Shown in pieces: positions 1 through 64,000 of a stretch of DNA of 64,000 nucleotides (positions are counted from its first letter, which is position 1; each line of letters starts with the position of its first letter). Origin of the DNA: Octopus vulgaris (taxonomy: Eukaryota). The position numbers and the translations under genes are program-made. Location of the stretch: positions 44,826,001-44,890,000 of the forward strand of contig OX597819.1 in assembly GCA_951406725.2 (NCBI GenBank), in the 5' to 3' direction. The notes below the pieces were generated by a model. The model saw only the letters and a list, made by a program, of their open reading frames with translations. It searched no databases and was not told the origin of the DNA.

Positions 1-170
1 ATTAGGTTTTCTTGCTTCTATTACTCTGTCAGTCTGAATACTAAAGTCCCACATCTTATATTTCTTACTTTCTAGAACTTTACTAGGTCCATGTTCATAC
101 CATTTATCAGTATGTCCAAATCCAAGTTTTCTACATAACTCCCAGTGGATTACTCTCCCTAGTTTGTAAT
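1..170 (-). mobile_element. RLE-type (R4/Dong-like) non-LTR retrotransposon fragment
   Basis: Minus-strand translation DKWYEHGPSKVLESKKYKMWDFSIQTDRVIEARKPN matches the KWYEH..WDFxIQTD..RxPD segment that leads into the restriction-like endonuclease. Confidence 0.75.
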
Positions 171-175
171 GTCTT

Positions 176-367
<192 letters not shown>

Positions 368-747
368 TATGTTTGACTTTTGCTTTATATTTGTACAAGT
401 TGGCTCCAAGTCTCACCCAGAGACCTCAAGAGACAACAGGTTGGAAGTTCATGTTGTTGTTATGCCTAGTGTGCCATATATTGGGGGGGGGAGTTTTTGG
501 TGTTGTACTAATGAATGTCTAAAAAAAATTTTTTTTTAATTTTTTTGTTTTAAAAACCGAAAATTATGTTTGTTTTAAACCTTGAGATTACATAGAAAGT
601 ATTTTGCGTAGGATATGAGCAGTTCCCATGAGCACTATCTTTTGAATTTCTGCCATTTTTGGGTTTCCTGGTATCTGAATTAGGTAGCTATCAGCCCCTT
701 TTGCTATCATTCCCAGGGCACCTATGACAACAGGTATTGTTTTAGTC

Positions 748-750
<3 letters not shown>
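368..750 (-). mobile_element. R4/Dong-like LINE 3' end (5'-truncated)
   Basis: Minus strand encodes QIPGNPKMAEIQKIVLMGTAHILRKILSM*, the typical RLE C-terminus; the 3' UTR is shared with copies at about 840 and 2745. Confidence 0.8.
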
Positions 751-812
<62 letters not shown>

Positions 813-839
813 TTATTATTATTATTATTATTATTATTA

Positions 840-2125
840 TGTTTGGCTTTTTTTGTATTTGTATAAGATGACTCCAAGTCTCACCCAGAGATGTCAAGAG
901 ACAACAAGTTAGAAGCTCGTGTTGGTGTTATGCCTAGGGTGTCATATATTTGGTGTTGTACATAGTAATGCTCTAGAGAATGCTTAAGAAAATATGAGAA
1001 AACTATGACATTGTTTTAAAATTTGAGATTAAATAGAAAGTATTTTACGTAGGATATGAGTAGTTCCCATGAGCAATATCTTTTGAATGTCTGCCATTTA
1101 GGGTTTTCATGGTATGTGAGATAGGCAGGAATCAGCCATTTTTGCTATCATTCCTAGGGCACCTATGACAACAAGTATTGTTTTGTCTTGAAGTTCTAAA
1201 TGTTTCCAATTTCTATTTAAAGATCTTTATACTTGCTCAGTTTGGGGTAGGTCTTGACAGATACATTTATGTCGATTGGCACAGTAATATCAACGGGGAG
1301 ACATGTCTTTGCCCAAAGTCTTTCAATATAATCTGTGGCCTATTCACATCTGTCTTTCTGTCAGTTTGAATGGTGAATTCCCAGAGGAGCGACATGTGAT
1401 CATTTTCAAGCACTGAGGGTGATTTGTGTTCCCACTAGTTTTTTTTTATAGGGCAGGTCCAGTTTTTTGCAAATTACCCAGTGAATATATTGTGCTGTTC
1501 TATTATGCCTGTTGAGATACTCTGTAGGCAGAAGAAGACTGTACATGGAGACAATATGATCAATGGTTTCATTTTGTTGTTGAGATAGACGACTTGTTGG
1601 GCTATTGCCGTTCTTTAATATGTTGGCCTGGTAGTCCCTTGTAGGTAGGCACTGATCTTCGGCTGCTTTGATAAACCCTTCTGCTTTTGATTTTAAGCCA
1701 GAAGAAACTAACCACTGATGGGTAAGGACTCTGTCAGCATCGGCACTATTAGCTATGTTTGGGTATTTGCTATTGAGAGGTTTTTCTTGCCATTTATCAG
1801 TAAGAATATCTAAAAGCAGTTTTAGCACGAGTTTTCATACGCTTAGCTTTTCCTGTGCTTGTTTCCAGAACGTCTAATTTTGGAATTTGTTGGATTTGGA
1901 ATTCAGTTAGATATTCCTTTGCCTGTTTTGCTACTGAGTATGATGCTTTCTTGTTTTCATATTTTGTGACAAGTTTTAGAATCCAGTCATCAGAGTTTTT
2001 CAGGTAGGTGTTTAGACCAATTGTGGCAATCTTCATTGTTAATTCCAGTTGTAAAAGTCCACAGCCACCCTCCTTTCATGGCTGGTAAAGTCGCTCTGTA
2101 ACTGCCTGAGGGTGGTGCATTCTAT
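840..2125 (-). mobile_element. R4/Dong-like LINE, degenerate 3' portion (zinc knuckle and RLE endonuclease)
   Basis: ORF 1406..1828 has EGFIKAAEDQCLPTRDY, ETIDHIVS (decayed CCHC) and RHNRTAQYIHW; downstream WEFTIQTDR..RPQII; frameshifts; (TAA)n at the 3' end. Confidence 0.85.
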
Positions 2126-2683
2126 TCATTTTCAACAAATTATTATTATTATTATTGAGTGGAAGAGCAATGCATGCCATCAAAGTAACACCGTAGTACA
2201 AATATACGAGACCCAATATACACTCTATGTCTGCCTGTCCGATAAGAGTACACCAGGCTCATGCAGTACAACTATATGTACGCAAGATAAACAGCGTAAC
2301 CTTGCAGGTGGAGTCCACTTTGAATTTTCTCCAGGTCGAGTAGCCTATCTTGGTCCAAAGGTCTCTGAATAAGGTGATTTTAAGGTGGATGAATGAAACA
2401 CTCATGTTTCTGTGGGTAAAGTATTTAAGCCTCAAAGAATACCTCTCCACACATAGCAACCATGCTCCGTTACTACTCCTGCTCGGATCAGAGATGCACA
2501 AATCGTCAGCCATTAAGGGACAACATGCTCAGCTAATTAAGATCCTGTAACTGATAAGCAAATCTGTGGTATTAAACAGAATAATTGCTGGAGCCCATCT
2601 TTTATACCAAGACAAAACCTATACATGATAACACTTTCAATCAGTTATGATCAGAAGCCACGTGAGCCACCGCCTGTTGCTGC

Positions 2684-2744
<61 letters not shown>

Positions 2745-2745
<1 letters not shown>

Positions 2746-2945
2746 TATGTTTAACTTTTGCTTTACTTTTGCACAAGCTGGCTCTAAGTCTCACCCAGAG
2801 ACCTCAAGGGACAACAAGTTGGAAGTTCGTGTTGGTGTTATGCCTAGGGTGCCATATATTTGGTTTTGTACTTTGTGTTGTACTAGTGAATGTCTAAAAA
2901 AGCCATACGAAAATTGTTTGTTTTAAAACTTGAGATTACATAGAA
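2745..2945 (-). mobile_element. R4/Dong-like LINE 3' UTR fragment
   Basis: Highly similar to 368-600 and 840-1035 (agtctcacccagagacctcaag...ttatgcctagggtgccatat); flanked by (ATT)n on both sides. Confidence 0.8.
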
Positions 2946-2957
2946 TTATTATTATTA

Positions 2958-3021
<64 letters not shown>

Positions 3022-3711
3022 CCTCGTCATCATCATCATCGTTCGACACTTGATAGATTCAAATAAGCTTCTACAGCATTACATGTTTCACCACCGCGTA
3101 CGTTGGTTGCGGGTTATAAGTTAACATCTCAGAGGTAACTTTTTGCAAATTTTGGTGATCACTATTCAAAATGCACTGTGGTTATTTAGAATCATTATGT
3201 AATGTCTCTGAATAATGTCCGGCTACATATAAATGCGTCATATTTCTTTAAATCACCCATTCTCCGTCTTATATAATTACCCTGGAAATCTTTACTTTCA
3301 TTCCAACGCAAATTAATTCCGAATGGGGAGAACAAGTTTCCTTCAAACAGTTATACCCTTTGGTTTAGAGCACGGGATTTAAGCGAAATTTTATCGGCAT
3401 TTTAATATATACCTGTTTATTCATCCTATTTATCAGAAATCTTGGTGCACCACCTGTGTCTTTAATGAAATTGTCAGAATTTCATACGGGTCAATTTTCT
3501 AGATATTTGTGTTAGAGATAGCAAAGTTTTGTGTACACGATTTCGTGTACTGCATCTGTATTGAAGCATTCTTGTAAGTGAAATGCTCGATATTACAGAA
3601 CTAGTTAAGGCAATATGTCTGAAATAAAAAGACGTTTGCATAAGGATTAACGTACTCAGTATTTTGAGGTAGAGAATATGTTAATGACCTAATCCAATTT
3701 AGTACCGAGTG

Positions 3712-3749
<38 letters not shown>

Positions 3750-4074
3750 AGCATTGAATACTATATATATATAGTACTCAATGCTACACACATATTATTT
3801 CGTGATGTATGAACTGATACCATGAGTTTAATGTAAGATATACTCATTAGGTTAATTTTGTGTTATCTGAAATAGAGTACCCGCGTATCGATTAATCCCC
3901 CAAAATTGAATATTGACTTTTATCAGATACTTTGTATATTTATAGATAAATATATAAATATGCGATAAATAAAACCCCAAAGTACGACATGTAGATGCAT
4001 ATAACACTGTGGGGTTACACCTGATTGATTTGGAAATTTGTTTTACCAAATTATGTATATATATATATATATCG

Positions 4075-4370
4075 GACTCGGTACACATAGCAACATTACG
4101 CCGCAATTACTTTACCTCAACCGGTCCAGCTCTCTTTAATATCATACCAAAATACCTCAAAACGAAAACGGATCCCATACAATTCAAATGTTCACTGGAC
4201 AAATTTCTTCAAAAAATTCCAGACCAGCCTCCTAAATTGTCTCCAACAATAATAACTCTTTGTTAGAGTGGGCCCCATATATGACTAAAATACTTCACCA
4301 GTTGGTGGTATTTAGTTAGACATGGCCTGGGCCTATACTGGCCGAAACCTATCAAAGGTATCAAAGTTAT
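4075..4370 (+). mobile_element. CR1-group LINE 3' end
   Basis: ORF 4009..4266 ends TLRRNYFTSTGPALFNIIPKYLK..FKCSLDKFLQKIPDQP, a typical C-terminus; the 3' UTR (gttagacatggcctgggcc...gccgaaac) resembles the copy at 17820-18540. Confidence 0.75.
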
Positions 4371-4705
4371 ATAAATATATAATGTGCTGTTCGATGATGA
4401 TGAAATCAGCCAAAAATGTATTCCATACATGTACACACACACATATAGGTATAATGCATTTTCCAATATAGCATTATTAGATACTCAGAGGATGCTCAGA
4501 GGATAATCTGTATACTGAAATAAGTCTTTCATTATGCAATCATGTGTCAATGTGAAAATATATGGACAGAATATGCAAAGATGTACGGATACCAAAATTG
4601 AGGGGTGGGGCAAATTGGTGCTTAACTTAATAGATATTAGGTATATTTTACGTATATGTACTTGCTAGTATGTAAGATAACATTATATATATAAGAGTGT
4701 GAGAT

Positions 4706-4919
4706 AGGGTTGCTGAAAAGTTCCTGCCCTTAAGTGTCGCGAAAGGTCTGGTTGGAGGCCCAACCTTAGGAGTACTTTTACACAGCTTAGAAATACTGAA
4801 GGGCTACTGCAATAATTGTGTGAATCTGAGAGGGGAATATGTTTAATAAAATCATAATTAACCGATCGTCCTGTATATTCTTTTACTCAAAGCGAGAAAC
4901 TTTTGAGCCCCACATTGTA
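4706..4919 (+). mobile_element. mariner-derived MITE
   Basis: Imperfect terminal inverted repeats (gggttgctgaaaagtt / aaacttttgagcccc); internal tgtgtgaatctgagaggggaatatgtt encodes CVNLRGEYV, a mariner C-terminus; inverse relative at 20426-20710. Confidence 0.6.
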
Positions 4920-4971
4920 TAAGTTGTATATATATGTGTGTTTGTGTGTATGTGTGTACATACATGCACAC

Positions 4972-5014
<43 letters not shown>

Positions 5015-5259
5015 ATATTAGGGTGAGATTGATAGTTATTTAATGTTATTTAGGCATCTTTATATTCTATTGTTTTACATGTCTATTATGCATATTTCCA
5101 CGCACGCACACACACATTCATATATATATGCATATATGTATATATGTGTGTGTATACATATATATATGTATATATGTATATATATAAATATATATATATA
5201 TGTATATATGTATATATATAAATATATATGTATGTATATACATATATATGTATATATAT

Positions 5260-5301
<42 letters not shown>

Positions 5302-5311
5302 ATATACTTAT

Positions 5312-5383
<72 letters not shown>

Positions 5384-6657
5384 TAGTGTGTGCGTGTGGC
5401 GTCTTGTATGTATGAGCTTCTATCTGTTTCTATTCCGCAGGGTTCATAAGATTGAGTACATATGTGTATGTATATATGTTTCTTTATGTGTGCAATTATG
5501 TATTTTCACTATCACTTTCGGGAAGTCATCAAAACTATTTCGTTAATGATTTTTTTTTATACTTGTGGTAAAACTGTCTGCCTTTAGCCTCTTGTTGGAT
5601 AGTAATATCTCGGAGGGACCTCCTTATCACAGCATGGCGACGGAGCTCATTGCAATCTCCACTCAGCCAATACGGAAATACCCTCGGGCTCATCCATTTA
5701 TTCCGCAGTTTTACTTCTTTAGGGTTATGAAACCCATTCACTCCCGCCTCAAACTCAGTAGAGCCATACATTAACTATTCATATGATACTGCTTTCTTCT
5801 CTCTCTTCACATAGGGTCATTTTTTTTTTCTACTTTCTTCTAGTGTTATCCAATGTCAGTTTTTTTTCCAACCTCAATATATACATTGGGTAATGCAGAT
5901 ATTTTATATCACTAACATTGCCAAAACATACACACGCACGCACACACACACTCACACACACACACACACACAGGGGCACAGAGAGAGATACAGACACAGA
6001 GACATATATGAAATAACATTTTAATTTCAGCCAGCGTTTGGAGTCCAATATATTCATGTTTTTCTTAAGTCTGTTACGGTGGTACTTCCCACCTGACCAC
6101 AGATATCACAAAATATTTAACAAGTATACCCTACAAACTACCTACAGCTCTCCATCAAAAATTTACTTTCAGTATCGGTATAAAATATTACTGTACCACA
6201 GTTCTGACATATAACTAACCCCAATGTAATCACATCAGCGTCATTTCATGTTTACTTCATAACAAAAGCCTCAGTAAGATATACTGCGCTAAGCTGAACT
6301 CGGATTACTAAATGGAAAGACTTTGCGTATGCTTAACAAAACTTACTTTTAAAAGCAGATATGCAGAGCACACATATTCTTTGAAGTGCTTGAAGAAAAT
6401 ACACCACAACTCTCCTTATCAGTGGTGGAATTTAAAAGAGATATTCTGGAGGATCTGGAATGTGCTGCTCATGTGCCAATGGAAAATGCTTCATTTTCTC
6501 GTTTCTTTCAAACCTATTGAAATCAGAGAATGTTAATTTCGAATTCTCACTAAGTTTAATTAAAGGAACATTATACTATCAAAGGGCCCAATAGTTATCA
6601 AATTCTTAGAAATTCTCCGATATTTCCTGGAAGTTCCTTAAATATCTATCAATAGGA

Positions 6658-6821
6658 ATGGGAGTGGCTGTGTGGTAAGGAGCTTGCTTCCCAACCACAT
6701 GGTTCCGGGTACAGTCTCACAGCGTGGCACCTTGGGCAAGTGTCTTCCACTATAGCCTCGGGCCGACCAAATACTTGTGAGTGGATTTGGTAGACGGAAA
6801 CTGTAAGAAGTCCGTCGTATA

Positions 6822-6857
<36 letters not shown>

Positions 6858-7075
6858 TGTATGTATGTATGTATGTATGTATGTGTGTGTGTGTGTGTGC
6901 CTGTGTTTGTCCCTCTTCCACCATCGCTTGACAACCGATGTTGGTGTTTCTAGGTCCCCGTAACTTAGCTGTTCAGCATCAAGGACCGATAGAATAAGTA
7001 CTAGTCTTACAAAGAATAAGTTCTGGGCTCGATTTGTTCGATTAAAGGCGCAGTCAAATGACTGAAACAAGTAAT
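6658..7075 (+). mobile_element. SINE family A (tRNA-like head, internal microsatellite), near full length
   Basis: Head ggagtggctgtgtggtaag..ggttccgggtacagtc with A/B-box-like motifs, core ggcaccttgggcaagtgtctt, tail gcagtcaaatgactgaaacaagt; many similar copies in the window. Confidence 0.85.
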
Positions 7076-7344
7076 AGAACAAAAAATATATTATACAATG
7101 AATATTTAGAGTTCTACCTAACTCGTTTTCTGTCAAATGCTCAATACTAATGCTCTTCAATTGTATTTAGGAGGACACTCACGAGTAAGTTAACAGTCTT
7201 GTTTTCTCTTCACTTCTCACTGTTTGTATAAAACTCTGGGTTTGTCTTCAAAATCTTGCGTTCATTTCACCTTTTATTTTGATGTAATGTCTTTAATTCA
7301 TGTATTTATTTATTTATCTAACTGTCGATCTGTTTCTTTCCTTG

Positions 7345-7415
<71 letters not shown>

Positions 7416-7434
7416 CATATACATACATACATAA

Positions 7435-7504
<70 letters not shown>

Positions 7505-7977
7505 GTATTTATGTATGTATGTATTTCTTCTTACTGTTTTTCGCTACTTTTTCTCTTTTGTATAACATGACTGGGAAACAAGAATTCTCCTTTTCCGTAA
7601 TTAGAAAATAAATTTGAATTTGTCTGCAGATTCTTGTGCGCACTGTAACTTTATTGTTAGTGTTTATTTGTATTAAGCATCTTCGCGTCTATGTGTTTAC
7701 TTAAGCTACGAGTAACTGTTTTTAACTGTTCTGCACCATGTCGAAACAGAAGTTGTAATGGATATGTGATATCCATCTATTAATACGTGTCACGTATAGC
7801 AAGGTAAATTGTCAAATGAAGTAGAACACTAGCATAATCGTGGAACTTTTAAAATTTTCTTTTAGAAAGGCAACAAGTTCTTCACATAAACTAGATTGCA
7901 TCAACAATGCTGAATGTCAACACCACATCCAGAGGAAAAAATATATATAATTTAAGACTAAATATTCGCTCGAAAAT

Positions 7978-8400
7978 TTGGCACAAAGCCTGCAATTTCG
8001 GGGAGGGGGTTGGTCGGCTACTTCAATGACCATTGATTAACTGGTACTTATTTTATCGACCCTGAAAGAAGGAAAGGCAAAATCGACCTCGGCGGAATTT
8101 GAACTCAGAACGTAAATTCGGAAGAAATGCCGCTAAGATTTTTTACTCGGTGTGCTAGCAATTCAACCAGCTCGCTAACATATTTTTGAATAAATATATG
8201 TTTCCAATTTTGGCACAAGGCGGCTAATTCCGAGGGAAGGAAACACCCAGTAATCAATTGGCATTTACTGTATCGACCCCGAAAGGATTAAAGGTAAAGT
8301 CGATGCCGGCGGAATTTGAACTAAGAACGTGAAGTTGGAGGAAATACCACTAATAATTTTTTTTTTTGCGGCATGATAGCGATTTGTCAGCTTGCTGCCT
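7978..8400 (-). mobile_element. Two diverged copies of SINE family B
   Basis: Contain tcgacctcggcggaatttgaactcagaacg, the reverse complement of the family B core cgttctgagttcaaattccgccgaggtcga. Confidence 0.75.
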
Positions 8401-10479
8401 ACCAATTTACGAATAAATATTAACATTATACGAAAGGAATTCTCTATAGATATACTTTCATGTAAGGTACATAGGAATTTCCACATGTACGCGCAAACAT
8501 CCAAGTAAATGCATATATTGTAACACACCCGAGGAAAAAATAAATTCGCTAATCCTGCATCACGCAACACCTCTCCAACTATTGATCACTTGTGGGTTTG
8601 AGTTCTCTTCTATATTCTGTCGACGTCAAGAAGTCGTTCAGTATACTGCATACCCAGACAACTTTTATAACTCTTTCTTACCTCAAAATGTGCTCCATCT
8701 TCTACAGCTCCATTTTTTCTTTTTGTTTTTGGGTGGTTGAACAGAACTTGCTTTCGGTACAACTAGAAATCCGTCGCAACAATAGTGACACTGTTCGGTT
8801 TTTCTTTTCCTTGATTTCAGAAGGAGCTAAAATAACGAAAAAGGGAAGGTCTAATTAAATGATTTACAATTATTTGGGTCTAGTGGAGAAATGAACCTCA
8901 ACTTAAAAAAAAAAAATGAAATGAGAGACACATTGGAAAATCTAAACTTAAATATATAATGTTTAATGAAACATAGCTACCACAATAATGGGTTTTAAGC
9001 ATTTAATTTAACTGGGGCTCAACAACAACAACAACGACAACAACAACAGCTACTACTACTACTACTACTACTACTATTACTACTACTACGACTATTACTA
9101 CTACTACTACTACAGAATAAAATAAAGATGATCAAATATAGATACAAGTGTGAACAGGGTTACGAAAAGAGCCAATATCAGATTGGTTAAAAGTTTATCG
9201 ACTTAGCAAAAGTCAATGGAAACTAAAGTTAATCTTCGTAAATTTTAAATATGAAATCAATATCAAGACACATTAGATTAGTGAACGAAAGTTTAAGCAG
9301 TTTTATCCAGCTTTCTGTACCATATGGATGAAACTACGAAAGACTCTCTATAGGTCACACGACTTGTTTGAAATAGCAGTTCGATCCCTGTAAGTCACGC
9401 ACAATAGTATAAAACAAGGAGCGGTGCATTGTACGATGTATTTTGTCAATTATATACATAAAAGACTGGATGGTCACTTCTAGAAAGTCTTTGATCCTAA
9501 GTTTACTAAAGCAAAGTTAAGTTAAACAATATTAGCATCGACAACATACATAACAGCAACAATCATGGCGGTACACTGAATGAGATAAAAAAGAGAGGTT
9601 CACATCCACAATTACCCGCCCTGCTAGAAATAGTTGCTATATATCTCTGAAATCGCGCTATAGTTCTTTTTTACGGAATAGAAATATATTGGCTACGGTG
9701 GGCACGTTTGGGACGCCTCAGACGATGCCTGTAATCGAACAGGACTAATCTGAGGTTAAATAACAACAACAAATAAATGAACGCCATCTATAGTTGTGCG
9801 TACAAAGAAATACAAACGTACTCACTCACACACGTACACACGCACACACCCACACGTACACAGAGATAGACTCACAAACACAAACACAAACACAGACACA
9901 CTCTTTCACTCACACGTACAAACGCAAATGCGACAGTAGCGTAGATATACTTCGAAGGGTTGCCGTCCGTTGTTAGTAGACACAATGAGACTGGTATCTA
10001 CTGAAATTGTACAAATTACTATATACCTACAGTTATAACACGATTTAAAATGAATCAACGAAGGGAATTGACCCCCTTATTTTATTCTACCAGAAATAAT
10101 AGCCAAAATCACATTCATATGACATAGTTTATTTATTGTATAATACATGTTCCTTAGCATGTTGTTATATTTTATTATTTTAGTTTAATCGCGGAGGAAG
10201 GATTAATACCCAGAGCACTCACCGAACGCAAGCTTTGCTATGTTTTAAACTAAGAATCGTCGGTCGTGTTTCGAACGCCCACGAATAGTTCCAACTTGAT
10301 TGAGAAATAGTAACATGAGAAAGATATAAAAAAGATAAAAGTATTCATTTTGACGGAAACATGGCTGACGACATAAATTTGTAAAATGGACAAACAAAAA
10401 ATATTCTTGGTATCAATATAATCGAAATAAAAGAATTAATTGTAGTCCCTCTCTATTTACGTTCCTATGTATATATTCA

Positions 10480-10481
10480 AT

Positions 10482-10517
<36 letters not shown>

Positions 10518-10530
10518 GTATATACATATG

Positions 10531-10627
<97 letters not shown>

Positions 10628-10713
10628 TGATAGATAGATAGATATGTGTGTGTGTATGCATAAACATACATACATGCATGCATACATACATTCATATCTA
10701 TATCTAACAGTCC

Positions 10714-10782
<69 letters not shown>

Positions 10783-11048
10783 ACTCACATATACAAACAT
10801 ACACGCACATACACACACACATAAATAGAGAGAGAAAACAATTAGATAGGTTGATAAGTAGATAAAAAGATACATAGATAGATAAATAAAGAGACAGAGA
10901 GACAGAGACAGAGACAGAACTAGACAGGACGATAGATGTATATATTTGTGTGTGTATGAATATATATATGCACATATATATACATATATATGCATATGTA
11001 TATGTATATATATATATATATTTATATATGTGTGTGTGTTATGCATGT

Positions 11049-11104
<56 letters not shown>

Positions 11105-11354
11105 ATGTATACATAAATATATATATATATACATATATGCATACATACACACACATACACACACACACACATACACACATATTTATATATGGATAGGCAA
11201 ATTATATGTTTATACATATATATATATATATATATATGCGTGTGTGTATAGTTATAGATATAGATATAGATATACGCGCTCTCACACTCATGCACACATA
11301 CATATAGACACACATATACACACAAAAACAAATGGATTCATCTCTTTCTATCTA

Positions 11355-11447
<93 letters not shown>

Positions 11448-11460
11448 TATATATGTATAT
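10480..11460. repeat. Compound microsatellite field ((CA)n, (GATA)n, (TATC)n, (TA)n, (CT)n)
   Basis: Directly visible. Confidence 0.95.
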
Positions 11461-11511
11461 TTATACATATATGTCCGTCAAGGAATATAGTCACTTTGAC
11501 TGCCTGCACCA

Positions 11512-11608
11512 ATGGTGTGCAGCTATGGCTGTGGTGTTCTATTGAATTGTATTCTGCTGCTGTATTTACAGCCGCTAGCAGTAGTCCAGACTGCTACACG
11601 ATACAGAG
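11512..11608 (+). CDS. Candidate first coding exon (signal-peptide-like) of an unidentified host gene
   Basis: ATG at 11512 with an in-frame TGA just upstream; reads [32 protein letters not shown]; ends at AG|gtaatt in phase 1; non-repetitive island. No homology recognised. Confidence 0.3.
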
Positions 11609-12257
11609 GTAATTACGTTGTGAGGGTACTCAGTATGTTGCCTACCCGAGGAAAGCCGCGTCATCGTATACTTTAATCCATCTATTACCCCCACCGCGCA
11701 CCCCATTTTCGAACCGAAACGAAGTTCTACCTCACCCTCTCTTTCTCTTTGTATACTCATATATACATTCATTAATACATACACACACACATGCACACAC
11801 ACACACACACATATATATATCAATACATACACGTATAGCACACATACATACCAATATAGTACTATATCCCTATCTACCCGTTATTCACTCTTACTTCCTT
11901 CTCTTCCTGTTTCTCTCACTGCCTCTCACACTCATTCTGCTCCTTATATACATATAACACTCTCTGTCTACAACCTTCTCTCTCTCTCTTTCCTCGTTTG
12001 CACACATTATTCTCTCATTCTCCTTCTTTTCTTCTTCTCTGTCCTCCACCCCTTACTCCACTTTCTCATGCTGCAATGTTGTGTATTGTTTTTTATTTTT
12101 GTTTTTCTTTTGCTTTCGTTTATTTCTTTCGGCTCCACCCTTTTTATCTCCCTTGCGGCCTTTCATCTTTTCTTGTGCCTGCCTCTCTTTCTGTCTATAC
12201 ATCCCTCTTATTATGCACATTCTGCTATACATACATGGATACACACGCGCGCCTGCA

Positions 12258-12307
<50 letters not shown>

Positions 12308-12438
12308 GATACACACACACTTCTTGCGTCGGCTTGCATGTGGTGTATATATTTACATAAACATAAATACATATATGCATACATCCATATATACTGACAT
12401 ACATATATATGTGCGTCTGTGTATGTGTATGTCTGTCA

Positions 12439-12476
<38 letters not shown>

Positions 12477-12477
12477 T

Positions 12478-12641
12478 ACATGACTGGCTGTATGATAAGT
12501 AGCTTGCTTACCAACCACATGGTTCCTGGTTCAGTCCTACTGCGTGGCACCTTAGGCAAGTGTCTTCTACTATAGCCTCGGGCCGACCAAAGCCTTGTGA
12601 CTAGATTTGGTAGACGGAAACTGAAAGAAGCCCGTCGTATA

Positions 12642-12691
<50 letters not shown>

Positions 12692-12905
12692 CATATGTGT
12701 GTGCTTGTATGTCAGTGATTGTCCCCCCCGCAACGTCGCTTGACAACCGATGCTGGTGTGTTTACGTCCCCGTAACGTAGCGGTTTGGCAAAAGAGACTG
12801 ATAGATTAAGTACTAGGCTTACAAAGAATAAGTCCTGGGTCGATTTGCTCGACAAAAGGCGGTGCTTCAGCATGGCCGCAGTCAGGGAGTAAAAGAGTAA
12901 AGAGT
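12478..12905 (+). mobile_element. SINE family A, full length
   Basis: Same head, core and tail as 6658; ends in (gagtaaaa)n. Confidence 0.85.
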
Positions 12906-13085
12906 ATATATAGGATTATATAAGAACACGTATACACGCGTGCGTATCCGAGTTTATCTCGCCCTCTCTTTTTCTCTATCTCGCTATCTGTCTATCTCTG
13001 TCTCTGCCTGTCTCTCTCTTTCTCTCCCTCCCTCTCTCTCTCCATCTCTCTCTCTCTGTATGTATATATATATATATATATATAT

Positions 13086-13224
<139 letters not shown>

Positions 13225-13764
13225 TAGATATAGATATAGATATAAACACATATACTTGTGTATGGTGCAAACACAAAAATTTGAGTTTGAGACACATGAA
13301 CAGGAAATCACATACATGCACCTGGTGGACACTAACTTACATTTGCTAATTTATGGGCAGTGTCCGTATTTAGCTTTGAAAAGAAAAAAAAAACCAGAAG
13401 GAAAAAAACTATACATGTGTACCGAAATACAGATTCGCTTGCCTACAGACCTACACACACATTCAAGATACGCCACACACCCGAACGTTTTCATTCACTT
13501 AAAATTACACACCGCCATTTGTAATAACTATATCTCTTTCTCTCTCTTCCTTCCACTCACTATATTTCCTTTTCTCATTAGCTTTGTCCCTTTCTCTGCC
13601 TGTCTATCTTTCTCGGTTAGTCTTTTGCTGTCGCAATCTCTCTCTCTCTCCTTCTTAGTTTCTATTTCTTCTGTTTCACTCTTTAAAACATTCGGTCTCT
13701 TTGTTTTACTTTAGCTCCCCCTCTTCTACTTGTTCTGTCTGTCTTTCTTTATCTCTCTCAGTAA

Positions 13765-13801
<37 letters not shown>

Positions 13802-13947
13802 ACACACACATACACACTATCTCTCTCTCATAATACTCTCTCTCTCACACACACACACACTATCTCTCTCTTTCTCCTTCTCCTCCTTTCTGTCCTCTCA
13901 TTAATCTTATTCTCCTTTCTGGCTATCACTCGCTTTATAACTCCTCT

Positions 13948-13998
<51 letters not shown>

Positions 13999-14023
13999 CA
14001 TCTATCTATTTATCTATCAATCA

Positions 14024-14096
<73 letters not shown>

Positions 14097-14143
14097 ACAA
14101 CTATTCCTGTATTATTTACACGTGTACCTATACACTCTTTCTA

Positions 14144-14178
<35 letters not shown>

Positions 14179-15327
14179 TTACTCTTAATATATGACTTTC
14201 CTTTCTACTCCTGTTACTTCTACTCTTCCTTCTACCCTTCCTCCCACTATTTCTTCATTTGTCTTTTCAACTGTCACTATGCATCCATTAATAAAAAATG
14301 AATTAAGAGATCTGCTTTTTATTCTTATATACACATATACTAATTTTAAATTATGCTCTCTGTCACCATTTTGGGTTATTCGTTGGTATTATTTATCAGT
14401 TTATTTATTTATTGTAGCTACCCTTATTTAATTCTTACTCTTGGTACCCTCCACTCCGGGTACACTTCGCTGTTTTCTTTCTCTACTTACTGCTCTTACC
14501 ACTACCCCTATGTTACCTCTTCACATTCTATAGCAACTCTTATTTACATTCTACCTCTTGCTATACCTCTCTCTCTCACACTCCTGCAACTCTAGATTCC
14601 TTCAATAATTCGAGTGAAATGGGAACCTCTTCACAGTCACTCGCGAAGCTAGAAATAGCAACCAACACACGTAAATTCTCTCAAATCAAACGCCATAATG
14701 TTTCAAAAGAAAGACTCGTGAACAAAAGATAGAGCAGGCTTGGAAACATTGAATATAAGGCAGAATTGTCATGTCTAAAACATCTTTGGTCATAAAGTAA
14801 CAGGATCCGAACAGACCTAGGGTTAATCAACGACAACTGCATCATTATCAACAGCAGCATTAACAGAAACAACAATTAGTAACCCTTTCCCTTAATACTT
14901 CGTTCTACTCTTACCACTACCCGTGTGTCACACGTCACATTCTGCTGCAACTCTTATTATGAAATCTACTCCTGCTACCCCTCTACGACTACATGCTCTT
15001 TTTTCTGTCATTCATCAGTATGACATTCTTTCTTACAATGTACCCGTCCTTCTTCTTTTTAGTTCTCCTCCTACTTCTACCCCTCTTCATTCTTTCTTTA
15101 CCCTCCTCCCTATATACACTACCATATTCTTCGTTCTCCCCTTCATTCATGTTCTCAGTGTCTCCTCATACTCCTCCTCTCTCTTTGTTCCCATATTCTC
15201 CACCCGAAAATAACCCAACAAATCAACAGTTATGTTGAGAGAGAGAGAGAGACAGAGAGATACAGAAAGAGAGAGAGAGAGAGACAGAGAGATACAGAAA
15301 GAGAGAGAGAGAGAGACAGAGAGATAC

Positions 15328-15368
<41 letters not shown>

Positions 15369-16518
15369 GAGAGATAGGGAGACCAATACCATAATGAGCG
15401 TTGGTGGTGTTCATCCATAGATTCTGCGGGGAATTCATTTTTAAAATGTGCTTAAAATAAAGACCCATAAAATTTTACAAACGTAAAATTGTGTGGGGGT
15501 TTGTATGTGTGGGTTGGTGTGTTTGCGTGTGCATGATGTTGCTGTTGTTGTTGTGTGTGTGGGAGGTCTTTAGGTGTGTGTGTGAGTGTGCGTCTATCTG
15601 CGTGTTGCACGCGAGTGCGTATTTGTCGTCAAGTATGCGCGTCTATCTATCTATCTATCTATCTATTTATCAATCTTTCTGTTTACACGTGTATACACAC
15701 ACAAGTGCCTTCCCACGCACACGCGCACACACTCACGCGCACACACACTCACACGCACACACAAATACACACACATACACACATATATATAGCACTCGTA
15801 CGCGTATGTGAGTGTTTGTGTGCATGCGTTTGGCTTTGGTTAGCTCGAGCATGCTATGGTTAAAAGTGGTCCAGCCTTGACCGTCTCGTCTTTTATGCAG
15901 TCACAGACAAATACTACATTGGCCTATGTGTTATTAAAAATTGAGTAAGATGTATGATTCGTTGGAAAATTGGCTACGATTTCTAGAAGATCGACCGTCC
16001 ACGTTGAGGTGTCATCTTCGACTCGTGTGTATGTGTGTATATATATATATATATACATGACTTTTCGAAGAGGTGTGGCTTTTGAATGTCGCAGAGTTCG
16101 TGTAGGTGTGAATCTGTGTGTGTTTATGTGTGTGGGTGTGTATGTGTGTGTGTATGTGTATGCATGTATATATATTTATGCAGAAATATATATATGTAGG
16201 TGCACGTCAATAAGTGACTAACGTGATTTGGGAATGTCGCTCAGTACGCCTCCGTCTCTGACAAGTATATTTTTGGGGGGTACATATGCGGGTGTGCGGG
16301 TGTGCGCATGTGCGTGTGTACGTGTATATGTATCTTTTCTGTTTTATTTTTTTCTGTCGTGGGGCAGAAATTTTAGTAGAATTAATCGACCACAGTATTT
16401 AATTTTGTAAAGCCGAGTACTTATTCGATCGGTTCACTTTTGCCGAACCACTAATTCACGGGGACGTAGGCACATCGACACTGGTTGTCAAGCGATGATG
16501 GGGGAAAAAGACGAAAAG

Positions 16519-16552
<34 letters not shown>

Positions 16553-16558
16553 ACACAC

Positions 16559-16630
<72 letters not shown>

Positions 16631-16986
16631 GGAGTGGTTGTGTGTGTAAGTGGTTTGGTTACCAACCACATGGCTCCGAGTTCAGTCCCATTGCGTGGCA
16701 CCTTGGACATGTATCTTCTACTATAACCGCAGGCCGATCAAAGCCATATGATTGGATTTGGGTTAGGGCTATATATATATTAGAAGGTTTGGAGATGATG
16801 TACAGGTATTTTATATTAGAAGAAATGAGGTACTCAGTAATTCGGATGGTTTTATATTTACAGATACTTATTTGTATATTACGTGTTTTTATACATCATA
16901 TATCATATATATCAGCACTTTAGTCCATTCTAGTGGAGTTGACAAATTGAACTGTATATATATATATATTGAACTAGGTATTGAAT

Positions 16987-17027
<41 letters not shown>

Positions 17028-17245
17028 TGTGTGTGTGTTTGTGTGTGTGTGTGTTTGTCCCCCACCATCGCTTGACAGCTGATGTTGGTGTGGTCACGTC
17101 CCCGTAACTTAGCGTTTCGGCAAAAGAGACCGATATAATAAGTACTAGGCTTACAAAGAATAAGTTCTAGAATCGATTTGTTCGACTACAGGTGGTGCTC
17201 CAGCATGGCCGCAGTCAAATGACTGAAACAAGTAAAAGAAAAAAG
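16631..17245 (+). mobile_element. SINE family A, interrupted
   Basis: Head at 16631-16762 and 3' half at about 17030-17245, separated by unrelated AT-rich sequence; an opposite-strand 3' half lies at about 16405-16550. Confidence 0.65.
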
Positions 17246-17265
17246 AATATAAGAATATATATATG

Positions 17266-17302
<37 letters not shown>

Positions 17303-17819
17303 GCATACATACATATATGATGGGCTTTTTTCCAGTTTCCTTCTACCAAATCCACTCACGACGTTTTGGTCGGCACGGAGCTATAGTAGAAGGCAACTGT
17401 TTAAAGTACCACGCAGTGGCACTGAACCCGGACCCATATGGTTGGTAAATAAGCGTCTCACCACACAGCCACGCCTACGCCAATTGTATACATATTCATG
17501 TATATGTGGGAGTCTATATAATTTAACGATGGTTGTGTTTTTGTACGCGGGTATCCATATGAATGGTTGAGATGTGCACATATAATTAGTGTGTGCGCCC
17601 GTGTGTGTATGAATGTGTGGGTATGTGTACGTGTGCGTATCTGTATGTGTAGCTACACACATAAATGCGATTGTGTGCGGGAAGCATGTGATAAATGTAT
17701 GTACGGGTGTCCTGGCTATGCGTCTGGTATTTGTATGTATACATACATACGCATATATATACTATATATTATCTTTGGTCGAAACATATCTAAGTTTTAT
17801 ATATATATATATAAAACTT

Positions 17820-18536
17820 AGATATGTTTCGACCAAAGATTGGTCCAAGCCATGTCTAACTTAATAGCACCACCTGATAGGATTATCTAATTCCTTTTTA
17901 AGTCAAGTTTTGTTTATGGTCCATTCATGTAGTGAGTTCTTGTTGAGTGAGTTGTATACAGGTGTGGGTGGCTTATCGGTATTTCTTGAAGAAATCTTTC
18001 CAGACTCAGTTTAAAGGTGATGGGATCCTTTTCCTCTCTAATCAGTTTTAGGACAATATTAAACAGGGCAGGGCCTGTTCAGGAAAAGAAATTATGTTGC
18101 AGTGTACCTATATGCTGTCATCTTGAAATGGGCAGGGCAACTATAGCCTGTCGTCCCAGTCTTGGATGAACCTTGAAACTAATGTTCAGGTTATTTGGGC
18201 AATGCTGGTGGTATATTCTCCACATCGTACAAATGATGTACCGCTCGCAGCGGCGCTGGATGCAGTAGAGTTTCAAGGCTTTAAGGCGGTCCCAGTATTC
18301 GAGATCAGTCATGCCTTCAATTCGTTTAGTGAGTGTCCTCTGGGGTGATTCAATCCTCGAGATATTTTGTTTTGTATGCGGAGACCACAAGGGGCAGCAG
18401 TATTCGAAGTGTGGCCGTACAAAGGAGGAGAAAAGTGGAGTGGAATGATGACACCTTATTCTCTGGACCGGAAGGTTCTTAAGACCCAGGAGCTCATTCT
18501 ACGAGCTATATCGACCTTATTGTAGATGTAGGCACT

Positions 18537-18540
<4 letters not shown>
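17820..18540 (-). mobile_element. CR1-group LINE 3' region
   Basis: RPHFEYCCPLWSPHTKQNISRIESPQRTLTKRIEGMTDLEYWDRLKALKLYCIQRRCERY is a post-RT region typical of CR1-group LINEs. Confidence 0.85.
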
Positions 18541-18590
<50 letters not shown>

Positions 18591-18607
18591 TTATGTATAT
18601 ATGTATG

Positions 18608-18640
<33 letters not shown>

Positions 18641-18652
18641 TATGTATATGTG

Positions 18653-18710
<58 letters not shown>

Positions 18711-18713
<3 letters not shown>

Positions 18714-18900
18714 AGAGTTTACGAAAAAAACAAAAGACGAAAATAGGTGGTGTACAAAACAAACAGATGTATTAGTATAACGCTCAGTAATAGAAAAATT
18801 CTTCTACGTTTCGAGCCTACGCTCTTCTACAGAAAGGGACACAGAAAATACAAGGAGAGAAACAATGAGAGAAAAAAGTGTGTAGTGGCTAACGATCTAT
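18711..18900 (-). mobile_element. Penelope-type terminal repeat fragment with hammerhead-like motif
   Basis: Minus strand CUUU-CUGUAGA-AGAGC(GUAG)GCUC-GAAAC-GUA-GAAG; follows a (TA)n run; resembles 56925-57120. Confidence 0.55.
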
Positions 18901-19119
18901 ATATAGACATGTGTTTATGTGTGCGTGCATGTGTGCATGTCCCAGTGTATGTGTTTGTGTGTGTGTGTGTATGTGTGTGTGTGTGTGTGTCATTGTGTAT
19001 GTGATTGTTATCCCTCTTCACTCTTTGGCATCTGGTGTTGGTTTGTTTATATCTCCGCATCAGAATTTCAGTGAAAATGACCGAAGCACTAACCACCTGA
19101 TATTTGAAAAACTAATGCA

Positions 19120-19580
19120 CGGTTAATGGTAAGTAGTTTGCTTCCCAACCACGTGTTTCCGGGTTCAGTCCTTCTGCGTGGCACCTTAGGTAAGTGTCTT
19201 CTACTATAGCCTCGAAACAGCCAAAGTCTTGGTAGATGGAAGATTTGAGTGCTATTTTATCCACCTTGTTTTCCTCCTATGTGCTTACTTGCGTGTATGT
19301 GTGTGTGTGTCTGCTTATATGTATGGATATATGTATGTATGTATACACACACATACACACATGTTTGTGTGTGTGCCTTTGTGTCTGTTGTCGTTCGCAT
19401 CCAGAGCTTGACAACCGGTGTTGGTGCGTTTTCGTCCCCGTAACATTAGCAACTAGGCAAAATGACCGATAGAAGAGGTACGACGCTTAGCAAAAATGCA
19501 CCGGACTCAATTTGTTTGACTAAAACAAGGCAAGTCCCCACGATGACGGTAGTTCAAACTGACTGAAACAAGTTAAATCC
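19120..19580 (+). mobile_element. SINE family A, diverged
   Basis: Head and core tgcgtggcaccttaggtaagtgtcttctactatagcc; tail gactgaaacaagt. Confidence 0.75.
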
Positions 19581-19965
19581 AAAGAATATAAGATAAAAGT
19601 GTATGAGAATGAGTTCATGAGTTACTGAGTCGCTCAATGACAAGATGCCAGTGAGTATAATACATTAATGTTCCTGTGTATAATGAGAATGTGTATCTGT
19701 AAATAAGAGTTAGGCGATGTGTATATGTGAGACGAAAAGACACGCAGTCTAGCGGTTAATCTACTGAGCTCCGACCATAAGGTCGTGGTTTTGATAGATT
19801 CTTAGTGAAGCGAATTATGGTCTTAGGCAAGGCGCCTTATTCACGTTACTCCTTTCAGTTGGACAAAATGAAAATCTAAGACAAAATGAAATCTAAGAAA
19901 GAGTGTTCGTCGGCATCAGTGTACCGCAGCCGTGTAAACTAACGTATTGGTGATGCGAGCCATAA

Positions 19966-20352
19966 TCTTTACTTGTTTCAGTCATTTGACTGCGGCCATG
20001 CTGGAGCACCGCCTTTAGTCGAGCAAATCGACTTATTCTTTGTAAGCCCAGTACTTATTCTATCGGTCTCTTTTGCCGAACCGCTAAGTGACGGAGACGT
20101 AAACACACCAGCATCGGTTGTCAAGCAATGCTAGGGGGACAAACACAGACACACAAACACACACGTGCATATATATATATACATATATACGACAGGCTTC
20201 TTTCAGTTTCCGTCTACCAAATCCACTCACAAGGCATTGGTCGGCCCGGGACTATAGCAGAAGACACTTTGCCCAAGATGCCACGCAGTGGGACTGAACC
20301 CGGAACCATTTGGCTGGTTAGCAAGCTACTTACCACACAGCCACTCCTACGC
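19966..20352 (-). mobile_element. SINE family A, full length
   Basis: Reverse complement of family A (acttgtttcagtcatttgactgcggccatgctggagc ... taccacacagccactcc). Confidence 0.85.
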
Positions 20353-20425
20353 CATTCATAATCTTCATGAATGAAATAATATCCTTTAAGCGGTGTAACA
20401 AAGGCTGCTATAAATTTCCGCATTT

Positions 20426-20710
20426 ATACGCGAGATGTACTGAAAAATTCTTCGCTTTGGGTAAAAGTAATAAAAGGAAGGTAAATTATGATTTTATTCA
20501 ACATATTCCCCTCTCAGATTCACTTCAATTTCCCTAAACCTTGTAAAAGAACACGGAAAGCTGGGCTACCTGCCAGCGCTTTCGCCAGATTCACTCAATT
20601 ATGACAGCGGTCCTTCATTTTCCCTAAACCTTGTTAAAGAACACGGAAAGTTGGGACTCCCGCCAGCGCTTTCGCCATACTCTTAGCCAGGAATTTTTCA
20701 GTACCCCGAC
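20426..20710 (-). mobile_element. mariner-derived MITE with internal direct duplication
   Basis: Inverted termini gtactgaaaaattc / gaatttttcagtac; reverse relative of 4706-4919; ttccctaaaccttgt..gcgctttcgcca occurs twice. Confidence 0.6.
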
Positions 20711-21105
20711 CCCACTTTATACGAGGTAACTGAACGAAACTGTGTGTGGTCGGTTCAAAGGGCAATTGGGGCTAGATGTTTGGTGTTCTTGATTTCGTTG
20801 TTATTAAGAACGTCCTTAGGACATGATTGAGTACAAAATGTATGATCAAAGTTATGCAAACAGTAAGTGAATCTTTTATATTTCGTCTCTTACTTGTTTC
20901 AGTCAGCAGACCGCGGCCATGCTGGGGCATCGCTTTGAGGAATTTTAGTCGAAAGAACCTACCCTAGTGTTTATCTTTTTTAAAAGCCTAATACTTATTC
21001 TATGTGTCTCTTTTGGTGAACCGCTATATTACGGGGACTTACACAAATCGGCACCATTTGTCAAGCAGTGGCTGGGGGAAACACAGAAACAAAGACTTAT
21101 ACACT

Positions 21106-21176
<71 letters not shown>

Positions 21177-21631
21177 ATATGTGGTGGTAGTGTTGTGTGT
21201 GTTTTGTACTGGTTTGTACACAATGCTGTTGATTGCCTCAGCTCGACTCTCATAATGTGGACTCTTTGATTGAAACCATTTCCACTGTGGTCATCTTGTA
21301 TGTTTTTTTCTTTCGTATTAAGAACAACACAATTTAATGCGGTGATTTTCAATCTGAGAGATGTGTCACACATCCTCAGCAGAAAATAAAGAAAAAGAGA
21401 TTGAAAATTCGCTGTAGTCCTTCATTTATTTACCTGAAGAACAAATATTTTCTATTCACATAATTCATCTTCATTCGTAATGGTGTTGAACAAATATCAG
21501 AAATTCAACCATCGCAGTTTTAAGGAACATTTCAATTTGCCTACACGTGATCTAATAAGAATTGCATCATAGCAATCTCTGCAAGCTCTTTGTGAGTAAC
21601 ACACGTCAACGTGTTATTACTTTATTTAAGA

Positions 21632-21931
21632 CTAGCAGTATCGCCCGGCGTTGCTCGGGTTTGTAAGGGAAATAACTATATAAGCATTTTTAGAGAGTTA
21701 CTTCCCTTATATAATAGCAAAAAAATGCATTAAAAATGGGAAAAAATGATGGTAATTTTTTTTTTTTAATCGTAGACTCATCGTAGGTTCGCGCTAATAC
21801 CCAGAAGGACTCGATATGAATCACGACTATAAGATACCCGCTTTTGGTTAAACTGCACCGCAAAATGTGGGAGTAGTTAGGAATCTAAATCGTAGGAGAC
21901 AGACACACAACTTCACTTTTATATATAAAGA
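21632..21931 (-). mobile_element. Non-autonomous Helitron, complete (300 bp)
   Basis: Minus strand begins TC (TCTTTATATATAAAAG), has a subterminal hairpin CCCGAGCAACGCCGGG, ends CTAG, and sits between A and T with no target duplication. Confidence 0.85.
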
Positions 21932-23715
21932 TGTGGCTGCTGTTTCTATAACGTTGTTCGTACACGCAGAGTATGTCTTGCGCATTCGCACACGTCTTAG
22001 AAGCAAGAGGGCTCTGCTGAGGGAATTCATGAATCTCAACTCGAAAAGAAAGTTTAAGTCTTAAAAAACAACAGCAAAAATTTAATGTCACGTAATACTG
22101 AAGTTGAAAAATGAAAATTCATAATTTTATTCTCATTACAGTCGTGACGTCACAAGTTGTTATACAGTTCTCTCTTTATTTAAAACGTTCCCACATTTGG
22201 TACGAGTGTGCCAGATATACGAAGAATGAGGACGGGTGTTATTAAGAGATAATCAAATTATCCAAATCAAGCTCTTACTGAAGTGGGTTAGACTTCACTT
22301 GAATTCAATGACTGAACTTCAGGGAAACTCTAGCTGAGATGTCTCGAATAAAGCTACAAAACATGAAGTAAATAAATAATAAAATACAGCCAGTCGACGC
22401 ATGCGTGCGAGTGTTGCTTGTTAAGAGGTTCCATGCATTCGTTAAATGTTTCCAATGCCTGTATAGCTTCGCATAGATAGATACAGTTTTTCGCTCAACT
22501 TAATCTTGATTCAGCAGACAAAAGGATTCAACAACTGGAGGGAGTGAGGTCTGCCAAAGTCTCCAGCTCGAACTTCTTAGAGCTAGCTGATTTGATTAAG
22601 GTAACGTGAAATGGATTGCCTTTTTCAAGTAAACAGCATGCCGTTCCATTCAAGAATTGAAACCACAACCTTATGATAATGAGTTGAATTCCCTACCCAC
22701 GAGGATATGCTTTCACAAGTCTTATAGAATGAAATGAGTTAACTACGAACACTCAGTATTTATCAAATGTATCCCAATTCTCCGAGTGAATGACTAAATA
22801 TACGAGTGAGTGAGTAAGTGAGTGAGTGAGTGAGTGAGTGAGTGAGTGAGTGAATGAGTGAGTGAGTGAGTAAATGAATGGGAGGGTGAGTGAATGGACG
22901 AAAGAGAGGGTGAGTATGCGAAAGTGTGATAGCATGAGTGGGTTATTGTTTAAATATATTGAAAATATACTGGAAATACTTATCAGTAAACCATATACAA
23001 AAATATAAAAAAAATTAATTAAACAAGCATACAAATTAATTAACCGCTTCCATGAGGATAACGACATCACTGAATTATTTAGGGACAAGATGTACGCGTT
23101 TTTAGTGCATAGGAACCTATGCACATGCATCTGTTCTGTGAAAAATAATGAATCCCAAATTATACAAATTCATAGTTGATGTAATTTATATTTTATTGCT
23201 ATTCAAGTCTTTAGGCTAAAGAACACGGCTAATGAAGAGATTACATCTACAAGTTATCAAAGGCACTGTGACAATATATATGTAATAAGATCCACGTATT
23301 CAATAACATCCATGCCTACACACATGTGATCGCGTTCATATACTTATGTATATAGATGTATGTATGTATGTGCGCATGCATGTATACATATATACATACA
23401 TTCATACAAACGTACACATAGTCATATCTACATGCCACAAATAACACGCCATATCCCCATGCATATATATACATACATACATATGCTTGCGTGGATCTGC
23501 AAGTTTGCGTATACATATTAATGTCTAATATGCGTTTACATGCAATTTGTGGTTTTATACACGCACATACACAAATATACGTACACCCAAGCACACACAT
23601 ACACACACACACGGGCATATTTATGTGTGTATGTATGCATGAACGTATGTATGCAAGTATAGTATTAGGTTCTGCTCGAAAGCTGGTGCTATGCTGCCGT
23701 TAGCTTTGAAAACTC

Positions 23716-23823
<108 letters not shown>

Positions 23824-24054
23824 CATACATACATACATATATATATATTAACGGTGTTGTTCAAACGATGAATAGCTTCGCGCAAACCATTGGTTCGTTT
23901 TGTTCACTTACTTTATTATCATCTTATAATCATCTCATAATAATGACCTTTATGACTCATATTACTACCTCAGTCAATCTAAATGTATATATTTCTCGCT
24001 ACCTGTCATAAATAGCCTTTTTCTATTTACAATATGCATTTTCATTGATTTTTC

Positions 24055-24094
<40 letters not shown>

Positions 24095-24480
24095 CTATAT
24101 ATATACAGCTCTAGTATAATTAAGCAATTTACTATATTATAGCTGCTTGTATTTCATATTTAAAGTTATTCTTACGTATGCATTTGCCGAGCATGCCAGT
24201 ACATGGTTTGCATGCCATGACCATGCAAGCCGTGGAATGGCGAGGTCATTCACCTTCGATCCTGTCGGGTACGTAAGGTTAACAAGCTACAAAAAGGGCG
24301 AACCATCGATGTCCATTACATCTAGATGGGAGTGTAAGTGAGTTATGTCGCCTGTTCGTTACTTGAAGTGGTTTAACACCTGGCACTTTGAAAGAATATA
24401 TACTCCACCGTGCTAATAGTAGCCCACCGGTAAATACACGAAGCTTATACGTTAAGTAAATGCTGTAAATGGTAAATGAT

Positions 24481-24566
<86 letters not shown>

Positions 24567-24879
24567 GGCGGGGAGGAATTTAATCAATCGAGAACATCGA
24601 TGATCACCTGCTAATAATACTTTACAAAGAGAAAGGTGGCAAATCAAAAATAGATTTTTTTTTCATATTTGGGAAGGAAGGCGGCTTCTTACAAGTATCT
24701 CAATTTAAGAGAAGAATTTACAAAATTGAAATCTGTAATACGACAGGGTTGTGTTACTGCCTGATCGTTCGCAGGCACGGTACCAACTCCAAAATATTTG
24801 TCGGTTGTGGCGTTGACAATGAGTGAGGAGTACTTCGTGTAATAATAATTCTTTCTATCATGGGTACAAAGAAGACTGC

Positions 24880-26148
24880 GAACTAGCAGAATGGTTAGCT
24901 CGCAGGATGAAATGCTTAGTGGCATTTCAACGGTCTTTACATTCTGAGTTCAAATCCCATTGAGGACGACTTTGCCTGTCATCCTTTCGGGGACGATAAT
25001 TAAGTACCAGTTGAGTACTGGCGTCGATGTAATCGACTCGCCCTTCATCCAAAGTTGCAGGCTTTGTGCCTATATTAGAAAGGAGTATAGGAAAAAGGAC
25101 TGAAACTGAGTACGGGTGCTAGTCGGTATCACCGGCTCCAGTGTTCAACTGGTACTTATTTTATCGACTCCTATTGGATGAAAGGCTAAGACGATCTCAG
25201 TGGAATTTGAACTGAAGATCTGGAAGTGCTGCGGCAAAAAAATTTTGTTCGGCACTGTAACGATTCTACCAGTTCGACACTCTAAAAGTTTCGCAATAAT
25301 AATTCTTTCTTCTAAAGGATCAAGGTCTGAATTTATTAATTTTTTTTGGGTGGGGGGGCGTGGATTTGTTTAGTTTATTACAGAGATCCCAGTCCGGAAC
25401 TGTTAATTATTTTACCGACCAAAGCGGCGAGCTGGCAGAAACGTTAGCACGCCGGGCGAAATGCGTAGCCGTATTTCGTCTACCGTTACGTTCTGAGTTC
25501 AAATTCTGCCAAGGTCGACTTTGCCTTTCATCCTTTCGGGGTCGATTAAATAAGTACCAGTTACGCACTGTGGTCGATATAATCGAATTAATCCGTTTGT
25601 CTCTCCTTGTTTGTCGTCTCTCTGTTTAGCCCCTTGTGGGTAGTAAAGAAATAGGTATTTCGTCTGCCGCAATGTTCTGAGTTCAAATTCCGCCGAAGTC
25701 GGCTTTTTCTTTCATATTTTCGGGGTCGACTAAATAAGTACCAGTTACGCACTGGGGTCGATGCAAAACTTTTCAAGGCTTTGTGCCGAGAATAGAAAGC
25801 ATTGTTTTATCGACCTATGCAAAACAAAGTCGACCTCGGTGGATTTGAAACCCAGAATGGAAAACCGTAAGATATGAGGCTAAGCATTTTGTCAGATGTG
25901 CTAACGATTCAGCCAGCTCGCCACCTTATTAGTATTAAATTTTGACACAAGGCCAAAGTTCTAGATGGGGATGCGGTTAGTCGGTTACATCGAACCCAAT
26001 ACTTGACTGCTTTTTTCTTTTTATTTTATCGACCCGAAAAGATGAAAGGCAAACTCGACCTCGGTGACATTTGAACTCGGAACATAAATAGCCAGAAAGA
26101 AAATGCCGCTAAGCATTTTGTCCGACGCACTAACGACACTGCCAGCTC
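24880..26148. mobile_element. Cluster of SINE family B copies in both orientations
   Basis: Plus copies at about 24880-25085 and 25421-25800 (internally duplicated); minus copies at about 25135-25280, 25800-25925 and 25945-26148. Confidence 0.8.
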
Positions 26149-26719
26149 ATAATGATATAATCATAATGAAATGTGATCAGTGACATTCATTATGTTATAG
26201 AATGATGATGTCAGCGAGGCGAGTGAGTCTGATGTTTGAGTAAATGAATGAACCATATGAATGAGTGAGTTGTGTGTGTAGAATACTGTATAAAATAATG
26301 ATTGATGTTATTCTATACAGCAGCCTGCTGTAGCCATTGAAATATGCTTCGTACATTTGGAAGAAGATGGTACTTGCTCAAGCTGCTGTTATATCAGATA
26401 CTCTTTGATCTATTCAACGGTGTTCCTCTTGCTTTTTAATGTTCGCCTAGTCGTCTTCATATTCTTACTGTCTTTTTTTCTCTCTCGTTTTCCTCGTTTT
26501 TTTTTCGTCTTTTTTTTTAATGCTTTCAATATAGTAATTGTTGCCTTTTATTTTCGTTGTTTTGTTGTTGTTGATGTTTCTCTATTTATTTATTTATTTA
26601 TTTATTGCTGGTGCCTCATCTCTTTTGTTGTTGTTCTTGTTATTACTGTCGTAGTTGCTATTTTTATTTTTATTTTATATTTCTAATACCATTGATGTAA
26701 CTTTTTTCAGTATTTCTTT

Positions 26720-26720
26720 A

Positions 26721-26774
<54 letters not shown>

Positions 26775-26775
26775 C

Positions 26776-26807
<32 letters not shown>

Positions 26808-26851
26808 CATCATCATCTTCTTCTTCAGTATTATGATTATTTATATTATTA

Positions 26852-26922
<71 letters not shown>

Positions 26923-26972
26923 GTTGTTGTTGTTATTATTATTATTATTTATATTATTATTATTTATATTAT
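26720..26972. repeat. Compound trinucleotide repeat (ATT/CAT/TTG)
   Basis: Directly visible. Confidence 0.95.
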
Positions 26973-27346
26973 TACTTGCTTTTCTTGGTGGTGATGTCGT
27001 TAATGTGTACACCCATGCAAATAGGTAAGTCTTTGTGTATGTATGCACGTGTCTCTGTGTGTGTGTGTGTGTGTGTGTGTACGTGCATCTACCTGTTTGC
27101 AGTGCATTTGGGGATAACTACCTTATCAATGACCCCAATGTAGAGCAATGGGTTGTGTATGTTGTTCAACCCTGAGCGAAGATACTTTCAAACTGTGACG
27201 GTCCGGCCACTTTAAGGTATCTGTGTCCATCTGTTTTATATTTTTGAAGTGGTTGAGTGTATCTCAAGTGAGATTTTGCTGCTATTTCAAGCAAATGGAC
27301 GGAGAATTGACAGGTATCAAAATTGGCTCGTGATCAGCTATTTGAC

Positions 27347-27373
27347 AGTAGAGTAGTAGTAGCAGCAGCAGTG

Positions 27374-27437
<64 letters not shown>

Positions 27438-27503
27438 CAGTAGTAGTGGCAGCAGCAGCAGTAATAGCAGTAGAAACAGCAGCAGCAGAAGTAGTAGTAG
27501 TTA

Positions 27504-27576
<73 letters not shown>

Positions 27577-27586
27577 TATAGTAGTG

Positions 27587-27618
<32 letters not shown>

Positions 27619-27628
27619 GGTGGTGGTG

Positions 27629-27675
<47 letters not shown>

Positions 27676-27691
27676 GGTGGTGGTGGTGGTG

Positions 27692-27738
<47 letters not shown>
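27347..27738. repeat. Compound (TAG)/(TGG)/(CAG) trinucleotide repeat
   Basis: Directly visible. Confidence 0.95.
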
Positions 27739-27739
<1 letters not shown>

Positions 27740-28414
27740 CCAATAGCGGCTGTAGTAATAATACATAACGTTGCAGTAAACTCGTCACATATTTAACAAT
27801 TAATTAGCCGCCTCTCTCAAGATAACTGCATCATTGAATGAATTCTCCAGCGATAAGGTTTTCATTTTCGAACAAGAGGCACATTGCAAGTACTTAAGAA
27901 CCTGTGAAGTTGCAACCGTTCTGTGAAAACATAATGAATCTCTAATTTTACGAATTCATGGTTATATAATTAATGTATAGAATTACTATTTAGCTCTTCT
28001 ATGAGGGGGACGGATGTTATGATTGAAAAGCGAGTCGACAAATTGTCGTGTTACAGTATATTGTACACCGAATTCTGTAGATGCTAGGTTTGAACTTCAG
28101 AAAAATCTGGCGAAGAAAGGGGAATTATATTAAGACAAACTCTGTTTTCTCATCGCATTTAACTAAATGTACGATGGCGATGATTTAGTAGAATTTCTAA
28201 AGCATGTGACAAAATAACTTGCTGTGTTTCTTTCGGTTGTTTACGCTCCGAGTTCAAACCACGCCAAGATCAAATTCGACTTCCATCCTCTCGGGAGCAA
28301 TACAATAGGGAATAGGAACAACTCTTTTTACTCTCTCTCTTTTACTCTTTTACTTGTTTCAGTCATTTGACTGTGGTCATGCTAGAGCACAGCCTTTAGT
28401 CGGGCAAATTGACA

Positions 28415-29140
28415 TCTGGATGGTTGCCTGTCTACAGTGTGTGTTAATCACTGGCTGGTGATGAAGAACTCATTCCACTCGCAAAATACTATATCCTTTT
28501 TCAAGCGATATACTATCGCTGATCTCGTAAAGAGAGAGATAAGTTATATTAAATCGTTGAGCGAGAGATAAACAGTAACAGTACGGAATCGCAAAATATA
28601 TTTACCAAATAAATGTGGCGGTCCTATAGAGGACGGTGTTACTGTTGTTTTTAGCTGCTTAACGACACACAATCTGTGTCCGATTAGTATTTGCGAGGGA
28701 TGTCATCGCTCCCATCTCCTTACATACTACACAGAGATCCTGGTTTCTGGGTGGTTACTCCTCTTCAGTGTGTGTTAATCACTGGAGAGTGATGAAGAAC
28801 TCATTCCATTCGTAGGGGCTAAAAACAATAGTGACACCGTCCTCTAGAGGACCGCCACATTTAGTGGAATTAATTCTTTATCCCTAACCAGTGATTAACA
28901 CACATTGCAGACGGGTAACCATCCAGAAACACGCGTCTGTATATATCACGTAAGGCTGAAGATGAGATCGACGACCTCCCTCACAATTGCTAATCGGACA
29001 CAGACTGTGTGTCGTTGGGCAGCTGGAGGAGATATTCCTGGGCCTAAAAACAACAGTAAAAGTGTCCTCTATATGACCACCACATTTAGATGGCAAATAT
29101 ATTTTACAATACCGTACTGTTACTGTTTATCTCTCGCTCA
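28415..29140. mobile_element. Direct and inverted copies of a Penelope-type terminal repeat with hammerhead-like cores
   Basis: About 28558-28785 is a diverged inverted repeat of about 28887-29139; cagtgtgtgttaatcactgg recurs at about 28435 and 28766; CTGAAGA..GAAAC core on the minus strand. Confidence 0.6.
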
Positions 29141-29225
29141 GAGAAATAGGTATCTCGTCTGCCGCTACGTTCTGAGTTCACATCCCACTAAGGTCGACTT
29201 TGCCTTTAATCCTTTCGGGGTCGAT

Positions 29226-29289
<64 letters not shown>

Positions 29290-29505
29290 CTGATAATTCT
29301 GAGATTGATATATATATATATATATATATATATATTCGTCTCTCCATACTGATGAGTGTGACCTATGGTATAGCTTAATTTAATATAATTATATCGTATA
29401 AATATGAATTAGGTAAACGTTTTTAAATTTTCACTTATTTCCGATTCACTACTTGGCGGTTTGAGTTCTGGCTGCTCTTTCTGGTGGACGAATATATATA
29501 TTATA

Positions 29506-29594
<89 letters not shown>

Positions 29595-31174
29595 TACACA
29601 CACACACACACGTATATATATATATAATAATGTGTGTGTGTGTGTGTGTGTGTGTATGCATAAATACACAAATAAATCCATAAATGTACATGCACACGAG
29701 CACGCGCGCACACAAACACATATGAGAACCACTGTCTTAGTTCAAATACCTCAGTTAATAGTAGTCCTGCAATTGAACATTTTTTGTCCTTTTTTCACTT
29801 CCAAATGCTGAGCAAGGCGCCGAAATTCATTACTCTTCAGAGTCGTTGAAGATATCGAACTTTTCCATGATCTCTTTTATGAATTGTAAATGAAATTAAA
29901 TCTGCGCCTGTAATGAGTAGAATAAATAATTTAGTTATTGGAACACATGTTGTGCCGTTGCAGGCCATTACACTTTTCCTAGCTCTCTAGTTGTAAGTAC
30001 ATTAGATTTTCTCTAAGATAAAATACTAGTCAGAGGTAGTTGTGGTTAGTTGGTAGTTATTTTCATATGTGGTTGAACTCAATAACTGTAAGATTACAAC
30101 TACTGCTACACACATACATATCTATCTCTGAGCCAACAAGGTGCCAACAAGGTATGCAACTTGGTAGAAACAGTAACCGAATATAATCCAAAACTACTTA
30201 AGTTTATTGTTTTTGAAGAAGGAAATACATCTTAGACATTTAGTGTGAGAAAAGAGGAAAAGAAATGTAAGGTGTTCACAACAGGGATGCCAATGCGCCG
30301 ACCCAGGGCCAAACAACTACAGCTGCAATATTTTAGTAAGAGATTACTGTCATTTAACCCCCAAATAAGTATCATTAAAATATTAACCTTAAGCCTTATA
30401 TATATATATATATATATACATCTAATGCAGAATAAAATTTCTTTTCGAAAAAAGTTTTTATCAATGGCCAGCATATTAAAAAATACCTTTAAAGGTTAAA
30501 TTTTAGCTGAAACTGGAAAAATCAAAATCAAAATATATATATATACATATTATATACACATATATACGACGGGCTTCTTTCAGTTTCTGTCAACCAAATA
30601 CACTCACAAGGCTTTGGTCGGCCCGAGGGGCTATAGTATTATGAGGATTGACATGACAAAAACCAGATAACAGAGCGCTGAGTAATTATTATTTTCAGCA
30701 TAGCTACTATATAAGAGTTAAATTTCAGTATATCCGCTGCTGACTTTCGGCTCTGTAGATTCGATTATCTTGTATAATAATACGTATGCATTTATACATA
30801 ACCATACATAGTTACACTTAGACGTCCATGCGCTCATACTTACATAACTCATATATATGTACATAAATACATATACGCATAAGACATGCGGGACTAAGGT
30901 TATACATAGACGTGTTACCTGTTAATTTAGAGATGAAGTTCATATTAAGAAGGAGTGCGGGCTATCTTGGGCTCGGGGTCGTTGCATCACGCCACGTTTC
31001 GATATTTATGTTTCGCATTGCAAAAATAAAGAGAGAGAGAGTTCAGAAATACTTAATGAGCAAACGGGAAATTACAGCTGTGAACCTTCCGCCCAAATGC
31101 GATCGTGGATGTCAGTAATGTCATATATATACTAACACGCACACACACATATATGGTTGTCGTCTGTCTGTCTC

Positions 31175-31227
<53 letters not shown>

Positions 31228-31429
31228 TGTGTGTATCTTACTGTGTGTGTTTGCATGTGTTCATGTAAATGTGTATGTATACATATACACATTATACAAT
31301 AGAAGCAAAAAAAAATAAATAAACTGCTGAAGATAGCTTACCCTTCTTAATACCTGCCTTATGTTGTTTAAATTGCATATGTTGGTAGACTAAGTTTTGT
31401 AGCCCTTCTTCATGTCCTTTTTCAGTGCA

Positions 31430-31930
31430 GGCAAATAATGTTTTTCAAGCAAAAGCAAGGTGCTGCCATTCAAATTTTTGGGAAGTTAGTCGAGCAGGTT
31501 GTCCGATATCTGCAGAAGGCAACAGGTTGTTTCAGAAGTGACGCCATTGATACAAGCAATGTGTACAGATGGATGATGATACTGAAAAATATCAAAGACT
31601 ACATAAGAAGAAAGCGACTAAACAAGGCTATAAAAAACTACCCCCATTCATCATGGCAATGCACGACTGATAACCCTTTTCACACAAACCAGGCAATCGG
31701 AAATTAAGACGATCAATTGTCCTCCATAGTAAATCCCGGATCTGGTGTCGCCTAATTTCCAACTGCTTAGTCCAAACAAAAGCAATCTTCGTGGATAACA
31801 ATTTGTCGAGAAAAAGAGGTGGTCGTGGCTGTGAAGAAGCTACTACGATTGAGCTCACTTGAATTATTTTATAGAAGATTCGTAACTTAGGTTCAACGGT
31901 GGCGCGATGCATTGCCTATTACGAAATTTA
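31430..31930 (+). mobile_element. Degenerate mariner transposase remnant
   Basis: Broken frames give HHGNAR (HDNARPH-like) and PDLVSPNF (SPDLAPSDF-like). Confidence 0.55.
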
Positions 31931-32164
31931 TTTTGAATAGTATCTTTGTATTAAAGAAGAGATATTATGAGCAATTTAAGCAACAATTACCAGTTAGTAA
32001 AAATATCAAGCCAACTTCTGCATTTCTAGCTGTGGCCCTTTCAGTATATGTATGTATATATGCGTGTGCATGGTGTATGCATACAGGGCTAAAAGTTAGG
32101 GGGACGGGACTCGTCGATTACAACAACAATCCCAGTGTTTCACTGTGTCTTTAGCAGAAAGGAT

Positions 32165-32620
32165 TCTTCTTCTTCTTCTTCTTCTTCTTCTTCTTCTTCT
32201 TCTTCTTCTTCTTCTTCTTCTTCTTCTTCTTCTTCTTCTTCTTCTTCTTCTTCTTCTTCTCCTTCTTTATTGCCTTTGCACAGCTTCTAACGCTGGAGAT
32301 GCACTGTTCACTGAGGTAACACCCCATATTTTTCGAGCACCATCCGGAATATTCGAGCGGTTCCAAGCAGTGCTGTTTTCTGCAAGTGTTCCACCGTTAT
32401 TGCGGACCCTATTTGTTCTATGTACTTCTCAAGTTTTTTGCTCACTGTTCTCAGGGCTCCGACAAATATTGGTTCTACTACCACCTTTTTCATTGACCTC
32501 AACTGTGCTTCACCTCCCAGGTTCTGTCATATCTATCAATTTTCTTTCTTCCTCATCGCATAACTTCTAGTCAACTGGGCATGCCATATCTATGATCCAG
32601 CATCGTTTGCTTTCTTTCTC
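32165..32620 (-). mobile_element. RLE-type LINE 3' end with (GAA)n tail
   Basis: KRCWIIDMACPVD and LQKTALLGTARIFRMVLEK motifs; (TTC)n at 32165-32260 on the plus strand. Confidence 0.8.
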
Positions 32621-32639
32621 AATTATTATTATCATTGTT

Positions 32640-32682
<43 letters not shown>

Positions 32683-32712
32683 CCATCGTCGTCGTCATCA
32701 TCGTCATCATCG

Positions 32713-32809
<97 letters not shown>

Positions 32810-33061
32810 TATTATTATCATCATCATCTTGTGGAACGCACAATAATCAAGGACGGCAGACTATATCTACCGAATATATGTAATCTTTCACAACAAGCAA
32901 TCCAATCGCATGAAATGTCATTAACAAGATCAATCACACAGCATAGGATTCTAAACGAATTAAAAAAAAAAGATGAGAGAAAGAACAATAAAACACCTGA
33001 TTTCTCAATTGTATTTTAAACGCTGAATTGAGAACATCTTTACTTAGCCCAATAAAATGCC

Positions 33062-33110
<49 letters not shown>

Positions 33111-33174
33111 TATATATACACGCACACATATATATATATATATATATATACACATACATATATATATATATACA

Positions 33175-33217
<43 letters not shown>

Positions 33218-33301
33218 GTCTGCTCGCTCAGCCAGGGGGGGGGGCGTTGACTAGCGATGGGTAGCAACATTTGATAGCCTGGTCGACAACGGTCCTCACA
33301 T

Positions 33302-33339
<38 letters not shown>

Positions 33340-34352
33340 CAGCTAAAATTGAGTCTGATAACGTAAGGAAGTAGCTACCTTTAATAAGTGCCCAATTTGA
33401 TTGATCAACTTCGAACGAGTCTATAGCAAAGTAGTTTTGCAGCCGCCTAGCAATGGGCGACTATAAGTGGTTTATCATTGAGCAGGTACATGTACAGTAT
33501 ACTGAATATATGAAAAGTCTCTCACTCTGGCGATAGATCAAACGCCTAAGAATCTACACCATTCTTTCCTTTTGAAAAGAGAATAGGTAGCTGCTATACG
33601 TATAATTTTCCTATCATTTACAAGGAAATGCACCATATGCACATCTATTCTGGAAACAGGTGTAACAGAATATCAGCTCACGTTTATCCTTATATAATAT
33701 GACCAACATTTTTGTAACTACCAAGTAATTATGCTTAAATACATAAATGCCAGCATCTTAAGAGGAACCAGCTGTTTGCATATTCGTCCATTCAATGTAT
33801 TTTATACGTACATACATACATACATACATGCATATCTACATGCATATATGCACACACACGCACACGAACACACACAAACACATATTTGTATATATATATA
33901 TATATGTGTATGTATGTGTCTGTGTGTGTGTGTGTGCCTGTCGGTGTGTGTGCCTGTCGGTGTGTGTGCCTGTCGGTGTGTGTGTGTGTACTTATGCTGT
34001 ATGTCATTATTTATTTTATTTCAAGATTCCTTGCCAATAGAAAAAGAGACTGTTTCTGTTTCTAACGCAGAACCAAGGCTCCTACATTGGAATTTCAACA
34101 TCTACAATAGGGTATTTTTGTATGTCTGTCTGTCTATCTGTCTGTATGTGTGTATGTATGTATGCATATATATATATGTATGAATCTATGCGTGCATGTA
34201 TGTATGTATGTATGTATGTATGTATGTATGTATGTATGTATGTGTGTGTGTGTGTGTATACGTACAGATTTGTATGTTTTGTTTTATGTATGTCTTCTCA
34301 TGCATATACTTGCATATCTAGACATTCTCATATATACCTAAATGCACGCATG

Positions 34353-34383
<31 letters not shown>

Positions 34384-34720
34384 GTATGTATATGAGTACG
34401 AAGCGTTCTCCAAACGATGGGGCCCTACTCATAGCTATCGTAATGTTATGACTAGTCTCTATTGCTACTCAGAACTTCGCGAGTGACACACAACGCATAA
34501 CTCAATGTTAGGCCATCAACGACATTCGAGAAAATTCGCGTATCATCTGACAGTAAACCCAGTTATAGTAATAATATTAATAACAATAATAATACCAAAT
34601 ACAACAACAAAAACAATAATAATCTTAATGATTTAGATATATAAATGCATATATATATTCATATATACATCATGTTCGTATATATATATATATGTGCGCG
34701 CGTGTGTATATATATATATG

Positions 34721-34838
<118 letters not shown>

Positions 34839-34886
34839 CATGCACACAGACACACAACCACCCCAGAATGTATGTCTTTGTGCGTT

Positions 34887-34934
<48 letters not shown>

Positions 34935-35181
34935 CACATGCATGAGTATATAAATATGTTAGCATACACACATAGAGGCACACACACACACACATACACA
35001 AACATATGTACATAAATATTGATACGTGTGTATGCGTCTACGAGGACTCGTCTGTATACTTCTTTGTAAGTATGCGTCCGTGTGGTACGTACGTTCGCTC
35101 GTGTATTCCGTATGGGGTGTACTTGCGTGTATTTGCGTGTACGTGCGAGCATGTATGCATGTGCAGCTGCGTACGTATGTT

Positions 35182-35216
<35 letters not shown>

Positions 35217-35461
35217 GCTGGTGCGTGTGTTGTGGAATGTAGTGTAGTAGAATTTGCTGGTTTATTATTTATTTTTTACCAAAAAACTCAGGTTTCTTTT
35301 GATGTAGAGCCGCCTTCAAAAAGTAAAATGAAAATAAATAAAAAATAAATAAAAATGAAAAATATATATTTTTACTATTTGTCATTAATTTTATTCATTT
35401 GTCTTTGATTTTATATTTTATTAATGATCCGTTTGTTATTTATTTTTTCCTTGTCATTTAT

Positions 35462-35539
<78 letters not shown>

Positions 35540-36109
35540 GTCGTCATCATTACTATTATTTTCATTATTATTATTGTTGCTGTTGTTGTTGTTGGTAGTG
35601 TTGGTGTTGTTAATACTACTAATATTATTAGCATGTTATTATTAGCATTTATTTATTTGTTTATTTGCTTATTTATTTATTTTTTATACCGAATGTCTTT
35701 GATGTCAAATAACCGTATGTAAGCTCCTGCTTGATTTATGCAGCTAGAGAGTATGAAATTGGACAGAGGGCACTGGTGGACGATAACAAACAACTAAAAC
35801 AAAACAAAAATTGCAGGAAACAAAGCTAAAAAAAAAACTTAAAAATTATATATATATACAAAAAAAATAAGAAAGAAATTAACAAAAAGGGCGAGGCGAT
35901 CTTTGGTTGTGGGGGAGCGGTAAGAGGAACAGGAAACAACGAAGGTAGCATTGAATGTGATGATGATGATGATGACGACGACGACGACGGTGATGATGGT
36001 GATGATGATGGTGTTAGTAGTAGTGATGTTGACTATACTGGCGATAGCGGAGGTGATGGCGATAATAATACATGGCGGGTGACCGTAGAGGTGCTTGGTT
36101 GTGTGTGAT

Positions 36110-36692
36110 GAAAAGAAGGACAAAAATAAAGATGTCATTGAGAGAAAGCATTTGAGACAACGGGAAAGTAGAAAGAGGGGAGAGAAAGAGAGAGAGAGAA
36201 AGAAGGAGACAGGAGAGAGAGAGAGAGAAAGAGGGGTGAGAAGGAGAAAGAGGATAGTAAAAGAGAGAAACGGGATAGTGAGAAAAAGAGAAAGCGAGAG
36301 ATAGAGAGACGAGACAGAGAAGGGCTTCGGAAAAAATAAGACTGATTAAAAACTATAAATAAAAAAAAGCATAGAAATGAGCAGAAGAAAAAATGAGGGA
36401 TAAAGAGACTGTGAAGGAAATATAAAAAAAAACGAGAAAAATACAGTGTGAGAGAATAAAGAGAGTCAAGCAGAAACATCTACAGAGTGAATGAGGGAGC
36501 GAAAGACGGATGGAGACAGAGAGAAAGAGAAGAGGAGAGGAAGAGGGAAGGAAAGAGAGATGTTTGAGTGTGTGTTTGAGAGAGAGAGAGAATGAGAGAG
36601 GGAGTGAAGCTAGAGAGCTACAAAGACAGAGGGTGAGAGAGAGAGAATCAGAGAAGTGTGTGAGGGAATTAAACAGAACAGTGGAAAACCTT

Positions 36693-36780
<88 letters not shown>

Positions 36781-37000
36781 TGAGGGGAGAAGGAAAGGGA
36801 GAGAGACGAGTAGAGAGGGAAAGAGAAAGAAGGAGAGAGAGAAAGAGAAAGAAGGAGAGAGACAGGTACAGATTTAAAGAGACAGCATGAAAGAGAGTGA
36901 GGTGAACAAAATATGAAGTAAAAGGCAGAGAGGAACCAAGAGAAGGACAGAGAATGATTGAGAAAGTGAAAGACGGAGAGAGGGTGAGAGAGACTGAAAA
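36110..37000. repeat. Long purine-rich (GA) low-complexity tract
   Basis: Plus strand is strongly enriched in A and G, with a pure (GA)n core at about 36696-36768. Confidence 0.9.
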
Positions 37001-37305
37001 GAGCATAACGAGTGGTGGTGTATAGGAAGGCGGGAAAAGAAAGATGGTAGATGGAGTGGAAAGTGTCGATGAGTGCAATAGAGAGCACTGGAAGTGTCGG
37101 GGTGTGGATATCGGTGAGGTTGATGATGGCGGTGGTATTAGGTGGTGAAGCGGAGACAAACACGGGTTTATAGTGGAAATGAAAAGGTTTGTAACAAGCT
37201 AAATGTAAATTGGTTTGATGGGAGACAGACATAGATAAACGTTCGAGAGCGCCGCGCGTGTGTATGTGTAACAGAGAGAGAGAGAGGGACTAACAGAGAA
37301 GGAGG

Positions 37306-37349
<44 letters not shown>

Positions 37350-37611
37350 AGTGAAGGAAAGATAATGAAACAAAGACAGAGGGGGAAACCGTAAGATATA
37401 GGAGACCAGTCGTCATCAGAAGCAATTCTTTGAGTTTGTGATTGTATGAGCTAATATACAAAGGTAGTTAGGCTGGCGGGAGACTGACAGACAGACAAAT
37501 ATAGAAATACTCACGTACAAATTACACAGACACACACACACAAGTTATGCACATATATATATATATGTGTGTGGGTGTGTGGGTGTGGGTGTGCATGTGT
37601 GCGTGCGTGTA

Positions 37612-37849
37612 TCTTTAATCTTTTACTTGTTTCAGCCATTTGACTGCAACCATGCTTGGGCAACGCCTTGAAGGGTTTTTTAGTCGAACAAATAGACCCT
37701 AGGACTTTTTTTTCAAAGCCTAATACGTATTCTATCAGCCTCTTCTCCCGAACTGCTAAGTTAAAGGGACGTAAATGCACCAACACCGGTTGTCGATCGA
37801 TGGTGGGAGTCAAACGCAGACACACACACACATGTACACACACACATGT

Positions 37850-37902
<53 letters not shown>

Positions 37903-38052
37903 AGGTTCTTTCAGTTTCCGTCTACCAAATCCACTCACAAGGGTTTCGGTCGGGCTGAAGCTATAGAAGACACTTGCCTAAGGTGCCAAGCAGTGGGACT
38001 GAACCTAGAACGATGGTGTTGGGGAATAAACTGCTAACCACACAGCCACACG
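37612..38052 (-). mobile_element. SINE family A
   Basis: Reverse-complement match to family A head, core and tail. Confidence 0.8.
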
Positions 38053-38302
38053 TTTATGTACATATATATATATATGTACTTAGTTTGATTTGAAAACCCC
38101 ACTAGAATGGGAGAAAGCGCTAATGATCTAAATGATATGATATATATTTATAAAATGTAATATACAAATAGATATCTGTAAATATAACCCATCCGATTTT
38201 CTGTGTACCCCATTTCTTCTAATATATATATACATATATGTATGTATATATATATATATGTATGTATATATATATATATGTGTGTGTGTATGTATGTGTG
38301 TA

Positions 38303-38342
<40 letters not shown>

Positions 38343-38838
38343 AAAGACCATACCGTACGAACGCCCCTATATTTTTTTATATATAGAAAATATAAAAATG
38401 GGAGAAGTACGCAAAACATTCAGACAGTTAGGTGATACAAAAATGGGACAACAAAACATCCAGACAGATGATACATAGAAAACAAGGACTGGTCATTCGG
38501 AGTTTTCTTTCGTTAGTCGAGTTTCAGATTATCTTTACAATTTTAGCTGATTATACCCGAGATTGCTCCAATCTGGCCAGCCCCAAGGAAAGACTAAGCT
38601 AAGAGCACTAGATTCATTGAAAGAAAGTAGCGAATGTATACGAAAACAAGGACAGAAAAAACGGAGAAATGGTATGTGCATATATTATGAATATAGGAGG
38701 CTTGCTGCAGAACAACAACAACTGTAAAATTGAGCGCCTCAAGAATCTTTCGGCATGTAATCAAGCTATAAGCATTGCACTTAAAAAGAAAGCACATCTG
38801 CAGACATAAGTGATGCGGATATATATATATACATATAT

Positions 38839-39260
38839 ATGCCAATATATGCTATCTTCCGTACAGACAGAAGTAAAAGAAGTCACAGAGGAGTTGCAAT
38901 ATACATCTGCGAAGATTTCACACTAACCCTGTTATCGAACACGAACTCGTTGTGTGACACACTCATAGTACATCTAAAGTCATTTGATATAATGATATAC
39001 CCACTATATTGCCCACTTGATGCCTCAAATCATAATGGAAAATTTGAGGAAAGCCTCAGTGTGATAAAAGAAGTACTAACGCAATTGGATGAATGCACTA
39101 CTATTTTCCTGATATGTGACTTCGACTTCTCCAACATCAGGTGTCTTGAGGGCAATATAACCCCAGGAATGACTCACAAGGGGTGAAATCAAGCAGAATC
39201 TTCACTTGATCTTACGAAAATGCTATTCATAGAGCCGCAAAGGTGGCACTCAAATCCTAT
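38839..39260 (+). mobile_element. LINE APE endonuclease fragment (CR1-group-like)
   Basis: YAIFRTDRSKRSHRGVAIYI and IFLICDFDF resemble the R.DR..GGGVAIY and GDFN motifs of the apurinic-like endonuclease. Confidence 0.75.
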
Positions 39261-39429
39261 CCAGCCTTAATATCTATAAGACTTATATATCTATAAGTCC
39301 CTTGAAAACAGATACTCCAGCAGGACTGGCCTAAAGGCCTCTCTATGCAAGACATATATATGAAATTCAATAAATTCATATCAATAATGCGAGGCATATG
39401 CATTAAATATGTCCCAGAGAAAAGAGCCA

Positions 39430-39975
39430 ATACACACAAAAACATAATTCCTTGAGACAGGAGTCGTAAGTAGTAGCATTCTGCTTGGCTTGGGTGAACA
39501 CTGTAACCTCTTTCAAGAGCGTCAGCCTCACGATTCCTCTTGTGCTATTTATTGTTTCTCCACATGTAATATTTGGGTAATTGTGCGTAAGGGAGTTTTC
39601 TTGCATCTTCATTTACTTGCCACCATAACTTAAAAAAGACAGTCAAGGTAGTATCTCTTGGAGAAAGTGCTTGTGCAAGGCTGGTTTTTGTTTTGTAAAG
39701 ATAACCCCTGTGGCCATTCTCTAGGTGGATACTTAGATGAATGATGGCTGCGTGCCTCTCATGAATGGGGAAATTGAAGATGCATCAAAAAGCCTCATTG
39801 TTACTGATGTACGTTTCTGTCATACTATGCATCTTCGTCATTTTCATTTACCTATTGACTGCCATTCTGCGTGACTGTGTGTTGCAACATCTAAACCTTT
39901 GTTTATATATTTGCAAACACACTTGATGGAGTTAACAGAGTTGTAGAATTCAACATTGACACTGGCTCCCTGTAC
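39430..39975 (-). mobile_element. Helitron RepHel coding remnant
   Basis: Collinear motifs VNVEFYNSVNSIKCVCKYINKGLD, FPIHERHAAIIHLSIHLENGHRVIFT and ALERGYSVHPSQAECYYLRLL, separated by frameshifts. Confidence 0.85.
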
Positions 39976-40674
39976 TTGTGTTTGCTTCACTGTAGAATAC
40001 TGATCATCTACAACTACCCTGACTCTTCTTGCAGAGAGTGAGAACATAGTTCTCGGAAACTTCTGTGAAAATTAAAATGGGGATGAAATGAAAAACTGAG
40101 TTACGTGAATATCTTCACAAGAGTGATTGAAATAAATGGTGATTGTGGTAAGTCGCACGCACGCACACACATACGGTATCAAACATCAGATGATATGGAC
40201 GTGTGAGAGCGAGTGAAGGTGTGTGTTGTCATGCATAAATAAGCATAGATATTTTTTGTATAAATATATGTGCGTGTGTGTGTCATAAAGAGAGAGTATC
40301 TGTGTGTGAGTGCCACTTAGACATATCTCTCTCTCACACACACACACGCACACATATATACAAAAAGATGTATGCATATGGATTTATGTATGTACATATA
40401 CAATGTATATGTATTGTCACTCACCCTCTCTCTTTCTCTCACACACATGTAAATGTATACAAACGTACATACAAAAACACACGTGTGCATGTGTGAGTGA
40501 CTACAAATACATAGAGCTGAACACAGCGCGCAAAACGTAAATAAATAAATAAATTTTACGGAAATTAACGAAGTGTGCGTGTTCAAGCGAAAGAATGCCC
40601 ATATTTTTTTGGACGCCCCATATAGAATTGCAAAATTCTAATGTAATATTTGCGTAATAACGAAATCAAACCCA

Positions 40675-40729
<55 letters not shown>

Positions 40730-40746
40730 TGTGTGTGTGTGTGAGA

Positions 40747-40791
<45 letters not shown>

Positions 40792-40793
40792 AG

Positions 40794-40825
<32 letters not shown>

Positions 40826-41589
40826 ACATTGCAAACAATAACTGAAATAAATATGATATGAAAAAATCGTATAAATACAAGCTCGTTAAAAGCTATCTGG
40901 TACCGAATATTTAAATTTGTGAACTTGGTACATATTTCTTTCAGTAATTTATCGAATTGAAACTTGAAATGAAAACATTAAAATAGAGAGTGAGAGGTTT
41001 CACAAATGAAAACAGAAAATTTCGCCGTTGCTACGTCAATACCGAAAGTTGACATCGAGAAACCTTTTTAAAGAAGTGAATCATATAGATAAAGCGATAT
41101 TATTTATTAAACTAAATAATAAACTGAAGACCCTATCATATATCCGAGGTCAAATTATTCATGCATCCCAAGTATGGAAGCAATTCGCGCAGCCGCTTTC
41201 GCATGAAAAGCGAATACACACAAACACACACACACACACAGAGGTTTATTTTATATAAGACACACACTCTCACACACACATAAACATATACACACACATA
41301 CATACATACATACATACATACATACATGCATACATACGCATAGCTCTCCCTCTCTTTCTCATTTCTCGCTCCCTCTCTCTCTCCCTCAATCTACCTCTCC
41401 GACTAGCTGCATCATCGCCACGCTCTTCGATCATAAAATTGCTTGATAACGTGAAGTGAGATAACCCTACATCTTCAAAGATCAGAGATGCTCACCTGTA
41501 AGGTGATCAATCAAACGGCGTAAATTTTCAAAAAATTTAGCAGAGTCTCTTCGCCATATATTTGTTTGGTAGATTTCTTTTATGTCTGC

Positions 41590-41900
41590 GGCCATGATGG
41601 GGCACCACCAGTTTCATTACCTTTTTAATCGCCATTCTCACGTAGTTGGCTTTTGGTGAATGAAGGAGCTTTTTATTGCTCACCTGGTATCAGTTGCCCA
41701 GCTGTGATGTAGCTTCATCTGGGATCTTGGACAACAGAGCGTCAAGAAGATTCTTGAAAACACCGACTCATGCCGTGAAATCGCGCAGGTTTCTTCGCAA
41801 GTTATTAAATAGCTGAGCCTTTGAATGCCAAATTATTGTAGTACAATGGACTCACTCTACACAGGGTCTGTGGGACCTTTCAAATAAAGCTATCACTCTC
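41590..41900 (-). mobile_element. CR1-group LINE 3' end, degenerate
   Basis: Minus strand QLFNNLRRNLRDF..VFKNLLDALLSKIPDE. Confidence 0.65.
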
Positions 41901-42049
41901 TCTAAGTAGCTTATCGGTTATATTTATGGGGTATACATACACTCACACATATAATACATGCTCACATATATGTGTCAAGTTTGATGCCCCTTTCAATCCA
42001 TAAGCGTACTAACACGTACCAACACGAGCGTTGAAGCTTCGCATAAGGA

Positions 42050-43160
42050 TGAGTTTATCTCTATGGTAACAATTGGAGATGACATCAGAGAGTTGGTTGT
42101 AAAATTCATCCTTTTCCTGCTCAGTGCTTGGCCATGGTTGGGGCTTAGCAACTGACAAGCGTAGCACGGGGCATAGCGGCTGACAACGTTAGTGTCATGA
42201 TGCAATCGGAAACACCTTTGGGCAGAGAAACAAGGGATCCAGCTATTTCTGTCTTGATGGCAATATAAATATCAGAGTGACATGGTTCATGTTCATTTCT
42301 TCCACACCAGAAAAATACGTATCCACCATTACTTTCTTCGAACTGTGATGATCCTGCAAGACAAGTTTCACTGAGTGCATCTATGTCAATGTTGTATTTC
42401 AAGAGCAACTAGTGATGCTTTTCGTTCTGGTGCTGAGAATTTGTCTTGGAGAGTGTGCACATTCCAAGAACCAAAGTTAATATTCTTAGATTTATTTATG
42501 TTTTGATTGCGTAACTGAATAACCAACCAGATAGCCGCAGCGGGATACCAAATTTTAGATAAGTAATGTTTAGGACTACTTTCCTTGCTCCTCCCCTCTC
42601 TAACGGAAAGTAGTGCTGTGTCAAAATAGACATGCCTTGTCACCACTGGAGCACACTAACAATACAGTTTCACAAAAGTTGTGCTAGAACGGCCATCACC
42701 CAATAGTCACCGACTGTGTAAAAATCCACCAAGAGGCTTCCAATAATATCATATAGCTGTCCCCGGCGCTTCCACTCTCTCCCCAGAGGACTTATTGATT
42801 TTTGCAAGTCGAAGCTGTGCCGCATCGAAGGAATAAATGTAAGTTGTCAGAAAACCCACACAAACGATTTGATTTGAGTGTCGCATGAACCAGCCACACT
42901 TCTTGGAAGTAATGATAGCAAGAATATGAAGCACATATGTGTCACAATACACCTCAGGATTTTTCTTCAGAGGTTTCCATCTCCTAGACGAGCCGCAATA
43001 GACAAGCTGGAGAACCTAGTCTACCCCATGTGTCAGAGTTTGCTGATAGTACAGCCCTGTTAAGGAGACCCTCAGCAACCAAAGACCTGGTTAAATATCA
43101 GAGTTTCCCTCTCCACGATCGGATGCCTTCATCACAGTAAAGGAGACCCATCAGCCCGCT
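42050..43160 (-). mobile_element. RTE-clade (BovB-like) LINE 5' UTR and APE endonuclease N-terminus
   Basis: FGSWNVHTLQD..PERKASLVALE, YNIDIDALSETCLAG, GYVFFWCG and SDCIMTL are RTE endonuclease motifs; upstream repeated tctaggagatggaaacctctga-type motif. Confidence 0.85.
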
Positions 43161-43207
43161 AATATATGAAATTAATTACATCAAATTTAATACACACACA
43201 CACACAC

Positions 43208-43312
<105 letters not shown>

Positions 43313-43360
43313 TATATATGGAAAGAAGAAGTGTATTCCCACAGAGGAAAAAAAAATATA

Positions 43361-43478
43361 GGAGAATTTGTTTTGGGGTTTGAAAATGCACCCGAATCTG
43401 AAAAGCGTGTAGATGTTTTTAAATAGATTTATTTATGTACCAAACTAGTTCTGACAAATTTTTGCTCAACAATGGTAC

Positions 43479-43542
<64 letters not shown>

Positions 43543-44105
43543 CTTAGAAACATAAGGCCATGTATAAGAAAGTTTTAAAATTACAAGGTAAAAAAAAATG
43601 GATATGTTTAAACCATCAACTGTTGAAATGCTCACAGAAATTTTAGTGAGCTTCACATGGATAGATAATAATATCAATGGAAATGTTCATCAATGAAAAG
43701 ATCTTTAAAAAGAAATGTATATTATTGAAATTTCAGTCATATTGAGTTTTTATGAAATATGTGAAGAAGAAATAGTAAAATGTGGAAGAAAAAAAATGGA
43801 ATTTGCCTGAGTTTTCAATAATATTCATTTGTAATGATCTCCGTCGAACACTTACATTGATATTATTACATATCCCTGTGAAACTCACTGAAATTTCTGT
43901 GAACATTTGAGCACTTGATGATTTAAACATGTTTGTACAATTTTTGCCTTTAATTTTTGAACTCCCGTAACACCTCAATTTTAAAGATATACATTTCTAC
44001 CATTGTTAAGTAAAACATTGTCGAAACTAGTTTGGTATGTAAATAAATAAATATATTTAAAGACGAATACACAGGTGCATTTTCAAACCCCCAAACAAAT
44101 TCCCC
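43361..44105. mobile_element. Long fold-back MITE flanked by TA
   Basis: Termini ggagaatttgttttggggtttgaaaatgcacc / ggtgcattttcaaacccccaaacaaattcccc; inverted similarity continues inward (taccaaactagtt / aactagtttggta); (TA)n inside the left arm. Confidence 0.8.
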
Positions 44106-44119
44106 TATATATATATACA

Positions 44120-44250
44120 TTATTTACATTCGACGGATATTTGTCCTCATCTTGTTTGTTGTTAACACAACGTTTCGGCTGATATACCCTCCAGCATTCT
44201 TCAGGTGTCTTTCGTACCTGGGTTCCCATCCCTAAGGTATTTTTCGATGT
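44120..44250 (-). mobile_element. Penelope-type terminal repeat fragment with hammerhead motif
   Basis: Minus strand ACAC-CUGAAGA-AUGCUG..CAGCC-GAAAC-GUU-GUGU. Confidence 0.6.
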
Positions 44251-44258
44251 TGTTGTTA

Positions 44259-44344
<86 letters not shown>

Positions 44345-44503
44345 TAGTTTTATTTTTATAGCGTGCTTCCTCTTAACCACTACAACTTATGCCCGTGGGC
44401 ATTTGTTATGATGCTCTGATGGTTATTGTATGGAAAGTGTTCTGCTAGGATTCCTGCAGTGCCTAGTAGTGCAATTTTCTGTATGTTATATGTTTTTGTA
44501 AGT

Positions 44504-44505
<2 letters not shown>
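44345..44505 (-). mobile_element. RLE-type LINE 3' end fragment next to (TAA)n
   Basis: Minus strand IQKIALLGTAGIL. Confidence 0.6.
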
Positions 44506-44547
<42 letters not shown>

Positions 44548-44768
44548 TCAGTAATGCAATACAAAGTATTGCCTTCCAGTAAAAAGTAGCCCGTGTTTCA
44601 TCTTTCAGATGTTCTCCCTGGAGGTAAGACGGTTTTTTTTCTCTAATTTGTTGCACACACGCATTTTTGCTAATACATACGCGGTGAAGCTACACATTAG
44701 CGTCGTATTTTTACGTTCGCTATTTCCAGTAAATATCGGTACTTAGTTGTGCCATTTATTTACTAATT

Positions 44769-44833
<65 letters not shown>

Positions 44834-44939
44834 TCAATATATATATAAATATATATTTCTTATGTTTTATATATGTATATATATAGAGATATATTTCTTA
44901 TGTTTTTTATATATATATATATATATATATTACCTTTTT

Positions 44940-45330
44940 TTTCTTTCATCAATTAGACTGCAGCTATGCTGGTGCGGTACCTTGAAGAATTTTTAGTCGA
45001 CTGTATCGATCCCAGTACATTTTTAAAGCCTGGTACTAATATATCGATACGTTTTACCAAAACTATTAAATTACGGGGGCGTAAACACGCCAACAGCGGT
45101 TGTCAATCGCTCTCCTGGGACGAACACTCACACACAACCCACGTATACGCACCCACATATATAATTATATCTATGATGGGTTTCTTTTAACATTCCGCCT
45201 ACCAAATATACTCATAAAGCTTTGGTCAGCCTGTGGTCATGATAGAAGACACTTGCCTAAGGTGCCACGCAGTTTGACTGAACCCAGGACCACGTGGTTG
45301 GGAAGCAATCTTTTCCCCACTCAGCCACCT
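44940..45330 (-). mobile_element. SINE family A, diverged
   Basis: agaagacacttgcctaaggtgccacgcag core on the reverse strand. Confidence 0.7.
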
Positions 45331-45717
45331 ATAAGTGTGTGTGTATGGGAGCGCGCACGTGTGCTTCGGTGTGTATGTATGACTATACGCACTCTCACAC
45401 ACCCACACACACGCATATATATATATATATATATATATACATACACATATATACATGTGCACACTAATATGTATACATGACCGTACGTCTCTGTGTGCGT
45501 GTCAGTTACTGCGATTACCGGAGTGAAACGAATATTATGTATTAAGGGTTAGTCTGGCGTCTCAATAGACGAAAATCAATATAATAGTACCAGACTTAAA
45601 TTAATACTGGGGTCGATATCATTGACTGAAACCATTTGAAGATGATGCTCCAGCATGGCCTCATCCTAATTACTGACGCGTAAGAAAGAAAAGATGCTCA
45701 CGTATACACACATAGAT

Positions 45718-45842
<125 letters not shown>

Positions 45843-46250
45843 TATATATGCGTGTGTGTGTGTGTATGTGAATGTATGTGTATGCTCACATTTTTACTTG
45901 TTTACGCTACAATTAACACGCATGCAGACATCCGCATGATGGGAAGTCTTTTTTCATTTTTTCAGACGATGGAGGTCTTATGATTCACTGCTCAACTGCT
46001 CAACCAAGCGGCTCACTGCCGAACCGTCACACACCGACACGCACACATATAGACACATGATTATATATGTATTTGCATGTGCGCATGCAGGCATGCATAT
46101 TTATTCATCCGTGCATGTACGAATCTATACAGACATACACACACTCACACGCACACACACACACTGAAACGAGAGATCTTAGAAATGCAAGAGTTTGTAA
46201 GTGCGATGGTCGAAACTTCTCGCATCTTGACTCACGTTCTCACCCCAGGT

Positions 46251-46330
<80 letters not shown>

Positions 46331-46639
46331 TTTAATAATAATAATTTTAATAATAATAAAGGACACTCCAGTCGTTAGACGACGTCTGAGGGTTCGACAA
46401 TTTCTTACCGAACAACCCCACATGATTTGTTTATTGTAATCAAATGTTTGTGTAGACATAAGCTCACCCCCTACATTAAATCGATACTACCTATGCAGGT
46501 GCAATTGGGTACCACAGGTCAGATGTCGAAATCATAGCAGAGCAACGTGAAATCAAGTGCTTTGTTTAAGAACACAACGCAACACCCTGTCGGGGAATCG
46601 AACACACGGTCTCGTAATCGTTAGTGCAGCACAATACAT

Positions 46640-46742
<103 letters not shown>

Positions 46743-46811
46743 AGAGAGTTAAATGATATTCAGAGTTTCTCTATAAAAAAAACACCTAGTAACGCTAAAA
46801 TTATTTGAGCT

Positions 46812-47385
46812 AAAGGCGGCGAGCTGGCGGAAACGTTAGCACGCCGGGCAAAATCGTAGCCGTATTTCGCCGGCCGCTACGTTCTGAGTTTAAATTCCGC
46901 CGAGGTCGACTTTGCCTTTCATCCTTTCGTGGTCGATTAAATAAGTACCAGTTACACAATCGACTTAATCCGTTTGTCTGTCCTTGTTTGTCCTCTCTGT
47001 GTTGAGACCCTTGTGGGTAGTAAAAAGATAGGTATTTCGTTTCTTTTTATGTTCTGAGTTCAAATTTTGCCGAGCTCGATTTTGCCTCTCATCCTTTCGG
47101 GGTTGATTAAATAAGTACCAGTTACGCACTGGTGTCAATATAATCTTCTTAATCCGTTTGTCCGTTTGTCTGTCCTTGTTTGTTTTCTCTGTGTTTAGCC
47201 TCTTGTGGGTAGTAAAGAAATAGGTATTTCGTCTGCCGCTACGTTCTGAGTTCAAATTCCCCCGCGGTCGACTTTGCCTTTCATCCTTTCGGGGTCGATA
47301 AATTAAGCACCAGTTGCGTACTGGGGTCGATCTAATCGACTAGGCCCCTTCCCGAAAAATTTCGGGCCTTGTGCCTACTGTAGAA
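46812..47385 (+). mobile_element. SINE family B with tandemly repeated body
   Basis: Head ggcggcgagctggcggaaacgttagcac followed by three copies of gttctgagtt.aaatt..catcctttcg..taccagtt. Confidence 0.85.
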
Positions 47386-48137
47386 AAAAAAATTATTTGA
47401 GCTTACACACCGAAACCTTTTACCGAAGACCAATTCGCGGGTATTAGAGGAAGTCTAATGAGTAGATGTAAATAAAGAGAAAGCAAATAATGAAGATTTT
47501 CAGACGATGAATATTCGAGTATAAATATAGTTAGATATTTATATTTCAGCAGAGTAAGCTTACACAAGTGCACAAAGATGCAGAATATCAAAGTTATGGT
47601 GTTATAAGTCCGACATCGGTTTATGGGGGCTCGGAGTTACGCCATAATGTTGGCAAGTAGAGTTCACAAATATATACATGTGGTAATGGAAGCAAATAAA
47701 CATTGGACAGATCCAACCGCCCTCTTCAGGCTGGAGTGATATATCGGTTTCATTTCTCTTCCCTGAAGATGGAGGCCAGATTCTTTTTGCGTCATCATCA
47801 ATCTCTCTCTCTCTCTGTATACACTCACATATATGTATGTATATATACATACCAAATACATACATACATACATACACACACGAACATATACATATCATAT
47901 GTGTGTATAAGAGTTTTACACTGAGGGAAAACCACTTACTGGTTTTCCATTACGCTAGAAATGGGAGTTAAGTCCCAAACTACGAAAAAGCTTAGTGGCT
48001 TTCCTTCAGTGTATAACTTTTATACATACGTCCAAATGCGGTCTACGGACGTTTTTATTCACGCTGGCCACCGGTAAAAAATTTATATTCAATTTTAATC
48101 CTATATTTAAAATATATATATACATTTGTATATAAAT

Positions 48138-48172
<35 letters not shown>

Positions 48173-48517
48173 CACACACACACGCTCGTACACACACACA
48201 CACGCACGTACGCACACACGCACGCACGCACACACACACACATATATATGAATATATATTCCTACACATGTATAGTCTATTGATGTTTCAGTTCTGTTAA
48301 TATGTTTACACTAGCGAAAAATCTCTCTATTTACATGTGTGTTTGTGTGTGTGCGCGCGTCTGTGTTTACAGTTGTCAGATGCTTAGTTTTTGCATACCA
48401 TTAATTATTTTATGAATAATTACAAAAATAAATATGATCCAGAAGCAGCTATTGCACAGACAAGGTATCATGTGAGTGGCTTTTCATAGCTGCCGAATCA
48501 CATTCTGTTTCCTATCA

Positions 48518-48612
<95 letters not shown>

Positions 48613-48740
48613 AACAAACACACATCACACAAACACACACATACACACACATCCCACCGAATGCAATTTTTCAAAGTAAGACATATAATATTTTTGGTAG
48701 AAATGACTATTGTCCGTCTTAGCGTATGTATATATATATG

Positions 48741-48794
<54 letters not shown>

Positions 48795-48797
<3 letters not shown>

Positions 48798-49020
48798 TAA
48801 CTTTATTTAAAGCAGCAGAAAATTCAACAAAACCTGTTACTCTGAGTTTCCCGTAGCCGTTCATCGGACAGTTTTTGCTAGAATCTAGCAACGGGAAACT
48901 CAGAGTAACAGGTTTTGTTGAATTTTCTGCTGCTTTAAATAAAGCATATTACTCTACCACTGGTATTTGAGTACTCTTTCTTCCACCTTGTTTCACATTT
49001 ATGTGTTTACTCCGGCATAT
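48795..49020. mobile_element. Penelope-type terminal repeat with perfect 54-bp inverted duplication
   Basis: 48801-48854 is the exact reverse complement of 48891-48944; hammerhead-like variant on the minus strand. Confidence 0.65.
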
Positions 49021-49130
49021 ATAACTTAAGGAAGATCAGGAGAACGGAGATTTGCACATCCAAGTTGTATTATAGTGTTATTTACATCGTTCTTCACCTA
49101 GACCAGTGAAGAACGGTGTGAATAAAAGTA

Positions 49131-49335
49131 TATATTTCTTTATTGCCCACAAGGACAGACAAAGGGATTAAGTCGATTACATCGTCCCCAGTGCGTAACT
49201 GGTACTTAATTTATCGACACCGAAAGGATGAAAAGCAAAGTCGACCTCGGCGGAATTTGAACTCAGAACGTAACGGCAGACGAAATACGGCTACGCATTT
49301 CGCCCGGCGTGCTAACGTTTCTGCCAGCTCGCCGC
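49131..49335 (-). mobile_element. SINE family B (3' part of a tRNA-SINE chimera)
   Basis: Reverse complement of the family B head and body; closely similar to 25421 and 46812. Confidence 0.85.
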
Positions 49336-49349
49336 TGTAACAAATGCCG

Positions 49350-49412
49350 TTCCCATGCCGGGAATCGAACCCGGGCCGCCTGGGTGAAAGCCAGGAATCC
49401 TAACCACTAGAC
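49350..49412 (-). pseudogene. tRNA-Glu(TTC) pseudogene, 5'-truncated
   Basis: Minus strand GTCTAGTGGTTAGGATTCCTGGCTTTCACCCAGGCGGCCCGGGTTCGATTCCCGGCATGGGAA has intact D, anticodon (TTC) and T arms; the upstream CTACTTT cannot pair with CATGGGA, so the acceptor stem is absent. Confidence 0.9.
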
Positions 49413-49429
49413 TAAAAGTAGATTCCAAC

Positions 49430-49740
49430 TTGTTGTTGTTCGTTCTTTCTCGAGCCACGCCTGGCTCACAGCGCCGGTTTCCTGGTTTCCTTGGCGTATA
49501 GGTTCCCCACCTGTACGGGACGCCGGTCCGTCGCAGGTGAGCTGCTAGATGCAGGAGGAAAGAGTGAGAGAATGTTGTGGCGAAAGAGTCAGCAGAATTT
49601 CGCCATTACCTTCTGCCGGAGCCGCGTGGAGCTTAGGTGTTTCGTTCATAATCACACACATCGCCCGGTCTGAGATTCGAACATGCGATCCCTCGACCGC
49701 GAGTCTGCTGCTGTAAGCACTAGACCATGTGCTTCCACAT
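49430..49740 (-). mobile_element. tRNA-derived SINE (family C) with (AAC)n tail
   Basis: Head tggtctagtg..gttcgaatc (A and B boxes) on the minus strand; target duplication ATTCCAAC at 49422-49429 and 49741-49748. Confidence 0.85.
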
Positions 49741-50999
49741 ATTCCAACATGGATCTGCAAATCTCCGTTCTCCTGAACTTCCTTAATTTTATTATTTTCT
49801 CTACGGACACTATGCAGTCTTTATTAGGACATTCGGATTTACCAAGTTAGGATTAACCGAGTATAATAAATTTTATCTAGCTTGAGCTTCATCAACACTC
49901 ACCGTGGCTAGTCAGCATTGGGAACCGATAAGAGCTAAAATGGCAACTGCCAGAATCATATATCCCTCGAAATAATTTTTGAAAATATATATAAATATAT
50001 ATGAAGAGAAGAAGAAGAAGAGAGAGAGAGAGAGAGAGAGAGTCATTAGTGAGGAATTAACAACGCCAATAAAATAATTTGTAAACTCTCTGTTAGTGCA
50101 CCAGTCAACCAATTGTTTAGATCAATAAAGAACCCCGCGTATTCTTGTGGTGCTGCTCGAGGTTATAGTTTATTACAAGTTCCATATTGCCAACCCGTGG
50201 TTGTGTTCCAGTCGTACTGGATTTTACACAGAGGGATATATACAAAAAAATTTATGAATAATGGTCATTACATTCTTTTCTTAATTGTAGTAAATTTGAC
50301 TTACAGCTGTTTCCAGTAGTCATTATAGGTTCGTTATTAACATGTTTTATCAATAGGGCCATTGATCGATTGAAAAAAATTGAACGACTTATAAAGTTAA
50401 TGCTATTTTCGTCAAAGACATTCCTGGTTATAACAAAGCAGAACACTGAAGGAATGGTATAGGTACGGGTTGCTAGAGGGGAGAAACTAAGGATCAGTAT
50501 GAAATAAGTCGAAGAGAGATAAGTAGGAAAGGGGGAAGAGAAATGTTGATTTAGAAGCGAAGGACTAAAGTGAAGGGAAGGAAAGCAAGGAAGAATAGAA
50601 AGAATAGAAAGAATAGAAAGAATAGAGAAGAGGAGGCATTCGATAGAAAAAGAGACGGAGGACGGCCGAAATTAAGGAAAGGGCAGTCATGAAAAGATTA
50701 ATGCTTGTAGTTAGGGCATCATACACGAAAATATTTGCATTGTTTTCGAATCCGATACTCTCAAATATTGTGTTGAAATTTGATATGGGCCACTTACATA
50801 CATGGTCAACTTAAAGCTTTAATATTTGGTCATATGTACTGTCACGTAGAATGGGTGAATGGTATTAGGAAATGAATCAGAGATCAGCAGTAACTATATG
50901 ATGATGCAAACGTTGAGCAAGCTTTAGTGAGCTTGACTATAAGATAGAGATAGAAATAGAAATGTGAATTTGAAATAAAATATAAATAAGCGGAAAGTG

Positions 51000-51305
51000 T
51001 AACCTCTCGAAAGAGCTGTTCTTCACTCCTGCTCTAGAGTGTGGGCTGCGGGGTCACTCCAAAAATCTACGACGATTTCATTTCAATCGAAGGAGAGGGG
51101 TTTTCTCCGTCCGGGTTGCGGATCAGTGGAATAAGCTGCCGGACGAGATAGTGAAGATGCCGACGACCGCTCGGTTCAAAGTCTCTCTTGACCAAAAATG
51201 GCCTGAACTCTTTGTTTGACCACCCTCCCTGTCCCCCTACATAGTCTTGCTTTTGCTTTTTGAGCCAATAAAAATTGAATTGAATTGAAAAAAAAAAATT
51301 GAATG
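51000..51305 (+). mobile_element. CR1 LINE 3' end
   Basis: RGHSK..RRRGVFSVRVADQWNKLPDEIVKMPTTARFKVSLDQKW; (AATTG)n tail. Confidence 0.85.
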
Positions 51306-51722
51306 TAATTTTAACTTAGATTAAATTAAAGAATTTAAAAAATTAACAAAAATAGATTAAGGATTAACATTTAAAACTTTGAAAGTTATAAAATCAAAAT
51401 TAGAAGAAATTTAAAATTAAAAGAATTAAAAGAATTCTAAAAAAATAAAATGTAAAATATTTTACAAATAAAAATTATGAACAAGAGATAATAAAACAAG
51501 AATATAGATAAAATAAATAAATAAATATATATGCTAGCATGTTTGTAAATCATCTTATTTTGAAGCTGCGGTTAGTAAGGGTATTGTTATAGGAGGGGGC
51601 TGCCTTATCAAATGTTATGTTAGAAAAAGGGAGATGGATATCCTATTCTTGATGGAGTTTACAGGACTGTTTAGGTATGCAAAATATTTTCTTGTTTGGC
51701 TTATAGATTTATTAGAGCGGGA

Positions 51723-52035
51723 GTGAAAGCGCATGGCTTAGTGGTTTGGGCATTCGGTTCACGATCGTAAAGGTCGTGATTTCAGTTCCCGGCAACGCAT
51801 TGTGTCATTGAGGAAGACACTTTATTTCACGTTGCTTCAGTCCACTCAGCTGGCAAAAATGGGTTGTACCCGTATTTCAAAGGGCCAGCCGTGTCACATT
51901 CTGTGTCACGCTGAATCTCCCCGAAAACTACGTTAAACGTACACGTGTCTGCGGAACGTTCAGTTACTTGCACGTTAATCTTACGGGAGGTTTTTCTGTT
52001 GATTGGATTAACTGGAACTCTCCTCGTAACCAACG
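51723..52035 (+). mobile_element. tRNA-derived SINE (family D)
   Basis: tggcttagtgg A box, cagttccc B-box-like motif, then a tgtgtcattgaggaagacacttta central domain. Confidence 0.65.
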
Positions 52036-52280
52036 ATCTTAATTCCTGCCATAAGAGCAGGAGTTAAGATCTAGAGAAACAGCTAAGAAATCGACTTTTG
52101 ACGTATTAGTAGTGACTAAAGGTATCGAGTGGTTATCACAGCCATGAGATTTTACGAACCCGTCGTTTCGGTATAGACCAACATCCTGGGATGGAAACTT
52201 AGATCTCAGTGTATTTAATATACAGAGACCCAGAAGATCGCAGATATCTGCATCATCATAGATCCCATCCATACATCAAA
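52036..52280 (-). mobile_element. Penelope-like reverse transcriptase fragment
   Basis: YDDADICDLLGLCILN, GLYRNDG and VDFLAVSLDL resemble the GAEICELVGLYIL, YRDD and FLDVTLDL motifs of Penelope-like RTs. Confidence 0.75.
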
Positions 52281-52462
52281 TGATTCCTCTGTATCATAAT
52301 TCTTTAACATATACTGAGCCCTACTTGAATAGAAGTGTTTTTCTCCCATTTTCTGTGTATTGGTGTAAGTTGCCGGTTAGTTTCGTCATAAATCCACACC
52401 TCTTACGTCACATGCACAAGCACATAATGAAACGACACGTTTGTATATATATATATATATAT

Positions 52463-52776
52463 AAAAGAAGTTTGAAAACGCCACTATATAAGATAAATTT
52501 TCATTTTCTTAGAGATTTTATATGTTTCGGTTCTTCTTGAAAAAACGAACCTTATCAAAAATATTTTAAAAAGTTAAGTGTAATAAAGAAGTTCATAATT
52601 GTTTCTTACTAATCTCAACACAGTCCACATTGTGGTGTTTTTCTTTGGGGGTGGGCACAATGGCTGTCTTGTGCGTTGACTAGATTCATTGGCTGTGATT
52701 TTGAAAATGACTGGCGGCCGAAATAGCAGTTGTAGCGTAGCAGTAACTGCTGGTCGTAGTAGTAGTGACCGTGTTG

Positions 52777-52808
<32 letters not shown>

Positions 52809-52984
52809 GGTGGTTGGAGTTGTAGCACCACATGGACTCAAGAAACAATTATGAGCTTTTTTTATTACACTTAACCTTTAAAAATATTTTTGGTAAGGTT
52901 CGTTTTTCATGATGAACGGAAACCTGTAAAATCTCTAAAAAAAAATTCTCTTATACAGTGGCGTTTTCAAACTTCTGTTTTATA
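52463..52984. mobile_element. Element with about 145-bp inverted terminal repeats
   Basis: 52463-52607 and 52840-52984 are diverged reverse complements, with TA-rich flanks. Confidence 0.75.
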
Positions 52985-53020
52985 AATATATACACACTCG
53001 TATGCCACCTGCAATTTTTA

Positions 53021-53105
<85 letters not shown>

Positions 53106-53109
53106 CATA

Positions 53110-53272
53110 TACGACGGACTTATTTTAGTTTCCATCTATGAAATCCACTCACAAGGCTTTCGTCGGCCCGAGGCTATAGTAGAAGACACTTGCCCAAGGT
53201 GCCACGTAGTGGGACTGAGTTCGGAACCATGTGGTTCGTAAGCAAGCTACTTATAACAAAGTCACTCCTATG
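53110..53272 (-). mobile_element. SINE family A head
   Basis: Reverse-complement head and core. Confidence 0.8.
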
Positions 53273-53284
53273 CCTATTATATAT

Positions 53285-53425
<141 letters not shown>

Positions 53426-53438
53426 CATTTCTGTTGCT

Positions 53439-54086
53439 ATACGAGTAGGTACTCAAAAGAAACCGGAATTTTGCAATGTTATCATATTCAATTAGTTTTA
53501 CATGTTTACATTTTTATTGACCTTCAAAGTATTCTCCATTTGAAGCAATGCATCGGTCTAGACGTATTTTCCACTGTTTGAAGTAGTCTTGGAACCCTTG
53601 CAAGTGATGCTTTTCAATGCATCCATCGTTTTCTTTTTTCACCTCTTGAACATCTGCTCATTCCGTAGAAACAGCTTTGGTCACCAGTGATGTCTTTGTG
53701 AAAAAACGTCCGGATCAACTTCTAACTGTTATGTTAGTTCACGATATGCATTCAGTCGTGAATGCTTTTGATCTGTGAACAAGCGAGGCACAAATTTTGA
53801 TGCAACACTTTTCATTCGCAATTCCTTGCTCAAAATTTGTTGGCAGGAGATCCTGGACATACCAGTCATATCAACAAGTTCGTCAGTTGTTCGGAGACGG
53901 TCCTCCTAGATCACTTTTTGTTTTTACTCTTTTACTTGTTTCAGTCATTTAACTGTGGCCATGTTGGAACACCGCCTTTAGTCGAGCAAGTCGACTCCAG
54001 GACTTATTCTTTGTAAGCCTAGTACTTATTCTATCGGTCTCTTTTGCCGAACCGCTAAAGTCACGGGGACGTAAACACACATAGCA

Positions 54087-54133
<47 letters not shown>

Positions 54134-54745
54134 CATATATATATATATATACATATATATACGACGGGCTTCTTTCAGTTTCCGTCTACCAAATCCACTC
54201 ACAAGGCTTTGGTCGGTCCGAGGCTATAGTAGAAGATGTCCAAGGTGCCACGCAGTGGGACTGAACCCGGATCCATGTGGTTCGTAAGCAAGGTACTTAC
54301 CACACAGCCACTCCTCATGAATTTTCGTGATGTTTTCATTCGCTCGGAGGTCGATGGTTGCCCTCAAGGAGGTTGGTCTTCACGCGATATGTGAACATTC
54401 CTGAGGCGTGAAGATCACTCGTAAACTTGCGCTTTGTTCAATGGAGCGTCCTCGTAAGCTTTTTAAAGAATGACAACTGTTTTGGCCGCCGTTTTCCTCA
54501 GCAGAAGACAAAATTTCATTATAGCAGTTTGTTCCTTCATTTCAGCCATCGAAAAATTCGACAAACAGGGGAAAAGAACTGCAAAACATGACACACTACG
54601 TGGCAGTACGACTTCATGCGACGGTACCGGTCGGCACACTGATGTCTGAGAGTCGTAGCAAGTGGCTTCTAATACCGGAAACCTGAATTACAACGGGCTT
54701 GTTCTACAGAAAACCTTTCCGGATTCTTTTGTATATATAGTCTAA
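53439..54745 (-). mobile_element. Internally deleted mariner transposon interrupted by a SINE
   Basis: C-terminus FQDYFKQWKIRLDRCIASNGEYFEG and N-terminus MAEMKEQ..KFC on the minus strand; imperfect inverted termini (caaaagaaaccggaa / ttccggattcttttg). Confidence 0.8.
53915..54315 (-). mobile_element. SINE family A nested in the mariner remnant
   Basis: Full reverse-complement copy with internal (TA)n. Confidence 0.85.
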
Positions 54746-55549
54746 GAATTAAATTAGGTATTCAAATTTTCCTAGATTACATAACGCAAATGTAGTTTCC
54801 TATATATATTCTTTTATTTAAAGGTCTACATTTCTACTTTTACTGTTGGAAGCTCTAAATCAATGTCATGTGATTAGATTTCAAGATCGAAATGACTGCA
54901 TTGTGCGCTTATATAGCAATTATAGACACAAATACGCACATACACATAAATCCACACACACACACAAAAACATACATAGACACACATACACACTTACACA
55001 CACACACACACACACACACTCACACACACACGCACACCTTTTCTGTCTCTCTCACACACTCACAAACATACATACATACACATATCTATATGAATCTAAA
55101 TGCAAATTTCTGTGCATTTGCTCGTATGGTTTCTGACCGAAAGTGTTAGACCATTGGGGCCGTGGTGGAACCACAAAAATTGATTCTAATATTCAATCAA
55201 GATAAAATTCTCTGGGGTTTCTATGTTACTTTTAATTCATCTGCCTGTGACACAAGGTTCGGTTCCATTATTATGCCTTTAGTTCCTACAATGTACAAAA
55301 TGGAAACTTAGAAGTATAAAAACAAGAGTAAAGTATAGAAAGCAAAAAACAAACAAACAAAAAACCTGGATAGGAGATTGAGAGTCATATCCTATCTATT
55401 CAGCATTTAAATGAATGGCAGTGAGAACAATTGATATTGTTTCGATATCGGAAAATTGTAAAACCTAAGAACCTTTGCTAATGACACTCGATTGAAAGGA
55501 GAGTACCACTTAAGTCTGCTCTGATCTGCTGATGCGTTTGCAGCCTATA

Positions 55550-56140
55550 AAAACACGACTTTTTCAATACGATACAGTTGGGAACACACGATCAAACATG
55601 AGACAATCGTTATTGTCGGGAAAAGAAGGCTCAGGGTTACATTTCTTCTACGAGGTCTCATAATTTTACGAGCTAACGGTCGATACAAAAAGTCATTGTG
55701 ACTGTATTTTTGGATAATGTTTCATTCTTCTTGACTATCTCGAATATAGCCGTACCGCGAATAGCGGTACTTACAGACGTCATATAGACCAGGAAAATAA
55801 ACAAAAATCTGAGAACGATTTTCTGTCTCCATGGCAAATTTGTGACCGCGTATATTTTAGCAACAAATCAGGTAATCAACGAAGTGGGCCGCACAGTGTG
55901 CCTCCATCCAGCAATGGTTACTAACCGCTGACACCTAAAATCTGGTAAAACTAATCTCCAGTACTCTCTGGCCTCAAACTTTACGGTTCAATAAAGGACA
56001 ATACTCGGGACTAAGATTTGGTAAGATAGGCGAAATGAAAGTGTGTGATGTGGATACAGCAATGCATATCTAAACCTGTTTTAAAAAGGATTCAACGACG
56101 GCGCAAATGCATCGCTTGTGATGAAGCCTGAGTAGCATAG
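55550..56140 (+). mobile_element. Degenerate mariner transposase remnant
   Basis: KVIVTVF and ILLDYLE in shifted frames, and RRKCI near the end. Confidence 0.55.
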
Positions 56141-56285
56141 GCATTGATGAAACTTTCACAAGCGAAAGATTAGCAGTGATTTACATAAACTATAATTTAA
56201 TAAAATGTAGCAAAAATTATTGAGTAATCCTTCAGTTTAATGCTAAAATGATTTGATATAAGAATAGGCATATACATGAACAATA

Positions 56286-56362
<77 letters not shown>

Positions 56363-56581
56363 ATATATATATATATAATCATATATATATATATATATGT
56401 ATGTATAATCATATATATTTTGCCAGCTTAATGTTGTAGTTCCAGGAAAGGAAAAATTGCTTCTGTTATTGAGACCTGGAAAGATCGTTTCACGCTTCCT
56501 ATGCGTTCTGTTTCCTTATGCTTTCGAATAGGAGAGATAAGTATCTCCACCCAGCATATATATATATATACATATACATAC

Positions 56582-56647
<66 letters not shown>

Positions 56648-56924
56648 GTGTGTGTGTGTATACATACATACATGCAAACTTATATATGTCTGTATATGCA
56701 TATATACACAAAAACGTTTCTTGTTTAAACGTTATCTGCTCAGAAAACTACTAAGGAACGGTCTTGTTTTCAGCTTGATAAATGGCGGGACAAATTATTA
56801 TTTTGACTAGGAAAACCTGGCTAGGTGTCTTTAGAAAGTTTGTGGGGTTTTTATTTTAAAGATTACCTTTACTCGCTTAGATGATGGAAAGTTCTTCTAC
56901 TTGTTGAAGCTTTCAACAAGTAGA

Positions 56925-57120
56925 AAATCAACAACAAAAACGCGAGGACGTGGTAGAAGTAATGTATTATCAGACGCTGAAGAAAGGAAAGAAAGAGGAT
57001 TTAACGTTTCGAGGAAGGCTCTTCTTCAGAAATAGAGGAAAGCCCAAATGAAGGGAACGCGGAGGAAGAAAATCGCCAACGATTCACACGTGGTTACATT
57101 TTGAAATGACCGGGAGAGAA
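56925..57120 (-). mobile_element. Penelope-type terminal repeat with canonical minimal hammerhead core
   Basis: Minus strand AUUU-CUGAAGA-AGAG(CCUUC)CUC-GAAAC-GUU-AAAU. Confidence 0.6.
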
Positions 57121-58017
57121 TGGGTGAAGAAAAAGTTCTTTCTAAGACAGGAGAGTGCAAGAGAAGGAGATATTTGTGTGCATGCGTGGGTTTGTGCGAG
57201 CGCGCAGGTATGTCCATGTTTGTGTGTAATAATGGCACGTGTTTGTGCATATGTGTGGGTGTGTGGTTTTGACTGTTTATGTGTGTGTGTGAGTGGACTT
57301 GCTGTCGCTTACTCTCGTAGGAAGAATTTATAGTAAGAACTTATAGTTAGAATTTATAGTAGAAATGGTCTTTTGTGTAGTGTGTCCCTTCACACGCGCG
57401 CAGGAGAATGGTCAGTAGAAAGGTGTTTAACTGGTAGTTTGAAGTATGTGTGCGAATATGTTTTTATACACAAGTACACACACACACACACATGTCGATA
57501 TTTTTTGCATTTTCTCTGCTAAAGACAGATTCTTCTTCGGTGAATGGTCAACACATGGCACTTGTAGCAGACATTTGCCCGAGTTACTGTGCAAGAATTG
57601 AAGGAATTATAGCGTAGTTTCAAAGCTAGCGCAAACATACCTGCACCAGTGGAAAGATAATCTACCAAATCTAAGCTATAGCCACGTTACCATTTATATA
57701 TACTCATTAGCAGTTAGAAATATACAGTTAGAAGATTTTTCCGAGAAAACTTGAATTGAAAACGTTATCACACTTCCAAGAATGTTTACAGATTCGCAAA
57801 AAATATGTAGTAAAAGGGAAGAGGAGTCAGTGTTGTTTATATAATTACGATTGCTGATAATTTATAAACATGAAAGGGTTCAATGGAAATCCGGTAAAAA
57901 GGAGAACGGTATGCTAAAGAATCTATGTATATATATATATATCTGTCTATATATCAGAATGAAACACTCTCTACGCCTGCCTCTGTTACTACTTCTCTCT
58001 TCCGCCCCTCTCTCTCC

Positions 58018-58061
<44 letters not shown>

Positions 58062-58265
58062 TATGCATGTATTATATGCACAACTCTACAAAAAGACAGA
58101 GAGAAACAGAACCATATATTTCTTATATTACTATATGTTATAAAAATTTATTATATATCATATGAAAATATACATTTTATACACACACACGTAGACAGAT
58201 ATATATTTATATGTATAAATATATATGTATGTATACATATATATATATATATATATCAATATATT

Positions 58266-58317
<52 letters not shown>

Positions 58318-58448
58318 ATATATTTATTATGACGCATATATGTGTATGTTGGTGTATATACATGTATGTGCGTGTGGCGGTGAATTGGAGCGCGTGCACG
58401 TTTTTCTGCGTGCATCTGTGCAATTGAAAGTCTTTTTCTGTGAGAGGG

Positions 58449-58506
<58 letters not shown>

Positions 58507-58564
58507 AATACATGTATATATTTATACATATAATAGGTGTATATATACAGCAGGTATGTAAGTA

Positions 58565-58617
<53 letters not shown>

Positions 58618-58935
58618 ATAAGTGTACACTTGCCAATGTGTGTACTTGTGTGTGTGTGTGTATGTGTGTGTTTGTGTGTGCGCGTGCGTTTGTGTGTGCA
58701 TGTGGTACGGAAAAAAGAAAGGTAAAAAAAGCTAGCGGGGTAATGAAGGACAGAAAGGAAATAAAATATAGATGCACAGCAAGTGATGAAAGAAATGAAA
58801 ATTTAAGGAAAGACATGCGGTTACGGTGTCAGAGTTATCGAATGCTTTGATCTGAGAATATCAGTATTGTGGAGATTGATAGATTGGGGGTAGGGGTAGG
58901 AGGAGGTATCATTTAAATCGATACCCATACGTACG

Positions 58936-58991
<56 letters not shown>

Positions 58992-59013
58992 TGTATATAT
59001 ATGTATATATATG

Positions 59014-59045
<32 letters not shown>

Positions 59046-59204
59046 CATATATATATATATGTATGTAGGTATATATACATACATATATATATATATATAT
59101 AATGTAATATATATCATATACACATATAGATATGTATACCTGTATATATATATATATACATATATATATACACATATAGCATATACATACATAATGTATA
59201 CCTG

Positions 59205-59246
<42 letters not shown>

Positions 59247-59478
59247 TACATATATATAACAATCTATATCAGCATATACATGTGTGTGTATATATGAGTG
59301 TATTTTCGTTATAGAGTGATAATATAGAGAGGTGTATATGTGAGTACATGTAGCTTACCGATGTATACGCATGGTAAATTTATGAAAATTGAATGACTGC
59401 TATAATTTGTGTATATCCATCTATTTCTGCATCAGTACACACGCGCGCGCGCATACACCTTCATCTATATCTACATTT

Positions 59479-59581
<103 letters not shown>

Positions 59582-60199
59582 TATATACAATAAATGAAAT
59601 ATGTATACATATCTGTATGTATGTATATATATATGTGCGAATACTGCCATATCTATCTATATATATACATACATGCATATATATATACATGTATATGTAT
59701 GTGTACCTATGTATTTGTTTAAACTCATACAAATGAACTACATTGAAACAATAGTCTGTTGCATTTTCAGTATGATCTGCACGGTCTTTGTTTAGTTATT
59801 CAAACTTTATATATGTATATACAAATACTAACGTGTGAGTGTATGATATTGAATGTATTTAATATACTCGTTACATTATTAATGAAGATATACATAAAGT
59901 ATAAATACTCTTCTGTCGACATATGTTTGTATGCTTAAAGTGTCTGTGTATAAATCTGATTATTCGGATGCATGCTTGCTTGTTTAAAATACCAAAATAC
60001 AGTTTAAAATAATACAAGTAATTAAAAAAATTCCTACATATGAAGCAGTGCGCGTCATTGGCAATGACGATAGTCATGATGACTCTTTCCCGGTGTATAT
60101 ATCACAATTTTGGCTGCTAGACTGATGCATCCTTCGAACTTTCAGGACGAAGAATAGGAAACCATGATGGTACACCGGAGCACATTCAACTTTAGCTTC

Positions 60200-60720
60200 T
60201 TAGACTACTGCTCCCAACTATGATCACCACATATTTTAAAACTAATGGCGGAACTAAGTAGCTGAGAAGATCTACACAAAATATCGTCTCAATGCAACAT
60301 GTCTGCTACTGGGAGAGACTGTAATGGTTAACACTCTACTCCCTAAAACGAAATATGTGCCATGATATACATTAAGAAAATCATGGAAGAACTTGTACTA
60401 AACTTTGGCATTGAAAGTTATAGAAACAGTATGAAAGTTTCAACACTACATACTGCCTAAAGTCCCAAAACCACTTTCAAGTTACAGAACTAGATACTGC
60501 ATAAACTTGGGTTTGAAAGGTCCACGGTTCTTCAATATTTCCTTCCACCACCACCAAAATCCTGAGACACTTACATGGGGTGAGTGTAGGTGTCTTCAAA
60601 AGAAAAGTAGATCTCCTGTCAAGAAGTTCAGATGAACTTATCTCACGGCAAGAAACGTAGATGAGGGGGACATCGTCAAACTCCTTCACTCAACAAATGA
60701 CACATATCAAGTAGTGAAAG
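60200..60720 (+). mobile_element. CR1-group LINE 3' region, degenerate
   Basis: RTRYCINLGLKGPRFFNI and GVFKRKVDLL; similar in type to 41590-41900. Confidence 0.6.
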
Positions 60721-60946
60721 TGTAGCAAAGCTAGCAGTAGTGCTCCAGCATGGCCGCACCTCTTGATCTGCAACTAATAAAAGATAAATGATGGGAATAA
60801 TTATTTTGATGAATTAAATGAATTTCGATTGTTACTCCTTCCTCAGAAAGAAAAAGAAGACAGGATGAATGAACGTATAGTGAGGGAATTCCTAGAAAAC
60901 AAGGAAAAAATCGCGAGAGTTGAGAAAGGTGGGAAAATATGGTAAA

Positions 60947-61006
<60 letters not shown>

Positions 61007-61049
61007 ATCAGTTGAATAAAGTTAAAAAATAGTCTGGCTTTCACGTTTT

Positions 61050-62460
61050 TTTATTATGGTGTCTTAACAAAATTAGCTCTTTCATACATAGTGTACTCAT
61101 CAGATTTCAAATGTGTTTAACTGACTACTGAGTTCTTAACAACTTTAGTACCTCTTAGAACGTTCCAACCAGCATAATTTTTAGAATACCTTTTTGACCA
61201 ATCCGCATGCTCTTAAGCATCACGGTTGGCCAGGCTTACCGATATTCTGCCATTTGCTTATATTTATTAACTGGTTGTTATATAATTGTTGTTATTGCCA
61301 TTCAGAACAGGTTTGAACATTTTAATAAGCCATTTTTCTTTTATCTTACTTCCAACCTCACTTGTGTCATGTGGTTAGTAAAAAGGAAAAATTAGAAACA
61401 TTTTCTGACCACGTGCCTCAATATGTTCACTCAATGGAATTTGGCGAACATGGGTGTTCCGGATTTGTTGCCTGCGAACTTGTGAGAGTTCCGATAATGC
61501 ATTCCCTGTCTCACCTATATATAATTCTTCACAATTCAGACATTTAATGCAGTAGATTAAATTTCTGCTTTTCCAGTTCATATCTGCATTTGCGAAATTC
61601 TGTTCATTTTTGGCTCTAATGGATCTACCCGTATGCCTGTATTGACACATTCCACATCTGTTATCATTACACTTGGACACTGTGAATATGTTATCCCATT
61701 TGTTCATGTTGAATTTTGCCTTTGTTAATAGTTTCTTTAGGTTATGTGATTGCCTTTTGCTTAAAATAAGTGTTTGATTAGTTATTATGTTTTTTTTAAT
61801 TTTTCACTTTGTTTTATGAATGGCAAATTTGTTTTGATGAGGTTAAAAATGTTTTGGCGATGGATTGTGTGTTACTAGAAATTGTATCGTGTTCCTTTGA
61901 TGGATTCGTCTTTTTCGTGTTGCTCTAAGTTGTTCTATATGTATCTCTCTTGCTCTAAGTTGTTCTATATGTATCTCTCTTGCTCGTAGTATGGTATTTT
62001 GCTTGAGCAGAAATACTTTGAGTTCTATAAGTCGTGTTTCTGGAATTTGGATCATCGAAAATAGCGCAAATTTTCCTGGCTAGACAGTACGGGACGTTGC
62101 AGTTTGTGTGTGTTGGGTGACATGGTTTGAAATTTGGATACTGTTGTGTTTCTGTGCTTTTGTAATAAATGTCAGTTGTGATTGCGGTGTTGTTTTTAAT
62201 TACCATTATGTGAAGAAATCGTGATTGTGCGTTGCTTATTTCTCCTGTGAATTATCGGGGAGGGTGCTGAATTCTTCCAGATTTTTAGGGATTTCGTCCA
62301 CATTAGGAAACAATCATCTTTTCCATGTGTCCTCTATATGTCTTTTAAAGGTTATGACTTAGTTCTTTTCAATTTTTTAATATAGGTTTTGTTCTAAGTA
62401 TTCTAATACTGAGTTCACGAAAACTGGAGCAAATCGTGTCCCCATAGCTGTGCCTCGAAT
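61050..62460 (-). mobile_element. Penelope-like retroelement (RT and GIY-YIG endonuclease), degenerate
   Basis: RGTAMGTRFAP, TDIYYKSTETQQY..HPTH..NVPYCLARKI, CNDNRCGMC and NLIYCIKCLNCEELYIGETG occur in the correct order with stops and frameshifts; 30-bp tandem duplication at 61921-61980. Confidence 0.9.
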
Positions 62461-62561
62461 TAAGCACATTTGAACTCTGATGAGTACACTAAGTATGAAA
62501 GCGATAATTTAAATACCATAATAAAAAACGTGAAACTAGACCATGTTTTAACTTCATCCAA

Positions 62562-62597
<36 letters not shown>

Positions 62598-62601
<4 letters not shown>

Positions 62602-62859
62602 AAACAAGTCAAAATAGAAAATGCTAAAATAATTTTATAAAGAACATTTCAGTACCGGTTTCGGTCATTTTGAGACCTTTTCAACTGTAACGATTAAATA
62701 ATTAAATTTATAAAAATTAGAAGAAAAGTTTTTTTAAAGGAATATTTGTATAGTGTTCAGATGTAAGTGGCATTCTGCCTTTCTCTGACTCCCTTGTTTG
62801 CACTTGTGTGTTCGAGCGTTTTTCATATATATCAACTCGTGTGTTCCTTTTCACCCTTT

Positions 62860-62860
<1 letters not shown>
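62598..62860 (-). mobile_element. Penelope-type terminal repeat with hammerhead variant, between (TA)n runs
   Basis: Minus strand CAG-UUGAAAA-GGUC(UCAAAAU)GACC-GAAAC-CG-GUA-CUG. Confidence 0.5.
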
Positions 62861-62902
<42 letters not shown>

Positions 62903-63010
62903 TGCATATACATATCTACATACATGTATGCATATATATATATATATATATATGTACATGTATATATATATATATATACATAATTATACGCACACACACA
63001 CACACTCACA

Positions 63011-63056
<46 letters not shown>

Positions 63057-63194
63057 CATATATATATATACACACCTATATATGAATATATGACAGTTGA
63101 AATATGAAATTCACTTTCATATTTGTATTCATTTGTACAGTTTAGATTTGCATGATATGCTTTGAATTCTGTTAGGTGTGTTAGTAGATATTCT

Positions 63195-63382
63195 TTTATT
63201 TGTTCCAGTCATTTGACTGCCGCCATGCTGGAGCACCGCCTTTAGTCGAACAGATCGACCCTTGGACTTATTCTTTGTGAGCCTAGTACTTATTCTATCG
63301 GTCTCTTTTGCCGAATTGCTAGGATACTGGGACGTAAACACCATGTGGTTGGTAAGCAAGCTTCTTACCACACAGCCACTGC
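63195..63382 (-). mobile_element. SINE family A with internal deletion
   Basis: Tail joined directly to head at gtaaacaccatgtggttggtaagc. Confidence 0.75.
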
Positions 63383-63649
63383 TGTGATATGTAGATACAT
63401 ATTATAATACTTTTGAAGATGATATGAAACGTTGGAAGGCGGAGCTTTACACAATCTGTGACATACTGTAAGAAACACTGCCGGTCATCGATGTCACTAT
63501 CAACAGAATTTTAGCTGTAGTATGTAGTGAATAACTTATGAAGTTGTTGTATATTGTTTGTATGTATGTATGTAAAATCATATACACAGGCCTATATTAA
63601 TGTGTGTGCGTGAACTTGTGCAAGATCTCGGTAGTATATGTATAACTGT

Positions 63650-64000
63650 AAGGCGGTGAGTTGGCAGAAGCGTTAGCATACCGGGTAAAATGCTTAGCAG
63701 TCTTTCGTCTGCCGCTGCGCTCTGAGTTCAAATTCCGCCGAGGTTGTTTTACCTTTCATCCTTTCGGGGTCGATTAAATAAGTAGTAGTTACGCATTGGA
63801 GTCGATATAATCGATTTAATCCGTTTGTCTGACCTTGTTTGTCCCCTCTGTGTGTAGCCCCTTGTTGGCAGTAAAGAAATACGAAACGTTAGCACGCCGG
63901 GCGAAATTCTTAGCAGTATTTCGTCTGTCATTACGTTATGAGTTGAAATTCCGCCTAAGTCGACTTTGCCTTTCATCCTTTTGAGGTCAATAAATTAATT
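63650..64000 (+). mobile_element. SINE family B tandem copies
   Basis: ggcggtgagttggcagaagcgttagc head; a second copy starts near 63882. Confidence 0.8.

Follow-up and report, generated by a model that had tools for sequence, protein, structure and literature searches.

A likely single-event retrocopy of precursor tRNA-Glu and a SINE in Octopus vulgaris

Described chimeras and composite SINEs

Chimeras of small RNAs and retroelements are a known class, which the locus described here extends, by a single dead copy, to a precursor tRNA (pre-tRNA) in an invertebrate. In the U6/L1, U6/L2, U6/RTE and U6/Alu chimeras, as in the octopus locus, a small RNA made by Pol III, on the 5' side and in sense orientation, is followed by a retroelement 3' end, within one duplication and with a U-rich junction (PMC4476161; PMC13174262). 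The L1, L2 and RTE clades all gave rise to U6 chimeras, and the same work cites retropseudogenes of pre-tRNAs (PMC4476161). In contrast to the U6 cases, the 5' partner here is a 5'-truncated pre-tRNA with its trailer, and in place of a truncated LINE a full-length non-mammalian SINE forms the 3' part (PMC4476161; PMC13174262). Template jumps of R2 to tRNA in Drosophila likewise leave an almost complete sense tRNA immediately 5' of a retroelement whose own 5' end is intact; however, the documented case carries a CCA, by which the mature tRNA was recognised, while the octopus locus has a trailer, no CCA and a SINE as the element (PMC3414825). Human tRNA/LINE-1 chimeras also join a tRNA and a retroelement in one duplication, but those 21 loci mostly contain antisense tRNA halves attributed to twin priming, whereas the tRNA analysed here is in sense orientation and nearly whole (PMC13174262).

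The other relevant systems are the complex SINEs (tRNA-7SL dimers, Twin), in which two tandem Pol III modules are mobilised as a unit as well. These have at least 100 copies, in contrast to one known copy here, with a tRNA part that looks unmodified and with an internal T4 (PMC3531059; PMC13023118). SINE dimers with tRNA heads are also known (PMC13023118). For a complex SINE family SINEBase asks for at least 100 interspersed copies, and with one copy in 64 kb the cassette is not classed as such (PMC3531059). Having a tRNA-related head, Pol III boxes and a length below 1 kb, it does have the size and head used by SINEBase, and it shows the structural features of the U6/LINE-type chimeric retrocopies. 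It is also what the founder of a complex SINE family could look like.

Our literature search, which was thin on subscription papers, found no report, from cephalopods or any other group, of a chimera of a sense pre-tRNA with trailer and a SINE. No such chimera is mentioned in the first third of the Octopus vulgaris repeat annotation (PMC13282606) or in the available part of PMC9115989. The SINE itself, or a tRNA/SINE composite, may already be included in the SINEBase supplements or in the repeat library of PMC13282606. Gain and exchange of Pol III heads by SINEs have usually been deduced from old families, with template switching as the usual account of head exchange (PMC4824008; PMC4494074; PMC4758252). 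With a junction that is young and clean and that joins an unprocessed tRNA to a complete SINE, read-through and template jumping can be tested against each other directly.

Structure of the cassette and of its host hairpin

The window, i.e., the whole 64-kb stretch of DNA that was analysed, consists of microsatellite-rich animal DNA with about 35% GC. The features around the cassette are as follows.

49413..49420, no strand: target site duplication, the copy that lies upstream when the cassette is read in sense; tRNA positions 8-9 may coincide with its final two bases
49350..49412, minus strand: copy of tRNA-Glu(TTC), positions 10-73, based on the match to Rfam RF00005 (43.5 bits), the sequence and the B box; ARAGORN negative
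49336..49349, minus strand: spacer, read as a putative pre-tRNA 3' trailer, 11 nt ending in T3GT2 plus 0-3 nt
49131..49335, minus strand: full-length SINE monomer ("SINE-B") that has a head of its own, lacks 27 nt near the 3' end and contains T4 at 49231-49234
49123..49130, no strand: target site duplication, downstream copy, exact 8-mer
49026..49786, no strand: TTAA-flanked host hairpin, MITE-like by structure (inverted repeat; arm register test)
49430..49740, minus strand: another SINE-like insertion, unrelated to the first, with an (AAC)n end and an 8-bp duplication of its own, ATTCCAAC, at 49422 and 49741

Read on the minus strand, the 282-bp cassette comprises tRNA-like sequence (49412-49350), the spacer (49349-49336) and the SINE (49335-49131) between two identical 8-mers. 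Both parts have the same orientation, and the 3' end of the SINE abuts the duplication. The sequence-only reading had the cassette bracketed by one 8-mer, and the sequence search bore this out: TAAAAGTA is an exact direct repeat at 49123-49130 and 49413-49420, and two of its four plus-strand occurrences in the 64-kb window are those at the cassette ends. For random intervals of 282 nt, an 8-mer direct repeat within at most 3 nt of both ends was found in 304 of 20000 draws, and with microsatellites left aside in 56 of 14149. The inner junction between tRNA part and SINE has no target site duplication, and a single one encloses both. The analysis confirmed that the cassette is real and well formed, with a minus-strand tRNA-Glu(TTC), a trailer and a full-length SINE inside one 8-bp duplication. 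Its folding was unremarkable (z = -1.83; 9 of 200 shuffles equally good), indicating no special structure.

The left arm of the host hairpin spans 49026-49097, and the right arm is split into 49106-49130, 49421-49429 and 49749-49786. After removal of the cassette and of the neighbouring SINE, each together with one duplication copy, 62 of 72 arm positions paired without a gap. Shifting the first junction by 1-3 nt reduced the matches to 30/69, 31/70, 33/71, 36/72, 29/72 and 34/72. The net insertion length is fixed by this register, with arm symmetry serving as a surrogate for the empty allele. It is unlikely that the hairpin contained the tRNA or two of the 8-mers beforehand, a case that would have spoken against the initial interpretation, since only removal of the cassette together with one 8-mer brings the arms into register. 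The 64-kb window showed no further copy of the host hairpin. Freed of its insertions the element measures about 150 bp, with arms that are 86% alike. We take the TTAA flanks to suggest a piggyBac-type derivative. The second SINE-like insertion (49422-49748 in the window) lies 9 bp from the cassette on the same strand and has no further copy in the window; a 3' transduction by this neighbour was rejected, as each insertion has its own duplication. A young hairpin at 48801-48944, 80 bp from the host hairpin, has 57-nt arms that are 98% complementary and a 30-nt loop.

A single duplication that encloses both parts, with none between them, the 5' truncation and the intact SINE 3' end point to a single target-primed event; these are the hallmarks of non-LTR retrotransposition. 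The earlier proposal that tRNA part and SINE were inserted as one unit is supported by the one duplication and by the restored hairpin register. Because the cassette lies in one 8-bp duplication, and because its removal restores the symmetry of the hairpin, a single retrotransposition event that used an unprocessed pre-tRNA as template is considered likely, and we hold this part with high confidence.

The Rfam tRNA match covers 49358-49414 on the minus strand and model positions 8-63 of 71; with 43.5 bits (gathering score 29) it is the only match at gathering score in the 64-kb window, and no non-standard pair was marked. D, anticodon and T arms are intact, and the 5' acceptor strand is absent. 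ARAGORN detected 0 tRNA genes at the locus because of this missing strand, and the complete cloverleaf with acceptor stem expected of a functional tRNA gene is lacking. The anticodon is TTC, from which the Glu identity was read. A and B boxes are present in the tRNA part, the A box being completed by the duplication. No second copy of the tRNA part was found in the 64-kb window. A scan of metagenomes for an exact junction motif gave 0 matches, which says little about an animal genome; among 24 public sequencing runs listed for 49290-49480, 0 contained half of the 17 words sampled (best share 0.41), and these shares speak neither for nor against other copies. The sequence-only reading had described a nearly intact tRNA-Glu(TTC) lacking about 9 nt at its 5' end. 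Its identity and near completeness stood, but the missing part has to be given as 7-9 nt, since the duplication may supply tRNA positions 8-9 with its last two bases.

The tRNA part closes at 49350 with the 3' acceptor strand and the discriminator, without a CCA behind them. Here, too, the first description, a 14-nt spacer without CCA, was right about the CCA, while the length had to be widened: the heads of four sister SINEs start with AAGGCGG or AAAGCGG, and therefore the foreign, non-SINE spacer measures 11-14 nt. Its last 0-3 nt are either untemplated or part of the SINE head. T3GT2 closes the spacer, and the SINE head begins 0-3 nt after it. A T4, T3VT2 or T2VT3 motif ending 0-3 nt before the head was observed here and at none of six other heads, with 4.5-5.0% of the window positions as background; this test was devised after the motif had been seen and yields only about 1 in 20. 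We infer that the spacer is a pre-tRNA 3' trailer. The trailer together with the missing CCA indicates a precursor tRNA, which supports the earlier view of an unprocessed tRNA as template.

The SINE-B family in the window

BLAST revealed 16 matches of the SINE-B family in the 64-kb window, the SINE of the cassette among them. The alignment of the segment 49131-49336 with its closest sister begins at the first base of the latter and shows 93% identity over 188 nt. A SINE-B copy behind the spacer had been noted before; this holds, and its 5' end is complete, with the correction that 27 nt near the 3' end are deleted between two CCTTGT repeats. Compared with the majority of eight other units the cassette SINE differs at 11 of 204 sites, an upper bound on divergence because this majority was drawn from a small set within the window. 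Dating the tRNA part against the SINE part was rejected, as the sequences are too short. SINE-B has its own A- and B-box-like head. A search of 24700-26300 with Rfam at E values up to 10 gave no tRNA signal for this head, only 5 weak matches far below gathering score.

We presume SINE-B to be octopus-like. By eye and without alignment, no likeness to the BivaMeta, BivaMD and BivaCORE-SINE1 rows was seen, and three short core motifs yielded 0, 0 and 1 matches in the bivalve SINE supplement (MetaSINE/CORE-SINE1 comparison).

The SINE-B family concatenates readily. Head-to-tail dimers and a trimer were observed at 46797-47403, 25423-25800 and 63651-63998, and six or more SINE-B pieces, oriented both ways, are packed into 1.3 kb at 24878-26148. 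Each of the four other units that share the long 3' end of the cassette SINE is joined directly to a 5'-truncated unit; three of the four junctions are found at one shared position and one elsewhere. The identical start of the downstream unit at three SINE-B junctions points to an amplified composite subfamily. Since the trimer (46814-47384) sits in one 15-bp duplication, composite SINE-B RNAs are mobilised, via read-through or jumping. Among nine elements searched for duplications, clear ones were obtained for three (8, 8 and 15 bp) and none for four; AT-rich 7-10-mers at the other two were set aside as chance duplications.

Formation of the chimera and state of the copy

For the junction between the two parts, we tentatively prefer a chimeric retrocopy formed by a template jump (or RNA ligation) onto the end of a terminated pre-tRNA, to which we give slightly less than an even chance. 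A reverse transcriptase, presumably LINE-encoded, would prime at a nick in the hairpin arm and copy the SINE RNA from its 3' to its 5' end. The enzyme would then move to an unprocessed pre-tRNA-Glu at its U-rich 3' end, by a putative end-to-end jump with 0-3 untemplated bases; ligation of the two RNAs beforehand would give an indistinguishable product. Copying would halt 7-9 nt before the tRNA 5' end, and the product would be joined to the target, possibly via 2-nt microhomology, leaving the 8-bp duplication and a dead-end pseudogene. Template jumping or RNA ligation are the standard explanations of such chimeras (PMC13174262; PMC3414825; PMC4476161), and for R2 in vivo jumps to tRNA and to U12 were reported (PMC3414825).

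The sequence-only reading had instead proposed that an unprocessed tRNA-Glu transcript read through into a SINE. This fusion is not established, as a jump or ligation fits about as well, with the junction where a terminated pre-tRNA would end. In the read-through case, to which we assign a substantial probability short of that for jump or ligation, a tRNA-Glu gene would have a SINE 11-14 bp behind it, at or just past a leaky T3GT2, and Pol III would transcribe both. The transcript would escape 3' processing, be reverse transcribed from the SINE tail and become 5'-truncated within the tRNA, as a one-off or in several copies. The evidence for a single event, i.e., duplication and register, is shared by this explanation. 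The T3GT2 motif cuts both ways: it marks the end of a terminated pre-tRNA, yet Pol III can read through it. T3VT2 motifs are sub-optimal, partial Pol III terminators in human assays, T3GT2 terminated very poorly in vivo in HeLa cells, and human tRNA genes produce long read-through trailers (PMC3141230), all of which favours read-through at the expense of a jump. Mobilisation of long composite SINE-B RNAs, as documented by the trimer in its 15-bp duplication, is also in line with read-through. Moreover, three of four multimer junctions share a position, pointing to an amplified composite master and not to repeated jumps, and small-RNA/Alu chimeras are very rare in human, which counts against a jump (PMC4476161). 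The complete 5' end of the SINE, however, matches the prediction for end-to-end jumping, and the direct joining of all four sister units with the long 3' end to 5'-truncated units is also taken to favour a jump. Read-through requires a SINE landing at most 3 nt from the terminator end, an RNA that escapes RNase Z and a source locus, of which, as of a second copy, there is none in the 64-kb window. In addition, a C-to-T change creates T4 inside the SINE at 49231-49234, at which Pol III would terminate ahead of the tail if the change does not postdate the insertion; T4 is found in 4 of 7 other SINE-B units, but in neither of the two least diverged sisters with full heads, an observation in favour of read-through. 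The small edge of jump or ligation over read-through is due to the position of the junction alone.

Two further explanations were weighed. A pre-tRNA retrocopy with its 8-bp duplication might have been inserted before a SINE entered the start of the downstream duplication, creating a 3-bp duplication TAC. TAC indeed immediately precedes the SINE head and also opens the downstream duplication, and the hairpin took another insertion only 9 bp away, so the site was accessible. However, 3-mer matches are common by chance (five such between the two flanks), the clear duplications in the window measure 8, 8 and 15 bp, and the SINE would have had to hit one exact base; we regard this sequence of events as very improbable. 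At the bottom of the scale, by a narrow step, stands an assembly chimera or a capture during DNA repair that mimics a retrocopy: an exact duplication at both ends and the exact hairpin register are hard to obtain by mis-assembly.

Whichever way it was formed, the copy is a poor master because of its internal T4 and the lack of an acceptor stem. An active SINE master has no Pol III terminator before its tail, whereas the cassette contains T4 at 49231-49234 and at 49414-49417, the latter directly upstream of the A box, and judged from these motifs a transcript of it would probably stop before the SINE tail. The cassette is unlikely to be the founder of a family. The alternative that it represents a young composite SINE with a fresh promoter found no support, given a single copy in the 64-kb window, the boxes that the SINE already has and the internal T4. 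We consider it unlikely that a tRNA-Glu gene which is live and whose T3GT2 is leaky drives a SINE behind it and seeds a young tRNA-Glu-headed composite family, of which the cassette would be a daughter. If source gene and daughters exist, a SINE family would be caught at birth, in a lineage whose main SINE grows by concatenation, and the origin of a dimeric SINE could be traced from the source gene to polymorphic copies.

A partner LINE was sought with BLAST, and the SINE 3' ends matched only SINE copies and no LINE piece in the window, a result that counts against the jump model. A decayed LINE 3' part at 740-2000 (minus strand) ends in (TAA)n, followed after the tract by another fragment of the same element, and by eye its 3' end at about 837-2000 is unlike the SINE 3' ends. 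This LINE resembles the R4/Dong clade. For its fragment 1409-1834 Atlas gave recognition below the usual range, with unnamed top clusters; the fourth cluster occurs most often in Mollusca, and 20% of its members carry zf-RVT, a weak result overall. Pfam assigned no family at cut-off to the 5 of 70 ORFs chosen as LINE-like. ORF fragments at 18118-18498, 38785-39186 and 61375-61803 resemble, by eye, remnants of a LINE reverse transcriptase tail, an endonuclease and a Penelope GIY-YIG domain.
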